Below, piece after piece: positions 1 to 64,000 of a stretch of 64,000 nucleotides of DNA; positions within the stretch are counted from its first letter, which is position 1, and every line of letters starts with the position of its first letter. Made by a program: the position numbers and the translations under genes. Under the pieces are notes generated by a model that was given only the letters and a program-made list of their open reading frames with translations, did not search any database and was not told the DNA's origin. Source of the stretch: Thermoanaerobaculia bacterium (GTDB taxonomy: Bacteria; Acidobacteriota; Thermoanaerobaculia; UBA5066); the NCBI GenBank assembly GCA_038245905.1, contig JBBRRY010000006.1, positions 32,001-96,000 of the forward strand. Direction: 5' to 3'.

Positions 1-1
1 G

Positions 2-142
2 AATTTCCACCTTCCCCGCTCGACGCTCCTCATGCTCGTCTCGGCGTTCGCGGGCCGCGAGAACGTTCTCGAGGCATACCGTGAGGCCGTCGGCGCCGAG
101 TACCGGTTCTTCAGCTACGGCGATGCTATGTTCGTCTCGTGA
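2..142 (+). CDS. queA: S-adenosylmethionine:tRNA ribosyltransferase-isomerase, 3' end (partial)
   Basis: Manual translation from position 2: [18 protein letters not shown]...[13 protein letters not shown], the QueA C-terminal signature; not in the ORF track. Confidence 0.93.
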
Positions 143-170
143 GCGACCTTCCCAACACTACCTCGATACG

Positions 171-1511
171 TCAGTAGGCCTGCAGGTAGCGGTCCACTTC
201 CCAACCGTGGACCTGCGCGATGTACTGCTGCCACTCGGAGCGCTTCGCCTCGACGAACTTCTCGAAGATGTGCTCGCCGAGCGCGTTCTTGAGAAGGTCG
301 TCCTTCTCGAGGCAGTCGAGCGCCTCGGCCAGGCTGCCAGGGAGGACGTCGATCTTGAGGCGCTTCTTCTCGCGCGCGGACATTTCGAAGACGTTCTGGT
401 TCACGGGCTCGCCCGCCTCGAGCTTGTTCTTGATGCCGTCGAGGCCTGCCGCGAGCATGACGGTGAACGCGAGGTACGGGTTGCACGCGGGATCCGGCAT
501 GCGGACCTCGCAGCGCGTCCCCATGCCGCGCCGCGCGGGGATGCGGACCATCGGCGAGCGGTTGCGCTCGGACCAGGCGACGTTCACCGGCGCCTCGTAA
601 CCCGGCACGAGCCGCTTGTAGGAGTTCACGAGCGGGTTCGTGATCGCGGCGATCGCGCGGGCGTGCTTCAGGATGCCGCCGATGTAGTTCATCGCAAGAT
701 TCGAGAGCTCGTATTTCGCCTTGGCGTCGAAGAACGCGTTCTTCATGGACGCGCCCGAACCCGTGATGAGCGACTGGTGGACGTGCATCCCCGAGCCGTT
801 GACACCAAAAATCGGCTTCGGCATGAACGTGGCGTGGAGGCCGTGGTCGAGGGCGACCTTCTTCACGATCAGCTTGAACGTCGTGACCTGGTCGGCGGTC
901 GTGACGGCGTCGCCATACTTGAAGTCGATCTCATGCTGGCCGGGCGCGACTTCGTGGTGCGCCGCCTCGACCTCGAAGCCCATCGCCTCGAGGGCGACGA
1001 CAATGTCGCGCCGCGCTTCCTCGCCGCGGTCCACGGGCGTCAGGTCGAAATACCCACCCTGGTCATGCGTGTCGACGATCGGGTCGCCGTTCGCGTCACG
1101 GCGGAACAGGAAGAATTCCGCTTCCGGCCCGGTCATGAGCGTGTAACCCATGGCCTTCGCCTTCTCCATCTGGCGCTTCAGCGTCTGGCGCGGACACCCC
1201 GCGAAGGCCTTGCCGTCAGGAGTGATGACGTCGCACACGAGGCGCGCCACTTTGCCGTTCGGGTGGGACCACGGAAAGATGCGGAACGTGTCGAGGTCGG
1301 GCACGAGGCCCATGTCCGACTCCTCGATCCGCGTGAAGCCCTCGATCGAAGACCCGTCGAACTGAATCTCGCCGTCCAGGGCCTTCTCGAACTGGGAGCG
1401 CGGCACCTCGACGTTCTTGATGATCCCGAGGATGTCCGTGAACTGGAGGCGCAGGAAACGGACGCCTTCCTTGTCACACGTCTTCAGAATTTCGGCGGCT
1501 TTAAGTCCCAT
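171..1511 (-). CDS. glnA: Glutamine synthetase type I (GSI-alpha-like)
   Basis: FDGSSIEGF, HHEVAPGQHEI, FMPKP..NGSGMH, NSYKRLVPGYEAP, EVRMPDPACNPY motifs; 446 aa. Confidence 0.97.
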   Translation of the reverse strand: MGLKAAEILKTCDKEGVRFLRLQFTDILGIIKNVEVPRSQFEKALDGEIQFDGSSIEGFTRIEESDMGLVPDLDTFRIFPWSHPNGKVARLVCDVITPDGKAFAGCPRQTLKRQMEKAKAMGYTLMTGPEAEFFLFRRDANGDPIVDTHDQGGYFDLTPVDRGEEARRDIVVALEAMGFEVEAAHHEVAPGQHEIDFKYGDAVTTADQVTTFKLIVKKVALDHGLHATFMPKPIFGVNGSGMHVHQSLITGSGASMKNAFFDAKAKYELSNLAMNYIGGILKHARAIAAITNPLVNSYKRLVPGYEAPVNVAWSERNRSPMVRIPARRGMGTRCEVRMPDPACNPYLAFTVMLAAGLDGIKNKLEAGEPVNQNVFEMSAREKKRLKIDVLPGSLAEALDCLEKDDLLKNALGEHIFEKFVEAKRSEWQQYIAQVHGWEVDRYLQAY

Positions 1512-1698
1512 CTTGCTCTCCCCTGTTCTTGCTGATTTCGGCTCTCGCCGCCGAGAGAATCCGTTCGCCGCACCTAAAAGTCAATGAAATATGGCGATTT
1601 GCACTCAAATCTGTGCATGAAAGCTATTTCCAGAGCGATCAGTCCGAATTATTTTCTTACCTTTCGAAGAATCTCCTCTCTTCCTAAACTCCCTGTCC

Positions 1699-2325
1699 AT
1701 GAAGACGCGCGCGGACGCCTGGTCCCTCCTCACCGAGTTCACCGAGTCGCAGCCGCTTCGCCGCCACGCGCTCGCCGTCGAGGCGACGATGCGCCACCTC
1801 GCGCGCTCGAAGGGCGTGACGGACGCCGGGGAGATCGAGACGTGGGGCCTCGTCGGGATGCTCCACGATTTCGACTACGAGAAGTTCCCGACGGAGCAGG
1901 ACCACGTCTGGCGCGGCATGGAGATCCTCCGGGAGCGCGGCTGGCCCGAGCCGCTCATCAAGGCGATCGGCGGGCACGCCTTCTACACGAACATCCCTCG
2001 CGAGACGCCGATGGAGAAGGCCATCCTCGCCGCGGACGAGCTGACCGGCTTCTGCGGCGCCTGCGCGCTGATCCGGCCGAGCAAGAAGATCGCGGACGTC
2101 CCCGTCGAGTCGGTCCTGAAGCGCCTGAAGGAGAAGTCCTTCGCGCGCTCCGTCGATCGCACCTACGTCACGCGCGGCGCCGAGGAATGGGGTGCGCCGC
2201 TGCCCGAACTCGTCGCCCTCGTCCTCGCTGCCCAGGTCCCGATCGCCGACCGCATCGGCCTTGGGGGCGCCCCGGCGGCCGACCTGTCGGTCTCCCCCGC
2301 CCCGCCCGAGCCTCCCGCGCCGTGA
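1699..2325 (+). CDS. HD-domain phosphohydrolase (HDIG-like)
   Basis: RRH...GMLHDFDYE...H...ADELTG HD-superfamily pattern. Confidence 0.85.
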   Translation: MKTRADAWSLLTEFTESQPLRRHALAVEATMRHLARSKGVTDAGEIETWGLVGMLHDFDYEKFPTEQDHVWRGMEILRERGWPEPLIKAIGGHAFYTNIPRETPMEKAILAADELTGFCGACALIRPSKKIADVPVESVLKRLKEKSFARSVDRTYVTRGAEEWGAPLPELVALVLAAQVPIADRIGLGGAPAADLSVSPAPPEPPAP

Positions 2326-3200
2326 CGTCGGAGCTGCGCGTGCGGGCGCCGTTCGACGGCACAGGCCTGTTCGGGTTCTTCGCCGCGCGTGCGCTGCCGG
2401 GGGTGGAAAGAGCCGGAGAAGATTTCTATGAAAGGACTTTCGCCGATCGCGGCCGGGCCGGGACGATCCGGCTGGCGCTCGCACGCCGCCGCGGCTCCCT
2501 CTTCCTTTCGCAGGAAATCCCCGGTTGGGCAAGTCCCGAACGCCTGTCGGCGCGCGTTTCCCGCCTCTTCGACCTCGATGCCGACCCGCGCGCGATCGCA
2601 AGGGTGCTCTCTCACGACCCGCTCCTCGCGCCTCTCGTCGCGCGCCGGCCAGGCCTGCGCGTGCCGGGCGCGTGGGACCCCTTCGAGGTCGCCGTCCGCG
2701 CGGTCCTCGGCCAGCAAATCTCCGTCGCGGGCGCTCGCACGCTCGCGGGCCGGCTCGTCGCGCTCTGCGGCAAGCCTCTGCCCAAGCGGCTCGCACGGCC
2801 GGGCCTTACGCACGTCTTCCCGACGCCGCGCGCGGTCGCGGACGCGGATGTCGCGCGCGTCGGCCTACCCCGCGCCCGCGCGGCCGCGCTCCGCGCCTTC
2901 GCCCGAGCCGTCGCCGACGGGTCGTTTCTCCTCGCGGCGCCGCGCGGCCTCGAGGACTTCGAGGAGCGGCTCACGGCGCTGCCCGGCTTCGGGCCGTGGA
3001 CGGCTCACGTCGTCGCGCTCCGCGCCTTCGGCGAAGGCGATGCCTTCCCGGCAAGCGACCTCGGCGTCGTGCGGGCGCTGGAGCGCGCCGGCGTCAGGCC
3101 GCGTGACGTTGCAGCGCGCGCGGAGCGGTGGCGCCCCTTCCGCGCCTACGCGACACTCCACCTCTGGGCGTCGCTGGCGGACGCCACGGGGGGCGCGTGA
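2322..3200 (+). CDS. alkA: DNA-3-methyladenine glycosylase II (AlkA N-domain + HhH-GPD), no Ada domain
   Basis: GTG overlaps upstream TGA (GTGA); GLRVPGAWDPFEVAVRAVLGQQIS, LPGFGPWTA, DAFPASDLG, WRPFRAYA. Confidence 0.9.
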   Translation: MTSELRVRAPFDGTGLFGFFAARALPGVERAGEDFYERTFADRGRAGTIRLALARRRGSLFLSQEIPGWASPERLSARVSRLFDLDADPRAIARVLSHDPLLAPLVARRPGLRVPGAWDPFEVAVRAVLGQQISVAGARTLAGRLVALCGKPLPKRLARPGLTHVFPTPRAVADADVARVGLPRARAAALRAFARAVADGSFLLAAPRGLEDFEERLTALPGFGPWTAHVVALRAFGEGDAFPASDLGVVRALERAGVRPRDVAARAERWRPFRAYATLHLWASLADATGGA

Positions 3201-3724
3201 CGAAAGACCGCGAGGAAGAGAAGATTCTTAGAAGGTCGAGTTTGGCGACGCCGGCGGGCGTCGTCGTCCTGATCGAGCGTGACCGTAGTCTGGTTGGACT
3301 GGTCTTCGAGGATCACTGGGCGCATTTTCGCGGCCACCTCGAGCGAAGGTTCGGCAATTTCTCATTCGAAGAAGATCCCCGCGGCGGCGCCCCGGCCGAA
3401 GCCTTGAGGCGCTACTTCGCCGGGAACCTCGACGCTCTCGACGCCATTGAGGTCGACATGGGCGGGACGCCGTTCCAGGAGTCCGTCTGGCGGGCCCTCC
3501 GCCGCATTCCTCCGCGGACCACATGGTCCTACGCACGTCTCGCGAAGGAGATCGGCCGCCCGACCGCCGTCCGCGCCGTGGCGGGCGCGAACGGGGCGAA
3601 CCCGGTCTCGATCGTCATCCCCTGCCACCGCGTGATCGGCTCCGACGGCTCGCTCACGGGCTACGGCGGCGGGCTTCCCCGCAAGAGCTGGCTTCTCGCC
3701 CACGAGGGCGCCCTCCTCGCGTGA
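3197..3724 (+). CDS. ogt: Methylated-DNA-protein-cysteine methyltransferase
   Basis: GTPFQ..VW, NPVSIVIPCHRVIG (PCHR active site), LTGYGGG; GTGA overlap with alkA. Confidence 0.93.
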   Translation: MTKDREEEKILRRSSLATPAGVVVLIERDRSLVGLVFEDHWAHFRGHLERRFGNFSFEEDPRGGAPAEALRRYFAGNLDALDAIEVDMGGTPFQESVWRALRRIPPRTTWSYARLAKEIGRPTAVRAVAGANGANPVSIVIPCHRVIGSDGSLTGYGGGLPRKSWLLAHEGALLA

Positions 3725-3773
3725 ACGATTCGCGCCACGGCCCCCTCCCGCGAGGGATAATCCCCTGTTGGGC

Positions 3774-5141
3774 ATGAACATCCTTCTCGTCGAGGGCGCG
3801 CGCGTCCTCGGAATGACGCGGCCGGACGACGTGACGCCGGACGGCGCACTCCTCGTCGAGGACGGTGCGATCGTCGCGCTCCATGCGGACGCGCGGAAGC
3901 GAGCCGCCGAAGTCGCCGCTGCGGGCCGCCCGCTCGAACGCGTGGACGCGCGCGGCCTCTGGCTGATGCCCGGTTTCGTCCAGACGCACATCCATCTCTG
4001 CCAGACGCTGCTCCGAAACGGCCCGGACGACCTTCCGCTCCTCCCCTGGTTGAAATCGTATGTCTGGCCCGGCGAGGCCGCGCACGACGAGTCTTCCCTC
4101 GAAATTTCGGCACGGCTCGGCCTCGCCGAGCTCCTCGCGGGCGGCACGACGGCGCTCCTGGACATGGGCACGGTGCGCCACACGGACGCGGTGTTCCGGG
4201 CGGCCGAAGCCTCGGGGATGCGCGTCACGAGCGGGAACGTGCTCATGGACGACGCCGATACGAATCCCGAATACCTCTTGATGGGCGCGACGGAATCTCT
4301 CGCCGAGACCGGGCGCCTCGCGAAGAGATGGCACGGAACGGCCGGTGGACGGCTCAACGTAGCCTATTGCCCGCGCTTCGCCGTCTCGTGTACGGACGGC
4401 CTCCTCCGGACTCTGGCCGCGTGCGCACGGTCGGACGGGTTTCTCGTCCACACGCACGCGGCCGAGAGCGCGGACGAGGTGGCGCTCGTCATGGCGAGAA
4501 CCGGCAAGAGAAACGTGACCTATCTCGACGACGTCGGCATTTCGGGGAGTCACGTCATCCTCGCGCACGTCATCCACACGGACGCGCGTGAGCGCTCCGT
4601 CCTCGCCGAGCGCGGCACGACCGTGGCGCACTGCCCGTCCTCGAACCTGAAGCTGGGTTCGGGAATCTGTCCGGTTCCCGAATACCGCGCGCAAGGCATC
4701 CGGGTGACGCTCGGCGCGGACGGAGCGCCCTGCAACGACCGGCTCGACCCCTTCACGGAGATGCGGCTCGCGGCGCTGCTGCCGAAGGTGCGTCCCGGCG
4801 CCGGAGCCCTTTTCGCGTGGGACGTCGTGCGGATGGCGACGGCCGACGGCGCCGCGGCGCTCGGAGTTCCGGCCGGTACGCTCGAGACCGGCCGACGGGC
4901 CGATTTCGTGCTGCTCGACCCGGGCTCGGGGTTCCTCGAGCCGACGTCCTGGCGCGACGACCCGTATGGTCCTATCGTTTACAGCATGGATCGGTCGCAC
5001 GTCGCCGCGACTTACGTGGATGGCGTTCTTCGCTATCGGCGCGGGGAGCCTTTCCCGCTCAAACCCGGGACCGAGGAAATCGACGCCGCCGTCGCGGCGC
5101 TCAAACGGCGCCGATCCGGCGACGAACGCAGAAAGAGGTAA
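3774..5141 (+). CDS. Metal-dependent amidohydrolase (MtaD/DadD-type nucleoside deaminase family)
   Basis: MPGFVQTHIH, HTHAAE, AHCPSSNLKLGSG, GADGAPCND motifs. Confidence 0.85.
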   Translation: MNILLVEGARVLGMTRPDDVTPDGALLVEDGAIVALHADARKRAAEVAAAGRPLERVDARGLWLMPGFVQTHIHLCQTLLRNGPDDLPLLPWLKSYVWPGEAAHDESSLEISARLGLAELLAGGTTALLDMGTVRHTDAVFRAAEASGMRVTSGNVLMDDADTNPEYLLMGATESLAETGRLAKRWHGTAGGRLNVAYCPRFAVSCTDGLLRTLAACARSDGFLVHTHAAESADEVALVMARTGKRNVTYLDDVGISGSHVILAHVIHTDARERSVLAERGTTVAHCPSSNLKLGSGICPVPEYRAQGIRVTLGADGAPCNDRLDPFTEMRLAALLPKVRPGAGALFAWDVVRMATADGAAALGVPAGTLETGRRADFVLLDPGSGFLEPTSWRDDPYGPIVYSMDRSHVAATYVDGVLRYRRGEPFPLKPGTEEIDAAVAALKRRRSGDERRKR

Positions 5142-5620
5142 TGCCCGTGCCCAAGATGTCGAAGAAACCAGCTCCCTTTCTCAAGACGGTCCTCGTCGGG
5201 ACGGATTTTTCCGTCTGCGCCGCGCGCGCGTTCTCGTTCGGCGTCTCGCTCGCGGCCTCTCAGGATGCGAGGGTCCACATCGTGCACGTCCTCATCGAAC
5301 CCGTGCAGGCGTTTGACGTGGCGGGGGCTCTCCCCTACCTCGACGTGTCCACGCAGAAGGAATGGGAAGAGGCCACGAAGAAGCGGCTCGCGGCCGCCGT
5401 CGCCTCGGCGGAGAAGCGGGGGGTCCGGGCGACGTCGGAGTTCTTGTGGGGCCGCCCCTCGGACGCGCTCGTCGAGGCCGCGGTGAGGACGAAGGCCTCG
5501 CTCGTCGTTCTCGGAACGCACGGCCGCAGCGCGCTCGAGAAGCTCCTCATCGGCTCCACGGCCGAGCGCGTCGTGCGCCTCTGTCCGGTGCCCGTCCTCA
5601 CGGTCCGCGAGAAGCGCTGA
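5141..5620 (+). CDS. Universal stress protein (UspA family)
   Basis: VLVGTDFS...LVVLGTHGRS..LLIGSTAERVVRLCPVPVLTV; ATG overlaps upstream TAA. Confidence 0.92.
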   Translation: MPVPKMSKKPAPFLKTVLVGTDFSVCAARAFSFGVSLAASQDARVHIVHVLIEPVQAFDVAGALPYLDVSTQKEWEEATKKRLAAAVASAEKRGVRATSEFLWGRPSDALVEAAVRTKASLVVLGTHGRSALEKLLIGSTAERVVRLCPVPVLTVREKR

Positions 5621-5636
5621 AGCTCCGGGACCGGCC

Positions 5637-6215
5637 TCAGCCGTTCGGGACTTCCCAAAGATCCTTGACGGCCGGGTGGTCCCACGCGATGCGCCATTCG
5701 TCGGGATCCTGGACGTCGAACGTGCGGGTCACGATGTAGAAGAGCGCGCACGGGTTCGTGAGGGGGCGGTATCCGTGCGCGACTCCCTCGGGGATGCGGA
5801 CGAGGAGGTCCTGCCCGTCTCCGGCCACGATGACCTGCGTTTTTCCGCACGTCGGGGAGTCCTTCCGCACGTCGTAGAGGACGAACTTCGCCTTCGACGG
5901 ATGCGGGCAATACCAGACGTCCTGCTGCTTGAGGTGGTAATGAAGGCCCTTGATGTGGTCTTCGGCGTTCACGATCGTGAAGTTGATCTGGGCGACCGGG
6001 ACGTCCCGGAAGAACTCCGCCAGGGCTTCGCTTCCGGGGTGGTCGGCCTTCGCGCGGTAGATCTCCTGGAAGAAGCCGCGGTCGTCCACATGGCGCGGCA
6101 GCCGGTGCACTTTGACGCCGTCGAGCGGCGTCTTCGACCCGTACGCCTTGACGCCCTTGCGGAACTCGTCCGCGATGGCCGCTGCGGTCAACTCGCTGGT
6201 TTTCGTGGGCGGCAT
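5637..6215 (-). CDS. dTDP-4-dehydrorhamnose 3,5-epimerase-like cupin (RmlC family)
   Basis: DDRGFFQE, KGLHYH, YDVRKDSPT.G, IPEGVAHGY motifs; likely start MPPTKT at 6215. Confidence 0.8.
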   Translation of the reverse strand: MPPTKTSELTAAAIADEFRKGVKAYGSKTPLDGVKVHRLPRHVDDRGFFQEIYRAKADHPGSEALAEFFRDVPVAQINFTIVNAEDHIKGLHYHLKQQDVWYCPHPSKAKFVLYDVRKDSPTCGKTQVIVAGDGQDLLVRIPEGVAHGYRPLTNPCALFYIVTRTFDVQDPDEWRIAWDHPAVKDLWEVPNG

Positions 6216-6338
6216 GCGTGCTCCTCGACTCGGCATTCTACGGTGCGTCGCGACCGATTCTCTGACAGCCCCCGGGGCCCGCGGTGTATCTTCCCCCAAA
6301 CCAGAGAACGTTCCGCTGGATGAAGAGGAGGGCCTCCG

Positions 6339-7850
6339 TTGTCTCCGAACCCCTACTTTGCGACGAAGTCCATGGCAAGGCTCGAGGAAGAGATGCGGGA
6401 CGAGAACCGGCTGCGCCGGATTCTTGGCCCTGTTCAGCTCACGAGCCTCGGCGTGGGCGCGATCATCGGCGCCGGCATCTTCGTGGCGACGGGAGCCGCC
6501 GCGCACAACGTGGCGGGTCCCGCGCTGATCCTGTCCTACGTCGTCGCCGGCATCACGTGCATCTTCGCGGCGCTGTGCTACGCGGAGTTCGCGGCCATGG
6601 TGCCCGTCGCGGGCTCGGCCTACACCTACGCGTACGCCACGATGGGCGAACTCTTCGCGTGGATCATCGGATGGGACCTCGTCCTCGAGTACGCGGTGGG
6701 AAGTGCGACGGTCGCAACCGGCTGGTCGGGGTACTTCCAGGACGTCCTCAGCAAGCTGGGCTACACCCTGCCCCCGCTTTTCCGGGAATCGCCGTGGCGC
6801 TACGACGCGGCATCAGGCCACTTCCTTTCGACGGGCTCGATCCTGAATCTCCCGGCGATCGTCATCGTGGCGCTCGTCACGCTGATCCTGATCAAGGGCA
6901 TCGCCGAGAGCGCGTCGTTCAACGCCGCGATGGTCATGATCAAGCTCGCCGCCGTCCTGTTCGTCATCGGCGTCGGCGCCTTCCTCGTGGACACGTCGAA
7001 CTGGCATCCGTTCGCGCCCTACGGATGGACGGGCGTCAGCTTCTTCGGCCACCACGTCGCGGGCCAGACGGACCCCGGCGGATCGCCCGTCGGCGTCCTG
7101 GCCGGGGCCGCGATCATCTTCTTCGCCTACATCGGGTTCGACTCCGTCTCCACGCACACCGAGGAAGCGCGCAACCCGCGGCGGGACGTCCCGATCGGGA
7201 TCATCGCGTCCCTCCTTATCTGTACGATCCTCTACATCGCGGTCGTCGCAGTGCTCACGGGCATGGTCAAGTACGACCAGCTCGACATCGCCGCACCGGT
7301 CAGCCGCGCTTTTGAGCAGAAACACATGGGGTGGGCGGAGGGCATCATCGCGACGGCCGGCGTCGCGGGGATCACGTCCGTGCTTCTCGTCATGATGCTG
7401 AGCGGGCCCCGTGTCTTTCTCGCGATGGCGCGCGACGGCCTCGTGCCCAAGAGCTTCTTCGGAGCCGTCCACGAGAAGTTCCGAACGCCTTGGAAGTCGA
7501 CGATCGCGATCGGAGTCTTCGTCACGGTCATGGCGGGCTTCCTGCCGATCGACGCCCTGCTGCACCTGACGAACATCGGGACGCTCCTCGCGTTCGTGAT
7601 CGTCTGCGGGGCCGTCCTGATCATGCGCCGGACGAATCCGACCGCGAACAGGCCCTTCCGCTGCCCGTGGGTGCCGTTCGTGCCGATCATGGGGATCCTG
7701 ACGTGCCTTCTCCTCATGTTCTCGCTGCCGACGGCGAACTGGTGGCGCCTCTTCACATGGCTCGCGATAGGCCTCGTCATCTACTTCCTCTACGGCCGGC
7801 ACCACTCCGTCCTGCAGAAGGACCGCGACCGCGGCATCGTCGCGCACTGA
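6339..7850 (+). CDS. Amino acid permease (APC superfamily)
   Basis: GVGAIIGAGIF, AGSAYTYAY, FFAYIGFDSVST.EEA.NP; multiple TM segments. Confidence 0.93.
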   Translation: MSPNPYFATKSMARLEEEMRDENRLRRILGPVQLTSLGVGAIIGAGIFVATGAAAHNVAGPALILSYVVAGITCIFAALCYAEFAAMVPVAGSAYTYAYATMGELFAWIIGWDLVLEYAVGSATVATGWSGYFQDVLSKLGYTLPPLFRESPWRYDAASGHFLSTGSILNLPAIVIVALVTLILIKGIAESASFNAAMVMIKLAAVLFVIGVGAFLVDTSNWHPFAPYGWTGVSFFGHHVAGQTDPGGSPVGVLAGAAIIFFAYIGFDSVSTHTEEARNPRRDVPIGIIASLLICTILYIAVVAVLTGMVKYDQLDIAAPVSRAFEQKHMGWAEGIIATAGVAGITSVLLVMMLSGPRVFLAMARDGLVPKSFFGAVHEKFRTPWKSTIAIGVFVTVMAGFLPIDALLHLTNIGTLLAFVIVCGAVLIMRRTNPTANRPFRCPWVPFVPIMGILTCLLLMFSLPTANWWRLFTWLAIGLVIYFLYGRHHSVLQKDRDRGIVAH

Positions 7851-7853
7851 CCC

Positions 7854-8168
7854 GTGAAGCGCGCGGCGCTCCTGATCCTCATGGTCGGAGCGCCGCTCGC
7901 CCTCCTCTTCTTCCCGGAGCTTCGCCGGCGCATCGCGCACAAGATGCGGTTCCTGCTGCTCTTGTGGTCGGGGGCTGTTTTGTTCTTCGGATTACTAGGG
8001 GGACCGGGGAAGAAGAGTTTCTTAGAAAGGTTAAGAGGAGAGGAAATGGGCGCGGAGACGGCCTGGGCTCTCCTCGGCGTCGCGCTCTTCGCTGCCGCGT
8101 TTGTGTCCGTTCTGCGCGATTTCCGGCGATCCTCACCTTCTAAGAAATCCTCCGGCGCGAAGCGCTAG
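7854..8168 (+). CDS. Small membrane protein, hypothetical
   Basis: 104 aa with about three hydrophobic segments, immediately after the permease. Confidence 0.5.
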   Translation: MKRAALLILMVGAPLALLFFPELRRRIAHKMRFLLLLWSGAVLFFGLLGGPGKKSFLERLRGEEMGAETAWALLGVALFAAAFVSVLRDFRRSSPSKKSSGAKR

Positions 8169-8173
8169 TTCTT

Positions 8174-10492
8174 CTACTCGAGCGAGATCCGGTCGATTCC
8201 GATCCCGAGTGCGCGCGCGTCCTGCGAGGCGCCCGCATCCTTCGGGACCGTCGTCGGGACGCGAATCCCGAGGCGGACGGGCTCCGGACCCGAGAGGGCG
8301 CGCACGGCCTCGGGCGGGAGCGTGAGAGAGACTTCGCCGAGGCCCGGAGCGACGCGGAGCGTCCCCGCCGGAATGCCGCCGACCTGGACGGCGACGTCTA
8401 CGGGCGTCGCCACCGCGCGCGCGCGGAGCACGAGGCGCGCCGGTGCAAAGCCGGGCACGGGCGAGAAGACGATCGAGGCGTCGCCCGTCGTCCAGCGGAG
8501 ATCGAGGCCGCTGTCTCCGATCCTCTCTCGGCCGAAGAAGCCCACGGGATCGAACCGGCCGTCGTCCGGCGCTCCCAGATCGGCGACGAGCCTGGCTGCC
8601 TGCCGCGTCCAGAGCGCCTCCGGCGGGTAGGAGAACGTCGCCTCTCGAAACGAGAAGCAGCCCCGGGCGGGCCGTGTCGCGCCGTCGAGGACGGGGAGAT
8701 TCCAGGGGCGATCGCACGCGATCACGTATTCCGCGGGTCCCGGCATCGGCCCGAGCACCGCGCGCGGGACGATTGCGAGGTCGAAGGGGCCCGGAGCGAT
8801 CCGGCGCGTCAGGATCTCCCGGCCCGAGACCGCCTCCGTCACGCGCAGAGTCGTTTCCCCTGCCTCGGCCGGGCGGTCGCCCGAGAGCACCGCGCAGAGG
8901 GGACCCTGGTCCGCGGGAACATAGAGATGCGCGGTCGGCCCCGCCCAGCGGAAAGAGGCCAACGCGGGTGCCGACTCCCGCACGCCGAACCCAGGGCCGA
9001 AGAGCGGCGGAGCGGGGTCGCGTACCGCAACGTTGAGCAGCCGCCGGTTTCCAAGGGCCTCGGCCACGCGGCCGCCGCGCGTCCACGACCGCCAGGCCGG
9101 ATCGGTGACGTCAGGCGCTCCCGGCTCCCCCGTGAAGTCCGCGAGGCGCACGAGCCGCTTGTTCATCTGGCGCGGCGCCTGCACGAGCTCTGCGTCCGAA
9201 TAGCCCCACACGACGAGGCGTCCTTCCCACCGCTCGGTCCTGAGAAACGCGTGAAAATCGGGATCGGCCACGATCGTCTCGCGACCGGGATGGACGTAGC
9301 GTTCGAGCATCCGGATCGCCGCCATCGGCGGGGTCTCCTCGCGCGCGCTGGCCCGCACTTCCGGCCACGTCTCGCGCGCGAACAGGAACGCGACGAGGCA
9401 CGCGGACCCGAACGCGAAAACGCCCCGCCGGAGAAGAACCTCGAGCCCGGCGCCGACGGCCAGGAAGAGCACGAGGACGAAGGGCACGGAATAGCGCGAC
9501 ATCGCGCGGCTGTGGAGCAGCCACAGGGAGAGAAAGAGCGGCACGAGGACGAGGGCGAGATCCACCGCGCCACGGCGCCTTCGGAGGGCGAGCACGACGA
9601 GGCCCACGCCCGCGACCGACAGGACGGCCACGGCGCGACGCCACGAGAGAAAATCTCGCACGAGGAAGGAGTCGAGAAGCGTGCCCACCGTGCCCGTCGC
9701 GAGCGCATGCGCGCGGAATCCCGCGCGTTCCGAGAGCGACACGAAGAGCCCCGGCGCACCGCCCGCCTGAGCGAAGAGCCAGACACCCCACGCCGCCGTG
9801 CCGGCCAGAGAGGACAGGACGAAGGTCCATGCCGCGTCGGCCCGGCCCGGACGCGCCATGATCCGGATCGTCCAGACGAGGAGGAGCGGGAAAAAGCCGA
9901 GCAGGAGGTGCGGCCTCACGCCGCAGCCCGCGGCCGTGAGAAGCCCGGCCGCGAGGGCGAGGAGGCGGGCCCGCCGGGCGGAGACGAGATCGCGCCAGCG
10001 CGTCTGGTTCGGCGAGCGGCGCTCTTCGGCATTCGCGAGACAGGCGAGCGCACCGAGGAACAGGGCCGTCGCCGGCGTGTCGGAGAAGGCGCGCCCGCCA
10101 TTGACCCAGACGACCGGAAGCGCATACGCGAGGACGACGCCCGAGAGCGCCGACCAGCCGCCGACGACGCGGCGCCCCCAGAGATAGAGCGCGGGCACGC
10201 TGCACGCGGCGAGCACCGTGGACGCCGTCGCGAGCGCGTTGAACGGCGTCACGCAGAACGCCAGCAGGGCTCGACCCATCAGGATCCAGAGAGGAAAGCC
10301 CGGTGCCTGGGGCGAGAGGTCGAACAGGTCGAAGCGCGAGACGGCCCCGGAGAATATGGCCTCGTCGATCTCTCCCGGCGAGTTTGCCAGCGCGAAGAAA
10401 CGAGAAGCCGCCACGGCTCCGACGACGAGCGCCGCGAGAACGAGGGGCGGCTCGCGGCGCCGGTCGCCGACCCGCCCGATGCGCCTCAACAC
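8174..10492 (-). CDS. Polytopic membrane protein, GT-C (PMT/ArnT-like) glycosyltransferase-like with C-terminal extracytoplasmic domains
   Basis: DE motif in first loop (EIDE), PQAPGFP, many TMs, RYSVP motif, beta-rich C-terminus (FRWAGP / LRWTTG). Confidence 0.6.
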   Translation of the reverse strand: MLRRIGRVGDRRREPPLVLAALVVGAVAASRFFALANSPGEIDEAIFSGAVSRFDLFDLSPQAPGFPLWILMGRALLAFCVTPFNALATASTVLAACSVPALYLWGRRVVGGWSALSGVVLAYALPVVWVNGGRAFSDTPATALFLGALACLANAEERRSPNQTRWRDLVSARRARLLALAAGLLTAAGCGVRPHLLLGFFPLLLVWTIRIMARPGRADAAWTFVLSSLAGTAAWGVWLFAQAGGAPGLFVSLSERAGFRAHALATGTVGTLLDSFLVRDFLSWRRAVAVLSVAGVGLVVLALRRRRGAVDLALVLVPLFLSLWLLHSRAMSRYSVPFVLVLFLAVGAGLEVLLRRGVFAFGSACLVAFLFARETWPEVRASAREETPPMAAIRMLERYVHPGRETIVADPDFHAFLRTERWEGRLVVWGYSDAELVQAPRQMNKRLVRLADFTGEPGAPDVTDPAWRSWTRGGRVAEALGNRRLLNVAVRDPAPPLFGPGFGVRESAPALASFRWAGPTAHLYVPADQGPLCAVLSGDRPAEAGETTLRVTEAVSGREILTRRIAPGPFDLAIVPRAVLGPMPGPAEYVIACDRPWNLPVLDGATRPARGCFSFREATFSYPPEALWTRQAARLVADLGAPDDGRFDPVGFFGRERIGDSGLDLRWTTGDASIVFSPVPGFAPARLVLRARAVATPVDVAVQVGGIPAGTLRVAPGLGEVSLTLPPEAVRALSGPEPVRLGIRVPTTVPKDAGASQDARALGIGIDRISLE

Positions 10493-10569
10493 CGCCCGAG
10501 TGTTTCATTTTTCGGGCTGACAAGGAAACGGTTACAATGACGCTCGATGTCGATTCGACATCCCGCGGG

Positions 10570-11931
10570 ATGAGCATTCCCCGCATCCTGCCTCGCGCCG
10601 AACATCCGATTTCGCGCGGCTATATCGACCCGGACGCACTGCGCGTCCTCTACCGGCTGCACCGCGCCGGCTATAAGGCGTACCTCGTCGGCGGATCCGT
10701 GCGAGACCTCATGACGGGGCGCACGCCCAAGGACTTCGACATCGGCACCGACGCCAAGCCGCAGGAAGTCCGGCGCCTCTTTCGCAACTCGCGCGTGATC
10801 GGGCGGCGCTTCCGCCTCGCGCACATCCTCTTCGAAGGCGGAAAGATCGTCGAGGTGTCGACGTTCCGGAAGACTCCCACCGCGGCCCAGGGCGAACAAG
10901 GGGAGGAGGGCGAGGAGGATCTTCTGATCCGCTCGGACAACACGTTCGGCACGCCGGAGGAGGATGCGCTCCGCCGCGACTTCACGATCAACGGACTCTT
11001 CTACGACATCGCGACGTATGCCGTCCTCGACTTCGTAGGTGGCGTCGAGGATCTCGAGCGGCGGGTCGTGCGCACGATCGGCGACCCCCTCATCCGCTTC
11101 CGTGAGGATCCGGTCCGGATGCTTCGCGCCTGTGAGTTCGCGGGGCGCCTCTCGTTCGCGATGTCCGAAGACGTCCAGGGCGCCATCGCCGAGCTGAAAC
11201 GAGAGGTCACGAAGAGCGCCGCGCCGCGCGTCACCGAGGAGCTCCTCGATCCCTTGAGGCGCGGGTGGGGACACGACACGTACCGCCTCTGGTCGGAGGC
11301 CGGCCTCCTCGACGCGCTCCTGCCGGAGCTCGGCGGCGCCGGCGCCGCCCGCGCGGCGGAGGGAACGGCCGGGAGCCTTCTCTTCGCCCTCCTCCGCGAA
11401 ACCGATGCGCGGCAGTCCGCCGGAAAGAGACTCGAGGACGCCGCCCTTCTGTCCGCCATCTTCCTTCCCGTCGTCTTCGACGCCGTGCGCCGCCGCGGCC
11501 CTTCCGCACCCGCCGGCCCGGGGCAGATCCTGCCGGTTCTCGAGGATGCGGTGAATCCGCTCGGGATCCGGATGGCGCTTCCGAATCACGTGACACAGAC
11601 CGTCAAGCACGTCCTCGAGACGCTCGGACGGCTCACGAGCACGCGTCCTGCGGATCCCGGTGTACGCCGCCTAGCCGGCAGGCCTTACCTGAAAGCCTCG
11701 GTCGCGCTGCTGTCGCTCTATGCGCGCGCCTCGGGCCGCTACCGCGAAGCTGCCGCGGCCTGGGACGAGGCCGTCGAACGCGGCTTCGGAGCGCATGCGG
11801 TTGGCGCGCCGTTCCCCGATGCGTTCGGCCCCCCGCCCGAGCCGTTCCCGTCCGTCCCGGACGGCCGGACCCCCATCCGCAAACGCCGGCGCGGCGGTCG
11901 CCGCCGCAAGCCGCAGGCCGCGCCGGCCTGA
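10570..11931 (+). CDS. pcnB: Poly(A) polymerase I
   Basis: AYLVGGSVRDL..PKDFDI, VIGRRFRLAHI (PAP signature), EDALRRDFTINGLFYD, RFREDPVRMLR; basic C-tail; alternative start 10537. Confidence 0.9.
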   Translation: MSIPRILPRAEHPISRGYIDPDALRVLYRLHRAGYKAYLVGGSVRDLMTGRTPKDFDIGTDAKPQEVRRLFRNSRVIGRRFRLAHILFEGGKIVEVSTFRKTPTAAQGEQGEEGEEDLLIRSDNTFGTPEEDALRRDFTINGLFYDIATYAVLDFVGGVEDLERRVVRTIGDPLIRFREDPVRMLRACEFAGRLSFAMSEDVQGAIAELKREVTKSAAPRVTEELLDPLRRGWGHDTYRLWSEAGLLDALLPELGGAGAARAAEGTAGSLLFALLRETDARQSAGKRLEDAALLSAIFLPVVFDAVRRRGPSAPAGPGQILPVLEDAVNPLGIRMALPNHVTQTVKHVLETLGRLTSTRPADPGVRRLAGRPYLKASVALLSLYARASGRYREAAAAWDEAVERGFGAHAVGAPFPDAFGPPPEPFPSVPDGRTPIRKRRRGGRRRKPQAAPA

Positions 11932-11934
11932 CGC

Positions 11935-12699
11935 TCAGCGCGCTCGGCGCTTCAGCCAGTCGGCGAGGTCGGACTCGAGACGCGGATAGTCGGCGCGCAG
12001 CTCTTCGCGCATGGCCTCTTCGACCGTCGCGTTTTCAGCGAGTCTGTCGAGGAAATGCGCGAGAGCGCCGAAGCCGCGGGTGTCCCGAAGCATCTCGGCC
12101 GCCGCCAGCGAGACCGCATACCCGCTGCGGGCCTGCGCCGCGGAGAAGCCCGCAAATCCGCCCTCGAGGGCGGACAACGAGAACGTACCGCGTGCGGCGT
12201 AGCCGCCCGCAAGCGCGGACGCGTAAGGTGCCGCGCTCTTTCCCTCCTCGACCTGGGCGAGACCCTCTTGGAGCCAAGTCGGAGCGCGTCCCTTCGCCCG
12301 AAAATGGACAAAGCTGTGCGTCATCTCGTGCCGGAGGACGGAAAGGAGCTCCGGCGTGACGCCCGTGATGCCGCGCGCCGGCACCCGCACCCTGCCGTCG
12401 AAGAGGCCGTTCGCCCACGACGGTGCATGTGTCACAGCGTGAAAATCACGCTCGGCATACACGATGACGACGACCTTCTCCGGGGGACCCGTGCCGAAGT
12501 CCCGGACGAGATCGGCATAGGCCTGCTCGAGCGCCGAGAGCAGGGTGCGCTCGAGACCCGCTTCGACACGCTGACCGTCGTAGACGAGGAGGATGCTCGA
12601 GCTCGCGCGCTCCGTGAAACGCTCCTCGACGTGCTGCGCCGTCGCGGACGCGGCCGCGAGTGCGGCGAACGCGAGGATCACGCACAAACCGGAGCGCAT
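11935..12699 (-). CDS. Exported peptidase MA-like metallopeptidase
   Basis: Signal-peptide-like N-terminus; HEMTH...PTWLQEGLA gluzincin motif. Confidence 0.75.
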   Translation of the reverse strand: MRSGLCVILAFAALAAASATAQHVEERFTERASSSILLVYDGQRVEAGLERTLLSALEQAYADLVRDFGTGPPEKVVVIVYAERDFHAVTHAPSWANGLFDGRVRVPARGITGVTPELLSVLRHEMTHSFVHFRAKGRAPTWLQEGLAQVEEGKSAAPYASALAGGYAARGTFSLSALEGGFAGFSAAQARSGYAVSLAAAEMLRDTRGFGALAHFLDRLAENATVEEAMREELRADYPRLESDLADWLKRRAR

Positions 12700-12730
12700 G
12701 CCCTCATGATAAGCCTCCCCGGAAGTTGAC

Positions 12731-13714
12731 TCAGCGCGGCGCGAGGACCCGCAGCTCGATCGAGACGACGTCGTCCAGTCCGCGCCCGGACAACGCGACG
12801 AGGCGCGGCGCGGGCCCGGATACGTCGAGGGCGGGAGAATCGGAAGAAGAGCTTTCTGCGAATGAAAATACAGAGACCACGCCGCTCCGGGAGGTCACGA
12901 CGACGACCGCGGCGGGCGAGACGTCATTGCTCGGAAAGAGACGAGAAACGGGAAGCCCGCCCGGACCCGCAAGGCCTCGAAGCTCCATCATGCTGAATTT
13001 CTTAGAAGGTGAAGAGGGAGTCGTGACCGTGAGCGCCGCCGGTGCCGGCGCTGCGGCTTCCCGTCTCCCGCCAGTCCTCTCCTGAAGTGAATCGTCCGCT
13101 GGTGCCGACGCCGACCTCTTCACGTACGTCGTGCCGCCTTCCAAAGAGCCCCACGTCTGTTTGCCCTTTTCGTCGAAACCCCGGTTCCACTCGGTGAGCT
13201 CGTCCTTCGAGAGGGTCACCTGGGAGGTCATTCGCACGGCGGCTCTGAGGTGCGACGGGCAGTCCTTGCCCGGCGTGCCGCCTTCCCAGCGTTCGCCGGC
13301 CCTCCTCAAGACGATCTCGCATCCGGGCCTCTCGCGAACATCGTTCGCGCCGTAAAGAGCGAGAGTCGAGGGGTCGCGCCACTTGCCGCGCACGATCAGA
13401 GGGTCCTTTGGGTCGAACGCGCGCAGGCGCACGACCTCCCCATCCTCCTCGAGGCCGTAGAAGCGCTGAAACCACGGTTCGCCGACCTTCGGAAGGGCGG
13501 CTTGTTCACGATAGAGAACGGAGGCTCCGTTCGCGATGCGGCTCCTCGGGACCGACACGACCACGATTCGCTCGACGGTACCGCCCGCGGCGCCCTCCTT
13601 CGACTCAAAGGTGCCGGTCATCCAGGCGGCAACCTCCGCGGCCCGGGTCTCGGCGTGGGCGACAGGCCCGGCGGCGAGGAGGAGCACGGCGGCGGCGGCC
13701 CAGCGCGCGTTCAC
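12731..13714 (-). CDS. CpcT/CpeT (chromophore lyase-like) family protein with signal peptide and C-terminal extension
   Basis: WMTGTF, LYREQA, PWFQRFY, GCEIVL, CPS, WNRGFDEKGKQTWGS pattern; GTG overlaps typA stop. Confidence 0.72.
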   Translation of the reverse strand: MNARWAAAAVLLLAAGPVAHAETRAAEVAAWMTGTFESKEGAAGGTVERIVVVSVPRSRIANGASVLYREQAALPKVGEPWFQRFYGLEEDGEVVRLRAFDPKDPLIVRGKWRDPSTLALYGANDVRERPGCEIVLRRAGERWEGGTPGKDCPSHLRAAVRMTSQVTLSKDELTEWNRGFDEKGKQTWGSLEGGTTYVKRSASAPADDSLQERTGGRREAAAPAPAALTVTTPSSPSKKFSMMELRGLAGPGGLPVSRLFPSNDVSPAAVVVVTSRSGVVSVFSFAESSSSDSPALDVSGPAPRLVALSGRGLDDVVSIELRVLAPR

Positions 13715-15549
13715 TCTTCCTCTTCCTCCGTGGGCGCGCCCCGCTTCTCGGACACGCGGCGCATGGAATGGTCGAGGATCCTCTTGCGCAGGCGGATCGA
13801 TTTCGGCGTCACTTCGACGAGCTCGTCGTCCTCGATCCATTCGATGGCGAGCTCGAGAGGCATCAGGCGCGGCGGCGTGAGGCGGATCGCGAAGTCCGAG
13901 CCCGACGAGCGCATGTTCGTCAGGTGTTTCTTCACACACGGATTCACGACGAGGTCGTTCGGGCGCGCGCTCTCGCCGCAGATCATCCCGCCGTAGACCT
14001 CAATGCCGGGCGGAAGAAACAGCGTCGAGCGCTCCTCGAGCCGCTCGAGAGAGTGAGCCGTCGTCTCGCCCGCCTCCTTGCACACCATGGCGCCGCGGCC
14101 TCGGCCCGTCACCTCGCCCTTGAACGGCTCGTAGCCGTGGAAGTTGTGGTACAGGAGCCCCTCGCCCTTGGTGTCCGTCAGGAACTCGTTGCGGTAACCG
14201 AAAAGACCGCGCGTCGGGATGTGAAAGTCGATGCGTACGCGGCCGGAGCCGTGATTCGTCATGTTCGTCATCTCGGCCTTGCGCTGGCCGAGCTTCTCGA
14301 TGACGGTCCCCATCGACGTCTCCGGGACGTCGATGACGAGATGCTCGATCGGCTCGCAGCTCCGCCCGTCGACTTCCTTGAGAATGACCTGGGGGCGCGA
14401 GAGGGCGAACTCGAAGCCTTCGCGGCGCATCGTCTCGACGGTGATCGCGAGGTGCAGCTCGCCGCGGCCCGACACGCGGAACGAGTCGGGGCTGTCGGTC
14501 TCCTCGACGCGCATCGCGACGTTCGTGCGGAGCTCCTTCTGGAGGCGCTCGCCGATGTTGCGGCTCGTGACGTACTTGCCCTCGCGGCCGGCGAAAGGCG
14601 AGTCGTTCACGCGGAACATCATCGACACCGTCGGCTCGTCGACGTTGATCGGCGCGAGCGCGACGGGGTTTTCGAGGTCGGCCAGCGTCTCGCCGATCGT
14701 GACTTCGTCGATGCCCGAGATGACGACGAGGTCGCCGGCGATCGCTTCCTCGACCTCGGCGCGCCGCAGCCCCTCGAAGGCCATGAGCTTCGCGATCTTC
14801 GCCTTCGTGATGGAGCCGTCGAGCTTGCAGACCGACACTTGCTGCCCCGGCTTCACCGTGCCGTTCACGATGCGCCCGATGAGGAGCCGGCCGAGGTAGT
14901 TGTCGTAGTCCAGCGAGGCCACGAGGATCTGTAGCGGGGCCGCGGGATCGCCGCCCGGCTCGGGCACCTCGACGATGATCGCGTCGAGCAGAGGCCGCAC
15001 GTCCGTCTCCGTGTGGTCCACCTCGCGGCGCGCGAAGCCGTGCTTGGCTGACGTGTACACGATCGGGAAGTCGAGCTGCTCGTCCGTGGCGCCGAGGTCC
15101 ACCATGAGGTCGAACACCTCGTCGATGACCTGATGGGGGCGCGCGTCCGGCCGGTCGATCTTGTTCACGACGACGATCGGCTTGAGCCCGAGCTCGAACG
15201 CCTTCCGGAGGACGAAGCGCGTCTGCGGCATCGTGCCCTCGGCGGCGTCGACGACGAGGAGAACCGCGTCGACCATCTTGAGGACGCGCTCCACCTCGCC
15301 CCCGAAATCGCTGTGGCCCGGCGTGTCGACGATGTTCACCTTCGTTCCGTGATAGCGGATCGACGTGTTCTTCGCGAGAATCGTGATTCCGCGCTCTTTC
15401 TCGAGGTCGTTGCTGTCCATGATCCGCTCGGTGCCCGAGACAGCCTCGTTCGCACGGAAAGTGCCGGACTGTTTCAGGAGGCAGTCCACGAGCGTGGTCT
15501 TGCCATGGTCGACGTGCGCGATGATCGCGATGTTGCGGATTCCGGACAT
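13711..15549 (-). CDS. typA: Translational GTPase TypA/BipA
   Basis: [55 protein letters not shown]. Confidence 0.97.
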
Positions 15550-15616
15550 GGGACCTGCTTTCGAACCGCGGGACCGGATGAGTCGGCCTCGGCGCGGAGG
15601 AGAGAGGTTACCAGAG

Positions 15617-16210
15617 TTACTTTTTCCGGAGGCTGCTCGTGAGGAAGGGCACGAAGTCCTTCCCGGCCGGCGCGAGGTCCATCGAGAGCGCGAGCTCGCC
15701 GTCGGCCTTGTGCGCGAACAGCATCCGCGCCTTCGTTCCGGCCTCGGCATTCAGCAGTTCGCGGGACGTGAGACGTGCGCTTTCCGCCGCGACTTCGACG
15801 TCGAACGTGGCGCTGATGCCCGTCGAAAAGAAATACGACGCGACGTAACGGCGTTTCTCGCGGTCGTAGGCGAAGTACCCCACTTCCTCGATCGTCTCTT
15901 CCTTGCCGTCGTCAGCGGTCAGAATCGTGCTTCCCCGGTGGACGAGGTAGTTCCCGGAGGATTCCGGCGTGAAGCGCGCGACCCGGCCACCTACCCGAGT
16001 CCCCGACTCGGCGACTCCCGACCAGGACCCCACGAGGAAACCCAACTCCTGAAAAGGGCGCCAAGCGGGCACCGCCGCCGTGGGCGCGGCGGCGGCCGTG
16101 GACGGAGCCGGAACCGCCGTCGCCGGGCCGGGAGCCGCCGGGTTCTGAGCCGCGGCCGGGGCCGCGAGAATCAGCGCCAGGAACCCTGAACGGGCGGATC
16201 GGGTCCGCAT
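15617..16210 (-). CDS. Exported hypothetical protein
   Basis: Signal peptide, Pro/Ala linker, [10 protein letters not shown] motif suggestive of a beta-barrel fold. Confidence 0.6.
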
Positions 16211-16263
16211 CTGGGATTTGTCCTCCTCCGGAACTCTTCTGCGATTATAGACTTACGCGTCAC

Positions 16264-16290
16264 GGAACCGATCCGGCCACTTTCTCGTTA
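16264..16290 (+). promoter_or_regulatory. ECF sigma promoter GGAACC-N16-CGTTA (probable autoregulatory promoter)
   Basis: GGAACC at 16264-16269 and CGTTA at 16286-16290, just upstream of the ECF sigma ATG (16308). Confidence 0.7.
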
Positions 16291-16307
16291 TGAACTTCTG
16301 AGGACCC

Positions 16308-16949
16308 ATGCCGCCTGCGCCCCACCCCGATGCCGAGCTCGTCACCCGCTGCCAGCGGGGCGACGACGGCGCCTGGGCGGACCTCGTGGCCGCCTACGGA
16401 AAAAAGGTCTACGGGATCGCCTGGCACATGACGTATGACCGCGCGGAGGCGGAGGAGCTGACTCAGGACTGTTTCCTGAAAGTCTGGCAGAACCTCGACC
16501 GGTACGAGCCCACCGAGGCCTCGCTCCTCGCCTGGATCGCCGCGCTCTCCCGGAACCTGTGCATCGATCACTATCGCCGGAGGAAGAGGGAGAAAGGCTT
16601 CTCGTTCCTCTCGGACGACGCCGTCTCCGCGCTCCTGCCCTCGACGGACGACCCGCAGGCCGACACCGTACGAAGAGAGCGCGTCCGGATGCTGCTCGAC
16701 GCAATCGGCGAACTGCCGGACGAGCTCGCCGAGGTCGTCATCCTGCGCGATCTCGACGGCCTCGACTACCGCGAGATCGGCGACCTCCTGAAGCTCGCCG
16801 ACGGCACGGTGAAGTCGCGCCTGAACCGCGCGCGCATCGAGCTCGCGCGCCTCGTGCGGGGGCGCGTCGGGGCCTCGGAGGGAGATGGCCGGTCGCTCTA
16901 TTCGCCGTTTGCCGCACGCCCTACGACCGCCACGGGGGGCGCGCGATGA
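16308..16949 (+). CDS. ECF RNA polymerase sigma factor (SigW/RpoE-like)
   Basis: DAELV, AEELTQDCFLKVW, NLCIDHYRR, YREIGDLL..ADGTVKSRLNRAR. Confidence 0.93.
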   Translation: MPPAPHPDAELVTRCQRGDDGAWADLVAAYGKKVYGIAWHMTYDRAEAEELTQDCFLKVWQNLDRYEPTEASLLAWIAALSRNLCIDHYRRRKREKGFSFLSDDAVSALLPSTDDPQADTVRRERVRMLLDAIGELPDELAEVVILRDLDGLDYREIGDLLKLADGTVKSRLNRARIELARLVRGRVGASEGDGRSLYSPFAARPTTATGGAR

Positions 16950-17737
16950 GCGCCGCCTGCCGCGCGTTCGAGCAGCGCCTCGCCGAGGTGCTCGACCGCG
17001 CTCCGGAAGGGGCTGCCGGGCGCGCCGCTCGCGCTCTCGCTACCCACGACGAGCACGCGGCCAAATGCTCCGCCTGCGCGCTGCTGGCGTTGCTCGTCGC
17101 CGGGCATGCGGAGGTGTTCGCCTTCGTCGCCCGCCCGGCGCCCGCGCCCGGATTTCTCGAGCGCCTCTCCGGGACGCCTGCCGGCGCAAGCGCGCGCCAG
17201 CGCGCGGCGGAAGTTCTCTCCTTCCTCACCCCGGGCGCGCTCGCTCGCCCGGAACCGTCTCCGGCTCTTCTCGACCGCCTCCGCGTCGTCCCGGAGCTAC
17301 GGGCCGCCGAAGACGCGTCGAACGTGCGCCGCGGCGTCTTCCTCCGGCTGAAGCCCGTCGCGACCGACTGGCGGTTCGCGGTCGCGGCCGCATACGCAGC
17401 GACGTTCGTGATCGTCGCGCTGCTGCGCATCGACCCGATGTCCGCGGCCCGCGACGCGGCAAACGACCTGACGTCGGCGGGAGAGCGCGCTCTTTCCGAG
17501 GCGCGCGTCGCGGCGGTCCATCGCTTCGACGAGAGCGCCATCGGCCGCGCCGCGACCCCGATTGCGAAACGCCTCGACTACCGCGTCTATCGTGCGTTCG
17601 CCGCGGGCCGGGCCCGCGCCGTCGCTTATTCGCAGCTCATCTACGAGAAGGTCTTCGCCGGCGCCGTCGAGTCCCTGGCGGCTTCGGAGAAGGCGACGAA
17701 AAACCCGGAACCTTCCGGCTCCTTTCGACGTTCCTGA
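16946..17737 (+). CDS. Putative membrane-anchored ZAS anti-sigma factor
   Basis: ATGA overlap with the sigma gene; C...HAAKCSAC (Hx3Cx2C); single TM (FAVAAAYAATFVIVALL). Confidence 0.7.
   Translation: MSAACRAFEQRLAEVLDRAPEGAAGRAARALATHDEHAAKCSACALLALLVAGHAEVFAFVARPAPAPGFLERLSGTPAGASARQRAAEVLSFLTPGALARPEPSPALLDRLRVVPELRAAEDASNVRRGVFLRLKPVATDWRFAVAAAYAATFVIVALLRIDPMSAARDAANDLTSAGERALSEARVAAVHRFDESAIGRAATPIAKRLDYRVYRAFAAGRARAVAYSQLIYEKVFAGAVESLAASEKATKNPEPSGSFRRS
17707..17733 (+). promoter_or_regulatory. Second ECF promoter GGAACC-N16-CGTTC inside the anti-sigma 3' end
   Basis: Same boxes and spacing as at 16264; lies just upstream of the next gene. Confidence 0.6.
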
Positions 17738-17743
17738 AGACAG

Positions 17744-18343
17744 GTGGAAACGATGAACGAGACCAGCGTGAACCCCCAATCCCCGACGCCTCCTTCGCCA
17801 TCGCCGGTGCCGCCTCCCCCCCCGATCGCGTTCGGCTCCTCGGGGCAGCAGCCGGCCGCGCCTCCGCTGCCGAAGAATCCCGGCGCCGCCGGGGCCCTCG
17901 GGATCATTCCCGGCATGGGGCACCTGTACCTCGGCCTCTACCAGCGCGCCGCGATCCTCTTCGGGATCTGGGTCCTGTTCATCTCGCTGGCCGAACACTC
18001 GCACGGTCCCTTCCCGGGCATCGCGATTCCGTTCTGGATGGTCTTCTCCATCATCGACGCGTCGCGCCAGGCGAAGGCGATCAACGCGACGGGCCGGCCC
18101 GAGGCGAATATTCTCGGCTCGGACGAACCCGTAAGAGTGAGCGGCAGCCTCACGGCCGGCATCCTCCTGATCCTGATCGGCGGCTTCCTGCTCTTGAACC
18201 GATTCGTGACGATCGACCTGTCCTTCCTGAACGACTGGTGGCCGATTCTCCTCGTCGCCTTCGGCGCCTGGCAGGTGTTCCGCCACTACCAGAGCAGGCG
18301 GGACGTCGCGAACGACGTCTCGACAGGCTCAATCACCCAATGA
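17744..18343 (+). CDS. Membrane protein (LiaF-TM/DUF5668-like envelope-stress protein)
   Basis: KNPG.A..LG.IPG.GHLY.G motif and GILLILIG..LLL...WWPILLV motif. Confidence 0.7.
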   Translation: METMNETSVNPQSPTPPSPSPVPPPPPIAFGSSGQQPAAPPLPKNPGAAGALGIIPGMGHLYLGLYQRAAILFGIWVLFISLAEHSHGPFPGIAIPFWMVFSIIDASRQAKAINATGRPEANILGSDEPVRVSGSLTAGILLILIGGFLLLNRFVTIDLSFLNDWWPILLVAFGAWQVFRHYQSRRDVANDVSTGSITQ

Positions 18344-18865
18344 CGTGACGAGCACGACCGTCTTTTCGAGGATCGCGCCCGAGCGCGGGTCGATCAGATG
18401 GTCCTCGATGTCGATCTCGAGGGCTCCGTCCGCACGGCTCCACCGTGCGGATTTTCCCCGCCGGCCCGCCGCCTTCGCCACGGAGGCGGCGTTGGCCTGT
18501 ATCGCACCGCTCTTCATTCCATCCCGAAGGTCGGCTTCGAGATTCCGCTCCGCGAAGATGAACCGCGCCTCGGGGAGCTGCTTTTCATAGGCTGCCACGG
18601 ACTCGTCGACGGACTTCGCCGTCGTGTAGGCCACGATGCGGAGCTTCCCGAGGCGTTTTTTGATCTCGGCCTTCTCGGCGGCGCTCCGGGACGTGTCCGC
18701 GTCGAGACGTGCGCTCACGCTCCGCGTCTCGACCGCCGCCCGGTCGCTGAAAACCTGCGTGAGGACGGGATCGATCTCCCCTCCCGGCGGAAACGGGATT
18801 CCCGCGATCGGCGAGGCCGGGTCCGCGAGGACGAGGGCGAGCGCGAGCACGAATGAAACGGCCAT
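18329..18865 (-). CDS. Exported hypothetical protein
   Basis: Signal-peptide-like N-terminus; same orientation as the upstream operon. Confidence 0.55.
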   Translation of the reverse strand: MAVSFVLALALVLADPASPIAGIPFPPGGEIDPVLTQVFSDRAAVETRSVSARLDADTSRSAAEKAEIKKRLGKLRIVAYTTAKSVDESVAAYEKQLPEARFIFAERNLEADLRDGMKSGAIQANAASVAKAAGRRGKSARWSRADGALEIDIEDHLIDPRSGAILEKTVVLVTSLGD

Positions 18866-18909
18866 CTCTTCCCTGCTTCTTTCTCTCTCTCTATTCTAGT
18901 GTCGCCGCC

Positions 18910-19836
18910 TCACGTGCGCATCTTGACCACGATCTCGGCCGGTTGCCCTGCGACGTACCGGAGTGAGCACTCGGCAAATCCCTCGCACCGGACGCAGATT
19001 CCATCACGGTCGCCCTTGAAGTCGACGGGTTTGCAGATGTTCACGCCGGGCGCGACGAGCTTCGCGAGCTCCGAGGCAAACTCGCGCTGGCGCGGCGGCG
19101 GGTCGCCGCCCCCCTGCGTCGCACGGCGGAGGTCCTCGACCTTCGGAAACAGCTCCCGGTTGCGTCGTTCGAGCGCCGCGTCCTCGCGCACCGCCCCCGC
19201 GGTCTTCACCGCGACCACGGCCTGTTTCGCGGCCTTCTTCGCGCGAGTCCCGCCGCGGTGACGGATCCAGAAAAAGAGAAACCCCGCCCCCGCTCCGGCG
19301 ACGCTCACGAAACCCGCGCCCGGCCGTCCGGCGAGCGTCGCCTGCAGGAGCCCCCAGGCGAGGCTCGCGAGCGCCAGCCAGGCAAGCCACTTCACCTTCA
19401 CCGGAATGACGAAGAAGATCAGGAACTGCATGTCGGGAAACAGGTACGCGTACGCGAAAAGCAGCGAGGCGCCCGTCAGGACCCCGCCCGAGAGCAGCGG
19501 AGTTCCGGTTGCGAGGGCCGCGAGCGAAGCGCCCAGCGTCGATATGAGCCAGAAGACCGTGAACTCGGCGGTCCCCCACTCCATCTCGAGGGCCGATCCG
19601 AGGATGTAGAGAACGAGCGTGCCGAAAAACAGCCCGAAGGGTTCCTGGTGGAGGAACTGATAGGTCAGGAACGTCCACGGCCTCTCGAACGCCGCGCCCG
19701 GATCGAATCCGAAGAGCGAGAACGTCCTCTTGGGATCCATCTTCACCAGGAAGAAGAAAATGAAGTGGAGGCCGCAGAGCGGCATCGTGAGGCCGAGCTT
19801 CGGCCCGAAAAGGTCGTTGCGGTCGTGCAGGCTCAT
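18910..19836 (-). CDS. Rhomboid-superfamily membrane protein with C-terminal Cys-rich tail
   Basis: PWTFLTYQFLH, GSALEMEWG..F..FW, FFVIPVKVKWLA; ATGA overlap with the mutL stop. Confidence 0.7.
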   Translation of the reverse strand: MSLHDRNDLFGPKLGLTMPLCGLHFIFFFLVKMDPKRTFSLFGFDPGAAFERPWTFLTYQFLHQEPFGLFFGTLVLYILGSALEMEWGTAEFTVFWLISTLGASLAALATGTPLLSGGVLTGASLLFAYAYLFPDMQFLIFFVIPVKVKWLAWLALASLAWGLLQATLAGRPGAGFVSVAGAGAGFLFFWIRHRGGTRAKKAAKQAVVAVKTAGAVREDAALERRNRELFPKVEDLRRATQGGGDPPPRQREFASELAKLVAPGVNICKPVDFKGDRDGICVRCEGFAECSLRYVAGQPAEIVVKMRT

Positions 19837-21683
19837 CCGCGCCTCCCGAAGCGCTTCTCGAGCTCCTCGTGCGAGAAGGTGAGAAGGATCGGGCGTCCGT
19901 GCGGGCATGTCCACGGATCCCGGCAAGCCGCGAGGTCGCTCAGAAGTCTCGCGGCCTCGGCCGGGGCGAGGCGATGATTGATCGTGATCGCGCCGCGGCA
20001 GGCGAGAGATGCCGCGAGGACCTCACGCCGGAGCGCGGACGACGGCTCGGAGCCTTCGGACAGCGCGGCGACGCGCGCGAGATAGTCGCGGAGCGCGGGC
20101 CGTACCGACGCGGCCGGTGTCTCGGGAGGCGCCGCGGAGACGAGGAACGTGCGGCCCGACAGCTCCGACACCAGGAAGCCCGCGTCCGAAAGCAGCGCCT
20201 CGGAGCCCGAGAGGAGAGCCGCCTCGTCCGGCGACGCCTCGAACACGACGGGCTCGAGAAGACTCTGGGAAGAGGTCCCGGCGGATTCGAGACGCGAGAG
20301 AAACTTCTCGTACCGCACGCGCTCGTGCGCCACGTGCTGGTCGATGAGGACGAGCCCGTCGGGACCTTCGGCGACGAGGAAGGAGTCATGGTACTGGCCG
20401 AGGAGCCTCAGTTCGCCGATCGGAGAAGAAGAGAGAAAAGAGGAGGGAGAAGAGGGATTCTCTTCTGAATAGGAAGAAAGCGACGGGCCGGGTGCGATCG
20501 CGTCGAGCAGCGTCCGCGTGTCCCCGCCGTCGCGCGTGGCGTCCGCGCCGTAGCGGGCAGGTCCCTCGCCGAGCCACGCCGCGGCCCCGCGCCCTCTTCC
20601 CCTTTCAAAGAAATCTTCTCTTCCTCCTTCTCTTCCTCCTTCTCTTCCTCTTCCGTCTCCGAAAGCATCCCCCTCGACCGCGATCGCGCTTTTTCCACCC
20701 GTCAGCGCCGCGACGAGGCCGCGGTGGACCAGGGAATGGACCGCGTTCGAATCGCGAAAGCGGACCTCGAGCTTCTGCGGGTGCACGTTCACGTCACAGA
20801 GCTCCGGGTCCAAGGTGAGAAAAAGAGCGAATGCGAGGTGGCGGTCCGAGCGGAGGACCTCGCGTGAGGCGAGGGAGACGGCGTGGAGAATGGTCGCATC
20901 CCGGATGGCGCGGCCGTTTACGAAAAACCACTGATGGGCGCGCGAGGGAAACGTGGTTTCGGCCGGCGTCACGGCGCCTGTCAGGGTCATGCCGCCGAAG
21001 GCGAAATCCACGTCAATGGGGCGCGCCGCGGCTGCGAGGCCCATGACTTCCCGAAACCGTGCTGCCGCGCCTTCCGCGGCGGGCAGGTCGAGCAGAAGGC
21101 GCGGACCCGCGCGCAGGGTGAACGCCACGTCGGGGCGCGAGAGAGCGAGGGCGGTGACCGCCTTCACGATGGCGCGCAACTCCGCCTCGGCGCTCTTCTG
21201 AAACTTGCGCCGCGCCGGGACGTTCCCGAAAAGGTCCTCCACGACGACGCGCGTGCCCTTCGGGTGCCGCGCCGGCGACACGCACGGAGGCGCACCGCGG
21301 TCGGCAACGACCTCGGTTCCGAGCCCGGACGCGTCCATGGACGTCGTGAGGACGAGGCGCGAGACGGACGCGATCGAGGGAAGCGCCTCGCCACGGAAGC
21401 CCATCGTGCCGATCCGGGTCATGTCCTCGAAGCTGCGGATCTTCGAGGTCGCGTGGCGTTCGAGAGCCATCCGCGCGTCCTCTCGCGACATGCCCGAACC
21501 GTCGTCCGTGACCTCGAGCCGCACGATCCCGCCGCCTTCCACGTCGACCGCGACGCGGCGGGCACAGGCGTCGAGCGCGTTCTCCAGGAGCTCCTTGACG
21601 GCGGACGCCGGACGCTCGACGACCTCGCCCGCGGCGATTTGATCGACGAGGGCGTCCGAAAGAACGCGAACGGGCCCGGGCAC
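19833..21683 (-). CDS. mutL: DNA mismatch repair endonuclease MutL
   Basis: IAAGEVVERPASAVKELLENALDA, GFRGEALPSI, DVNVHPQKLEVRF, DQHVAHER, ACR, CPHGRP. Confidence 0.97.
   Translation of the reverse strand: MPGPVRVLSDALVDQIAAGEVVERPASAVKELLENALDACARRVAVDVEGGGIVRLEVTDDGSGMSREDARMALERHATSKIRSFEDMTRIGTMGFRGEALPSIASVSRLVLTTSMDASGLGTEVVADRGAPPCVSPARHPKGTRVVVEDLFGNVPARRKFQKSAEAELRAIVKAVTALALSRPDVAFTLRAGPRLLLDLPAAEGAAARFREVMGLAAAARPIDVDFAFGGMTLTGAVTPAETTFPSRAHQWFFVNGRAIRDATILHAVSLASREVLRSDRHLAFALFLTLDPELCDVNVHPQKLEVRFRDSNAVHSLVHRGLVAALTGGKSAIAVEGDAFGDGRGREGGREGGREDFFERGRGRGAAAWLGEGPARYGADATRDGGDTRTLLDAIAPGPSLSSYSEENPSSPSSFLSSSPIGELRLLGQYHDSFLVAEGPDGLVLIDQHVAHERVRYEKFLSRLESAGTSSQSLLEPVVFEASPDEAALLSGSEALLSDAGFLVSELSGRTFLVSAAPPETPAASVRPALRDYLARVAALSEGSEPSSALRREVLAASLACRGAITINHRLAPAEAARLLSDLAACRDPWTCPHGRPILLTFSHEELEKRFGRRG
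20616..20651. repeat. 12-bp tandem repeat (TTCTCTTCCTCC x3, last copy imperfect) in the MutL linker
   Basis: Seen directly; encodes GREG repeats. Confidence 0.8.
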
Positions 21684-21693
21684 GGGCGGGATG

Positions 21694-23106
21694 TTAGCGG
21701 TTCTTCAGAACGGTGACGGCCCTCTCGACATCCTCGAGCTCCCGCGGCAGGTCGCACGACAGGCACTCCGGGCCCTTCTCGGTGACGAGGACGTCGTCCT
21801 CGATGCGCACGCCGGTGTTCCACCACTTCGAGTCGACGCCTTCCGTCTTCTCGGGAATGTAGATACCGGGCTCGACCGTGAGGACCATCCCGGGCCGGAG
21901 CTTCGCTCCGTAGGACATGCTTGCCGCGAACCGGTCCTTCGGGTCGGGCAACGCGCCCGGCTCGTAGCTCCCCGCATCGTGGACGTCGAGGCCGAGCCAG
22001 TGTCCGGCCCCGTGCGGGAGGAACTTCGCGAACGAGCGGTCCTTCACGAGGTCTTCGCGCGTGCCCTTCAGGAGTCCGAGCTTCACGAGGCCATCCACGA
22101 CCACCGCGACGGCAGTGTCCTGGATCTCGTGATACGCGGCGCCCGGGAGGGCCTTCGCGATCCCGGCCTTCTGCGCCGCGAGGACGATCTCGTAGAGCGC
22201 CTTCTGCTCCGCTGAGAACTTTCCGCTCACGGGATACGTCCGCGTGATGTCCGCCGCGTACATCCCGTACTCGCAGGCCGTGTCGTTCACGAGGACTTCG
22301 CCCGCCGCCATCGTGCGGCTCGCGTCCGGGTAGTGGAAGACGACGGAGTTCGGCCCGGAGCCGACGATCGGCGGGTAGGCCATGCGCACCCCGCCGCCCA
22401 CGAGACACGCCGAGACCTGGGCGGCCTTCAGGACACCTTCGTTCACGCCGGCGCCTGCGAGCGCCATCGCGGCGAGATGGCCGCGCACGCTGAGCGCCAC
22501 GGCCTCGCGCATGAGCGCGAGCTCGGTCGCGTCCTTCACGAGGCGCATCTGGCCGGCGTGGACCGAAACGTCGGTCGCGGCCAGCCCCTCTGTCCCGGCG
22601 TGCGCCATGCGATTCCAGCCGGTCAGCAGCTTCTCGCGGAACTCCTCGTCGCCCGCGTCAAGGTAGAAGAGCGACTTCGCGCCGCGCATCGCGTCCTTAA
22701 ATTCCTTCTCGAAGTCCGCAACAGGAAAGGCCGAGTCGGCTCCGTACATCTTCTTCGCGCCCTCGATCCCGGCCCGGCGGCCCGTCCACTGCTCGGCGCG
22801 CCACTCGTTCGGGCGCACGAAGAGGAGGTACCGCTTGCCCTCCGGCGCGGAGAGCCGGAGAACGGCGATTGAATCCGGCTCGGCGAAGCCCGTCAGATAC
22901 CAGAAGTTCGAGTCGGCTCGGTACGCGTCGCCGACCTCGACGGGCGGCTCGGCCGGCGCGCGGAGAACGACGACGGCGTCCTTCGGGAGCTTCAGGGCGA
23001 GCGCGGCGCGGTGCGCGGCGAACCACTCGGGACCTGGCGCGGGCGGGCCGGCGAGGACGGCGGACGAGGAAACGAGAAGGGCCGCGGCGAGCGACACGAG
23101 GCGCAT
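21694..23106 (-). CDS. pepP: Xaa-Pro aminopeptidase (M24B), with apparent signal peptide
   Basis: FWYLTGFAEP, DTACEYGMYAADITRT, HWLGLDVHD, TVEPGIY, GVRIEDD. Confidence 0.9.
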   Translation of the reverse strand: MRLVSLAAALLVSSSAVLAGPPAPGPEWFAAHRAALALKLPKDAVVVLRAPAEPPVEVGDAYRADSNFWYLTGFAEPDSIAVLRLSAPEGKRYLLFVRPNEWRAEQWTGRRAGIEGAKKMYGADSAFPVADFEKEFKDAMRGAKSLFYLDAGDEEFREKLLTGWNRMAHAGTEGLAATDVSVHAGQMRLVKDATELALMREAVALSVRGHLAAMALAGAGVNEGVLKAAQVSACLVGGGVRMAYPPIVGSGPNSVVFHYPDASRTMAAGEVLVNDTACEYGMYAADITRTYPVSGKFSAEQKALYEIVLAAQKAGIAKALPGAAYHEIQDTAVAVVVDGLVKLGLLKGTREDLVKDRSFAKFLPHGAGHWLGLDVHDAGSYEPGALPDPKDRFAASMSYGAKLRPGMVLTVEPGIYIPEKTEGVDSKWWNTGVRIEDDVLVTEKGPECLSCDLPRELEDVERAVTVLKNR

Positions 23107-23146
23107 GGGTTCCTCCAGTGGGCCGGAGTCTAGTCGGGTCGCTGTC

Positions 23147-23938
23147 TCAGACGGGGCCGGGTGCCGGCAATCGGCGCCCCTCCTCGACCCGACCGAGCAG
23201 CCTGAGCAGGCCGTCCAGGATCGTGAGCGGGTGCGGCGGGCAGCCGGGAATGAAGAGGTCGACGGGGACCACGGACGACGCGCCGCCGTGCTGCTCCGGA
23301 TGGCCCGCGTACGGTCCCCCGCTGATCGCGCAGGCTCCGACGGCGATGACGATCTTCGGCTCCGGGACCGCGTCGTACGTCTTCCGGAGCGCGAGCCGCA
23401 TGTTCTCGGTCACGGGCCCCGTGACGAGGAGGCCGTCCGCGTGGCGCGGAGACGCGACGTAGTTGATCCCGAACCGTCCGAGGTCCCAGCCGATCGTGCC
23501 GAGCACGTTGACGTCCGTGCTGCACGCGTTGCAGTCGCCTGCGCTCACGACGCGCAGCTTCAAGGAACGGCCGAAGAGGCGGAGGAGCTTCCGGTCGAGC
23601 GCCTTCGCGAGTGCGAGCTCCTGACCGCGCGCGACGAGGTCGTCCCGCCCGCGGGTCGCGAGGCGGTAGTCGTTCGTGAAGGCGACGGCGCCCTCCGGGC
23701 AGGCCTCGACGCACGCCGTGCAGAAGAGGCACTTGCCGAGATCGAGGGCGAGCGGCCCCTCCCCGGCGATCGCGTCCGTCGGGCAGACGTCGGCGCAGGA
23801 GCGGCAGCCGTCCGGGCACTTCGCGGGATCGAGCGCGGGGGCGCCCCGGAACCGGTCTGGCAGCGCGGGGGGCTCGCCCGCCGGGAACTCCATCGTCCGG
23901 TGGCCCTGGTGTGCGCGCGCGAGCAGCGCTTTCAGCAT
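23147..23938 (-). CDS. Ehr/hydrogenase-4-like small subunit (ferredoxin domain + NuoB/HyfI-like domain)
   Basis: CxxCxxxCP ferredoxin motifs; CNAC, SPRHADGLLVTG, GACAISGG, PGCPP. Confidence 0.9.
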   Translation of the reverse strand: MLKALLARAHQGHRTMEFPAGEPPALPDRFRGAPALDPAKCPDGCRSCADVCPTDAIAGEGPLALDLGKCLFCTACVEACPEGAVAFTNDYRLATRGRDDLVARGQELALAKALDRKLLRLFGRSLKLRVVSAGDCNACSTDVNVLGTIGWDLGRFGINYVASPRHADGLLVTGPVTENMRLALRKTYDAVPEPKIVIAVGACAISGGPYAGHPEQHGGASSVVPVDLFIPGCPPHPLTILDGLLRLLGRVEEGRRLPAPGPV

Positions 23939-23948
23939 CGGAACTCCC

Positions 23949-25487
23949 TCACAGGTCGTGGCCGCAATAGGAGAGGTTGAAGCTCTTGTTGCACAGCGGG
24001 AAGTCCGAAATCTGGCCGTCCCTCAGCGCGAGCGCGAGAGCGAACCAGTTGTGGAAGGACGGATCGGTGATCTTGTAGCGGGAGAAGAGCCCGGCCGCGT
24101 CGGTCACGGCGACGTGACAGACCTCCCCGCGCCAGCCCTCCGTGAGCGACACGACGAGCGCCTCCGGCTTCATCGCGCCCGGGACGACGGAGGTCCCGCC
24201 CGCGGGCAGCTCGTCGAGCTGGTCGAGGATGAACGAGATCGACTGCTGGATCTCGAGCCAGCGGACGTAGGCGCGCGAGTTGACGTCTCCGTGGTGCGCC
24301 GTCATGACGGGAAGGTGGACGAAGCGGTAGATGCCCGCGGGGAAATCGTGCCGAACGTCCCGCAGGATGCTGCACGCGCGCGCGGCAGGCCCGACGAGTC
24401 CCAGGCTTTCCGCGTCCTCCTGCGAAACGGTCCCTGTCCCGTCGAAGCGCTCCCTCACACTCGGCGTCTCCCAGAGGAGCTCCACCGCCTCCGTGACGTC
24501 GCGCCGCGCCACGGCGATCCGGGACCTGAGGGCGTCCACCTGAGCGGGGAGGAGGTCGAAGCCGACGCCGCCCGGCCGGACGAGGCCCCGCCCGAAGCGC
24601 GAGCCGCAGATCTCGGCCGTCATGTTCAGGAAATCTCCGCGCAGGCGTCCGCAATAGGAAGCCGTGGGGAGATACGCGACGTCACCCGCGAGCGCCCCAA
24701 GGTCTCCCACGTGGTTCGCCAGCCGCTCGAGCTCCAGCGCGACGCCGCGGATCGCGTGGGCACGCGCCGGAACGGGCGCACCCGCCAGCGCCTCGACCGC
24801 CTGTGCGTAAGCGAGGGCGTGGCCGATGGTCGTGTCGCCCGCGACGGTCTCCATGTACGGGAGGGTCCGCTTCGTCGGCCCACCGAGGAGCGCGCGTTCG
24901 ACGCCGCGATGCTGGTATCCGAGAGCGATCTCGAGGTGGAAGACCCGCTCGCCGTGGCACTGGAACCGGAAGTGTCCGGGCTCGATCACGCCGGCGTGGA
25001 CCGGCCCGACTGCGACTTCGTGCACCTCGTCTCCCTCGACGCGGAAGAACTCCGTTACTCCCGGCAGGATCGGGGCGTCGGGCGGCCGCTCCCAGGCGTC
25101 GCGATTCGGGCGATACGAAGGGTGGAAACGAACGGGCTTGAACCAGGGGTGTCCCTCGAACGCCAGGCCGAACTGCTCGGCGATCTCCCGCTCGAAGAGA
25201 TGCGCCTGCGCGACCTCGGGGACGACGGACCCGAAGGAGGTGCCGCCCGCGGTCGTGCGTGCGACGGAGAGCCGCCCGTTCGGGTCGTCCGCGAGCACGG
25301 CGAAGAGCGAGAGGCCGTCGTCCCCTCCCCGCTCCCCGACCCGGTCCGCGCCGAAATACGAGACGACGCGTCTTCTCTTCTCGCGGACGCCGTCGACGAG
25401 CCACGTGCGGAACGCGGGGGGCTCGAGCCAGGGCACGTCCCTGAGCGGGAAGGCGCGCCCGTTCCGGATTACGACGCCCGGCGTCAC
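23949..25487 (-). CDS. Ehr large subunit (HyfG/NuoCD-like) lacking NiFe-binding CxxC motifs
   Basis: FEREIAEQFGL.F.GHP, GPVHAGVIEPGHFRF; ETVAGDTTIGH in place of RxCGxC; C-terminus DFPLCNKSFNLSYCGHDL. Confidence 0.9.
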   Translation of the reverse strand: MTPGVVIRNGRAFPLRDVPWLEPPAFRTWLVDGVREKRRRVVSYFGADRVGERGGDDGLSLFAVLADDPNGRLSVARTTAGGTSFGSVVPEVAQAHLFEREIAEQFGLAFEGHPWFKPVRFHPSYRPNRDAWERPPDAPILPGVTEFFRVEGDEVHEVAVGPVHAGVIEPGHFRFQCHGERVFHLEIALGYQHRGVERALLGGPTKRTLPYMETVAGDTTIGHALAYAQAVEALAGAPVPARAHAIRGVALELERLANHVGDLGALAGDVAYLPTASYCGRLRGDFLNMTAEICGSRFGRGLVRPGGVGFDLLPAQVDALRSRIAVARRDVTEAVELLWETPSVRERFDGTGTVSQEDAESLGLVGPAARACSILRDVRHDFPAGIYRFVHLPVMTAHHGDVNSRAYVRWLEIQQSISFILDQLDELPAGGTSVVPGAMKPEALVVSLTEGWRGEVCHVAVTDAAGLFSRYKITDPSFHNWFALALALRDGQISDFPLCNKSFNLSYCGHDL

Positions 25488-26917
25488 GAGGCGCCCTCCA
25501 GCGTCTTCGCGGCCGTGACGACCAGGTCGTACACCGCGTCGGGGATCCAGACCCCCATGACGACGACCATCGTCAGCGCGACGAGCATCGGGGCGACTTT
25601 CCAGAAGCCGTCCCGAAAGTCGGTTGTCGCGCCCGCGGGCGAAACCGGCCCTTGGACCACCGCGAGAACGGTCGCACCCATGCCGATGAAAATGATGACG
25701 AGGAAGACGAGGAAGAGGGCCGCCACCGCGTAGTGGCCTCCCGACATCGCGCCCGAGAGGATCGTGAACTCGCTGATGAACGGCCCGAACGGCGGCGAGC
25801 CCGTGATCGCGAGAAAGCCCGCGAGGAAGAGAGCGCCCGACAGCGGGACGCGCCGAAGTGCCCCGCTCACCTTGTCGATCGTCTTGCTGCCGTAGGCGCG
25901 GTGGATGTTTCCGGCGGACAGGAAGAGGACGACCTTAGTCAGAGCGTTGTTGATGACGTGAAGGAGCGCGCCGACGAGTGCGATGCCGCCGACCCCGACG
26001 CCGATGACGAGGATTCCCATGTGCTCGACGCTCGAGTACGCGAGCATCCGCTTGAAATCGCGCTGCCCGGCCATGAACGCCGCGGCGACGGCCATCGACA
26101 CGAGCCCGAAGCCGAGGAAGAGTTCACGCGCGAACGCTCCTTCGCCGGCCGCCTGCATCACGCGATAGACCCGGAGGAGGGCGAGGAACGCGCAGTTCGT
26201 CATTCCGCCGGCGAGGAGGGCGCCGATGATCCCGGGGGCCTCGCCGTAAGCGTCCGGCTTCCAGGTGTGCATCGGTGCGAGCCCCATCTTCGTGCCGTAG
26301 CCCACGACGAGGAGAACGAACCCGGCCCTCAGCCAAGGCCGGGACAGCCCGCTCCCGTGCTCGAGCAACGACGCGAAGAGGAGGCTCTCGTCTCCCGAGG
26401 CGCCGTGCAGCGCGGCGTACGCCACGAAGAGCGAGCCGAGGAGCGCGAGCGCGATCCCGACCGACCCGATCATGAGGTACTTCCACGCGGCTTCGAGCGA
26501 GCGGGCGTTTTGGTTGAAGTAGATCAGGACGGCCGTGGAGAGCGTCGCGCCCTCGACGGCGACCCACACGACGGCGAGGTGCTGCGCCACGGTGATTGAG
26601 GTCGTCATCGACAGGAAGGTCAAAAGGCAGACGCAGAACACGAGGTTCGGCCGCTCGCTGCGGATCCTGAGGTATCCGACGCCGTAGAACGCACAGAGAG
26701 TGAAGAGAACGGAGATGACGACGAGGATCAGGTGCCCGAGCGCGTCGGCGACGAACCACCCGCCGAGAGCCGAGTCGCCCGTCCGCACCGAGAGCGCGCC
26801 CCCGAGGTGAAGGAGGCCGACCCCGGCGACGATCAGCGGCCGAATCCGTCCCGAGGGCGTCGCGAAGGCCGCGAGAGCACCGAGGAGCGGCAGGAGGATG
26901 AGACCGAGCAGCAGCAT
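25484..26917 (-). CDS. hyfF: HyfF-like proton-translocating antiporter subunit
   Basis: SLEAAWKY, GYGTKMGLAPMHTWKPDAYGEAP, KRMLAYSSVEH. Confidence 0.88.
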   Translation of the reverse strand: MLLLGLILLPLLGALAAFATPSGRIRPLIVAGVGLLHLGGALSVRTGDSALGGWFVADALGHLILVVISVLFTLCAFYGVGYLRIRSERPNLVFCVCLLTFLSMTTSITVAQHLAVVWVAVEGATLSTAVLIYFNQNARSLEAAWKYLMIGSVGIALALLGSLFVAYAALHGASGDESLLFASLLEHGSGLSRPWLRAGFVLLVVGYGTKMGLAPMHTWKPDAYGEAPGIIGALLAGGMTNCAFLALLRVYRVMQAAGEGAFARELFLGFGLVSMAVAAAFMAGQRDFKRMLAYSSVEHMGILVIGVGVGGIALVGALLHVINNALTKVVLFLSAGNIHRAYGSKTIDKVSGALRRVPLSGALFLAGFLAITGSPPFGPFISEFTILSGAMSGGHYAVAALFLVFLVIIFIGMGATVLAVVQGPVSPAGATTDFRDGFWKVAPMLVALTMVVVMGVWIPDAVYDLVVTAAKTLEGAS

Positions 26918-26921
26918 CGCG

Positions 26922-27563
26922 TCAGTCCCTGAGCTCCGAGAGGCGCTCCGTGTCGAGCGAGCCGAACTCCCGCTGGATGTGGTTCATGACGATTCCCATG
27001 ACGAAGATCCCGACGAGAAGGTCCAGAAGGACGCCCACCTCCACGAGCGTCGGCATCGCCTCGTGGAGAAGCTGCGCGAAGACGAAAATTCCGTTCTCGA
27101 GGATGAGGTATCCCGTGACCTGCGAGATCGCCTTGCGCCGCGTCGTCAGGAGGAGGAACCCCGCGAAGAGCGTCGCGAGCGCGACCGGGACGACCAGCAG
27201 GTCGCGGTGAGCCGGCATCAGCGGAAGACGGCCCGCGAAGAGAGCGGCGCCGCCCGTCCCGACCGCCAGGAGGAGCACCGAGGGGACGAGGCCCAGATAG
27301 GGCTCCATCTCCTGTTGAATGTGCACCTCGCGCAAGGCCCTGAGGAGCATCCCCGGGATGATGAAGGCCTTGACGGCCCCCGCCACGATCACGAGGCCGA
27401 GGAGGCGGGCCGTCGGCTCCGGTGAGAAGAACAGCGGGAAGACGCTGACGAAAAAGCCTTGCAGGGCCGCCGCCCGGATGCACGCCTTGAGGTTCGAGGA
27501 GCCGAGCGCGAGGAAGTTCATCGTGACGGCGAGGATGAGGAGAGACGAAGCGACTTCTCTCAT
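26922..27563 (-). CDS. hyfE: HyfE-like membrane subunit
   Basis: KAFIIP, GYLILENGIF, VEVGVLLD; position in the operon. Confidence 0.85.
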   Translation of the reverse strand: MREVASSLLILAVTMNFLALGSSNLKACIRAAALQGFFVSVFPLFFSPEPTARLLGLVIVAGAVKAFIIPGMLLRALREVHIQQEMEPYLGLVPSVLLLAVGTGGAALFAGRLPLMPAHRDLLVVPVALATLFAGFLLLTTRRKAISQVTGYLILENGIFVFAQLLHEAMPTLVEVGVLLDLLVGIFVMGIVMNHIQREFGSLDTERLSELRD

Positions 27564-27567
27564 CGTC

Positions 27568-28476
27568 TTACCTCAGGACCAGGACGACGGCGAACCCCGC
27601 GAGGAGCGTCGCCGTGACGAGAAGCTGGGGAACGCGCACGAGCCTGAGACGCGCCATGCTCGATTCCACGAGACCCACGACGACGCTGACCCCGACGAGG
27701 CCGGCCGCGAAGATCGTGAGATCGAGCGCGGCCGAGCCCGACCGGTACGGGATCAGGAGCGTCACGATCAGCGTCTCGAAGACGGCGAGCTTCAGCGCGG
27801 CTCCGTATAGGATGAAGCCAAACGCCGGCCCCGCGTGGTCGAGGACCATCACCTCGTGGATCATCGTCAGCTCGAGATGCGTGTTCGGGTCGTCGAACGG
27901 CACACGCGCGTTCTCGGCGAGGAGGACGATGAACCAGCTCGCGAGGATGAGGACGATGGAGGCGCTCGCCTTCTGCCAGGCCGCCGCGGCGTTGAGGTCG
28001 AGCATCCCCGTCAGCGTCAACGATCCGGACAGGCGCGTGAGCGCGAGCATTCCGAAGAGGAGAGCCGGCTCCGCGAGCGCCGAGAAGGTCACCTCTCGCG
28101 CCGCGCCCATCCCTTCGAACGGAGAGCCCGTATCCATCGCCGCGGCGGAGACGAAGAACCGCGCAAGGGCGAAGACACCGACGAAGAGAATCATGTCCCC
28201 CGTGAACGACAGGAGAGCGGGCTGGCCTCCGAGAGGCAGCAGGAGCGCCGCGACGAAAGGCGCGGCGACGGACAGGACCGGCCCCGCGAGGAAAATCCAC
28301 GTCGTCGTCGAGCTCACGACGAATCCCTTCCTCAGGAGCTTGGCGAGGTCGTAGTAGGCCTGCAGGAGCGGAGGGCCGGTGCGCCCGGCGACGAGGGCCT
28401 TCGTCCGGTTGATCACGCCGAGGAGGAACGGCGCGAGGACCAGCACGGCGGCGAGGTTGGCGATCGAACTCACCAT
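27568..28476 (-). CDS. hyfC: HyfC/HycD (NuoH-like) membrane subunit
   Basis: GRTGPPLLQAYYDL.KL, DTGSPFEGMGAARE, ENARVPFDDPNTHLELTMIHE. Confidence 0.9.
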   Translation of the reverse strand: MVSSIANLAAVLVLAPFLLGVINRTKALVAGRTGPPLLQAYYDLAKLLRKGFVVSSTTTWIFLAGPVLSVAAPFVAALLLPLGGQPALLSFTGDMILFVGVFALARFFVSAAAMDTGSPFEGMGAAREVTFSALAEPALLFGMLALTRLSGSLTLTGMLDLNAAAAWQKASASIVLILASWFIVLLAENARVPFDDPNTHLELTMIHEVMVLDHAGPAFGFILYGAALKLAVFETLIVTLLIPYRSGSAALDLTIFAAGLVGVSVVVGLVESSMARLRLVRVPQLLVTATLLAGFAVVLVLR

Positions 28477-30443
28477 GACGCACTCCACGCGAGCAGGATC
28501 AGCAGCGTGACGACGATGTAGAGAATGTAGGCTTGGATCCGGCCCGCCTGGATCGCGCGCGCGAGGCCCAGAATTGACCGGCCGCGCGAGAACGCCGGCA
28601 GGAGGAAGCGGTCGAGCACCGGGTCAGGGGCGTGGCTCTCGAAGCGCTGCTCCGCCGCGGGGAAGGGGCCGTCCATGTGCGGGCGGTGCTCGTCAGGAAA
28701 CACGGCCCAGCGGAAGAGCCCCACGAGCATCTGCGCAAACGACGAGGCCGAATACTGGACCCGCGGGCTTCCTGCCGCATAGCCGCAGTCCCACGTCGTC
28801 GTCCGTAACGCGGGCCGGGTCCACGCGAAGGCCGCGACCCCAAACGCCGCGAGGACGGCGAGGAGAAAGAGCGGGACGAGGCCCAGGACGCCCAGGTCCG
28901 CGTTTCCACTGGTCCCCGCTCCGCCGGCGAGGAGCACGACCGCCGCGTCGCGGCTGAGGCGCGCGGCGACGGCGGGCGCAAGGCCGATCATGATGCAGGC
29001 GAGTGCGAGTCCTCCCATCGCAACGCGCATCGAGCCGCTCGCGTCCGCCCCCGTCGCGGCGCGGGCCGTACGCGGAGACCCGAGGAACACGACCGAGAAC
29101 GCCTTCACGAAGCAAGCCACGGCGAGAGCGCCGATGAACGCGAGGGCAGGGGCGCTCGCGGCGGCGCCGAGGACCCTCACCCCGCCGCCGTCGCTCGTGA
29201 GGGCCCGGAAGCTCCCGAGGGCGATCAGCCATTCGCTGACGAAGCCGTTGAGCGGCGGCAGGCCGCAGATCGCTGCGGCGCCGACGAGGAAGGCCGTCCC
29301 CGTGAAGCGCATCCGCCGGAAGAGGCCCCCCATCGCGTCGATCTCCCGCGTGCCGGTTGCGTGGATCACGGCCCCGGCCGCGTAGAAGAGGAGCGCCTTG
29401 AAGGCCGCGTGGTTCCAGACGTGAAGGAGCGCACCCGCGAACCCCAGAATCGCCCAGTCGAGCCGGCCCTGCGCCACGCCGAGGACACCGACGCCGAGCC
29501 CGATCAGGATGATGCCGATGTTCTCGATGCTGTGGTACGCGAGGAGGCGCTTCAGGTCGTGCTGCGCGAGCGCGAGAGCGACGCCCATGACGCCCGACGA
29601 GATCCCGAGGGCCACAAGGGCGAGGCCGAGCCACGTCGGATACGCCGGCAGCATCGTGAGGACCCTCACGAGCCCGTAGATCCCCACCTTCAGGACGACA
29701 CCCGAGAGGAGCGCCGAGACGTGACTCGGAGCGGCCGCGTGCGCGTCCGGCAGCCAGACGTGGAGGGGGATCACGCCCGCCTTGAGCCCGAACCCGGCGA
29801 GCGCGAGCACGAGGATCGGGCTGAGGAGCGCGGACGAGCCGAGCACTGCAGACGGAACGAGGAGCCAGCCGCCGGTCGCATCGCGCAGCAGTGTGAACAT
29901 CGCAAAGAGGACCAGCGTCCCCACGTGGGCCGACACGAGGTAGATCCATCCAGCTCTGAGCGCCTGGACGTCGTTCTGATCGGTCGTGACGAGAAAGAAG
30001 GCCGCGAGGGAGACGATCTCCCAGCCGGCGAGAAACGCCCACGCGTCGCCGGCCGCTATCACGAGCGCGAGGCTGCCGGTCGCGACGCCGTAGAACACGC
30101 GGAGCTTGCGGCCGTTCCCCGGGTGGCGGGACTCCGCCCAGTAGCCCTCACCGTAGATCGAGCCAAGGCCGGAAACGACGAAGACCGGAACGAGAAAGAA
30201 CGCCGAGAGCCGGTCGAGAGAGAACGTGATCGACCCGCCGGGCAGCGCCCAGGCGAACCGCGCCGTCACCGTCCCGCCGGTGAGCGCCCACACCGCGGCG
30301 CCGGTTCCGATCGCACATCCGAGGACGTGCAGCACGGTCGCGATGCGCTGGGCCGCCGTCGAGCCCGCCTTCAGGAGAAGGCCCGGGAACCCGCTGAACG
30401 CGACGAGCCCCGAGGCGAGAGCGAGGACCTGGAGGCTCGTCAT
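28470..30443 (-). CDS. HyfB-like antiporter subunit (second copy)
   Basis: Start MTSLQVL; GFGLKAGVIPLHVWLPDAHAAAPSHVSA, LAYHSIENIG, TWDCGY. Confidence 0.88.
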   Translation of the reverse strand: MTSLQVLALASGLVAFSGFPGLLLKAGSTAAQRIATVLHVLGCAIGTGAAVWALTGGTVTARFAWALPGGSITFSLDRLSAFFLVPVFVVSGLGSIYGEGYWAESRHPGNGRKLRVFYGVATGSLALVIAAGDAWAFLAGWEIVSLAAFFLVTTDQNDVQALRAGWIYLVSAHVGTLVLFAMFTLLRDATGGWLLVPSAVLGSSALLSPILVLALAGFGLKAGVIPLHVWLPDAHAAAPSHVSALLSGVVLKVGIYGLVRVLTMLPAYPTWLGLALVALGISSGVMGVALALAQHDLKRLLAYHSIENIGIILIGLGVGVLGVAQGRLDWAILGFAGALLHVWNHAAFKALLFYAAGAVIHATGTREIDAMGGLFRRMRFTGTAFLVGAAAICGLPPLNGFVSEWLIALGSFRALTSDGGGVRVLGAAASAPALAFIGALAVACFVKAFSVVFLGSPRTARAATGADASGSMRVAMGGLALACIMIGLAPAVAARLSRDAAVVLLAGGAGTSGNADLGVLGLVPLFLLAVLAAFGVAAFAWTRPALRTTTWDCGYAAGSPRVQYSASSFAQMLVGLFRWAVFPDEHRPHMDGPFPAAEQRFESHAPDPVLDRFLLPAFSRGRSILGLARAIQAGRIQAYILYIVVTLLILLAWSASW

Positions 30444-32410
30444 CGGACATACGGCCGGAGGACCGACCAGGCGAGCGTAACGAGAACCGTCAGGAAGACG
30501 TAAACGAGGTAGAGCGTGAGCCGGCCGCTCTGGAGCCTGTGAAGGCGCGCGAGCCGGCTGGCCCACCACGCGGCGAAGGGCTCGTAGAGCCTCTCTCCGA
30601 AAGGATCGGCGGCCGTCGTCCGGAAGGAGGCGGCCGCGGGAAACGCGCCGATCGGCGACACGGCCACCGGGGACGGCGCGAGAAGACCGGGCAGGAGCGA
30701 GGCGACGGCGGCGCCGAAAGACGCGGATGTGTACTGCATCCTCGCGGTCGGCGCCGCGTATCCGCAGTCCCACGTCGGCATCCGGCGGGGGGCGCGCGGA
30801 ATCAGAGTGAGGAGGAACGCTCCGGCGGCAGCAACTGCGAGAGCGAGCACCGCGAGAGCGCTCACGGGCCGGACCAGCGACGCGGCGAGGAAGGCGGGAT
30901 CCACGGGGCCCCGGAGCCAGGCGCCTTCGGCCGCGTTGAGCGCGCCGAGGACGGCGGACGGCCAGAGGCCGAGGCCGACGCACGCGGCCGCGAGGATCGC
31001 CATCGGGGCCGTCATGAGGATCGACGGCTCGTGCGCGCCGGCCGCCTCGGCGCTCCGCGGCGCACCGAGGAACGTGACCCCGACGATCCGGACGAAGGAC
31101 GCGAGCGCAAGCGCTCCCGACAACGCGAGCGCCGGAGCCCCGAACGCGAGCACCCACCCGCCCGGGGAGTGCGCCCGGAGCGTGCCGAAGAGCCCCAGCG
31201 CGATGAGCCACTCGCCGACGAATCCGTTGAGAAGCGGCAGCCCGGCGGCCGCGAGCGCGCCGACGAGGACGAGGGTCGCGGTGACCGGCATCCGGCGGGC
31301 GAGACCGCCGAGACGCTCCATGTTCCGCGTGCCCGCGGCGTGGACGATCCCACCCGAACCGAAGAAGAGGAGCGACTTGAAGCAGGCGTGGCTGAAGACG
31401 TGGAAGAGGGCGCCGCAGAACCCGAGTGTGACCCACGCGGGCTGCCCGAGCGTGCGGCCCGCGAGCGCCAGGCCGATCCCGAGCCAGACGATCCCCATGT
31501 TCTCGACGCTCGAATAGGCGAGCGCGCGCTTGAGATCGGTCTGGCCCGATGCGATCGCGATCCCGACGACCGCTGAGACGGCGCCGAGCCCCGCGACGAG
31601 GAGTCCCCACCACAGCGGCGGGACGTCGACGAGCGACGAGAAACGGAGGAGCCCGTAAATGCCGGCCTTGAGCATGACGCCCGACATGAGCGCCGAGACG
31701 TGGCTCGGCGCGTTCGCGTGGGCCGCGGGGAGCCAGAAGTGGAACGGCACGATCCCGGCCTTGACCCCGAACCCCACGACCGCGAGGAGGAAGACGACAG
31801 ACGCCGCGGGCGAGAGCGCGATCTTCTGGATTTCGAAGGAGCCCGTCTCCGCGCGCAGCAGGGCGAAGGCCGCGAACAGGCAGGCGGTCCCGGCGTGCGT
31901 CGCGACGAGGTACACCCACGCGGCCCGCCGGACCTCCGCGAGGGCGTCGTCCGTCGCGACGAGAAAGAAGGCGGAGACGGCCATGAGCTCCCACGCGAGA
32001 AGGAAGAGCAGTCCATGCGCCGCAAGGGTGACGAGGGCGAGACCGACCGTCATGAGCGCGTAGAAAAACCTGAGCCGCGCGGCCGACCGCGGCTGCTCCG
32101 AGGCGGACCAATAGCCGAGGCCGTAGACGGCGCCGAGGCCGGATACGAGAAAAATCACGACGAGAAACGCCGCCGAGAGCGCGTCGAGCCGGAGGAGGAT
32201 CGCGCCGCCGGGCACGTGCCACGGTGCGACGAGGAGCCCGGGCCGGGACGCGAGGAGGGCGGCGACCGCCGCGGCAAGGCCGACGACCGACCCGGCGGCC
32301 GACAGGCATGCGGCCGCGCGCTCCGCATGCCGTCCGCGCCCGGCCAGGGGCAGGACTCCGCCCCCGAGGTGAAGGACGAGCGCGGCGAGGACCGCTTCAA
32401 CGGGGGCCAC
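30440..32410 (-). CDS. HyfB-like antiporter subunit (first copy)
   Basis: GFGVKAGIVPFHFWLPAAHANAPSHVSA, LAYSSVENMG, TWDCGY. Confidence 0.88.
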   Translation of the reverse strand: MAPVEAVLAALVLHLGGGVLPLAGRGRHAERAAACLSAAGSVVGLAAAVAALLASRPGLLVAPWHVPGGAILLRLDALSAAFLVVIFLVSGLGAVYGLGYWSASEQPRSAARLRFFYALMTVGLALVTLAAHGLLFLLAWELMAVSAFFLVATDDALAEVRRAAWVYLVATHAGTACLFAAFALLRAETGSFEIQKIALSPAASVVFLLAVVGFGVKAGIVPFHFWLPAAHANAPSHVSALMSGVMLKAGIYGLLRFSSLVDVPPLWWGLLVAGLGAVSAVVGIAIASGQTDLKRALAYSSVENMGIVWLGIGLALAGRTLGQPAWVTLGFCGALFHVFSHACFKSLLFFGSGGIVHAAGTRNMERLGGLARRMPVTATLVLVGALAAAGLPLLNGFVGEWLIALGLFGTLRAHSPGGWVLAFGAPALALSGALALASFVRIVGVTFLGAPRSAEAAGAHEPSILMTAPMAILAAACVGLGLWPSAVLGALNAAEGAWLRGPVDPAFLAASLVRPVSALAVLALAVAAAGAFLLTLIPRAPRRMPTWDCGYAAPTARMQYTSASFGAAVASLLPGLLAPSPVAVSPIGAFPAAASFRTTAADPFGERLYEPFAAWWASRLARLHRLQSGRLTLYLVYVFLTVLVTLAWSVLRPYVR

Positions 32411-32440
32411 GTGACCCCCTCGTCCCGGGCGGGGCGGGTT

Positions 32441-33112
32441 TCACGAGGACGCCCCCTCGGCGTTCCGGGCGATCTCGACGAGGCAGGCGGCCGTCGCGCG
32501 GCCCCTGATCGCCTCCCGGAACGCCGGGTCGCGGAGGACGAACGCGATCTTCGCGAGCATCTGGAGGTGGACGCGCGTCGTCGGACTGACGAGGAAGAAC
32601 AGCGCGAAGACGGCTTGTCCGTCCGGCGCCGCAAAGTCGACGGGCTGCCGGAGGAAGAAGAGCGCGACGAACGGCTCGCCCGTGGAGAGGGCGATCGGGT
32701 CTCTCACGTGCGGAATCGCGATCCCGGCGCCAACCGGCACGACCGCCCCGGCGTCGCGGGCGAGGAGAAGCTGAAGGAGCGTGTCGCGGTCCCCCTCGTC
32801 CTCGAGCTTCAGCAGCGCGACGATGGACCGGAGGACCTTGGCGCGGGTCTCGCCCGCGACGTCGTGAAAAACGCCGCCCCGTTCGAGACTCTCGGCCACG
32901 GACGGGATGCGCTCGTCCTCCTCGGCCTCGTGGAACAGGGCCGGCGCGACCGGGATGTTCCGCCGGGTCGCCCACTCGAGGAGCTCGCTCCTGTTGATCC
33001 GGTACTGGTCGTTGATCCGGTACGCGGGGAGGTCGCCCGACTCGATCCAGTCATACACCTTCGGCTCGGGCGCGTTCAGCAGAGACGCGGCCTCCCGGAC
33101 CGTTACACGCAC
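32441..33112 (-). CDS. Excisionase/BldC-like HTH fused to PTS EIIA (PtsN-like) domain
   Basis: TVREAASLL...VYDWIESGDLPAYRINDQYRI; GIAIPHVR phospho-His motif; HLQMLAKI. Confidence 0.88.
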   Translation of the reverse strand: MRVTVREAASLLNAPEPKVYDWIESGDLPAYRINDQYRINRSELLEWATRRNIPVAPALFHEAEEDERIPSVAESLERGGVFHDVAGETRAKVLRSIVALLKLEDEGDRDTLLQLLLARDAGAVVPVGAGIAIPHVRDPIALSTGEPFVALFFLRQPVDFAAPDGQAVFALFFLVSPTTRVHLQMLAKIAFVLRDPAFREAIRGRATAACLVEIARNAEGASS

Positions 33113-33122
33113 AGGGTGTGCC

Positions 33123-33839
33123 TCACCGGGCTGCCGACGCCCGGAGGCGCTCCTCGGCGTCGCGGATCGCCGCGATCACCTCGTCGGCGCCCTTGCTGCG
33201 CACGATGCGGCCGATCAGGGCGGGGTTTCCGAAGAGCTTCACGGCGCGAGAGATCGCGAGGAGGTAGCCCTGCACCGTCCGCGCGAGGATGACGACGATG
33301 ACCCGGGGCCGGTGGCCGTGCGGGTCGTGAAACGTCACGGGCTCTTTCGCCACCGCGAGCAGGATCTGCTTCCTCGCAAACCTGAAGTCCGCCGGCGAGT
33401 TCGGATGGGGAAACGCCGCGTCCTTGACGAGAGCGGTCGAACAGAGCTCCTCACGGGCCCGGATCGACTCGAAGAGCGCGTCCCGGTCGACCCCGGGATC
33501 CAGCGTCGCGTGCGCGATCATCCAGGCGAGCAACTCGTCCCGCGGCAGCTGCGGCGCGTCGCGCCAGACGTTCTTCGGCGAGAGGAGCGGGTGGATGTCG
33601 ATCTCCGACGGCGCGAGATCTTCGAGGAGCGCTTTCTGCCCCTCGACCTCCACATTTCGGACCTGCTCGTCCAGCCAGGCGTCGACGTCCCTCTTCCGAA
33701 ACCGCCACTGGGCGCCGACCCGGACCGCGGGTAGGAGGCTCTTGTCGAGCATCCGGTAGATCGTCTTCTCCGAAACCATGAGGTACTCGGACAGCTGCCG
33801 GATCGTGAGGATGGCGCCCGGTTGCCCGGACGGACTCAC
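33123..33839 (-). CDS. Second excisionase/BldC-like HTH - PTS EIIA fusion
   Basis: RBS AAGGAGG before GTG at 33839; LTIRQLSEYL.VSEKTIYRM...PAVRVGAQWRF; REELCSTA..AAFPH. Confidence 0.85.
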   Translation of the reverse strand: MSPSGQPGAILTIRQLSEYLMVSEKTIYRMLDKSLLPAVRVGAQWRFRKRDVDAWLDEQVRNVEVEGQKALLEDLAPSEIDIHPLLSPKNVWRDAPQLPRDELLAWMIAHATLDPGVDRDALFESIRAREELCSTALVKDAAFPHPNSPADFRFARKQILLAVAKEPVTFHDPHGHRPRVIVVILARTVQGYLLAISRAVKLFGNPALIGRIVRSKGADEVIAAIRDAEERLRASAAR

Positions 33840-33977
33840 GGGCCTCCTTTCCTCATCAATGGACAACACTGGACACGAAGATACATCAATCCCGGCCAAT
33901 GGACAACCGGCACCTTGAAACGCGACCCGGACCCGAACTTCCGCCGCGCTCTTCCGTATAGAAAGGCGAGGTCTCGC

Positions 33978-35198
33978 ATGTCCAAGAAATTCAAATGGAT
34001 CCTGTCCGTCGCGGGCATCGTCGCGCTCGCCGGCGGAGGCGTGGTTTTTGCCTCCCGGGGCAAGGAAAAGGGCAAGGGACCGGACCAGCCCCCGTTCCGC
34101 CTCGGCAAGGTCCAGTCCGAGGACCTGCAGGTGAGCGTCCGCGAGGTCGGCGTCGTCGACCCTGAGACCAAGGTGGACGTGAAGTCCGTCGTTTCGGGCC
34201 GTGTCGTGTCCCTCAAGGTCCGAGACGGAGCCGTCGTGAAAGCGGGAGACGTCCTGGCCGAGGTGGAGCCTGACGTCACGCAGGCCCAGTCCCTCTCCGA
34301 CGTTAGGGCCGGCGTCACACAAGCCGAAGTCGCCCTGAAGGACGCCGAGCGCCAGCTCGCATCCCAGGGGCGCCTCTTCAAGGAAGGTCTCATCGGGAGC
34401 GAGATTCTCAAGGACTTCGTCACGAAGCGAGACCTCGCGGCCGAGAACGTCAAAGCCGCCCGGCAGCGCTACCAGATCGTCGAGGGGCATGGCATCCCGA
34501 TCTCGGGCGACGCCGTGACGCAGCGCGCGCGCGTCACCGCCCCGATGTCGGGCGTCGTCATCACGAAGGGCGTCGAGCTGGGCGAGACGGTCACATCCGG
34601 CGTGTCGTCGTTCAACGCGGGGACGATTCTCTTCACCGTCGCGGACCTCAAGACGCTCTTGATCAAGGTGAACCTCAACGAGGTCGACATCGCGAAGGTC
34701 AAGGTCGGCCAGAGTGTGCGCATCACGCTGGACGCCTACCCGCAGAAGAATTTCTCCGGGAAGGTCCGCTTCGTCGCCCCGGCCGCGAAGCTCCTCGACA
34801 AGATCAAGGTCTTCCCCGTCGAGATCGCGCTCGACGAGCTCGGCGACTCGTACCGCACGGGCATGAGCGCGAACGTCGAGATTCTCGGCGAGAAGAAGGA
34901 GAAGGCCGTCTCGATCCCGCTCGAGGCGCTTCAGCGCCGCGATGGGAAGACCGTCGTCTATCGCCTGAAGGACAACCTCACCCCGAAGCTGATCGCGTCC
35001 GCGAAGGACGGCCTCGGCGGCCGCGGCAAGTACATCTGGCTCTCAGACCACTGGAAGGACTACTACGACGCCGTCCCGGTCGATGCCGGCATCGCGACCC
35101 TCGAGCGCGTCGAGATCCGCTCCGGACTCAAGGGCACCGAGCAGGTCGCCCTCGAGGACCCGACGAAGAAGAAGGTCGAGAAGGACGATGACAACTGA
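33978..35198 (+). CDS. Periplasmic adaptor (MacA-like membrane fusion protein)
   Basis: N-terminal TM; VKSVVSGRV...V..GDVL and APMSGVV lipoyl-like halves; RTGMSANV. Confidence 0.88.
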   Translation: MSKKFKWILSVAGIVALAGGGVVFASRGKEKGKGPDQPPFRLGKVQSEDLQVSVREVGVVDPETKVDVKSVVSGRVVSLKVRDGAVVKAGDVLAEVEPDVTQAQSLSDVRAGVTQAEVALKDAERQLASQGRLFKEGLIGSEILKDFVTKRDLAAENVKAARQRYQIVEGHGIPISGDAVTQRARVTAPMSGVVITKGVELGETVTSGVSSFNAGTILFTVADLKTLLIKVNLNEVDIAKVKVGQSVRITLDAYPQKNFSGKVRFVAPAAKLLDKIKVFPVEIALDELGDSYRTGMSANVEILGEKKEKAVSIPLEALQRRDGKTVVYRLKDNLTPKLIASAKDGLGGRGKYIWLSDHWKDYYDAVPVDAGIATLERVEIRSGLKGTEQVALEDPTKKKVEKDDDN

Positions 35199-35886
35199 CC
35201 GGGCGATCATCGAGACGGCCGGCCTCACGAAGGTCTTCGGCGCGAACGGGAACGCCGTCCACGCGCTCCGGGGCATCGACCTGACGGTCGCGCGCGGCGA
35301 GTTCGTCGCTCTTGTCGGCCCCTCGGGCTCGGGCAAGTCGACGCTCATGGCGATCATCGGCTGCCTCGACTCGCCGACGGCGGGGACGTACGCGATCGAC
35401 GGCGTGCCCGTGCAGGGCCTCTCGGGCGCGGCTCTCGCGCGCATCCGGAACGAGAAGATCGGCTTCGTCTTCCAGAGCTACAACCTCCTGCCCAAGGCCT
35501 CGGTCCTGCGCAACGTCGAGCTGCCGCTCCTCTACGCGGGCATCTCGCGCAAGGAGCGCCGACGCCGCGCGCTCGAACTCCTCGAAAAGGTCGGAATTCC
35601 GGAGAAGGCGAACGTGCTTCCGGCGCAGCTCTCGGGCGGCCAGCGCCAGCGCACGGCGATCGCGCGCGCTCTTGCGAACACGCCCGCGCTCCTCCTCGCG
35701 GACGAGCCAACGGGCGCCCTCGACTCGAAAACGGGCGAGGAGGTCCTCGCCCTGTTCCAGGAGCTGAACCGGCAGGGCAACACGGTCGTCCTCGTCACAC
35801 ACGACCCGCACATCGCCTCGCTCGCTCAGCGAAAGGTCGAGCTGCGCGACGGCCTCGTGGTCGACCCCGAGCAGAAGGCGGCCTGA
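35188..35886 (+). CDS. ABC transporter ATP-binding protein (MacB/LolD type)
   Basis: [32 protein letters not shown]. Confidence 0.95.
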
Positions 35887-37133
35887 TGTTCTCCGGCGCC
35901 TTCCGGGAGCGCCTCTTCGGGGCCTGGGTCGAGATCCGCGAGAACCTCGGGCGTTCGACGCTCCAGACGCTCGGGGTCATCCTCGGCGTCGCATCCGTCC
36001 TCGGCGGGTTCTCGATCTCGGACAGCCAGAGGAAACGCAGCGACGAGCGCTGGGTGAAGCTCGGCGGGATGGACCGGCTGAACGTCCAGCCCTCCGGGGC
36101 GATCAAGGACAACCAGCCGACCGCTCTCCAGAACGCGAACCTCGGCCTTCGCCACGAGGACGCCGAGGAGGGCAACGCCCTCGATACCCAGGTCACGTCC
36201 GGCGTCTCGCAGCAGAAGAACGCGCGCGCCCGGGTGCGCTCGGCGTACGCCGACCAGGACCGCCAGATCACCGGCATCGCCGGCGACTACATGGCCCTCA
36301 ACGGTTACGCGATCGAAAGGGGCCGCACTCTTACGGCCGAGGACTTCGAGAACGGGAGGCCCGTTGCGATCCTCGGGGCGGAGGCTGCCTCCACGTTCTT
36401 CCCGACGGGCGAGATCGTCGGCCAGACGATCCGCCTCGGCGACATCCCGGTCACGGTCGTCGGGACGTTCTCGGAGAAGGTCTTCCGCTTCCGCGAGAAC
36501 CAGAAGAACCAGTTCTGGTGGCGCAACCGCGTCATCGCGGTCCCGTCCACGCTCGTCGCGAGGCGGATGAACGGTGACAAGTGGCAGCGCGTGGATCGCG
36601 TCGTGTTCCGGATCCGCGATCTGAACGTCATGGAGAAGTTCGGCGACGGCCTCTCGAGCCTCCTCCTCGGCAACCACCGCCAGCAGGAGGACTTCCGGAT
36701 CGACGACATCGCGGCGCGCATCCGCAAGCGGCGGAGCCAGGGCGACGTCTACAACGTCATCTTCATGCTCTCGGGGATCCTGTCGCTCATCGGCGGCGGC
36801 ATGGTCAACGTGAACATCCAGATGGCGACCCTCAAGGAGCGCGTGCGCGAGGTCGGCGTGAAAATGGCGATCGGCGCCTCGGGCCGCGAGATCTTCAAGG
36901 GCTTCATGATCGAGGCGCTCCTCCTGACGGGCTTCGGCGCGGCCGCCGGACTGGTTGGCGGGGTCCTGTTCTCGAAGACGATCACGTCGTTCCTGCAGAT
37001 CCCGCTCTTCATGCAGCCCGCAAGCTTCCTGTGGGCCTTCGCGCTCGCCGCCGGATTCGGTTTCCTCTTCGCGCTCTATCCCGCGTGGAAGGCGAGCCGC
37101 CTCTCACCGATGGAAGCGCTTCGATATGAGTAG
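35886..37133 (+). CDS. ABC transporter permease (MacB/FtsX family)
   Basis: RSTLQTLGVILGV, ERVREVGVKMAIGA, YPAWKASRLSPMEALRYE. Confidence 0.9.
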   Translation: MFSGAFRERLFGAWVEIRENLGRSTLQTLGVILGVASVLGGFSISDSQRKRSDERWVKLGGMDRLNVQPSGAIKDNQPTALQNANLGLRHEDAEEGNALDTQVTSGVSQQKNARARVRSAYADQDRQITGIAGDYMALNGYAIERGRTLTAEDFENGRPVAILGAEAASTFFPTGEIVGQTIRLGDIPVTVVGTFSEKVFRFRENQKNQFWWRNRVIAVPSTLVARRMNGDKWQRVDRVVFRIRDLNVMEKFGDGLSSLLLGNHRQQEDFRIDDIAARIRKRRSQGDVYNVIFMLSGILSLIGGGMVNVNIQMATLKERVREVGVKMAIGASGREIFKGFMIEALLLTGFGAAAGLVGGVLFSKTITSFLQIPLFMQPASFLWAFALAAGFGFLFALYPAWKASRLSPMEALRYE

Positions 37134-38418
37134 CCTCGTCCTCGACGCTCCGACGCCGCCGCTCCTCGCGGAGCGCCGCCTGTCGCTCGGAGCCCGCGCC
37201 GGCCTCGTGTGGGAGGTCGTCGCGGGCGGGTTCGTCGAGCTCTGGGCGCACAAGCTGCGCTCGCTCCTGACGCTCACGCTCCTCATGCTCGGCGTCTTCG
37301 CCCTCGTCGTCATGACCTCCGTCCTCGACGGCGTCATGGACAAAGTCTCGATCGGGTTCTCCGGGATGAGCTGGGACGGGACGGTCGTCATCCAGCCCAA
37401 GACGGCCGAGACGACCGAGGAGCAGAAGCGCTTCGCGATGAGCCCCGGCCTCCGGTACGAGGACCTCGCACGTGTCGCGGCGCCACACCCGGCCGTCGTC
37501 GCGTTCCTCCCGCGCGCGACGAAGCAGACGCGCGTGAGGACCGCCGGCGGCCCGGAACGGATCTGGGTCACCGGTCTCACGCCCGACTACGCGCTTCTCA
37601 TGAACCGCCCGATCGCGTCCGGGCGCGGCCTCACCGAGGACGACCGCAAGCGCCGCAGCATGGTCGCCGTCGTCGGCTCGACACTCGGCGTCAAGCTCTT
37701 CGCCGGCGCCGACCCGGTCGGACGCGATGTCCTCGTGGACGGCCTCGCGTTCCGGATCGTCGGCCTGCAGGCGCCGGTCCAGATCTTCAATGAGGAGATG
37801 TGGCTCGACTCGAACGGGCTCATGATCCCCCTCGAGACGTACGTGGATCGCCTGGACGCGAGCCACAAGCTGACGACTGTGGCCGTCAAGCTGCGCAAAC
37901 GGTCCGACCTCGACGAGGTATCGGCGCTCGTCCTCGGGCGGACGAAGCAGGCCCATCACGGGATCGAGGACGTCGAGATCAAGGACCTAGAGTCGGAGGC
38001 CGCGCGCTCCTATGCCGGGTTCCTCGAGCAGATGCGCGGGTGGCGTGTCGTCCTCTCGAGCCTCGCCGGGACGGTCCTCCTCGTGGGCGGCGTCGGCGTC
38101 CTTTCCGTGATGCTGATCTCGTTCTCGGACCGAAGGTACGAGATCGGCCTCCGCAAATCGCTCGGCGCCACCGACGGAGAGATCTTCGTCCAGTTCCTCC
38201 TCGAGGCCTGCATCCTCGCGGCGCTCGGCGCGTTCGCGGGAACCCTCGGTGGCGCGGTACTCTGCAAGGCGCTCTCGTCGAAGTTCCCCTACGGCCTCGT
38301 CGTGAACCCGATGGGCCTCCTCGTCGCGTGGGCCGTCGCCCTCGGCCTCGCGCTCGTCTTCGGCCTCTACCCCGCGATCCGCGCCTCGCGCCTCTCGCCG
38401 ATGGAAGCGATGCGGTAG
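37126..38418 (+). CDS. ABC transporter permease (MacB/FtsX family)
   Basis: HKLRSLLT, RRYEIGLRKSLGA, YPAIRASRLSPMEAMR. Confidence 0.9.
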   Translation: MSSLVLDAPTPPLLAERRLSLGARAGLVWEVVAGGFVELWAHKLRSLLTLTLLMLGVFALVVMTSVLDGVMDKVSIGFSGMSWDGTVVIQPKTAETTEEQKRFAMSPGLRYEDLARVAAPHPAVVAFLPRATKQTRVRTAGGPERIWVTGLTPDYALLMNRPIASGRGLTEDDRKRRSMVAVVGSTLGVKLFAGADPVGRDVLVDGLAFRIVGLQAPVQIFNEEMWLDSNGLMIPLETYVDRLDASHKLTTVAVKLRKRSDLDEVSALVLGRTKQAHHGIEDVEIKDLESEAARSYAGFLEQMRGWRVVLSSLAGTVLLVGGVGVLSVMLISFSDRRYEIGLRKSLGATDGEIFVQFLLEACILAALGAFAGTLGGAVLCKALSSKFPYGLVVNPMGLLVAWAVALGLALVFGLYPAIRASRLSPMEAMR

Positions 38419-38456
38419 AACCTGGGTTCCGCGGCCACCGCCGCTAAGATGCGCGC

Positions 38457-39422
38457 GTGAAGCGCGCACGAAACGTCCATCCCGCGAACCCGCGCTCCCT
38501 CCGCGCCGCCGCCGCGCGCCTCAGGCGCGGCGAGCTCGTCGCGTTCCCGACGGAGACCGTCTACGGCCTTGGCGCGAACGCGCTGGACGAGAAGGCCGTT
38601 GCGAAGATCTTCGCCAAGAAGGGACGCCCGCACGACAACCCCGTGATCGTTCATGTGAGCGATTTGAAGATGCTCAGAAAGGTGGTTCGGGACGTGCCGG
38701 CCCTCGCGAAGAAGCTCATCGCGCGCTTCTGGCCCGGCCCGCTGACCCTCTTACTTTCAAAGAGGTCTTCTCTTCCCTCTTCCGTCACCGCGGGTCTCGA
38801 CACCGTCGCCGTCCGCATGCCGCAGGGCCTCGCGCGCGACCTCGTGCGCCTCGCGGGCGTGCCGATCGCGGCGCCGAGCGCGAACGTCTCCGGGCGCCCG
38901 AGCCCTACCACAGCCGCGCACGTCGGCGAGGACTTTCCGGACGTCTACGTCCTCGACGGCGGCCCCACGGCGCACGGCCTCGAGTCGACGGTCCTGGCGC
39001 TGGAGCCTCGACCGGCCGTCCTCAGGCAGGGAGCGATCTCCGAGGAAGAGCTTCGAAAAGTGATCCCCAACCTGCGGAGGGGCGCACCCAGGCACTCTCC
39101 CGCCGTCTCACCCGGCACGAAGTACACCCACTACGCTCCGAGCCGACCTCTCATCCTCTTTCTAAGAAGATCTTCTCTCCTGTCCTATTTCCGATCGCAC
39201 CCTGCCGCCTTCGTCCTCTGCCCGACGCGCCTCTCTCCCCTCTTTCCGAAGCAAAGAGCTCTTCCTCTCGGCGACACCCCTGAGGAGATCGCCCACAATC
39301 TCTTCGCGGCCCTCCGAACGCGGCGCAGGGGGACGGAGCTTCTCGCCCTCGCGATCCCGCGGCGCGGCATCGGACGGGCCGTCATGGACCGCCTGACGCG
39401 CGCCGCGACGCGGATCGTCTGA
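38457..39422 (+). CDS. tsaC: L-threonylcarbamoyladenylate synthase (Sua5 type)
   Basis: VAFPTETVYGLGA, KGRPHDNPVIVH, AAPSANVSGRPSPT, SPGTKYTHYAP. Confidence 0.93.
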   Translation: MKRARNVHPANPRSLRAAAARLRRGELVAFPTETVYGLGANALDEKAVAKIFAKKGRPHDNPVIVHVSDLKMLRKVVRDVPALAKKLIARFWPGPLTLLLSKRSSLPSSVTAGLDTVAVRMPQGLARDLVRLAGVPIAAPSANVSGRPSPTTAAHVGEDFPDVYVLDGGPTAHGLESTVLALEPRPAVLRQGAISEEELRKVIPNLRRGAPRHSPAVSPGTKYTHYAPSRPLILFLRRSSLLSYFRSHPAAFVLCPTRLSPLFPKQRALPLGDTPEEIAHNLFAALRTRRRGTELLALAIPRRGIGRAVMDRLTRAATRIV

Positions 39423-39479
39423 AACGCCGTCTATAACGTTCGGGGTCCGGGACCGTCTCTCCCGCAAGAGGAGAACCTC

Positions 39480-40550
39480 ATGCGAATCCCGAAACGTCTC
39501 CCGCTCACCCTCGCCGCCTTCGCAGTGGGCGCGGCCCTCGCCGCACCCGCAGCGGCGCAGGCCCCGAGGCCAAGGGTTCCCGTCAAGTTCACGGCACTCT
39601 CGAAGGACCAGCTCCTGAAGCTGGCCGACGACGAGCCAATCGAGATCAACGGGAGGGTCACGACGAAGTCGGCCCTGCTCGCGCCCCTCAAGAACGCCCG
39701 GGCCGAGACCGACGTCGAGCTGAGGGTCAAGCTCGCACAGGCGGCCTCCAGACTCGAGGGCCTCAAGGCCCGGTCCGCCACGCTGCAGCATCAGCAGGTC
39801 GACCGGTCCAAGTCCCTCATCACGAGTGAGCTCGCGAAGCTTCGCGCGATTCCCACCCTGACGCCGAAGGCGACCCCGACGCCCTGCGCGGGGCCCGTCG
39901 TCGCGGGTGTCATCGGCCTCGTGACGCCGAACAGCGATGTCCTCGTCCTCGGCCACTGCTTCGGGACGCAGCAGGGCTCGGCGTCCCTCCAGGGGAGCTT
40001 CGGGAGCGTCAACCTCATCGTCATCGAGTGGCATGACGGGGGCATCGGCCTTCATGTCCCGTCGACGCTGTCAGGCGCGACCGACCAGCTCGGATTCGAA
40101 GGGGCACAGATCGTCGTCGCGACCGCGAACGGCCAGAGCCCGCCCGTTCCCCCGCGCATCGACTTCCATGCCGCGCGCGAGCACCGGGTGCTCGAGGCGC
40201 GAGAGGTGCAGACCTCGTGCTCGCCCAGGGCGGACATCAACAACTGCGACCCGACAGCGGGCCGCACGCTCGACGCCGCGCACAGCAACACGATCGACAT
40301 CACGTCCGACACCGGGCACGACAGGTTGACCGGCGAACTGAAGAACGGATGGGTCGTCGTCGACCAGCTGGTCAGCTCGGTCTCGAAGGGAAACCCCATT
40401 TCTCCGTGCGTCGTGAATGGAGAGCAGATTCCCGCTTCGCACACGGGACACATCGACTTGCATTACTCCTTCGACGTATCTCCCTTCCAGTATTGCCGGA
40501 CGATCGTCCTCCTCTACGCCGAAGGCCCCGTTGGCACGAGCCCGCACTGA
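39480..40550 (+). CDS. Secreted hypothetical protein
   Basis: RBS GAGGAG; signal peptide; helical segment, TP linker, Cys-containing beta-rich domains. Confidence 0.7.
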   Translation: MRIPKRLPLTLAAFAVGAALAAPAAAQAPRPRVPVKFTALSKDQLLKLADDEPIEINGRVTTKSALLAPLKNARAETDVELRVKLAQAASRLEGLKARSATLQHQQVDRSKSLITSELAKLRAIPTLTPKATPTPCAGPVVAGVIGLVTPNSDVLVLGHCFGTQQGSASLQGSFGSVNLIVIEWHDGGIGLHVPSTLSGATDQLGFEGAQIVVATANGQSPPVPPRIDFHAAREHRVLEAREVQTSCSPRADINNCDPTAGRTLDAAHSNTIDITSDTGHDRLTGELKNGWVVVDQLVSSVSKGNPISPCVVNGEQIPASHTGHIDLHYSFDVSPFQYCRTIVLLYAEGPVGTSPH

Positions 40551-40598
40551 TGCGCCGATGCGTTCCACCCGCCGCGTGCGGGAGGAAAGCTCCGGCCG

Positions 40599-42161
40599 TC
40601 AGCCCGCGAGCGCCACGAACGCGCTCGGGAAGCGCGCGAGAAGCGCCGTCGCGTGGACGACCTCGCGCAGGTCCACGCACTCCCCGATCTTGTGCGTGTT
40701 CTGCTCGATGCCGGGCCCGATTCCGATCATCGCCGGGTGCTTCACCGCGCCCGAGGTGACCCACCGTTTCCGTGCGGGGACCGCGATCGACACGTCGTCC
40801 ACGGGCACGGGGAAGCCGACGCCATCCGTCGAGAAGATCCACCGGTCGACGCGCGGCTCCTTGCGGAGCGCCCCGCGCGTGCCTCCCGCAGCGACGTGCG
40901 GCGAGACGACGCCCCGGTACGCGAGGACGGCGGCCTGGACGGCGGGGTGCTCCTCGGGCGTGACCCATCCCATGTAGACCTGCGGGTTGTGGAGGATGAA
41001 GCCGGTCCACGTGGGCTCGTCGTACGTCGGCACGGTGACGTCGACGGTGAGCCCCGCGGCCCGCGCGGCGGCCACGGCCGAAAGCCCCTCGACGTCCGCC
41101 ACGGCCTTCGCGGGCGTCTCGCCGATCGTGAGGCGCCGGTCGAAACGGAAGACGAAGCGCTCGGGGACCGCGCAGTCGCTCGGCGTGTCGAGACGCGCCC
41201 ACGAGGCCGTGCGAGTCCCGTGCCCGAGGAACGGGTGGTCGAGGAAGCCGTCGCGTGCGTCGTAGCGCTGCGCGGCCTCCGCGAGGATCGGCGCGGCCCA
41301 CTCCAGCGGGTTCTTTCCTTCCCACGGCATCGAGCCGTGGCAGGACTTGCCGGTCACGCTCACCTCGATCTGCATGCGGCCGCGCTGGCCGCGGTAGATC
41401 CCGAGGGCGCCTTTCGCCGAGTCGCCTGTCCCCTCCGTGAGGATGACGGCGTCCGGCACGAGCTCCGGGGGGGCGCCGGGAAGCACTTTCTTCACAAGAA
41501 ACTGCGGCCCGCCGCCGTCGTTGTCCTCCTCGGCGACGGTCGCGTACGAGCGGACGATCGCGCCCTTCAGCGCGCCGAGCGGGGCGAGCTCGAGGAGGAT
41601 CTTCGTCGCGATCACCTGCGTCACGACGCCCGAGAGCTGGTCGGCTCCGCCCCGGCCGAAGACGAGGTGCTCCCACTCGCCGTCCGGCGGGAGGTGGCCG
41701 ATCTCGCGCTTCAGGAAATCGCGATTGACCTTCACAGGATCGAAAATCCCGTCGTACGCATCGACGCCGCCCGTCTTCTCCCTCCACGCGGGACGAAGCG
41801 CGTTCACCGTGTCCGTATGGCCGTCGAAGTAGATGACGCGCTTGTCCTTCGCGGGGATGCCGTCGTCCGGGTCCTCGACCGTCCAGACGAGGTTGCCGTA
41901 GCCGTCGAAGCCGACGTCCTCGGGGCGGCGGACGGCACCGATCTCGACGATCGCCTTCTTCAGGACGTCGAGGCGCGGCTTCTCGTGGTTCGAGAGGCCG
42001 CAGCTCGGATCGCCGCCGGCGTCCTTCGGGCGGTCCACGTGGTCGGCCGGGATGCGGATGACGTCCCGGAGGATCCGCGCCGCAATCGGCCGGTACTTCT
42101 CCGCCAGTTTGGCGACTTTCGCGTCAAGATCGTTCATCGTCTTCCCTTCTCCTGCGCTCAC
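40599..42161 (-). CDS. M20 family metallo-hydrolase, YgeY-like
   Basis: FDGHTDTV, FGRGGAD, EED, GQRGRM, CHGSMPWEG, W.FSTDG; cluster context. Confidence 0.8.
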   Translation of the reverse strand: MSAGEGKTMNDLDAKVAKLAEKYRPIAARILRDVIRIPADHVDRPKDAGGDPSCGLSNHEKPRLDVLKKAIVEIGAVRRPEDVGFDGYGNLVWTVEDPDDGIPAKDKRVIYFDGHTDTVNALRPAWREKTGGVDAYDGIFDPVKVNRDFLKREIGHLPPDGEWEHLVFGRGGADQLSGVVTQVIATKILLELAPLGALKGAIVRSYATVAEEDNDGGGPQFLVKKVLPGAPPELVPDAVILTEGTGDSAKGALGIYRGQRGRMQIEVSVTGKSCHGSMPWEGKNPLEWAAPILAEAAQRYDARDGFLDHPFLGHGTRTASWARLDTPSDCAVPERFVFRFDRRLTIGETPAKAVADVEGLSAVAAARAAGLTVDVTVPTYDEPTWTGFILHNPQVYMGWVTPEEHPAVQAAVLAYRGVVSPHVAAGGTRGALRKEPRVDRWIFSTDGVGFPVPVDDVSIAVPARKRWVTSGAVKHPAMIGIGPGIEQNTHKIGECVDLREVVHATALLARFPSAFVALAG

Positions 42162-43288
42162 AGCGCCTCCAGCCGGCCCGCGAGACCGGGCACCTTGGCC
42201 GCCGCGAGGAGCGCCATCACGACGTAGACCTTCCAGTTCGCCTCGCGCGCGACGTTCACGGTGTGTTTCGCCATGACGCCCGGCGAGACCTCCGCCCCGA
42301 TGTCGGCGGGCAGGCAGTGCATGTAGAGGGCGTCACCGCCCTTCGTGGCCTTCATCCGGCGCTCGTCGCAGATCCAGTCCCTGTGCTGCGCGTTGCGGGC
42401 GAGGGCCGCCTCCTCGATTTCCTTCATCTTCTTCGAGTCGCGCGCGCGGTTCGCCTCGACGCGGGAGAGCATGAGGTCGTAGGGCCCCCAGCTCTTCGGA
42501 TAGACGACGTCCGCGCCCGCGAACGCCTCGTCCATGGAGGACGTCGTCCGGAACGAACCGCCCGAGGCCGCCGCGTGCGACGCCGCCGAGGCGAGGCACG
42601 GGTCCATGAGGCGGTAGCCGTCGGGGTGCGCGAGCGTCACGTGCGCCCCGAAGCGCGTCATGAGCATGACGAGGCCCTGCGGGACCGACAGCGGTTTCGC
42701 GTAGCTGGGCGAGTACGCCCAAGAGACCGCGATGCGTTTCCCGGCGATGCCTTCCGGGAACTTCTCGCGCAGCCAGCAGAGGTCGGCGAGCGTCTGCGTC
42801 GGGTGGTCGACGTCGCACTGGAGGTTCACGACCGGGACGCTCCGCGGGTCGCCCGTCGCGGCAAGGTAGTCGTCGATCCCCTTCTTCACGTCGCGCATGA
42901 AGGAGTTCCCCTCGCCGAGGATCAGGTCGTGCCGGACGCCCAGCGCGTGCGCGTTCATCCCGAGCATCGCGCCGGTCTCGGCCGCGGTCTCGCCGTGGGA
43001 GACCTGCGTGGACGAGCCGTCCACGATGACAGGGTGCATCCCGAGCCGGGCCGCCGCGCCCGCCCACGCGGACTTCGTCCGCGTCGAGTTGTCGAAGAAC
43101 ATCGCGTACGCGAGCTCGTGCGGCAGGAGGGCCGTCTTCTTCCCCGCCCGGTCGAGGGCCGCGAGGCGCTCGGCCACGGCGAGAAGGGCGGAGAGCTCCG
43201 CGGTCGAGGCGTCGTCGGTCAGGAGGAGGCTCCTGCCGCGCAGTCCTTCCACGGCGGCCAGGTCGAGCGGAGCGGCGGTCGTCGTCAT
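42158..43288 (-). CDS. ygeW: YgeW-like carbamoyltransferase
   Basis: DNSTRT, QVSHGET, NLQCDVDHPTQ, WAYSPSYAKPLSVPQG, YPKSW, YMHCLPADI. Confidence 0.85.
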   Translation of the reverse strand: MTTTAAPLDLAAVEGLRGRSLLLTDDASTAELSALLAVAERLAALDRAGKKTALLPHELAYAMFFDNSTRTKSAWAGAAARLGMHPVIVDGSSTQVSHGETAAETGAMLGMNAHALGVRHDLILGEGNSFMRDVKKGIDDYLAATGDPRSVPVVNLQCDVDHPTQTLADLCWLREKFPEGIAGKRIAVSWAYSPSYAKPLSVPQGLVMLMTRFGAHVTLAHPDGYRLMDPCLASAASHAAASGGSFRTTSSMDEAFAGADVVYPKSWGPYDLMLSRVEANRARDSKKMKEIEEAALARNAQHRDWICDERRMKATKGGDALYMHCLPADIGAEVSPGVMAKHTVNVAREANWKVYVVMALLAAAKVPGLAGRLEAL

Positions 43289-45282
43289 GTCGAGATCTCT
43301 CCTCCCCCTGGATCGGCGTCGTTCGTCGTCAGCCAGGAAACAGCCCCCGGAGCGAAGAGCCCGGTCGCGAGGGCGCGCAGTGAATGGTAGTGCCCCACGG
43401 GCACGACGTGCCCCTCGGGCGCCGGCACGGCGAGGAGGCGGGCCTCCTCGGGGGCGGCGGCCTCCGGGGACGCGAACCGCAGCTCCGCGACTCCGTCCAG
43501 GAAGAAGGCCGAGCCGCCGGGCCGGACGAGGAGCTCCACCTCCCGGCCCGACCAGCGCCCGCGGGCCGCGAGCGAACCGTCCGCCTCGCGCCGGAGAAAG
43601 AAGCCGGCGCGCGGCGCGTCGGCGCGAAAGGACTCGAGCGAAGAGAAGAGGCGGGGCTTTTCGATGTACGGGCCGCCGTCCTCCGGGCAGAAGACGTCGC
43701 AGTTGCCGCAGTCGTTGCAGGCGTCGGCCCAGTTCGCGATCTGGTGGCGCGCCGCCTTCTCGCCGCCGAGCGTCAGCGTCTTCTCCTCCCCCGGCACGAG
43801 CTCCGCGCCGCGGACGACGAGATCGCGGTAGACGAACGTGCGGGGCGGCGTCTCATAGACGAAGTTCGCGTCGTTCGGGCAGACGGGAATGCACTTGTCG
43901 CAGTTGATGCAGTCGAAGAGGGCGAGGTGCGAGCCGATCTTCCGCGGCAGCCGGCCCGTCTTCGCGGCGCCGTAACGCTCTGCGCCGAGGGCGGCGGCGG
44001 CCGCGCGGCGGTGATTCGCGAGCGAGGCGTCCGCGGCGTCTCCGCCCGCCGCTCCCGCCCCGGCGCGAATGAACTCGGGCAGGGTCGCCGCGCCGGCGGC
44101 GCCCAGCGCTTCCGCGAGAGCCTCCGCCTGCCGGTGCAGGTTCCCGTAGCCGCCCGGGCGAAGGAGGTCCGTGCAGCTCGTCACGGGCACGAAGCCGCAG
44201 GCGACCGTGCTCGCGACGTTCGCGGCGTCGACGCCGGCCGAGAAGGAGATCGGGTACGCGGCGCCGAGCTCCCCGCGCAGCTTCGCGCCGAGCGCGAGCG
44301 CGATCACGTGGAGCGGCTCGCCGGAGAGGTAGGCCTCCTCGCCCGGCAGAAAGCCCGTGCAGTTCCCGACGACGAGCGTGTTCGTGAGCTTCAGCCCGAA
44401 GCCGAGGCCGCGGCGCGCCGCCTCGGCCGCAAGTTCGCGCGCGATCGAGAGCGCGCCGTCCCACGCGAGATCCTTGCCGAAATCGGCCTTGCGGAGCGCG
44501 ACGTGCCCGTACCCGAGCCCGTGCAGGATCTCCTCGACCACCTCGTACCCGAGGAGCGTCGGGTTCAGCTTGACGACCGTGTGGAAGCCCTCCGCGAGAA
44601 GGTGGCGGCCGATCGCGGCGATCTCGTCGGCCGGGCAACCGTGGAAGGTCGAGAGCGTGATCGAGTCCGAGAGGTGCGCGTCGCACGCGACGTCCGCCCA
44701 GCGCTTAAGGGCGGCCGGAAGCTCCCTCACGAGCGCCGCGCGCTCCTCGTCGAGGATCGCCTTCGCGTCCCTCATCCCGTCGAGAAAGGCGGTCATCTTC
44801 GCCGATTTCAGGCCGGCGAGGCTGTACCCGACCGATGTGTCGAAGACGACGTCGCGCTCGTTCCCGGGAATCCCGACGAGCTCGGCGAGAATCGCGACGA
44901 GAAGCCGCGCCTTCGCATACTCGCGGAGCGAGTCGGGCACCGCGAGCTCTTGCGACCACTCCACGTTGTAGCCCACGGTGCGCATGTCGATGCACGGCCG
45001 CGGGATCGTGAGCGCGTCGTCCACCTGCACGGTCTTGAGCTCGAGGATCCTCCCGCCGGCGAGGTACGAGAGCGCGATGTTCTGGGCGAGCTGCGTCTGC
45101 GGCCCCGCGGCGGGGCCGACGGGCGTGGACACGCGGTGCCCGTGAAACCGCGTCGAAAGGTCGTGCCCCGGAAACCCGCGGTAGATCCGCCGTGCCGGGA
45201 GGTCGTAGACGGCGCCCTTCGGAAGCTCCGCCGCCGCACGACGCACGAGCGACGAGAGCGAAATCGCGCGGAGGACGCTCAC
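43285..45282 (-). CDS. YgfK-like oxidoreductase, short form (flavin barrel + 4Fe-4S)
   Basis: GPAAGPQTQLAQNI, ELKTVQ, PRPCID, NVEWSQEL, TLSTFHGCP, KLNPTLLG, CINCDKC..VCPN, CNDCGNC..FCP. Confidence 0.8.
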   Translation of the reverse strand: MSVLRAISLSSLVRRAAAELPKGAVYDLPARRIYRGFPGHDLSTRFHGHRVSTPVGPAAGPQTQLAQNIALSYLAGGRILELKTVQVDDALTIPRPCIDMRTVGYNVEWSQELAVPDSLREYAKARLLVAILAELVGIPGNERDVVFDTSVGYSLAGLKSAKMTAFLDGMRDAKAILDEERAALVRELPAALKRWADVACDAHLSDSITLSTFHGCPADEIAAIGRHLLAEGFHTVVKLNPTLLGYEVVEEILHGLGYGHVALRKADFGKDLAWDGALSIARELAAEAARRGLGFGLKLTNTLVVGNCTGFLPGEEAYLSGEPLHVIALALGAKLRGELGAAYPISFSAGVDAANVASTVACGFVPVTSCTDLLRPGGYGNLHRQAEALAEALGAAGAATLPEFIRAGAGAAGGDAADASLANHRRAAAAALGAERYGAAKTGRLPRKIGSHLALFDCINCDKCIPVCPNDANFVYETPPRTFVYRDLVVRGAELVPGEEKTLTLGGEKAARHQIANWADACNDCGNCDVFCPEDGGPYIEKPRLFSSLESFRADAPRAGFFLRREADGSLAARGRWSGREVELLVRPGGSAFFLDGVAELRFASPEAAAPEEARLLAVPAPEGHVVPVGHYHSLRALATGLFAPGAVSWLTTNDADPGGGEIST

Positions 45283-46472
45283 GCCATCCGCCCCCAGAGC
45301 CGGACAGCCTCCTCGCGCGCGCGGGCGCGGATCCGCGCGGCGTCGACGCGCACGAGCTCGCGGCCCTTCACGATCACTTCCCCGTTCACGACGACGTCGC
45401 GGACGTTCCCGACGCCGAGGCCGAAGAGAACGTGCCCGGCGAGATTGGCCGCAGACAGGGGCGTCGGCGCGTCGTACTCGAGGACGACCCAGTCCCCCGG
45501 CCGGGCGCCGAAGGCGAGATCGGCGAGACGCTGGCTGTTCGCGAGGAGGGCGAGCGCGTCGAGGCCGCCTTCCGGCCCGTACGCCTCCCGCGCGCGGAGG
45601 TGCGCGACGCGCGCCTCCGTGAAGAGGTCCGCATCCATGCCGTCCGTTCCGAGCGCGACGTTGGGACCAAGCGTCTTCGGATCGGCGTAGCCGACGGCGT
45701 TCTGGAGGTTGCTCCGCGGGTTGTGGGCGATCCAGGCGCTCGCCTCCGCCGCCCGCAGGCGCTCGGCCGACGAGAGGTGGACGCCGTGCGCGAGGAGCGA
45801 CTTTTCGCCGATCGCGCCCGCCCGGTCGAGCCGCGCGAAGGAACCCTCGTCGCAGCGGTCCTCGGCGACGTGGACGTGCAGCCACGCGCCCGTCCGCCGC
45901 GCGAGATCCGCGGCGGCCGCGACCGTCTCGTCGGAGACGGTGAAGCCGGCGTGGAGGCCCACCATCGCCGGCAGGCCCGCGCGGATCGCACGCTCGCACT
46001 CGGCGAGGCCCGCGCGAGCCCCTGCGGCGCCGTGACGGTCTGTCGCGCCGTAGCACGAGGAGACCCTGACACCGGACTCGCGCGCCGCGGCGGCGAGGAC
46101 GTCGAGCGAGCCGTCGATGAAGTTCGGCGACTCGTGGTGGTCGACGACCGCCGTGACGCCCGACAGGGCCGCCTCGAGGAGCGCGAGATCCGCCGAGGCC
46201 CGGAGCGACGCCTCGTCGAGCGCGGCGTCCAGCCGCCACCAGACGTTCTCGAGGATCTCGCGGAACGAGCGCGTCGGCTCCTTCGGGCCCGACATGCCAC
46301 GCGCGAGCGCCGAGTAGAGATGCGTGTGGGCGACGGCGAGGCCGGGCAGGACGAGCCCGCCCGAAGCGTCCAGCGTTCGTCGCGGCCCGTCTCCGATCAG
46401 CACGTCGCGCCGTTCGACCGCCGGAGGGCCGAGCGTGACGACCGTGCCGCCCGTGATCGCGAGACCGCTCAT
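45279..46472 (-). CDS. ssnA: SsnA-like amidohydrolase
   Basis: HTHLYSALARG, ILENVWWRLDAALD, DHHESP, GLHAGFT, HVHVAE, HNPRSNLQNAVG, GTDG. Confidence 0.8.
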   Translation of the reverse strand: MSGLAITGGTVVTLGPPAVERRDVLIGDGPRRTLDASGGLVLPGLAVAHTHLYSALARGMSGPKEPTRSFREILENVWWRLDAALDEASLRASADLALLEAALSGVTAVVDHHESPNFIDGSLDVLAAAARESGVRVSSCYGATDRHGAAGARAGLAECERAIRAGLPAMVGLHAGFTVSDETVAAAADLARRTGAWLHVHVAEDRCDEGSFARLDRAGAIGEKSLLAHGVHLSSAERLRAAEASAWIAHNPRSNLQNAVGYADPKTLGPNVALGTDGMDADLFTEARVAHLRAREAYGPEGGLDALALLANSQRLADLAFGARPGDWVVLEYDAPTPLSAANLAGHVLFGLGVGNVRDVVVNGEVIVKGRELVRVDAARIRARAREEAVRLWGRMA

Positions 46473-46485
46473 GAGAGCTCTTCCC

Positions 46486-47841
46486 TTACCAGCCCCGCGC
46501 CTCGCGGAGCCGGCGGTCGACGTCGCCGGCGAGCGCGGCCTGGTCGGACCACCAGCGGGGAGAGCGCTGCGCGTCCAGCTCCACGACGGTCTTTCCCTGC
46601 TGCTCGACCCACGTGAAGTACTTCAGGTTGTGCCACCGGTCGCGGTTCTCGGCGGTGCCTTCCGTGATCCAGTCCAGCTTCTGGCCGTGGAAGATCGACG
46701 CGAGATGAGCCTCGGCTCTGTCACGCGTGAGCGGGCCCGTGCGCTTCTCGAGGCGCCTGAGGACGGACGGATACCGGTCGAGGCCGTCCGTCGCGACCGT
46801 CACGATGGCTTCGTCCTTCCCGAAGCCGAAGTAGCGCGCCGTCTTGATCGCCCCGAGGATGTTGCAGACGCCGCTGACCCCGAGCATCGTCGAGAGGCGG
46901 TTCGCCGTCTCGCCGAGGCCGCCCGCGGAGGCGAGGAAGTCGCGCCCCTCGGGCTCGGCGACGAGCTGCAGGCCGAGGAGGCAGTCCTCGTCGTCGATGC
47001 ACATCATCGCGTCCATGTTCATCACGTTGTGGATCCACGTGACGTGCTTGTCGCCGATGCCCTCGATCGCGTGGCCGCCGTAGCCGTTCCGCGAGAGCGT
47101 CGGGCACTGGATCGGCTCGAGGCCGACGATCTTCGCGCCGAAGCACGCCTTCAGCGCGTCGCCCGCGGCGATCGTGCCCGAGGAGCCCATCGCCGAGACG
47201 AACGCCGCGGGCCGCCCGGCGCCGAGCGCCGTGACGGCCTCGGCCGCGGCGGCGCCCGTGACGTTGACGTGCCAGCGGTAGTTCGCCATCTCGGCGAACT
47301 GGTTCATGACGCGGATCTTCGGATCCGCCTGGAGCCGCTTGCATTCGTCGTAGATCTCCTTGACGTTGCTCTCGCAGCCAGGCGTCTTGATCGCGTGCGC
47401 CCCATAGGCGGCGATCTTCTCGAAGCGCTCGGCGCTCATCTCCTCCGGGAGGATGACGACCGACTCGTAGCCCATGCGCGGCCCGACCCACGCGCCGCCG
47501 ATCCCGTAGTTCCCGGTCGACGGCCACACGAGCGTCGACTTCCCGGGGAAAACGTCCCCCGCGAGCTGGTGCTCCATGAGGACCGAGTACGTCGCGCCCA
47601 CCTTGTGCGCGCCCGTCGGGAAGTCCTTCGCGTACAGGAGGACGATGGGCGCCTCGACGCCCGTGAGGGCCTCAGGCAGCCGGAGCGCGCGCACGCGCCC
47701 GTCGTCCTCGTGCCACGTGATGTTGAAAAGGTTGACCGGGTCGAGCGGCGCATCGCGCCGCGCGGCCTGCGCGCGCTTCCGGAGCTCCGCCGGAAGGAGC
47801 GCGGGGTCGCGCATCTCGGCGTACGTGGGGCCGTGAATCAT
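46486..47841 (-). CDS. PLP-dependent fold-type II enzyme (cysteine synthase-like)
   Basis: FPTGAHKVGA, WPSTGNYG, GSSGT, IEGIGDKH; start MIHGPTY overlaps the upstream stop. Confidence 0.8.
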   Translation of the reverse strand: MIHGPTYAEMRDPALLPAELRKRAQAARRDAPLDPVNLFNITWHEDDGRVRALRLPEALTGVEAPIVLLYAKDFPTGAHKVGATYSVLMEHQLAGDVFPGKSTLVWPSTGNYGIGGAWVGPRMGYESVVILPEEMSAERFEKIAAYGAHAIKTPGCESNVKEIYDECKRLQADPKIRVMNQFAEMANYRWHVNVTGAAAAEAVTALGAGRPAAFVSAMGSSGTIAAGDALKACFGAKIVGLEPIQCPTLSRNGYGGHAIEGIGDKHVTWIHNVMNMDAMMCIDDEDCLLGLQLVAEPEGRDFLASAGGLGETANRLSTMLGVSGVCNILGAIKTARYFGFGKDEAIVTVATDGLDRYPSVLRRLEKRTGPLTRDRAEAHLASIFHGQKLDWITEGTAENRDRWHNLKYFTWVEQQGKTVVELDAQRSPRWWSDQAALAGDVDRRLREARGW

Positions 47842-49103
47842 GTCTTCTCCAGTTCCTTCCGGACCGCGTCGAGGCCCGGCGGGATGCGGGTGGGAGGGCC
47901 GACGGAACGCATCGCGCCGCGCGTGTCTTTCAGGCCGTTGCCCGTGACGACGTGGAGGACGCTCTCGCCGCGCGCGACGAGGCCCTTCTCGAGCGCGGCC
48001 TCGAGGCCGGCGAGCGCGGCGACGCCGGTCGGCTCGGCGAAGACGCCCGTCGCGCGGGCGAGCCGGGGAATCCACGCGAGGATCGCCTCGTCGCTCGCGG
48101 TCACGATTGCGCCGCCCGAGGCGCGGACGGCGCGAAGCGCCTTGATCCCGTTTCGTGGCGCGCCCACGTTGATCGAGTCGGCGAGCGTCGAGGCGTCGAT
48201 CGGCTTGATGCGCTCGTCGCCGCGCGCGAACGTCCGCGCGAGCGGCGCGGCGTTTTCGGCCTGCACGGCGAGGATCCGCGGCAGGCGGTCGACGATGCCG
48301 TGCGTCTTCATCTCGACGAGGCCCTTCCAGATCCCTGCCGTCGTACAGCCGTCGCCGAGCGCGACCGTGACGACGTCGGGCATCCGCTCCCGCATCTGTT
48401 CGCCGATCTCGAGGCCGCAGGTCTTCTTGCCCTCGACGAGATAGGGGTTGATCGCACAGTTGCGGTTGTACCAGCCGAACGCCTCGACGGCGGCCTGGCA
48501 GGTGCGGAACGCGTCCTCGTATGGCCCCTCGACGAGGAAGACCTTCGCACCGTAGACGAGGAGCTGCGCGACCTTCGCCTCGGGGGCCGTGGCCGGAACG
48601 AAGATGAACGCCTTCATTCCCGCCTCGGCCGCGAAGCCGGCGAGTGAAGACGCCGCGTTGCCGGTCGACGAGCACGTGATCTCGTTCCGGCCGAGCCACC
48701 GGGCGCGCGTGACGCCCACGGAGCTCGCGCGGTCCTTGAAGGACGCCGTCGGGTTGCGGCCGTCGTCCTTGACGTGGAACGCGCCCAGCCCCAGCTCCTT
48801 CGCGAGGGCCGGCGCTTCGACGACGGGCGTGAAGCCCACGTGAAGGCGCGGAAGGACCGCGTCGTCGGGCAGCGGCAGGAGCGCCCGGTAGCGCCAGAGG
48901 GAGAGATCGCGGTCCGCTTCGAGCGAGCGCCTCGAGAAGCTCTTCCCCACGAGGCCCGCGTCGTACTCGACGTCGAGGATGCCCTCGATTCCGCAGCGCG
49001 GGCACGTGTATTCGACTTCGCCGTGCGCGTAGACGGCCGCGCAGAGGACGCACCGGAGGCCCGTGATCTTCGGCAGCACAGAAGGCAGCGGGATGCGTGT
49101 CAT
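47838..49103 (-). CDS. Threonine synthase-like PLP enzyme
   Basis: N-terminal CxxC...CxxC; NPTASFKDR, SSTGNAASS, NPYLVEGKKT, VFAEP, VTGNGLKD. Confidence 0.85.
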   Translation of the reverse strand: MTRIPLPSVLPKITGLRCVLCAAVYAHGEVEYTCPRCGIEGILDVEYDAGLVGKSFSRRSLEADRDLSLWRYRALLPLPDDAVLPRLHVGFTPVVEAPALAKELGLGAFHVKDDGRNPTASFKDRASSVGVTRARWLGRNEITCSSTGNAASSLAGFAAEAGMKAFIFVPATAPEAKVAQLLVYGAKVFLVEGPYEDAFRTCQAAVEAFGWYNRNCAINPYLVEGKKTCGLEIGEQMRERMPDVVTVALGDGCTTAGIWKGLVEMKTHGIVDRLPRILAVQAENAAPLARTFARGDERIKPIDASTLADSINVGAPRNGIKALRAVRASGGAIVTASDEAILAWIPRLARATGVFAEPTGVAALAGLEAALEKGLVARGESVLHVVTGNGLKDTRGAMRSVGPPTRIPPGLDAVRKELEKT

Positions 49104-49107
49104 GCGG

Positions 49108-51735
49108 TCACCGCTTCAGCGCCCGCGCCGCGGGCGAGTCCTTCATCGGCAGCGTGAAGCGGCGAATGCCGTCGAACGCGTAAAGCGCGCCGGCGACCGC
49201 GGGCGCCGTCGGGACGAGGCCGATCTCGCCCACGCCCTTCGCGCCAAACGGGCCGTCGGGCTGTGGGTCCTCGACGAGGATCACCGTGACTTCGGGCATG
49301 TCCTTCGCGCGCAAGACGCCCGTGTCGCGGATCCGGAACGACGTCGGCATCCCGTCCCGGCAGATCATCTCCTCCGTCAACGCGTAGCCGAGGCCCATGT
49401 GGATCGAGCCCTCGATCTGGCCTTCGCAGAGCTGCGGGTTGATCGCTCGCCCCACGTCGTGCGCCGCAACGAACTTCACGACGCGGCCAGTCTCGTCCAC
49501 GATGGCGACCTGCGTCGCGAAGCTGAAGGCCGGATGGAGCTTCAGGGGCTTTCCGGGTGGCGGCGCCTCGCCGAGATGCACGGTGTCGTCTGAAAGGGTC
49601 TCGCCCACATAGACCGTCCGGGCGAGGCTCGCGAGCGTGCGGCCGGAGTCGAGGTCGGCCCGGAGCTTTTTCGCCGCGTCCACGACGGCGCGCCCGCCGA
49701 GATACGTCGCGCGCGACCCCGTCGTCTGGCCGACCTCCATCGGGAAGCGCGTGTCGACATGCGCTCGAAAAACCGACGGCGGAAGGCCCGTGACCTCGAC
49801 GGCGCACTGGATGAGGACGGTGAGGAGCCCCTGTCCCATCTCGGTGAAACCGTTGTAGAGGGCGACGATCCCGCCGTCCTCGACGACCAGGCGCGCGCGC
49901 CCGTATTCCTTCACGCCGTTGCCGATCCCCGTGTTCTTGATCCCGCATGCGATTCCGGCCCGGCCGCGGTTCTTCTCCCAGACGTCCTTGACGGCGAGGA
50001 GCGTCTTCTTGAGGCCGACCGACGCGTCCAGCTTCTGACCGCACGACCACGTGTCGCCCGCCTCGAGCGCATTCCGCCAGCGGATCTCCCAGCCGTCGAG
50101 GCCCGCCTTCTCGGCGAGCATGTCGAGCGCGCCCTCGATCGCGAAGTGAGCCTGATTCGCGCCGAAGCCGCGCATCGCCCCGCAGGGCGGGTTATTCGTG
50201 TAGACCGCGAGCGCCTCGACGTCGATGTTCTCGCACCGGTACGGCCCCGCCGAATGCCCGGCCGCGCGCTCGAGGACCTTGCCTCCGACCGACGCGTACG
50301 CGCCCGAGTCGCCGATCATCCTTGCCTTCACGGCCGTCAGATGTCCCTCGGCGTCGCAGCCGACTCTGTAACGCATCGTGATCGGATGCCGCTTCGGGTG
50401 GAGGCGCATGGACTCCTCGCGCGAGAGGACGAGTCGCACGGGTTTCCCCGTGACGCGCGCGAGGAGCGCCGTCTGGGACTGGACCGACATGTCCTCCTTG
50501 CCTCCGAAGGCGCCGCCGTTCGGGACGAGGACGACGTGGACTTCCTCCACGTCGAGCCCGAGAAACGAGGCCACCTGCCTCCGGTCGTCGAAGATGCCCT
50601 GCCCCTGCGTGAAGAGCGTCAGCTTCGCCTTCGGGTTCTGGGCCGCGACGTCGCCGGGCGCGGCGAGACAGGCCTCGGGCTCGAGGTAGAGGTGCTCGAT
50701 GCGCTGCGTCCGCCACGTGCCCTCGACGACGTGCGCCGATGCGGCGAGCGCCGCGTCCGCATCGCCGAGCCGGACGACGGAGCGCGAGAGGAGGTTCCCG
50801 TTCGGACCCACACGCGGCGCGCCCTCGCGGAGAGCCTCTTCCGGGTCCGTGACGGGCGTCAGGATCTCGTACGTGACCTTCACGAGCGCCGCCGCGGCGC
50901 GGGCCGTGCGCGCGTCCACTGCGGCGACGGCCGCGAGGACGTCACCCACGTAGTGCGTCTCCTCGCCCTCGGCGACGAATCCCGGCCAGTCCGGGACGAT
51001 GAGGCCGTAGAAGCGCTTCCCGGGCACGTCGCGCGCCGTCACGACGGCCATGACCCCGGGGTGCTGCGCCGCGACCGAAGTGTCGATCGACGTCACGCGG
51101 GCGCGCGCGTGCGCCGAAAGAGTTACGGCGCCGTGGAGCATCCCGGGAAACGCGAGGTCGGCGACGTACGGACGCATCCCGAGCGCGAGCTCCGCCGCCT
51201 CGTAACGCGCGAGGCTCGTCCCGACGCGCCCGGTCTCGTCGGCGGGCGGAAGCGTCTCGCCCCGGCGCAGGCGGGCCGCCGCGTGGAACGCGTCTACGAT
51301 CTTGACGTAGCCCGTGCACCGGCAGAGGTGCGGGTCGAGTTTCTTCGCGATCTCGTCGTCCGAAGGGTCTGGGTTCGCGTCGAGGACGCTCTTCATCCGG
51401 AGCGCGATGCCCGGAATGCAGAAGCCGCACTGGACGCCCGCCGTCCGCGCGAACGCTTCGCCGTAGATGTGGCGCTCCGCCTCGGACACTCCCTCGAGCG
51501 TGAGGACGGTTTTTCCCGCCACGGTCCGCGCCGGCACCGCGCATGCCGTCTTCGGGTGCCCGTCCACGAGGACGAGACACGCGCCGCACTGCCCTTGCGG
51601 AGAGCACCCGTCCTTCGGCGAAGTGAGGCCCGCGTGGTCGCGGATTAGCTCGAGGAGCGAGGCGTCGTCCGGGACGTCGAAGGACCGGGCAGAACTGTTG
51701 AGCGTGAGCGTGACGTGCACGGCCCGATTATCCAC
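49108..51735 (-). CDS. Xanthine dehydrogenase-family molybdenum hydroxylase (2Fe-2S + Mo domain; selenium-dependent XDH type)
   Basis: GC..QGQCGAC, QCGFC, CRCTGY, GGAFGGKED, AMRGFG, TTGSR, AKGVGEIG. Confidence 0.88.
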   Translation of the reverse strand: MDNRAVHVTLTLNSSARSFDVPDDASLLELIRDHAGLTSPKDGCSPQGQCGACLVLVDGHPKTACAVPARTVAGKTVLTLEGVSEAERHIYGEAFARTAGVQCGFCIPGIALRMKSVLDANPDPSDDEIAKKLDPHLCRCTGYVKIVDAFHAAARLRRGETLPPADETGRVGTSLARYEAAELALGMRPYVADLAFPGMLHGAVTLSAHARARVTSIDTSVAAQHPGVMAVVTARDVPGKRFYGLIVPDWPGFVAEGEETHYVGDVLAAVAAVDARTARAAAALVKVTYEILTPVTDPEEALREGAPRVGPNGNLLSRSVVRLGDADAALAASAHVVEGTWRTQRIEHLYLEPEACLAAPGDVAAQNPKAKLTLFTQGQGIFDDRRQVASFLGLDVEEVHVVLVPNGGAFGGKEDMSVQSQTALLARVTGKPVRLVLSREESMRLHPKRHPITMRYRVGCDAEGHLTAVKARMIGDSGAYASVGGKVLERAAGHSAGPYRCENIDVEALAVYTNNPPCGAMRGFGANQAHFAIEGALDMLAEKAGLDGWEIRWRNALEAGDTWSCGQKLDASVGLKKTLLAVKDVWEKNRGRAGIACGIKNTGIGNGVKEYGRARLVVEDGGIVALYNGFTEMGQGLLTVLIQCAVEVTGLPPSVFRAHVDTRFPMEVGQTTGSRATYLGGRAVVDAAKKLRADLDSGRTLASLARTVYVGETLSDDTVHLGEAPPPGKPLKLHPAFSFATQVAIVDETGRVVKFVAAHDVGRAINPQLCEGQIEGSIHMGLGYALTEEMICRDGMPTSFRIRDTGVLRAKDMPEVTVILVEDPQPDGPFGAKGVGEIGLVPTAPAVAGALYAFDGIRRFTLPMKDSPAARALKR

Positions 51736-51757
51736 GGCGGCGTGCTATGACTTCCGG

Positions 51758-52942
51758 ATGAATCCCTGGCGCGGCCTCGCCGGCCTCCCGCGCGCGCTCT
51801 GGGTCCTCGCGGCGGCGACGCTCGTGAACCGGTCGGGCACGATGTTCCTGCCGTTCCTGATCCTCTACCTCACGAAGGATATGGGCATCACGCCGTCGGC
51901 CGCGGGAGGCGTCCTCGCGCTCTTCGGGTTTGGCGCGCTCGTCGCGGGCCCGTTCGCAGGGCGGCTCTCCGACCTCCTCGGCCCGGTCCGTATGATGCGC
52001 GGCTCCCTCGTCGTCTCGGGTTTCCTTCTCCTCCTCGTGCCGTTCGCGCGCTCGCTCCCGTCGATCGCGGTCCTTGCGCTCCTCCTCGCCCTCGCGGGCG
52101 AAGCCTTCCGGCCCGCGAGCCTGAGTGTGATCTCGCACCTCGCGGCACCCGACCAGCGGAAGGCCGCCTTCGCGCTCCAACGGCTCGCGATAAACCTCGG
52201 CATGAGCGTCGGCCCGGCCGTCGGCGGCTTTCTCGCGGCCGTCTCGTGGCCCTCGCTCTTCGTCGTGGACGGCGCGACCTCGCTTCTCGCCGCCGTGACC
52301 CTCGTCCTTCTCTTCCCGAAGGACGTCTCGTTCCCGTCCGCTCGATCCGCCGGTGCCACGGCCTCACGGCGCGAAGGATTGCGCGACGGGGCGCTCGTCT
52401 TTTTCCTCATCGCCCTCGTCCCCGTCGCAATCGTGTTCTTCCAGCACGAGTCGTCGATGTCGGTCTACCTCGTGCGCGACCTCGGGATGGCCGTCTGGAC
52501 GTTCGGCCTCCTCCACACGGTCAATACGCTCCTGATCGTTTTTCTCGAGGTGCCGCTGAACCTCGCCATGGCGCACTGGTCACACCGGCGCGCCCTCGTC
52601 CTCGGCTCCGTCCTCGTCGCGGCCGGCTTCGGGGCGCTTGCCTTTGCCCGTTCGCTGCCCGCGGTCGTCTTGACGATCGTCGTCTGGACGTTTGGCGAGA
52701 TGGTCCTCCTGCCGGCGATGTCGGCCTGGGTCGCCGACGCCGCGCCACCAGAGAGCCGAGGCGCCTACATGGGTCTCTACACAATGGCGTTCAGCGCCGC
52801 GCTCGTCGTGGGATCGCCGCTCGGAACCGCGCTCCTCGAGCACGGCGGCGGGCGCACCCTGTGGCTCACGATGCTCGCGCTCGGGCTCCTGTCCGCCACG
52901 CTCTTCACGCGCGTGAAGGAGCCCCGACCGGAGGCCGCATGA
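51758..52942 (+). CDS. MFS transporter
   Basis: AGRLSDLLG motif A, about 12 TMs, RGAYMG. Confidence 0.9.
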   Translation: MNPWRGLAGLPRALWVLAAATLVNRSGTMFLPFLILYLTKDMGITPSAAGGVLALFGFGALVAGPFAGRLSDLLGPVRMMRGSLVVSGFLLLLVPFARSLPSIAVLALLLALAGEAFRPASLSVISHLAAPDQRKAAFALQRLAINLGMSVGPAVGGFLAAVSWPSLFVVDGATSLLAAVTLVLLFPKDVSFPSARSAGATASRREGLRDGALVFFLIALVPVAIVFFQHESSMSVYLVRDLGMAVWTFGLLHTVNTLLIVFLEVPLNLAMAHWSHRRALVLGSVLVAAGFGALAFARSLPAVVLTIVVWTFGEMVLLPAMSAWVADAAPPESRGAYMGLYTMAFSAALVVGSPLGTALLEHGGGRTLWLTMLALGLLSATLFTRVKEPRPEAA

Positions 52943-53823
52943 CGGAAACGTGGACGCACCGCGAGGGCCGCGTGAACGGGATCTGGCTCCACTGGGTCGA
53001 GGAGGGCGAGGGACCGCTCGTCGTCCTCCTCCACGGCTTCCCCGAGTTCTGGTACGCGTGGCGCCACCAGATCCCCGCGCTCGCCGCCGCGGGCTTCCGC
53101 GTCGTCGCGCCGGACCTGCGCGGGTATAACCTCTCGGACAAGCCCGCGGGTGTCCGCGCATACCGCATCGAGGCCCTCCTCGCAGACCTCGCGGGCCTGA
53201 TCGAGACCCTTGGCGCCGAGCAGGGCGCGACGCACGCGCATGTCGTCGGGCACGACTGGGGAGGCGCCTTCGCGTGGTATGCGCCGCTCTTTTTTCCGGA
53301 GCGGCTCCTCTCGCTCACCCTCCTCAACGCGCCGCACCCGCTCGCCTTCAAGCGCGAGCTGAGGTCCAGAGCGGCGCAACGGAAGAAATCCTCCTACATC
53401 TTCTTCTTCCAGCTCCCGTGGCTCCCGGAACGGCGGATCCGCGCCGGAAACTTCGCGATCCTCGAGAAGATGCTCCGGCGCGACCCCGAGACGCCGGGCG
53501 CGTTCACGGACGAGGACATCCGCCTCTTCAAGGAGGCTCTCGCGCGGCCGGGCGCGCTCACGGCCGCCGTGAACTACTACCGCGCGGCATTGCGTTTTCC
53601 TCCGCGGGTTCGCGACCGCGCGTGGCCGGCGGACTTGAAGACGCTGCTCATCTGGGGCGAGCGCGACCGCTATCTCGGCCCGGGACTTCTCGAAGGCTTG
53701 GACCGCTGGGTACCGAATCTCACGATCGAACGCATTCCCGAAGCGAGCCACTGGGTGCAGGCCGACGCGCCCGCGCGGGTCAACGAGCTCCTGATCTGCT
53801 TCCTGACGGGCGTCACGCCCTGA
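52939..53823 (+). CDS. Alpha/beta hydrolase (epoxide hydrolase family)
   Basis: LLHGFPE, APDLRGYN, GHDWGG, NYYRA, SHWVQ. Confidence 0.9.
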   Translation: MTETWTHREGRVNGIWLHWVEEGEGPLVVLLHGFPEFWYAWRHQIPALAAAGFRVVAPDLRGYNLSDKPAGVRAYRIEALLADLAGLIETLGAEQGATHAHVVGHDWGGAFAWYAPLFFPERLLSLTLLNAPHPLAFKRELRSRAAQRKKSSYIFFFQLPWLPERRIRAGNFAILEKMLRRDPETPGAFTDEDIRLFKEALARPGALTAAVNYYRAALRFPPRVRDRAWPADLKTLLIWGERDRYLGPGLLEGLDRWVPNLTIERIPEASHWVQADAPARVNELLICFLTGVTP

Positions 53824-55282
53824 CGAAGTCGATGAAACCCTTCTCGACGTTCGTCGCGACGAGCTTCACGCTCACCTTGTCCCCGACCTCGAGGCCTTCG
53901 CTGCCGCGCACGATCTTGCCTTCGACAGGCGGCCGGAAAACGCGCGCCCACGTGCCCTTCTCCGACGCGCCCGTCACGACACCGTCGAAGCGTTCCCCGA
54001 TCCGCGTCTCGAGAAGGAGCGCGCCCGCTGCCTTCCTGAGGAGACGCTCGACCTTGTTCGCGGCGTCTTCCTGTTCGGTGCAGCGAACGGCGAGGGCGCT
54101 CAGCTCGTCGACGGAATAGGGCGACGGGCGCCGCGCGAGAGCCGCCTTGAGAAGACGCTGCGTGATGACGTCCGGGTAACGCCGGTTCGGCGCGGTCGAA
54201 TGCGTGTAGTCGCGAACCGCAAGCCCGAAGTGGCCGACCGGCTCCTTGCCCGGCAGCTCGACGACGTACTCCCCCGCTCCCATGAGCTTCACGATGACGA
54301 GGGAGAGATCCGGGAAACGCAGTGGATCGGCCTTCTTCCTCGCCGCGAGGAACACTTCCAGCGCCTTCGAATCCGGCTCGTCGGGAAGCGAGAACCCGTG
54401 CTCGGCGGCGACAGACACGATGCGCTGCCACCTCTCGGGCGAGCGCACGATGCGCCGGAGCGCGGCGAAGCCCGCCTTTTCGAGAAAGCGCGCCGTCACC
54501 CCGTTCGCCGCGATCATGAAGTCCTCGATGAGCTCCTTCGGCTGATTCTGCTCGTCGACGGTCAGGTCCTTGATCTCCTCGCCCTCGAAGACAGCCCGGG
54601 CCTCGATCGTCTGGAGGTCCAGCGCGCCCTGCGCATACCGCAGGCCGCGGAGGCGCTGGGAGACTTCCTCCTGGAGGCGCATCTGCGCGTCGATTCCCGG
54701 GACCGCCGCCATCGCCGGAGGCATCGGGCCCTTCCCGTCGCGCCATGCGTCAACGGAGTTGTACGCGAGCTTCGCCTTGTTGCGCACGAGGGCGCGGAAC
54801 ACGTTCGAGTCCCCGAGCGTCCCGTCCGCGTTCACGACGTACTCGATCACGACCGAGAGGCGGTCCACGTCCTGATTCAGCGACGTGAGATCGGTCGAGA
54901 GCTTCTCGGGCAGCATCGGGAAGATGCCTCCGGCCGTATAGACCGAAGTCGTGTTCTGCGCGGCTCGCGCGTCGAGGGGCGTGCCCTTTCGCACGAGAGC
55001 GTCCACGTCCGCGATCGCGATCTGGACGTTCACGGCCCCGCCGGGCCGTTCCTCCGCGACGGAAAGCTGGTCGAGGTCCCGGCTGTCGTCGTTGTCGATC
55101 GAGGCCCACGCGAGGTCGCGCAGGTCGCGGATCGTGGGATCGTTCTCGTGCGCGGGCTCGTGTATGGCGTCGAGCTGCACGAGCGCGGCCGGCGGGAAGT
55201 CGGGGTTCAGCCCTTTCTCCTGCATGGCGCGGCGCGCGATCACGGCGAGGTCAGAGCGGTGGTGGCGGCCTCTGGGCGTCAT
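53813..55282 (-). CDS. RNB-domain exoribonuclease (RNase II family)
   Basis: SIDNDDSRDLDQ, LIEDFMIAAN, HFGL..Y.HSTAPNRRYPD. Confidence 0.9.
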   Translation of the reverse strand: MTPRGRHHRSDLAVIARRAMQEKGLNPDFPPAALVQLDAIHEPAHENDPTIRDLRDLAWASIDNDDSRDLDQLSVAEERPGGAVNVQIAIADVDALVRKGTPLDARAAQNTTSVYTAGGIFPMLPEKLSTDLTSLNQDVDRLSVVIEYVVNADGTLGDSNVFRALVRNKAKLAYNSVDAWRDGKGPMPPAMAAVPGIDAQMRLQEEVSQRLRGLRYAQGALDLQTIEARAVFEGEEIKDLTVDEQNQPKELIEDFMIAANGVTARFLEKAGFAALRRIVRSPERWQRIVSVAAEHGFSLPDEPDSKALEVFLAARKKADPLRFPDLSLVIVKLMGAGEYVVELPGKEPVGHFGLAVRDYTHSTAPNRRYPDVITQRLLKAALARRPSPYSVDELSALAVRCTEQEDAANKVERLLRKAAGALLLETRIGERFDGVVTGASEKGTWARVFRPPVEGKIVRGSEGLEVGDKVSVKLVATNVEKGFIDFVRA

Positions 55283-55369
55283 GCCGCAATATTGACACGG
55301 AGCACGGCACGAGCCGTGCTCACGAGCCAACGCCCGGGCTCATGTGCCCTCCGGGGAGGATTTCTTCGA

Positions 55370-56110
55370 ATGAAGGTTCATCGGGACGACCGCCCAGGCG
55401 AGAACGCGACTAGGCGCACCCTGCCGTCTCCCGCAATTCTCTTCACCTTCAAAGAAGTCTCTCTTCGCACCCTTCTTTCCTGTGCCGTGGCGCTCGGCGC
55501 ACGGGCCGCCCCGGCTGCGGACGTCTTTCCCGCGTTCGTCCCTGTGAAGCAGGCCCTCAAGGCCGAGAAGTGGGACGCTGCGATCGAGGCTGGCAAGAGA
55601 GTCGTCGAGAAGCTGCCCGCGAGCTCCGCAGCGCACCGCTTCCTCGGCCAGGCCTACGGACAGAAGGCGATCCATGCGTCACTCTTCTCACAGATCGGCC
55701 TTGCGAAGAAGTGCCGGGCCGAGTTCGAGAGGGCCATAGCGCTCGACCCCGGAGACCCCGAAGCTCGCGTCGACCTCGTCACGTACTACGCGAACGCGCC
55801 CGGTTTTCTCGGCGGCGGCCTGGATAAAGCCCGCGAGCAGGTCGATATCCTGAACGGCCTCGATGCCGCGCGCGGCGCGCTCATGAACGGCTACGTCCTC
55901 GCGAAGGAAAAGAAGACGGTCGAGGCGGAAGCCGAGTACCGGCGTGCCGTGGCCTTGAGCCCGGACGACGCGGGGTTCCGCGTGCGCTTCGGCCATTTCC
56001 TCGAGCGCACCGGCAGGAAGGACGAAGCGAAAGACTCCTACCGCGAGGCGCTGCGCCTCGACCCCGCCCTCGAGGGCGCGAAGAGGGACCTCGAGCGGCT
56101 CGGGGGCTAA
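55370..56110 (+). CDS. TPR-repeat protein, probably exported
   Basis: TPR-like helices, APGFLGGG motif; start codon uncertain. Confidence 0.7.
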   Translation: MKVHRDDRPGENATRRTLPSPAILFTFKEVSLRTLLSCAVALGARAAPAADVFPAFVPVKQALKAEKWDAAIEAGKRVVEKLPASSAAHRFLGQAYGQKAIHASLFSQIGLAKKCRAEFERAIALDPGDPEARVDLVTYYANAPGFLGGGLDKAREQVDILNGLDAARGALMNGYVLAKEKKTVEAEAEYRRAVALSPDDAGFRVRFGHFLERTGRKDEAKDSYREALRLDPALEGAKRDLERLGG

Positions 56111-56154
56111 AGGCATTCGCGTCGGGAGGTAGGGGAAGCCGGTAGAATGCACGT

Positions 56155-56361
56155 GTGAAGCCAATGGTCAGTCACGACAGGGCGCTGGAATCCGACGAGG
56201 CGAAGGCCCGTTGGTTCCAGTCATTGCCGGTGGAAGACCGGATGAACCTTCTCGTCGAGTTCACGGAGCTCGCTCTTCAGAACCGGCCCGACCTCGCAGA
56301 GGAAACACCTGCTCAACCGCCTTCAGAACGTATTCGCGTCCTTCGCCTCCCACGACGTTAA
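56155..56361 (+). CDS. Small protein paired with the nucleotidyltransferase
   Basis: 68 aa (AKARWFQSL..EDRM), overlaps the downstream NTase gene. Confidence 0.6.
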   Translation: MKPMVSHDRALESDEAKARWFQSLPVEDRMNLLVEFTELALQNRPDLAEETPAQPPSERIRVLRLPRR

Positions 56362-56761
56362 GTACGTCGTCATCGGGGGAATCGCCGCCGTTCTCCACGG
56401 CGTAGCGCGCGCGACGTTCGATCTCGACATCCTCATCGAGGCGACGGCCGAAAACGCTGGCCGACTGCTGGCCGCGCTGGAAAACGCAGGGCTCGGCACG
56501 GCCTCACTGACGAATATCGACGACCTGCTCGCGCACGAGATCACAGTCTTCAGCGATCGCGTCCGGATCGACGTCCAGACGCGAACCCCGGGCCTCACGT
56601 TTGCCAACGCGTGGTCACACCGGGAAACGATGAAATACCAGGGACAGGAGTTCTTCGTCGTGAGTCGCGTGGACCTCATCGCGTCGAAACGCGCGTCGGG
56701 CAGACCACGCGATCTGGAAGACGTCCGCGTGCTCGAGCAGACGGGGCCGCCAAGCCCCTGA
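56309..56761 (+). CDS. Minimal nucleotidyltransferase (DUF6036/AbiEii-like), apparent CTG start
   Basis: Manual translation: LNRLQNVF...YVVIGGIAAVLHGVARATFDLDILI...DLIASKRASGRPRDLEDV; absent from the ORF track. Confidence 0.8.
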   Translation: MLNRLQNVFASFASHDVKYVVIGGIAAVLHGVARATFDLDILIEATAENAGRLLAALENAGLGTASLTNIDDLLAHEITVFSDRVRIDVQTRTPGLTFANAWSHRETMKYQGQEFFVVSRVDLIASKRASGRPRDLEDVRVLEQTGPPSP

Positions 56762-56799
56762 ACCGATGACGGGCGGCCGCCCCGCGGTCGGGGCCGAAG

Positions 56800-59553
<2,754 letters not shown>

Positions 59554-59686
59554 GCGGGCACACCCCCCAATCGTGGATACCGGACGATAGCCCTCTCTTC
59601 CGGCCCGTGGCGAGGGTTCCGGTTGACCCTTGTAAAAAAGCGGGCGTAGCATATAGGGGGTCTGGCCTTGTAGACCAAGAGGAGTC

Positions 59687-60253
59687 ATGTCCCGGAACTT
59701 CGACGAGATTCAATCCGACGACGAGCGGCAGAGGCAGCGTTCCCGGTTCGCGCCGGCCCCGCTGCCCGTCCCGGCTCGACCGGTCTGGAACTGGGAAGAG
59801 CTCAATGCGAAGTTCCGCCCGCGTCTCATCGCGGCCGGCGTCATCCGTTTCGGCCTCAGCCAGGACGAGTGCGAGGACGCCGCGCAGAACGTCTTCTTGA
59901 AGGTGCTCGCGATGAACCCGCGTGTGCGCGACCCCAAGGCCTATCTCAGGGCCGCCTTCCTGAATCAGTGCTCGAACCTCATCGAGGCGCGTGAACGCCG
60001 CCGGGGACGCGAGTTCGAGATGACCGATCAGCTCGCCGCGACGCTCGCCGATCCCGCGGCCGCGCGAGTGCAGACGGTCTCGGCGGTGACGAGCGCGTTC
60101 CGTCAGGTCGACCCGAAGTGCCGCGAAGTCATCAAGTCGTACTGCGTCGAAGACATGACGCTGGCCGAGACCGCCAACCGCAGCGGCTACTCGCCGAAAA
60201 CCGTCTGGAAGCGCATCCAGGAGTGCCTGAAACGGATGCGCGCATGCCTCTAG
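59687..60253 (+). CDS. ECF-type sigma factor
   Basis: RBS GAGGAG; region 2 ([23 protein letters not shown]) and region 4 (TLAETA...[15 protein letters not shown]). Confidence 0.8.
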
Positions 60254-61671
60254 TGCTCGTCACGGCGGAGCACCCCTCCGAGACCGATCTCATGAACCTC
60301 GCGACGGGCCGCGAGCCGGGCGACGCGATGGCCTCGGCGAAAAAGCACATTGACGAAGGCTGTCGCCTCTGCACGCGCCGCCTCGGCGAACTCCAGCATC
60401 TCGTCTCTGCCGTGAAGGAAGAGCACGCGTTCGACGCGATCCTCGAGAGCGAGAGCGAGATCGTCCCCGATCTGCCGCGCCCGGCCATGGGTCGCACGCT
60501 TCCCTTCGTGAACGCGAAGGCGCGGACCTCGATAGAAGACATTTATCATCTCTCGCAGACGGCCGAGAAACCCGCCGAGTTCATCGTCGACGCCGCACGC
60601 GCGGGGGCCGACGAGCTTGCCGCCGCGCTTCGCGCGCTGGATGGCAAGCCGTATCGCGGCTTCGCGCTGCTGTATGCGGCACAGAAGGCGTTCTCGCTCG
60701 TCCCCGAGGATCCGGTCCGCGCAAGGCTGGTTGCCGATCTCCTTCTTGCCGAAGCTGCGACACTTCCCCCGGCGACTCCGGATTCCCGCGCCTCGACCCC
60801 CGCACCTCGCCAGGCCGCCCAGGCAGAAGCGACGCTCCTGAAGGCGTACACGTTCCTTCAGTCCAGTGAGCCCCTCCTTGCGCGTGAGGCCATCGCCCCC
60901 GCACGCGAGTTCTTCCGTGAATCAGGCGATCTCGGCTTCGGCGCAGCTCTATGCGACTACTACGAAGGCCAGGCCGCGAGCTATTCGCGTGACTACGCAT
61001 CCGCCGAGCGGCTTCTGAAGCGCGCCCTCGCAACCTTCTCGGAATTCGGTCAGGATCATCTTCGCGCACGAGCCGAGGTCGCACTCGGAACGCTTCTTCT
61101 CCACCGCGGCCAGAATGTCCGAGCACTTCAATATCTCGAGAGAGCCTCGGGTTGCTTCGACCCGGAGCAGGACGCGCAGTTCCTCGTCCCCACGCTGAAC
61201 AACCGCGCTCAGTGCCTCATGCGCCTAGAGAGGTTTGACGAAGCGCGAGCCGCGCTGGCGAAGTCCTTGAGCCTGTGCCTGCGTTTCGGCTTCCGCTCGC
61301 ATCTCCTGTTCGTACGGAACGGCCTTGCCGTGCTAGACGTGCATCGCGGTCAGTTCAAGCGCGCGCTGGGCGCCTTCGGTCAGATCGCTAAGGAAGTCAC
61401 CTCGCCGATAGACGTCGCGTTCGCGCGCCTCTACGTCGCCGAGTGCCACGCTCGCCTCGGGAGCTACGGTCCGATGGCGGCGGAGATCGAAACCCTGCGC
61501 CGCGAACGGCAGGCGAATCCCTTCGCTCCGTCGCCCGCCTTCGGCGAGCTCTTTGTCTGCCTCGACCAGGGCACGATCGACGCCGACCTCATCGCGCACG
61601 TCCGCGAATACCTGCAGGAAGAAGAAAGCGGCGTGAAGCGTGCGTATCGAGCTCTGCGCCTCGTCGGCTAG
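60244..61671 (+). CDS. ZAS (zf-HC2-like) domain + TPR-repeat cytoplasmic protein, putative anti-sigma/peptide receptor
   Basis: H...HIDEGCRLC at the N-terminus; TPR-like repeats; overlaps the sigma stop; no TM. Confidence 0.75.
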   Translation: MPLVLVTAEHPSETDLMNLATGREPGDAMASAKKHIDEGCRLCTRRLGELQHLVSAVKEEHAFDAILESESEIVPDLPRPAMGRTLPFVNAKARTSIEDIYHLSQTAEKPAEFIVDAARAGADELAAALRALDGKPYRGFALLYAAQKAFSLVPEDPVRARLVADLLLAEAATLPPATPDSRASTPAPRQAAQAEATLLKAYTFLQSSEPLLAREAIAPAREFFRESGDLGFGAALCDYYEGQAASYSRDYASAERLLKRALATFSEFGQDHLRARAEVALGTLLLHRGQNVRALQYLERASGCFDPEQDAQFLVPTLNNRAQCLMRLERFDEARAALAKSLSLCLRFGFRSHLLFVRNGLAVLDVHRGQFKRALGAFGQIAKEVTSPIDVAFARLYVAECHARLGSYGPMAAEIETLRRERQANPFAPSPAFGELFVCLDQGTIDADLIAHVREYLQEEESGVKRAYRALRLVG

Positions 61672-61700
61672 ACAAAATCCTCACTCTGCCTCGTTTCGAC

Positions 61701-61730
61701 TCGGCCGCCTTCGGGCGGCCGAAGTTTTTT
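61701..61730 (+). terminator. Rho-independent terminator
   Basis: TCGGCCGCC-TTCG-GGCGGCCGA hairpin followed by AGTTTTTT. Confidence 0.8.
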
Positions 61731-61825
61731 CGGGCGTCGGGGGTCAAAACGACCGGTGTCCCCTGTCTAAGTAGATGAAGGGCAGGAGTAGTGGACACCT
61801 GTCCGGCTGCGGGGTAGGAGGACGT

Positions 61826-61978
61826 ATGGACTTTCTTTTCGCATTTTTCAATGTGTTTTCGGGTTTTCTGATGGATGACGCCAGCGTGGTCGGATACCAC
61901 CGGGGCGCGTCGATCGCCTCGACGCCCATCGGGATCGCCTCGACGCCCATCGGAATCGCCTCGACGCCTATCGGCTGA
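61826..61978 (+). CDS. 50-aa peptide precursor ending in (IASTPIG)x3
   Basis: AGGAGG RBS; MDFLFAFFNVFSGFLMDDASVVGYHRGAS-IASTPIG-IASTPIG-IASTPIG*; only synonymous differences among the repeats. Confidence 0.75.
   Translation: MDFLFAFFNVFSGFLMDDASVVGYHRGASIASTPIGIASTPIGIASTPIG
61913..61975 (+). repeat. 21-bp tandem repeat x3 (ATCGCCTCGACGCCYATCGGV)
   Basis: Copies start at 61913, 61934 and 61955; followed immediately by TGA. Confidence 0.95.
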
Positions 61979-62055
61979 GACGACCCGGATCGGTACGGAT
62001 TTTACAAACGCCGCGCGGCGCCTAGGGGTTTGTTGCGCCCGAAAGGAGTATCGAC

Positions 62056-62466
62056 GTGCTGAGAAGTCACCTGCCGAATGAAGAGCCGGCTGGCGACGTC
62101 ACGCTGTCGATGATGCTCCATGCGCCGCACCCGGTCGTCGTCGCGAGTGCGAGCGAACCTGGGAAAGTCCTCCTCCACCTCGAGATCCGCAACAAGACGC
62201 TTCAAGCATGGGAGGGGTCCACGGAAGCGGGTCCTCTCCTGGAGCTGGTCCTCCTCGACGCAGAGGGCCACGAGCGCTCCCGGCAGACGCGCCAGTGCCG
62301 GATGCTCGCTTATCCCACCCGCCTGGAGCCCGGGCGGGGATTCAACCTCCCCCTCTTCTTCAACCTGCCCGGGCTCTCCACTTCTGGCGAGGACTTCCGC
62401 GTCGAGGTCCGCCTCGTGCCCGGCCGCGAAGTCCTCACCGGCCACCTCCGCGTCGAACCGCGCTGA
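62056..62466 (+). CDS. Hypothetical beta-rich (Ig-like, possibly BsuPI-like) protein
   Basis: RBS AAAGGAG before GTG; LEIRN...LLDAEG...LEPG pattern. Confidence 0.55.
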   Translation: MLRSHLPNEEPAGDVTLSMMLHAPHPVVVASASEPGKVLLHLEIRNKTLQAWEGSTEAGPLLELVLLDAEGHERSRQTRQCRMLAYPTRLEPGRGFNLPLFFNLPGLSTSGEDFRVEVRLVPGREVLTGHLRVEPR

Positions 62467-62482
62467 CGCGCGGGACTGCGGC

Positions 62483-63886
62483 TCAGCTACGGGGCGAGTC
62501 CACTCGACGCAACGGCCGATAGGCCCGCTTCACGCCGTTCTCTTCGTCCTGCATGTATCCGCGGACGTGAGCAATCAGGTCCGCGTCGATCGTGCCCTGA
62601 TCGAGCGACATGAAGAGTTCGCCGAAGGCCGGCGAAGAAGCGAAGCGGTTCGTCTGCCGCTCGCGGCGCAAATCCTCAATCTCAGAGGCCATGGATTCGT
62701 AGGCGCTGAGGCGGCCGTGGCACTCCGCAATGTAGAGGCGTGAGAAGAGGATTTCCTTCTTCGAAGCGAGAGGGCTTGCCTCACGGACGATTTCTGCGAA
62801 AGCGCGGAGCGCGCGGCGGTACTCCCCGCAGCGGAAGTTCAGCTCGGCAAGACCCGTGCGAACGAAGAAGAGATGCGACGAATGATTGTGCCGGCGGCCG
62901 AAACTAAGGGCCTTCGCAAACGTCGTACGCGCTTCGTCAAGACGCCCGAGCCGCATGAGAAAGGTCGCCCAGTTGTTGAGGAGCATTGTCGTCCGCTGGC
63001 TCCCCGTGCCCGATTCAGATTCAAACGCGGGCAGGGCGGCATCAAAGCATTTGAGCGCCCGTTCAAACTGGCCCTCCAGACCGAAGAGAGTTCCGAGCGA
63101 AGCGTTCGCGCGCCCAGCCAGATACTCCTGTCCGAACTCAACGAAGACGGCGAGCGAGCGCTTCAGGAGTCTTTGTGCCCCAGCGTAATCTTTCTCAAAT
63201 GTCGCAGCGGTACCCTCGTAGTAATCACAGAGCGCCGCACCGAAGCCAAGATCCCCGGATGCGGCGAAGAATCCTCGCGCCGGTTTGACGGCTTCTCGTG
63301 CAGCCTTCGCTTCTCCCTTCTGAAGCAGGGCTTGGGATTCGAGGAGAGCGGCCTCGGCCTGCACGGCCTGCCGGGGGGCCGGGGTCGAAATGCGGTACTT
63401 ACGATCCGCAGGCGGGAGAGATTCAGCCTCGTCGAAGAGCAGGCTCGCGAGCGAGAGCGCCTTGTTCGGATCCTCGGCGACGAGCGTGCCGGACTTCTGA
63501 GCCGAATATAGCAGCGCGAAGCCGCGATACGGCTTGCCGTCCAGCGCACGAAGGGCGGCGGCGAGCTCGTCGGCTCCCGCGCGGGCGGCCCGAACGATTC
63601 GTTCGGCCGGCTCTTCTGCTTCGCTCGACACATCGACGAGATCGCTGACGAACTGGAAACATCGCGCGTCCCTGCCGTGATCATTCTGAGATTCTTCCGA
63701 CCAGAGCGCCTCCGCCAGTTTCTTCAGGGAACTGTCGAGGCGCCGCGTCCCCGCTAGGCTCGCCCGGCACGCGGCACATTCTGCGAGATGCTTCCGTGCC
63801 GCGAGCGCTTCCGGCTCCCGAAGATCGCGCGCCGCAATCCGGAGCAGCGCTCCTTCGTCAAGGTGTCGCTCAGCTACCGTCTTCAT
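62483..63886 (-). CDS. Second ZAS + TPR-repeat protein, paralog of 60244..61671
   Basis: H...HLAECAAC; shares AARAGADELAAALRALDGKPYRGFALLY and LDQGTIDADLIAHVR blocks; ATG at 63886 overlaps an upstream stop (ATGA). Confidence 0.8.
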   Translation of the reverse strand: MKTVAERHLDEGALLRIAARDLREPEALAARKHLAECAACRASLAGTRRLDSSLKKLAEALWSEESQNDHGRDARCFQFVSDLVDVSSEAEEPAERIVRAARAGADELAAALRALDGKPYRGFALLYSAQKSGTLVAEDPNKALSLASLLFDEAESLPPADRKYRISTPAPRQAVQAEAALLESQALLQKGEAKAAREAVKPARGFFAASGDLGFGAALCDYYEGTAATFEKDYAGAQRLLKRSLAVFVEFGQEYLAGRANASLGTLFGLEGQFERALKCFDAALPAFESESGTGSQRTTMLLNNWATFLMRLGRLDEARTTFAKALSFGRRHNHSSHLFFVRTGLAELNFRCGEYRRALRAFAEIVREASPLASKKEILFSRLYIAECHGRLSAYESMASEIEDLRRERQTNRFASSPAFGELFMSLDQGTIDADLIAHVRGYMQDEENGVKRAYRPLRRVDSPRS

Positions 63887-64000
63887 TTCTTCCCTTCGAG
63901 GCTCAGCCGCAGCTTCCTGAGGCATGCGTTGAACCGCTTCCAGGCCTGCTTTTCACTGAATCCGAACTCGGCCGCGGCCTCGCCGAAGCCCTTCCCCTCC
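63883..64000 (-). CDS. ECF sigma factor, C-terminal region 4 (partial; continues beyond window)
   Basis: Manual translation EGKGFGEAAAEFGFSEKQAWKRFNACLRKLRLSLEGKK*, paralogous to the C-terminus of 59687..60253. Confidence 0.7.
   Translation of the reverse strand, partial: EGKGFGEAAAEFGFSEKQAWKRFNACLRKLRLSLEGKK

Follow-up and report, generated by a model that had tools for sequence, protein, structure and literature searches.

A candidate peptide-signalling circuit linking an ECF sigma factor to a soluble zinc anti-sigma TPR protein in Thermoanaerobaculia

In a stretch of 64,000 nucleotides from a Thermoanaerobaculia bacterium (assembly GCA_038245905.1, contig JBBRRY010000006.1, positions 32,001 to 96,000; hereafter the window), genes for an ECF sigma factor, for a protein that joins a zinc anti-sigma (ZAS) motif to TPR repeats and for a short repeat peptide lie next to one another. 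The arrangement raises the question whether the peptide is a ligand of the TPR domain and thereby controls the sigma factor. The locus comprises:

59623..59652, plus strand: sigma-70-like promoter of the sigma/ZAS-TPR operon (TTGACC-18-TAGCAT)
59687..60253, plus strand: ECF sigma factor 1, 188 aa (NCBIfam TIGR02937 match)
60244..61671, plus strand: ZAS-TPR protein 1, 475 aa, with an N-terminal zinc anti-sigma motif, a linker and seven TPR-type helix pairs
61701..61730, plus strand: intrinsic terminator-like hairpin between operon and peptide gene (9-bp stem, T run)
61741..61768, plus strand: predicted ECF promoter of the peptide gene (GGGTCAAA-N14-TGTCT)
61826..61978, plus strand: propeptide gene, 50 aa, with a hydrophobic/acidic leader, a spacer and three 7-residue repeats ending P-I-G-stop
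62056..62466, plus strand: conserved 136-aa Ig-like beta-sandwich protein, no signal peptide
62483..63886, minus strand: ZAS-TPR protein 2, 467 aa, without a peptide of its own (HxxxCxxC)
63883..64000, minus strand: ECF sigma factor 2, 3' half (sigma-4 part) of a gene split beyond the window

Sigma 1 scored 48.8 bits against NCBIfam TIGR02937 (sigma70-ECF; cut-off 42.9). The start codon of protein 1 (ATG, 60244) overlaps its stop, so that the two genes are coupled with the candidate anti-sigma gene directly 3', as in other ZAS pairs. Protein 1 lies above the Pfam cut-offs for TPR_12, TPR_1 and TPR_2, and its highest 19-residue hydropathy window is 0.94, which argues against a membrane helix; the preliminary description of an ECF sigma gene overlapping that of a 475-aa ZAS-TPR protein without a transmembrane segment is thus borne out. 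The N-terminal motif reads H-x24-H-x4-C-x2-C, a variant of the ZAS pattern His-x23-26-HxxxCxxC with one additional residue, whereas protein 2 has the HxxxCxxC form. In profile searches the motif gave E 0.014 with zf-HC2, which fails the cut-off, and E 0.03 with the ChrR model; in the predicted structure the N terminus of protein 1 carries helices at residues 11-66. The motif is present in 82 of 102 intact sigma-TPR pairs, and a sigma gene lies 5' of 106 of the 107 homologous TPR genes with enough sequence. Protein 1 is predicted to bind zinc and to sequester sigma 1. All 18 clean ZAS-less receptors adjoin a sigma factor without region 4; a single deletion at the gene junction could alternatively account for this joint loss. 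One query of five genomes for a sigma-4-only partner of the truncated sigma factors found none, all 11 matches lying in frames of at least 190 aa. Patterns of the TTGACC-18-TAGCAT type precede 24 of the 42 related sigma genes listed, some of the misses being short contigs. No ECF-type site was found 5' of the sigma gene, and sigma autoregulation was therefore rejected.

The structure model of protein 1 (pLDDT 86) forms a TPR superhelix, which matched peptide-bound LGN with Z 24.3 and Rap with Z 22.7 (305 residues, rmsd 4.5). Matches to RapJ and RapF had E values of 8e-9 to 5e-8 and ranked behind generic TPRs. By this model the protein resembles peptide-binding TPRs in general and not the RRNPP type in particular. 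The likeness to RRNPP receptors that had been proposed extends to logic only, because the fold search places the eukaryotic LGN above Rap; together with a TPR identity to Rap of 8-13%, the higher LGN score makes no case for common descent. Five invariant residues, Q145, R274, N318, R356 and E398 (numbered from base 60250, two below full-length protein numbering), lie on predicted inner helices. An LNN motif had been described as kept in a TPR helix; its second Asn is conserved in 106 of 112 family members, whereas the first is found in 47.

The hairpin between operon and peptide gene is also present in relatives. An ECF-type promoter motif follows 84 of 122 TPR gene ends, and its type follows that of the sigma factor, with TGTC after 57 of 67 FLN-type sigmas and CACTC beside FH/FY-type sigmas. 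A scan of the 3.8-Mb genome with a promoter matrix built from 80 related sites gave only two sites scoring more than 17 bits, each 5' of a peptide gene, and sigma 1 is predicted to use the promoter at 61741. The same scan found no predicted sigma 1 targets beyond the peptide and Ig-like genes, which leaves the loop without an evident output at loci that lack a nearby second module. The propeptide gene has a GGAGG ribosome site, and its three IASTPIG copies differ at third codon positions only; among 38 genes, codon differences between repeats were silent in 180 cases and replacing in 31, and the repeat period was seven in 53 of 64. Terminator and 50-aa repeat peptide gene are therefore as first described. 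The peptide starts with acidic and aromatic residues, has no Lys or Arg in residues 1-20 and shows a moderate hydrophobicity of 1.43, leaving no export route evident. Its acidobacterial host has two membranes. Evidence for a palindrome in the leader RNA of the peptide gene (64 of 111 leaders, 45% of shuffles) was unconvincing. In two soil metatranscriptome runs, both from the same study, 5-8% of the words occur, and metatranscriptome contigs belonging to relatives overlap the locus in part, one of them spanning 61741-62114, with no strand, start or level information.

The 136-aa gene, which like the ECF-type promoter had been overlooked at first reading, is probably co-transcribed with the peptide gene. 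Its product was modelled as all-beta. Comparison with BsuPI proteinase inhibitors gave an Atlas score of 0.92 with 194 shared features, a best Pfam E of 0.083 against PF12690 (3 of 17 family members) and, with Foldseek, Bacillus subtilis Ipi (3isy) at rank 24 with TM 0.45 among many generic sandwiches. These sequence and model comparisons amount to a weak lead to that inhibitor family.

A lack of adjacent peptide ORFs at homologous loci had been named as grounds for refuting the idea; such ORFs were found in three families, and the idea was not refuted on this point. By rules formulated after inspection of the loci, a peptide gene lies 3' of 96 of 122 homologous TPR genes in the window family (one minus-strand automatic call, at L070, is omitted as a false positive). 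The automatic rule alone placed a peptide after 93 of 122 TPR ends and after 52 of 4159 other long ORFs; for peptide plus promoter the counts were 79 of 122 and 2 of 4159, both background cases being the family's own. The 26 loci without a peptide, sorted by eye, comprise four with the promoter and a variant peptide, one frameshifted duplicate and 21 second-type receptors, a status assigned by position or sigma type. The 95 peptides measured are 17-56 aa long, and the gap from the TPR gene is 154 bp in the window and 142-270 bp in relatives. In the sister family 25 of 26 loci have a peptide gene, against a background of 2 of 4097. Fifteen of these peptides are leaderless and 7-11 aa long; others have 19 aa, or 75-82 aa and, by a hand-made rule, a Sec-type signal. 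A looser test, using the same kind of rule, found a small ORF with a Sec-like start at 17 of 28 third-family loci and in 128 of 4125 background cases; most of these ORFs end in Pro motifs, three of them in PIG. Where the peptide is on the opposite strand it is still linked (4 of 4 loci). Relatives of the locus belong to Thermoanaerobaculia/Acidobacteriota; matches outside the class, in 3 of about 360 genomes, were set aside as fragments of TPR-CHAT proteins by eye.

We propose the following circuit. The ZAS-TPR protein would keep the ECF sigma factor inactive until a short peptide ending in Pro-Ile, derived from the downstream gene, binds the TPR groove and frees it. Free sigma would then direct transcription of the peptide and Ig-like genes from the GGGTCAA/TGTC promoter in a positive feedback loop. 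The propeptide may be released from the cell or into the periplasm, and a trimmed form of about seven residues may re-enter through a peptide importer; Opp-type, OPT and PTR2 importers are encoded in the genome. With export, trimming and re-import, the loop would report neighbours of the same peptide type. The sequence itself shows the order and coupling of the genes, the conserved peptide, the promoter motifs, the mosaic cores and the insertion described below; zinc binding by the anti-sigma motif, capture of the sigma factor, use of the promoter and the binding, activating sign, export, trimming and return of the peptide are inferred from it, and the circuit as a whole falls just short of being probable.

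Strain comparisons suggest that TPR core and peptide are swapped between strains as a cassette, giving pherotypes. In two pairs of loci (L006/L115 and L104/L007) the sigma-2 DNA is 99-100% and the Ig-like gene 97-98% identical, whereas the TPR core segments are only 52-77% identical and the peptides differ. TPR cores mostly group with their own peptides; mismatches are L103, with a window-type core and a GVGPIS peptide, and L111 and L120, with one shared peptide and different cores. Co-variation of peptide and TPR domain, one of the expectations in the preliminary description, appeared at the protein level: with the backbone allowed for, groove residues, whose positions were predicted from helix periodicity and not from coordinates, correlated with the peptide at a partial rho of 0.37 (n=28) and 0.31 (n=75; 0 of 999 permutations each), the related loci being non-independent points. 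A second clade gave 0.20 (137 of 999, n=14, not significant). Co-variation did not appear in the DNA-level partial test of TPR core against peptide core (0.08, 331 of 2000), in which the alignment is blurred by differing repeat numbers. Because core and peptide are neighbours, block transfer alone could explain the co-variation.

The minus-strand paralogue and its ATGA overlap with a second ECF sigma gene were also found as described, protein 2 being 55% identical to protein 1. Both modules are present but are not equivalent: the peptide occurs in the first only, the second sigma gene is broken, and the core of protein 2 is 82% identical to receptors beside GPIS-type peptides and 55% to protein 1. 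An IS21-type element of 2334 bp (contig C6, 96136-98469), with IstA/IstB-like ORFs and a 5-bp target duplication, splits sigma 2 at 135 bases past the window end, so that module 2 is probably inactive in this genome. Second modules have no peptide of their own, and their cores are nearest to receptors of other peptides in 9 of 12 cases. They may be listeners to other strains, having borrowed TPR cores mostly of other pherotypes; the second-module sigma would activate an operon of divergent orientation that encodes secreted proteins, as a non-self listening branch, here probably inactivated by the insertion. An inversion switch between the two TPR genes was also considered; the inverted arms are 75-82% alike, gene conversion is possible and no switch was shown.

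The peptide could instead be a receptor ligand that acts only inside the cell, in a bistable switch or in a secretion or envelope monitor in which failed export or proteolysis lets it build up in the cytoplasm. The missing Sec-type start of the window peptide, the very short sister-family peptides and an Ig-like protein with a weak protease-inhibitor lead 3' of the peptide would suit such a device. We nevertheless consider it unlikely, since Sec-type signals occur in the sister and third families, alleles are swapped among near-identical strains, and second receptors tuned to the cores of other strains would be left without a ligand; in addition, leaderless 8-aa peptides act between cells in Firmicutes, according to the available part of PMC10518010.

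It is quite unlikely that the peptide is solely an output of the sigma factor, for example an antimicrobial or RiPP precursor, with the TPR domain sensing something else and the co-variation reflecting linkage. No recurrent modifying enzyme or exporter was found beside the 29 loci listed, the C-terminal Pro motif is kept across the three families whatever the leader, and linkage persists on the opposite strand, although the negative DNA-level test, the mismatched loci and a weak likeness of the TPR domain to two TPR models from RiPP clusters, HaaT and FxSxx, whose E values of 1e-5 to 1e-8 miss the cut-off by a wide margin, agree with it. Hypervariable cores and second receptors of 742 and 1214 aa that contain two or three TPR blocks would also be expected if the TPR domain detected a foreign protein motif, from a phage or competitor, and the peptide were a self-made mimic amplifying the alarm; DdvA of Myxococcus xanthus, a ZAS and TPR-CHAT anti-sigma factor, controls a defence island (available part of PMC11506125). 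As the predicted targets include no defence genes and the cores cluster with their own peptides, this explanation is improbable. Improbable to the same degree is the opposite sign, in which the peptide tightens the anti-sigma grip as arbitrium peptides turn their receptor off, giving negative feedback: the sign is not readable from sequence and inhibitory peptides are common among RRNPP receptors, but second modules driving secreted products on a foreign peptide would suit activation better.

Known pairs of ZAS anti-sigma and ECF sigma factors include RsrA-SigR, ChrR-sigmaE and RsiW-SigW. With such pairs, as treated in the available parts of PMC7826278 and PMC8103513, the proposed circuit shares the His...HxxxCxxC N terminus and a gene translationally coupled to that of the sigma factor; it differs in a sensor that is a 380-aa TPR superhelix and in a predicted sigma target that is the peptide gene and not the sigma's own operon. 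A peptide-gated soluble anti-sigma factor is absent from these parts of the two classification texts. DdvA of the DdvA-DdvS pair likewise joins a ZAS domain and TPR repeats in a single anti-sigma factor, but as given in PMC11506125, in part, it spans the membrane and carries a CHAT protease on the periplasmic side, whereas the window protein has neither, a profile search matching no CHAT domain, and has a peptide gene beside it.

RRNPP(A) pairs (Rap-Phr, NprR-NprX, PlcR-PapR, Rgg-SHP and AimR-AimP), in the available parts of PMC10075063 and PMC9765709, share a predicted cytoplasmic TPR protein beside a propeptide gene, a C-terminal active core, internal repeats, strain-specific alleles and extra receptors lacking peptides. 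The 50-aa propeptide, the 475-aa TPR receptor and the 154-bp gap fall within the ranges used for them in PMC10075063 (10-100 aa, about 250-500 aa and -60 to 400 bp). Those systems, however, belong to Firmicutes or their mobile elements, whereas the window host is an acidobacterium; their output is an HTH, a phosphatase bundle or an antiterminator, in contrast to a zinc anti-sigma domain with an ECF sigma; the N terminus here is a ZAS motif in place of an HTH or Rap three-helix domain; and the window peptide lacks a basic Sec start and is neither of the Sec-signal nor of the SHP/PptAB type. The RopB-SIP clan, in the available part of PMC10518010, resembles the sister family in its ultra-small ORF with a strong ribosome site and a mature peptide of 7-11 aa beside a TPR receptor. 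RopB is an HTH regulator of Firmicutes, whereas the sister-family cores are Pro-rich, and unlike in that clan, peptides with no leader, a short leader or a Sec-type signal all occur with one receptor family. The preliminary description had not recognised the architecture as a known one, and a literature search likewise found no description of such a sigma/ZAS-TPR/peptide system.

If the circuit is real, double-membrane bacteria would have a hitherto undescribed form of peptide signalling, and if the peptide is the ligand, sigma-factor control would gain a further mode. With sigma factor, receptor, promoter and dozens of natural peptide and receptor alleles defined, a test using synthetic 7-mers in a laboratory host is feasible, and the circuit may be a source of orthogonal peptide-inducible switches. 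It is possible, though doubtful, that Thermoanaerobaculia independently evolved peptide quorum sensing across a double membrane with a cytoplasmic anti-sigma readout, swappable pherotype cassettes, signals that within a single receptor family take forms between Sec-type propeptides and leaderless ORFs of seven residues, and eavesdropping modules with foreign cores (up to three in tandem) that switch on secreted products in the presence of other strains. Firmicutes and their mobile elements are the described sources of cytoplasmic TPR peptide receptors; if true, the present reading would add a soil phylum, abundant and largely without cultured members, to the bacteria that communicate by peptides.

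The gene arrangement proposed in the preliminary description was recovered at the locus. The ECF sigma factor passes TIGR02937, and the ZAS-TPR gene overlapping its stop codon gives TPR matches above the cut-off, encodes no membrane helix and carries an N-terminal zinc anti-sigma (ZAS) motif of the form H-x24-H-x4-C-x2-C. Downstream follow the terminator and an ORF of 50 aa with three IASTPIG repeats, and a paralogue 55% identical to the 475-aa protein faces it on the opposite strand. The features are as follows, in window positions.

56800-59553, minus strand: gene which we take to encode pyruvate phosphate dikinase, divergent and upstream of sigma 1
59687-60253, plus strand: ECF sigma 1
60244-61671, plus strand: ZAS-TPR protein 1, 475 aa
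62056-62466, plus strand: Ig-like gene, 136 aa, behind the peptide gene
64136-66469 (contig C6 96136-98469; L003): IS21-type element splitting sigma 2

The element (2334 bp) starts 135 bases beyond the window end and is present in a single copy with IstA/IstB-like ORFs and a 5-bp target duplication; the second sigma is unbroken in the relatives L055, L108, and L109. Relatives are labeled Thermoanaerobaculia, Acidobacteriota. The genome contains five sigma/TPR modules of this kind, three of them followed by a small ORF ending P-I/L-G(G). Another related-type sigma seems to lie in two pieces at contig ends (G000 C12 86014-87193 and C22 1-325), which may reflect a broken gene or an assembly split. 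The 136-aa gene is conserved; its product is modeled as all-beta, with a relationship to BsuPI as a weak lead.

For the survey of homologous loci, which had been set beforehand, 181 loci were gathered, yielding 140 distinct TPR 3' ends; for 122 of them the downstream sequence reached 330 bases or more. A peptide rule drafted after the first loci had been viewed (ribosome site, 12-75 aa, end P-[IVLATM]-x1-3) fitted 93 of the 122 ends versus 52 of the 4159 remaining long ORFs in the genome, and a promoter-like motif was present at 84 versus 69. Both occurred jointly at 79 of the 122 ends versus 2/4159, the two background cases being the family's own. After one false call was dropped and four loci with a convergent peptide on the opposite strand were added, the expected adjoining peptide ORF was found in 96 of 122 loci, a count that expresses conservation rather than independent trials because the loci are related to one another. 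The other 26, sorted by eye, comprise 4 with a promoter and a variant peptide, 1 frameshifted duplicate, and 21 second-type receptors. Among 95 peptides, the last proline is followed by Ile in 81 and by Val in 10, and two to four repeats are present in 43. Codon differences among repeats are silent in 180 cases versus 31 replacing, which argues that selection acts on the peptide sequence.

Of 301 genomes from the class, 29 were matched with the window protein as query (a tally including one unpublished genome, on which none of the results depends), the matches falling in two families. The sister family, matched in 33 of 81 genomes, was inspected at 29 loci, 26 with a usable 3' end. A rule likewise drafted after viewing (ORF ending P-[IV]-P-x0-3) fitted 25 of these versus 2/4097 background ORFs, and in the 26th an apparent frameshift accompanies four 7-residue repeats. 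Five of its peptides are 75-82 aa long with a basic-hydrophobic start, four have 19 aa, and the others are leaderless with 7-11 aa. In a third family, whose profile matched 30 of 41 genomes, a hand-made rule detects small ORFs with Sec-like N termini at 17/28 loci versus 128/4125; most of these ORFs have Pro-rich ends, three ending PIG. Some third-family receptors (L220, L263, L226) have two tandem propeptide genes, or share one propeptide between two convergent receptors. Given the peptide forms across the window, sister, and third families, one receptor family is paired with signal-bearing, short-leader, and leaderless peptides, all with a Pro-centered end and a constant part of roughly seven residues. 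A phylum-wide sample matched in 17 of 401 genomes, and the three matches outside the class were rejected as apparent TPR-CHAT fragments.

A promoter matrix was built from 80 related sites. Above 17 bits it picks out just two sites in the 3.8-Mb genome, each preceding a peptide gene. Promoter type matches sigma type: the TGTC form lies behind 57 of 67 receptors whose sigma has FLN, FLH, or FLE in region 2, FFN-type sigmas go with GGTTGAAA/CGTCT, and in the sister family, with FH-type sigmas, CACT precedes the peptides. Of 10 loci with sufficient sequence around a second-type sigma (FH/FY), 5 have a divergent GGGTCAA/CACTC site, with secreted-type proteins behind four of the 5; precisely two of these sites occur in the genome, both adjoining a second-type sigma. 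A conserved sigma-70-like promoter serves the sigma operon itself. We infer that each sigma acts at its matching sites, and the secreted-type proteins are the likely output of the second modules. Those behind the divergent promoters are variable, several being small and Cys-rich (C6 98951-100010; L001 4019-4470; L087; L109; L175). The GGTCAA element reads on the opposite strand as TTGACC, the sigma-70 -35 of the module 1 sigma operon. A second ECF promoter copy lies 320-390 bases past the first in ten loci (L039, L041, L043, L053, L092, L095, L102, L171, L172, L178), none with a clear ORF behind it, and possibly serves a small RNA or as a landing site for cargo genes. In L002-type loci and those of the sister family (L182-L210), a structured 5' leader of 60-90 bases precedes the peptide genes, and its pattern AGGCGG...GAGCGCTC...CCGCC recurs in both families.

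In the model of protein 1 (mean pLDDT 86), three helices at the N terminus are followed by a loose linker and then by seven helix pairs. Its top fold matches are peptide-binding TPR superhelices, in similar order with Foldseek; in sequence searches generic TPRs dominate. The suggested likeness to Rap and NprR holds for the superhelix (Z 22.7 and 20.2), but LGN ranks first (Z 24.3), and RRNPP descent does not follow from the match. The fold is thus compatible with a predicted peptide-binding groove. Nearly invariant residues are Q145, R274, N318, R356, and E398; of the LNN said to be kept in a TPR helix, the first Asn is not invariant in this way. The ZAS motif is present in 82 of 102 intact sigma-TPR pairs, and in 79 of the 82 inspection by eye shows sigma region 4 to be intact. 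Two pairs are frameshifted, and all 18 ZAS-less pairs lie beside a sigma that keeps region 2 and has no region 4. This joint loss agrees with a ZAS-sigma partnership, the alternative being a single deletion at the junction. The eighteen loci (L006, L010-L015, L057, L063, L064, L115, L118-L120, L123, L124, L126, L127) encode a well-conserved sigma-2-only protein coupled to a TPR protein in which the last part of the third helix survives, together with promoter and peptide. Intermediate forms, with a ZAS and a shortened sigma-4, occur at L009, L114, and L147. Beside sigma-2-only proteins, the promoter may be driven by the sigma of another module.

Strains whose sigma-2 is 99-100% and whose Ig-like gene is 97-98% identical diverge strongly in the TPR core, which is 52-77% identical by segment, and have different peptides. 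Receptors cluster by peptide type in the core tree across ZAS-bearing and ZAS-less backbones. With backbone allowed for, positions predicted to line the groove track the peptide unit, the correlation being 0.37 for the 28 window-like loci and 0.31 over all 75 (0/999 permutations each). When nearest neighbors are picked by groove or by backbone, the groove neighbor has the more similar peptide 37 times and the backbone neighbor 13 times, the two being tied in the other 25. The anticipated co-variation is seen at predicted groove positions, but it is not significant in a second clade (n=14; 137/999), a DNA-level test of 18 loci was negative (331/2000), and cores and peptides are mismatched in L103 and L111/L120. 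Block transfer is a possible source of the co-variation.

Second modules have no peptide of their own. Among 12 with a known partner peptide, three of them close kin, the nearest first-type core comes from a different peptide type in 9 and from the partner's own type in 1, with 2 ties. Protein 2 shares 82% identity with GPIS-type receptors, against 55% with the neighboring protein 1; L109 and L110 show the reverse arrangement. Such cores could possibly have arisen by drift after duplication; the simplest reading of the sequences is that second modules would listen to other strains. Some second-type receptors have three (L074 227-3941, 1214 aa) or two (L001 1142-3370, 742 aa) TPR blocks behind a single ZAS.

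In the mechanism that we consider most likely, the ZAS would hold the ECF sigma, a trimmed peptide would bind the TPR groove and free it, and the freed sigma would lead to more peptide being made. That the peptide is the receptor's ligand is predicted with good confidence, and a role between cells is slightly favored. The full circuit, from ZAS hold through peptide-triggered release and feedback to an intercellular signal, is put forward tentatively, a little short of evenly balanced. Peptide importers are encoded in the genome, and the leader of the window peptide gives no evident export route. Export is plausible by analogy because some related peptides are Sec-type and leaderless peptides occur in Firmicutes signaling, as described in PMC10518010. 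Full-text searches turned up no description of the architecture and no paper that combines Thermoanaerobaculia with sigma factor and peptide; ECF group tables in supplements may already record the gene context. The three-part system is real and conserved, and apparently undescribed; it falls outside RRNPP membership but would operate similarly, on an ECF chassis.
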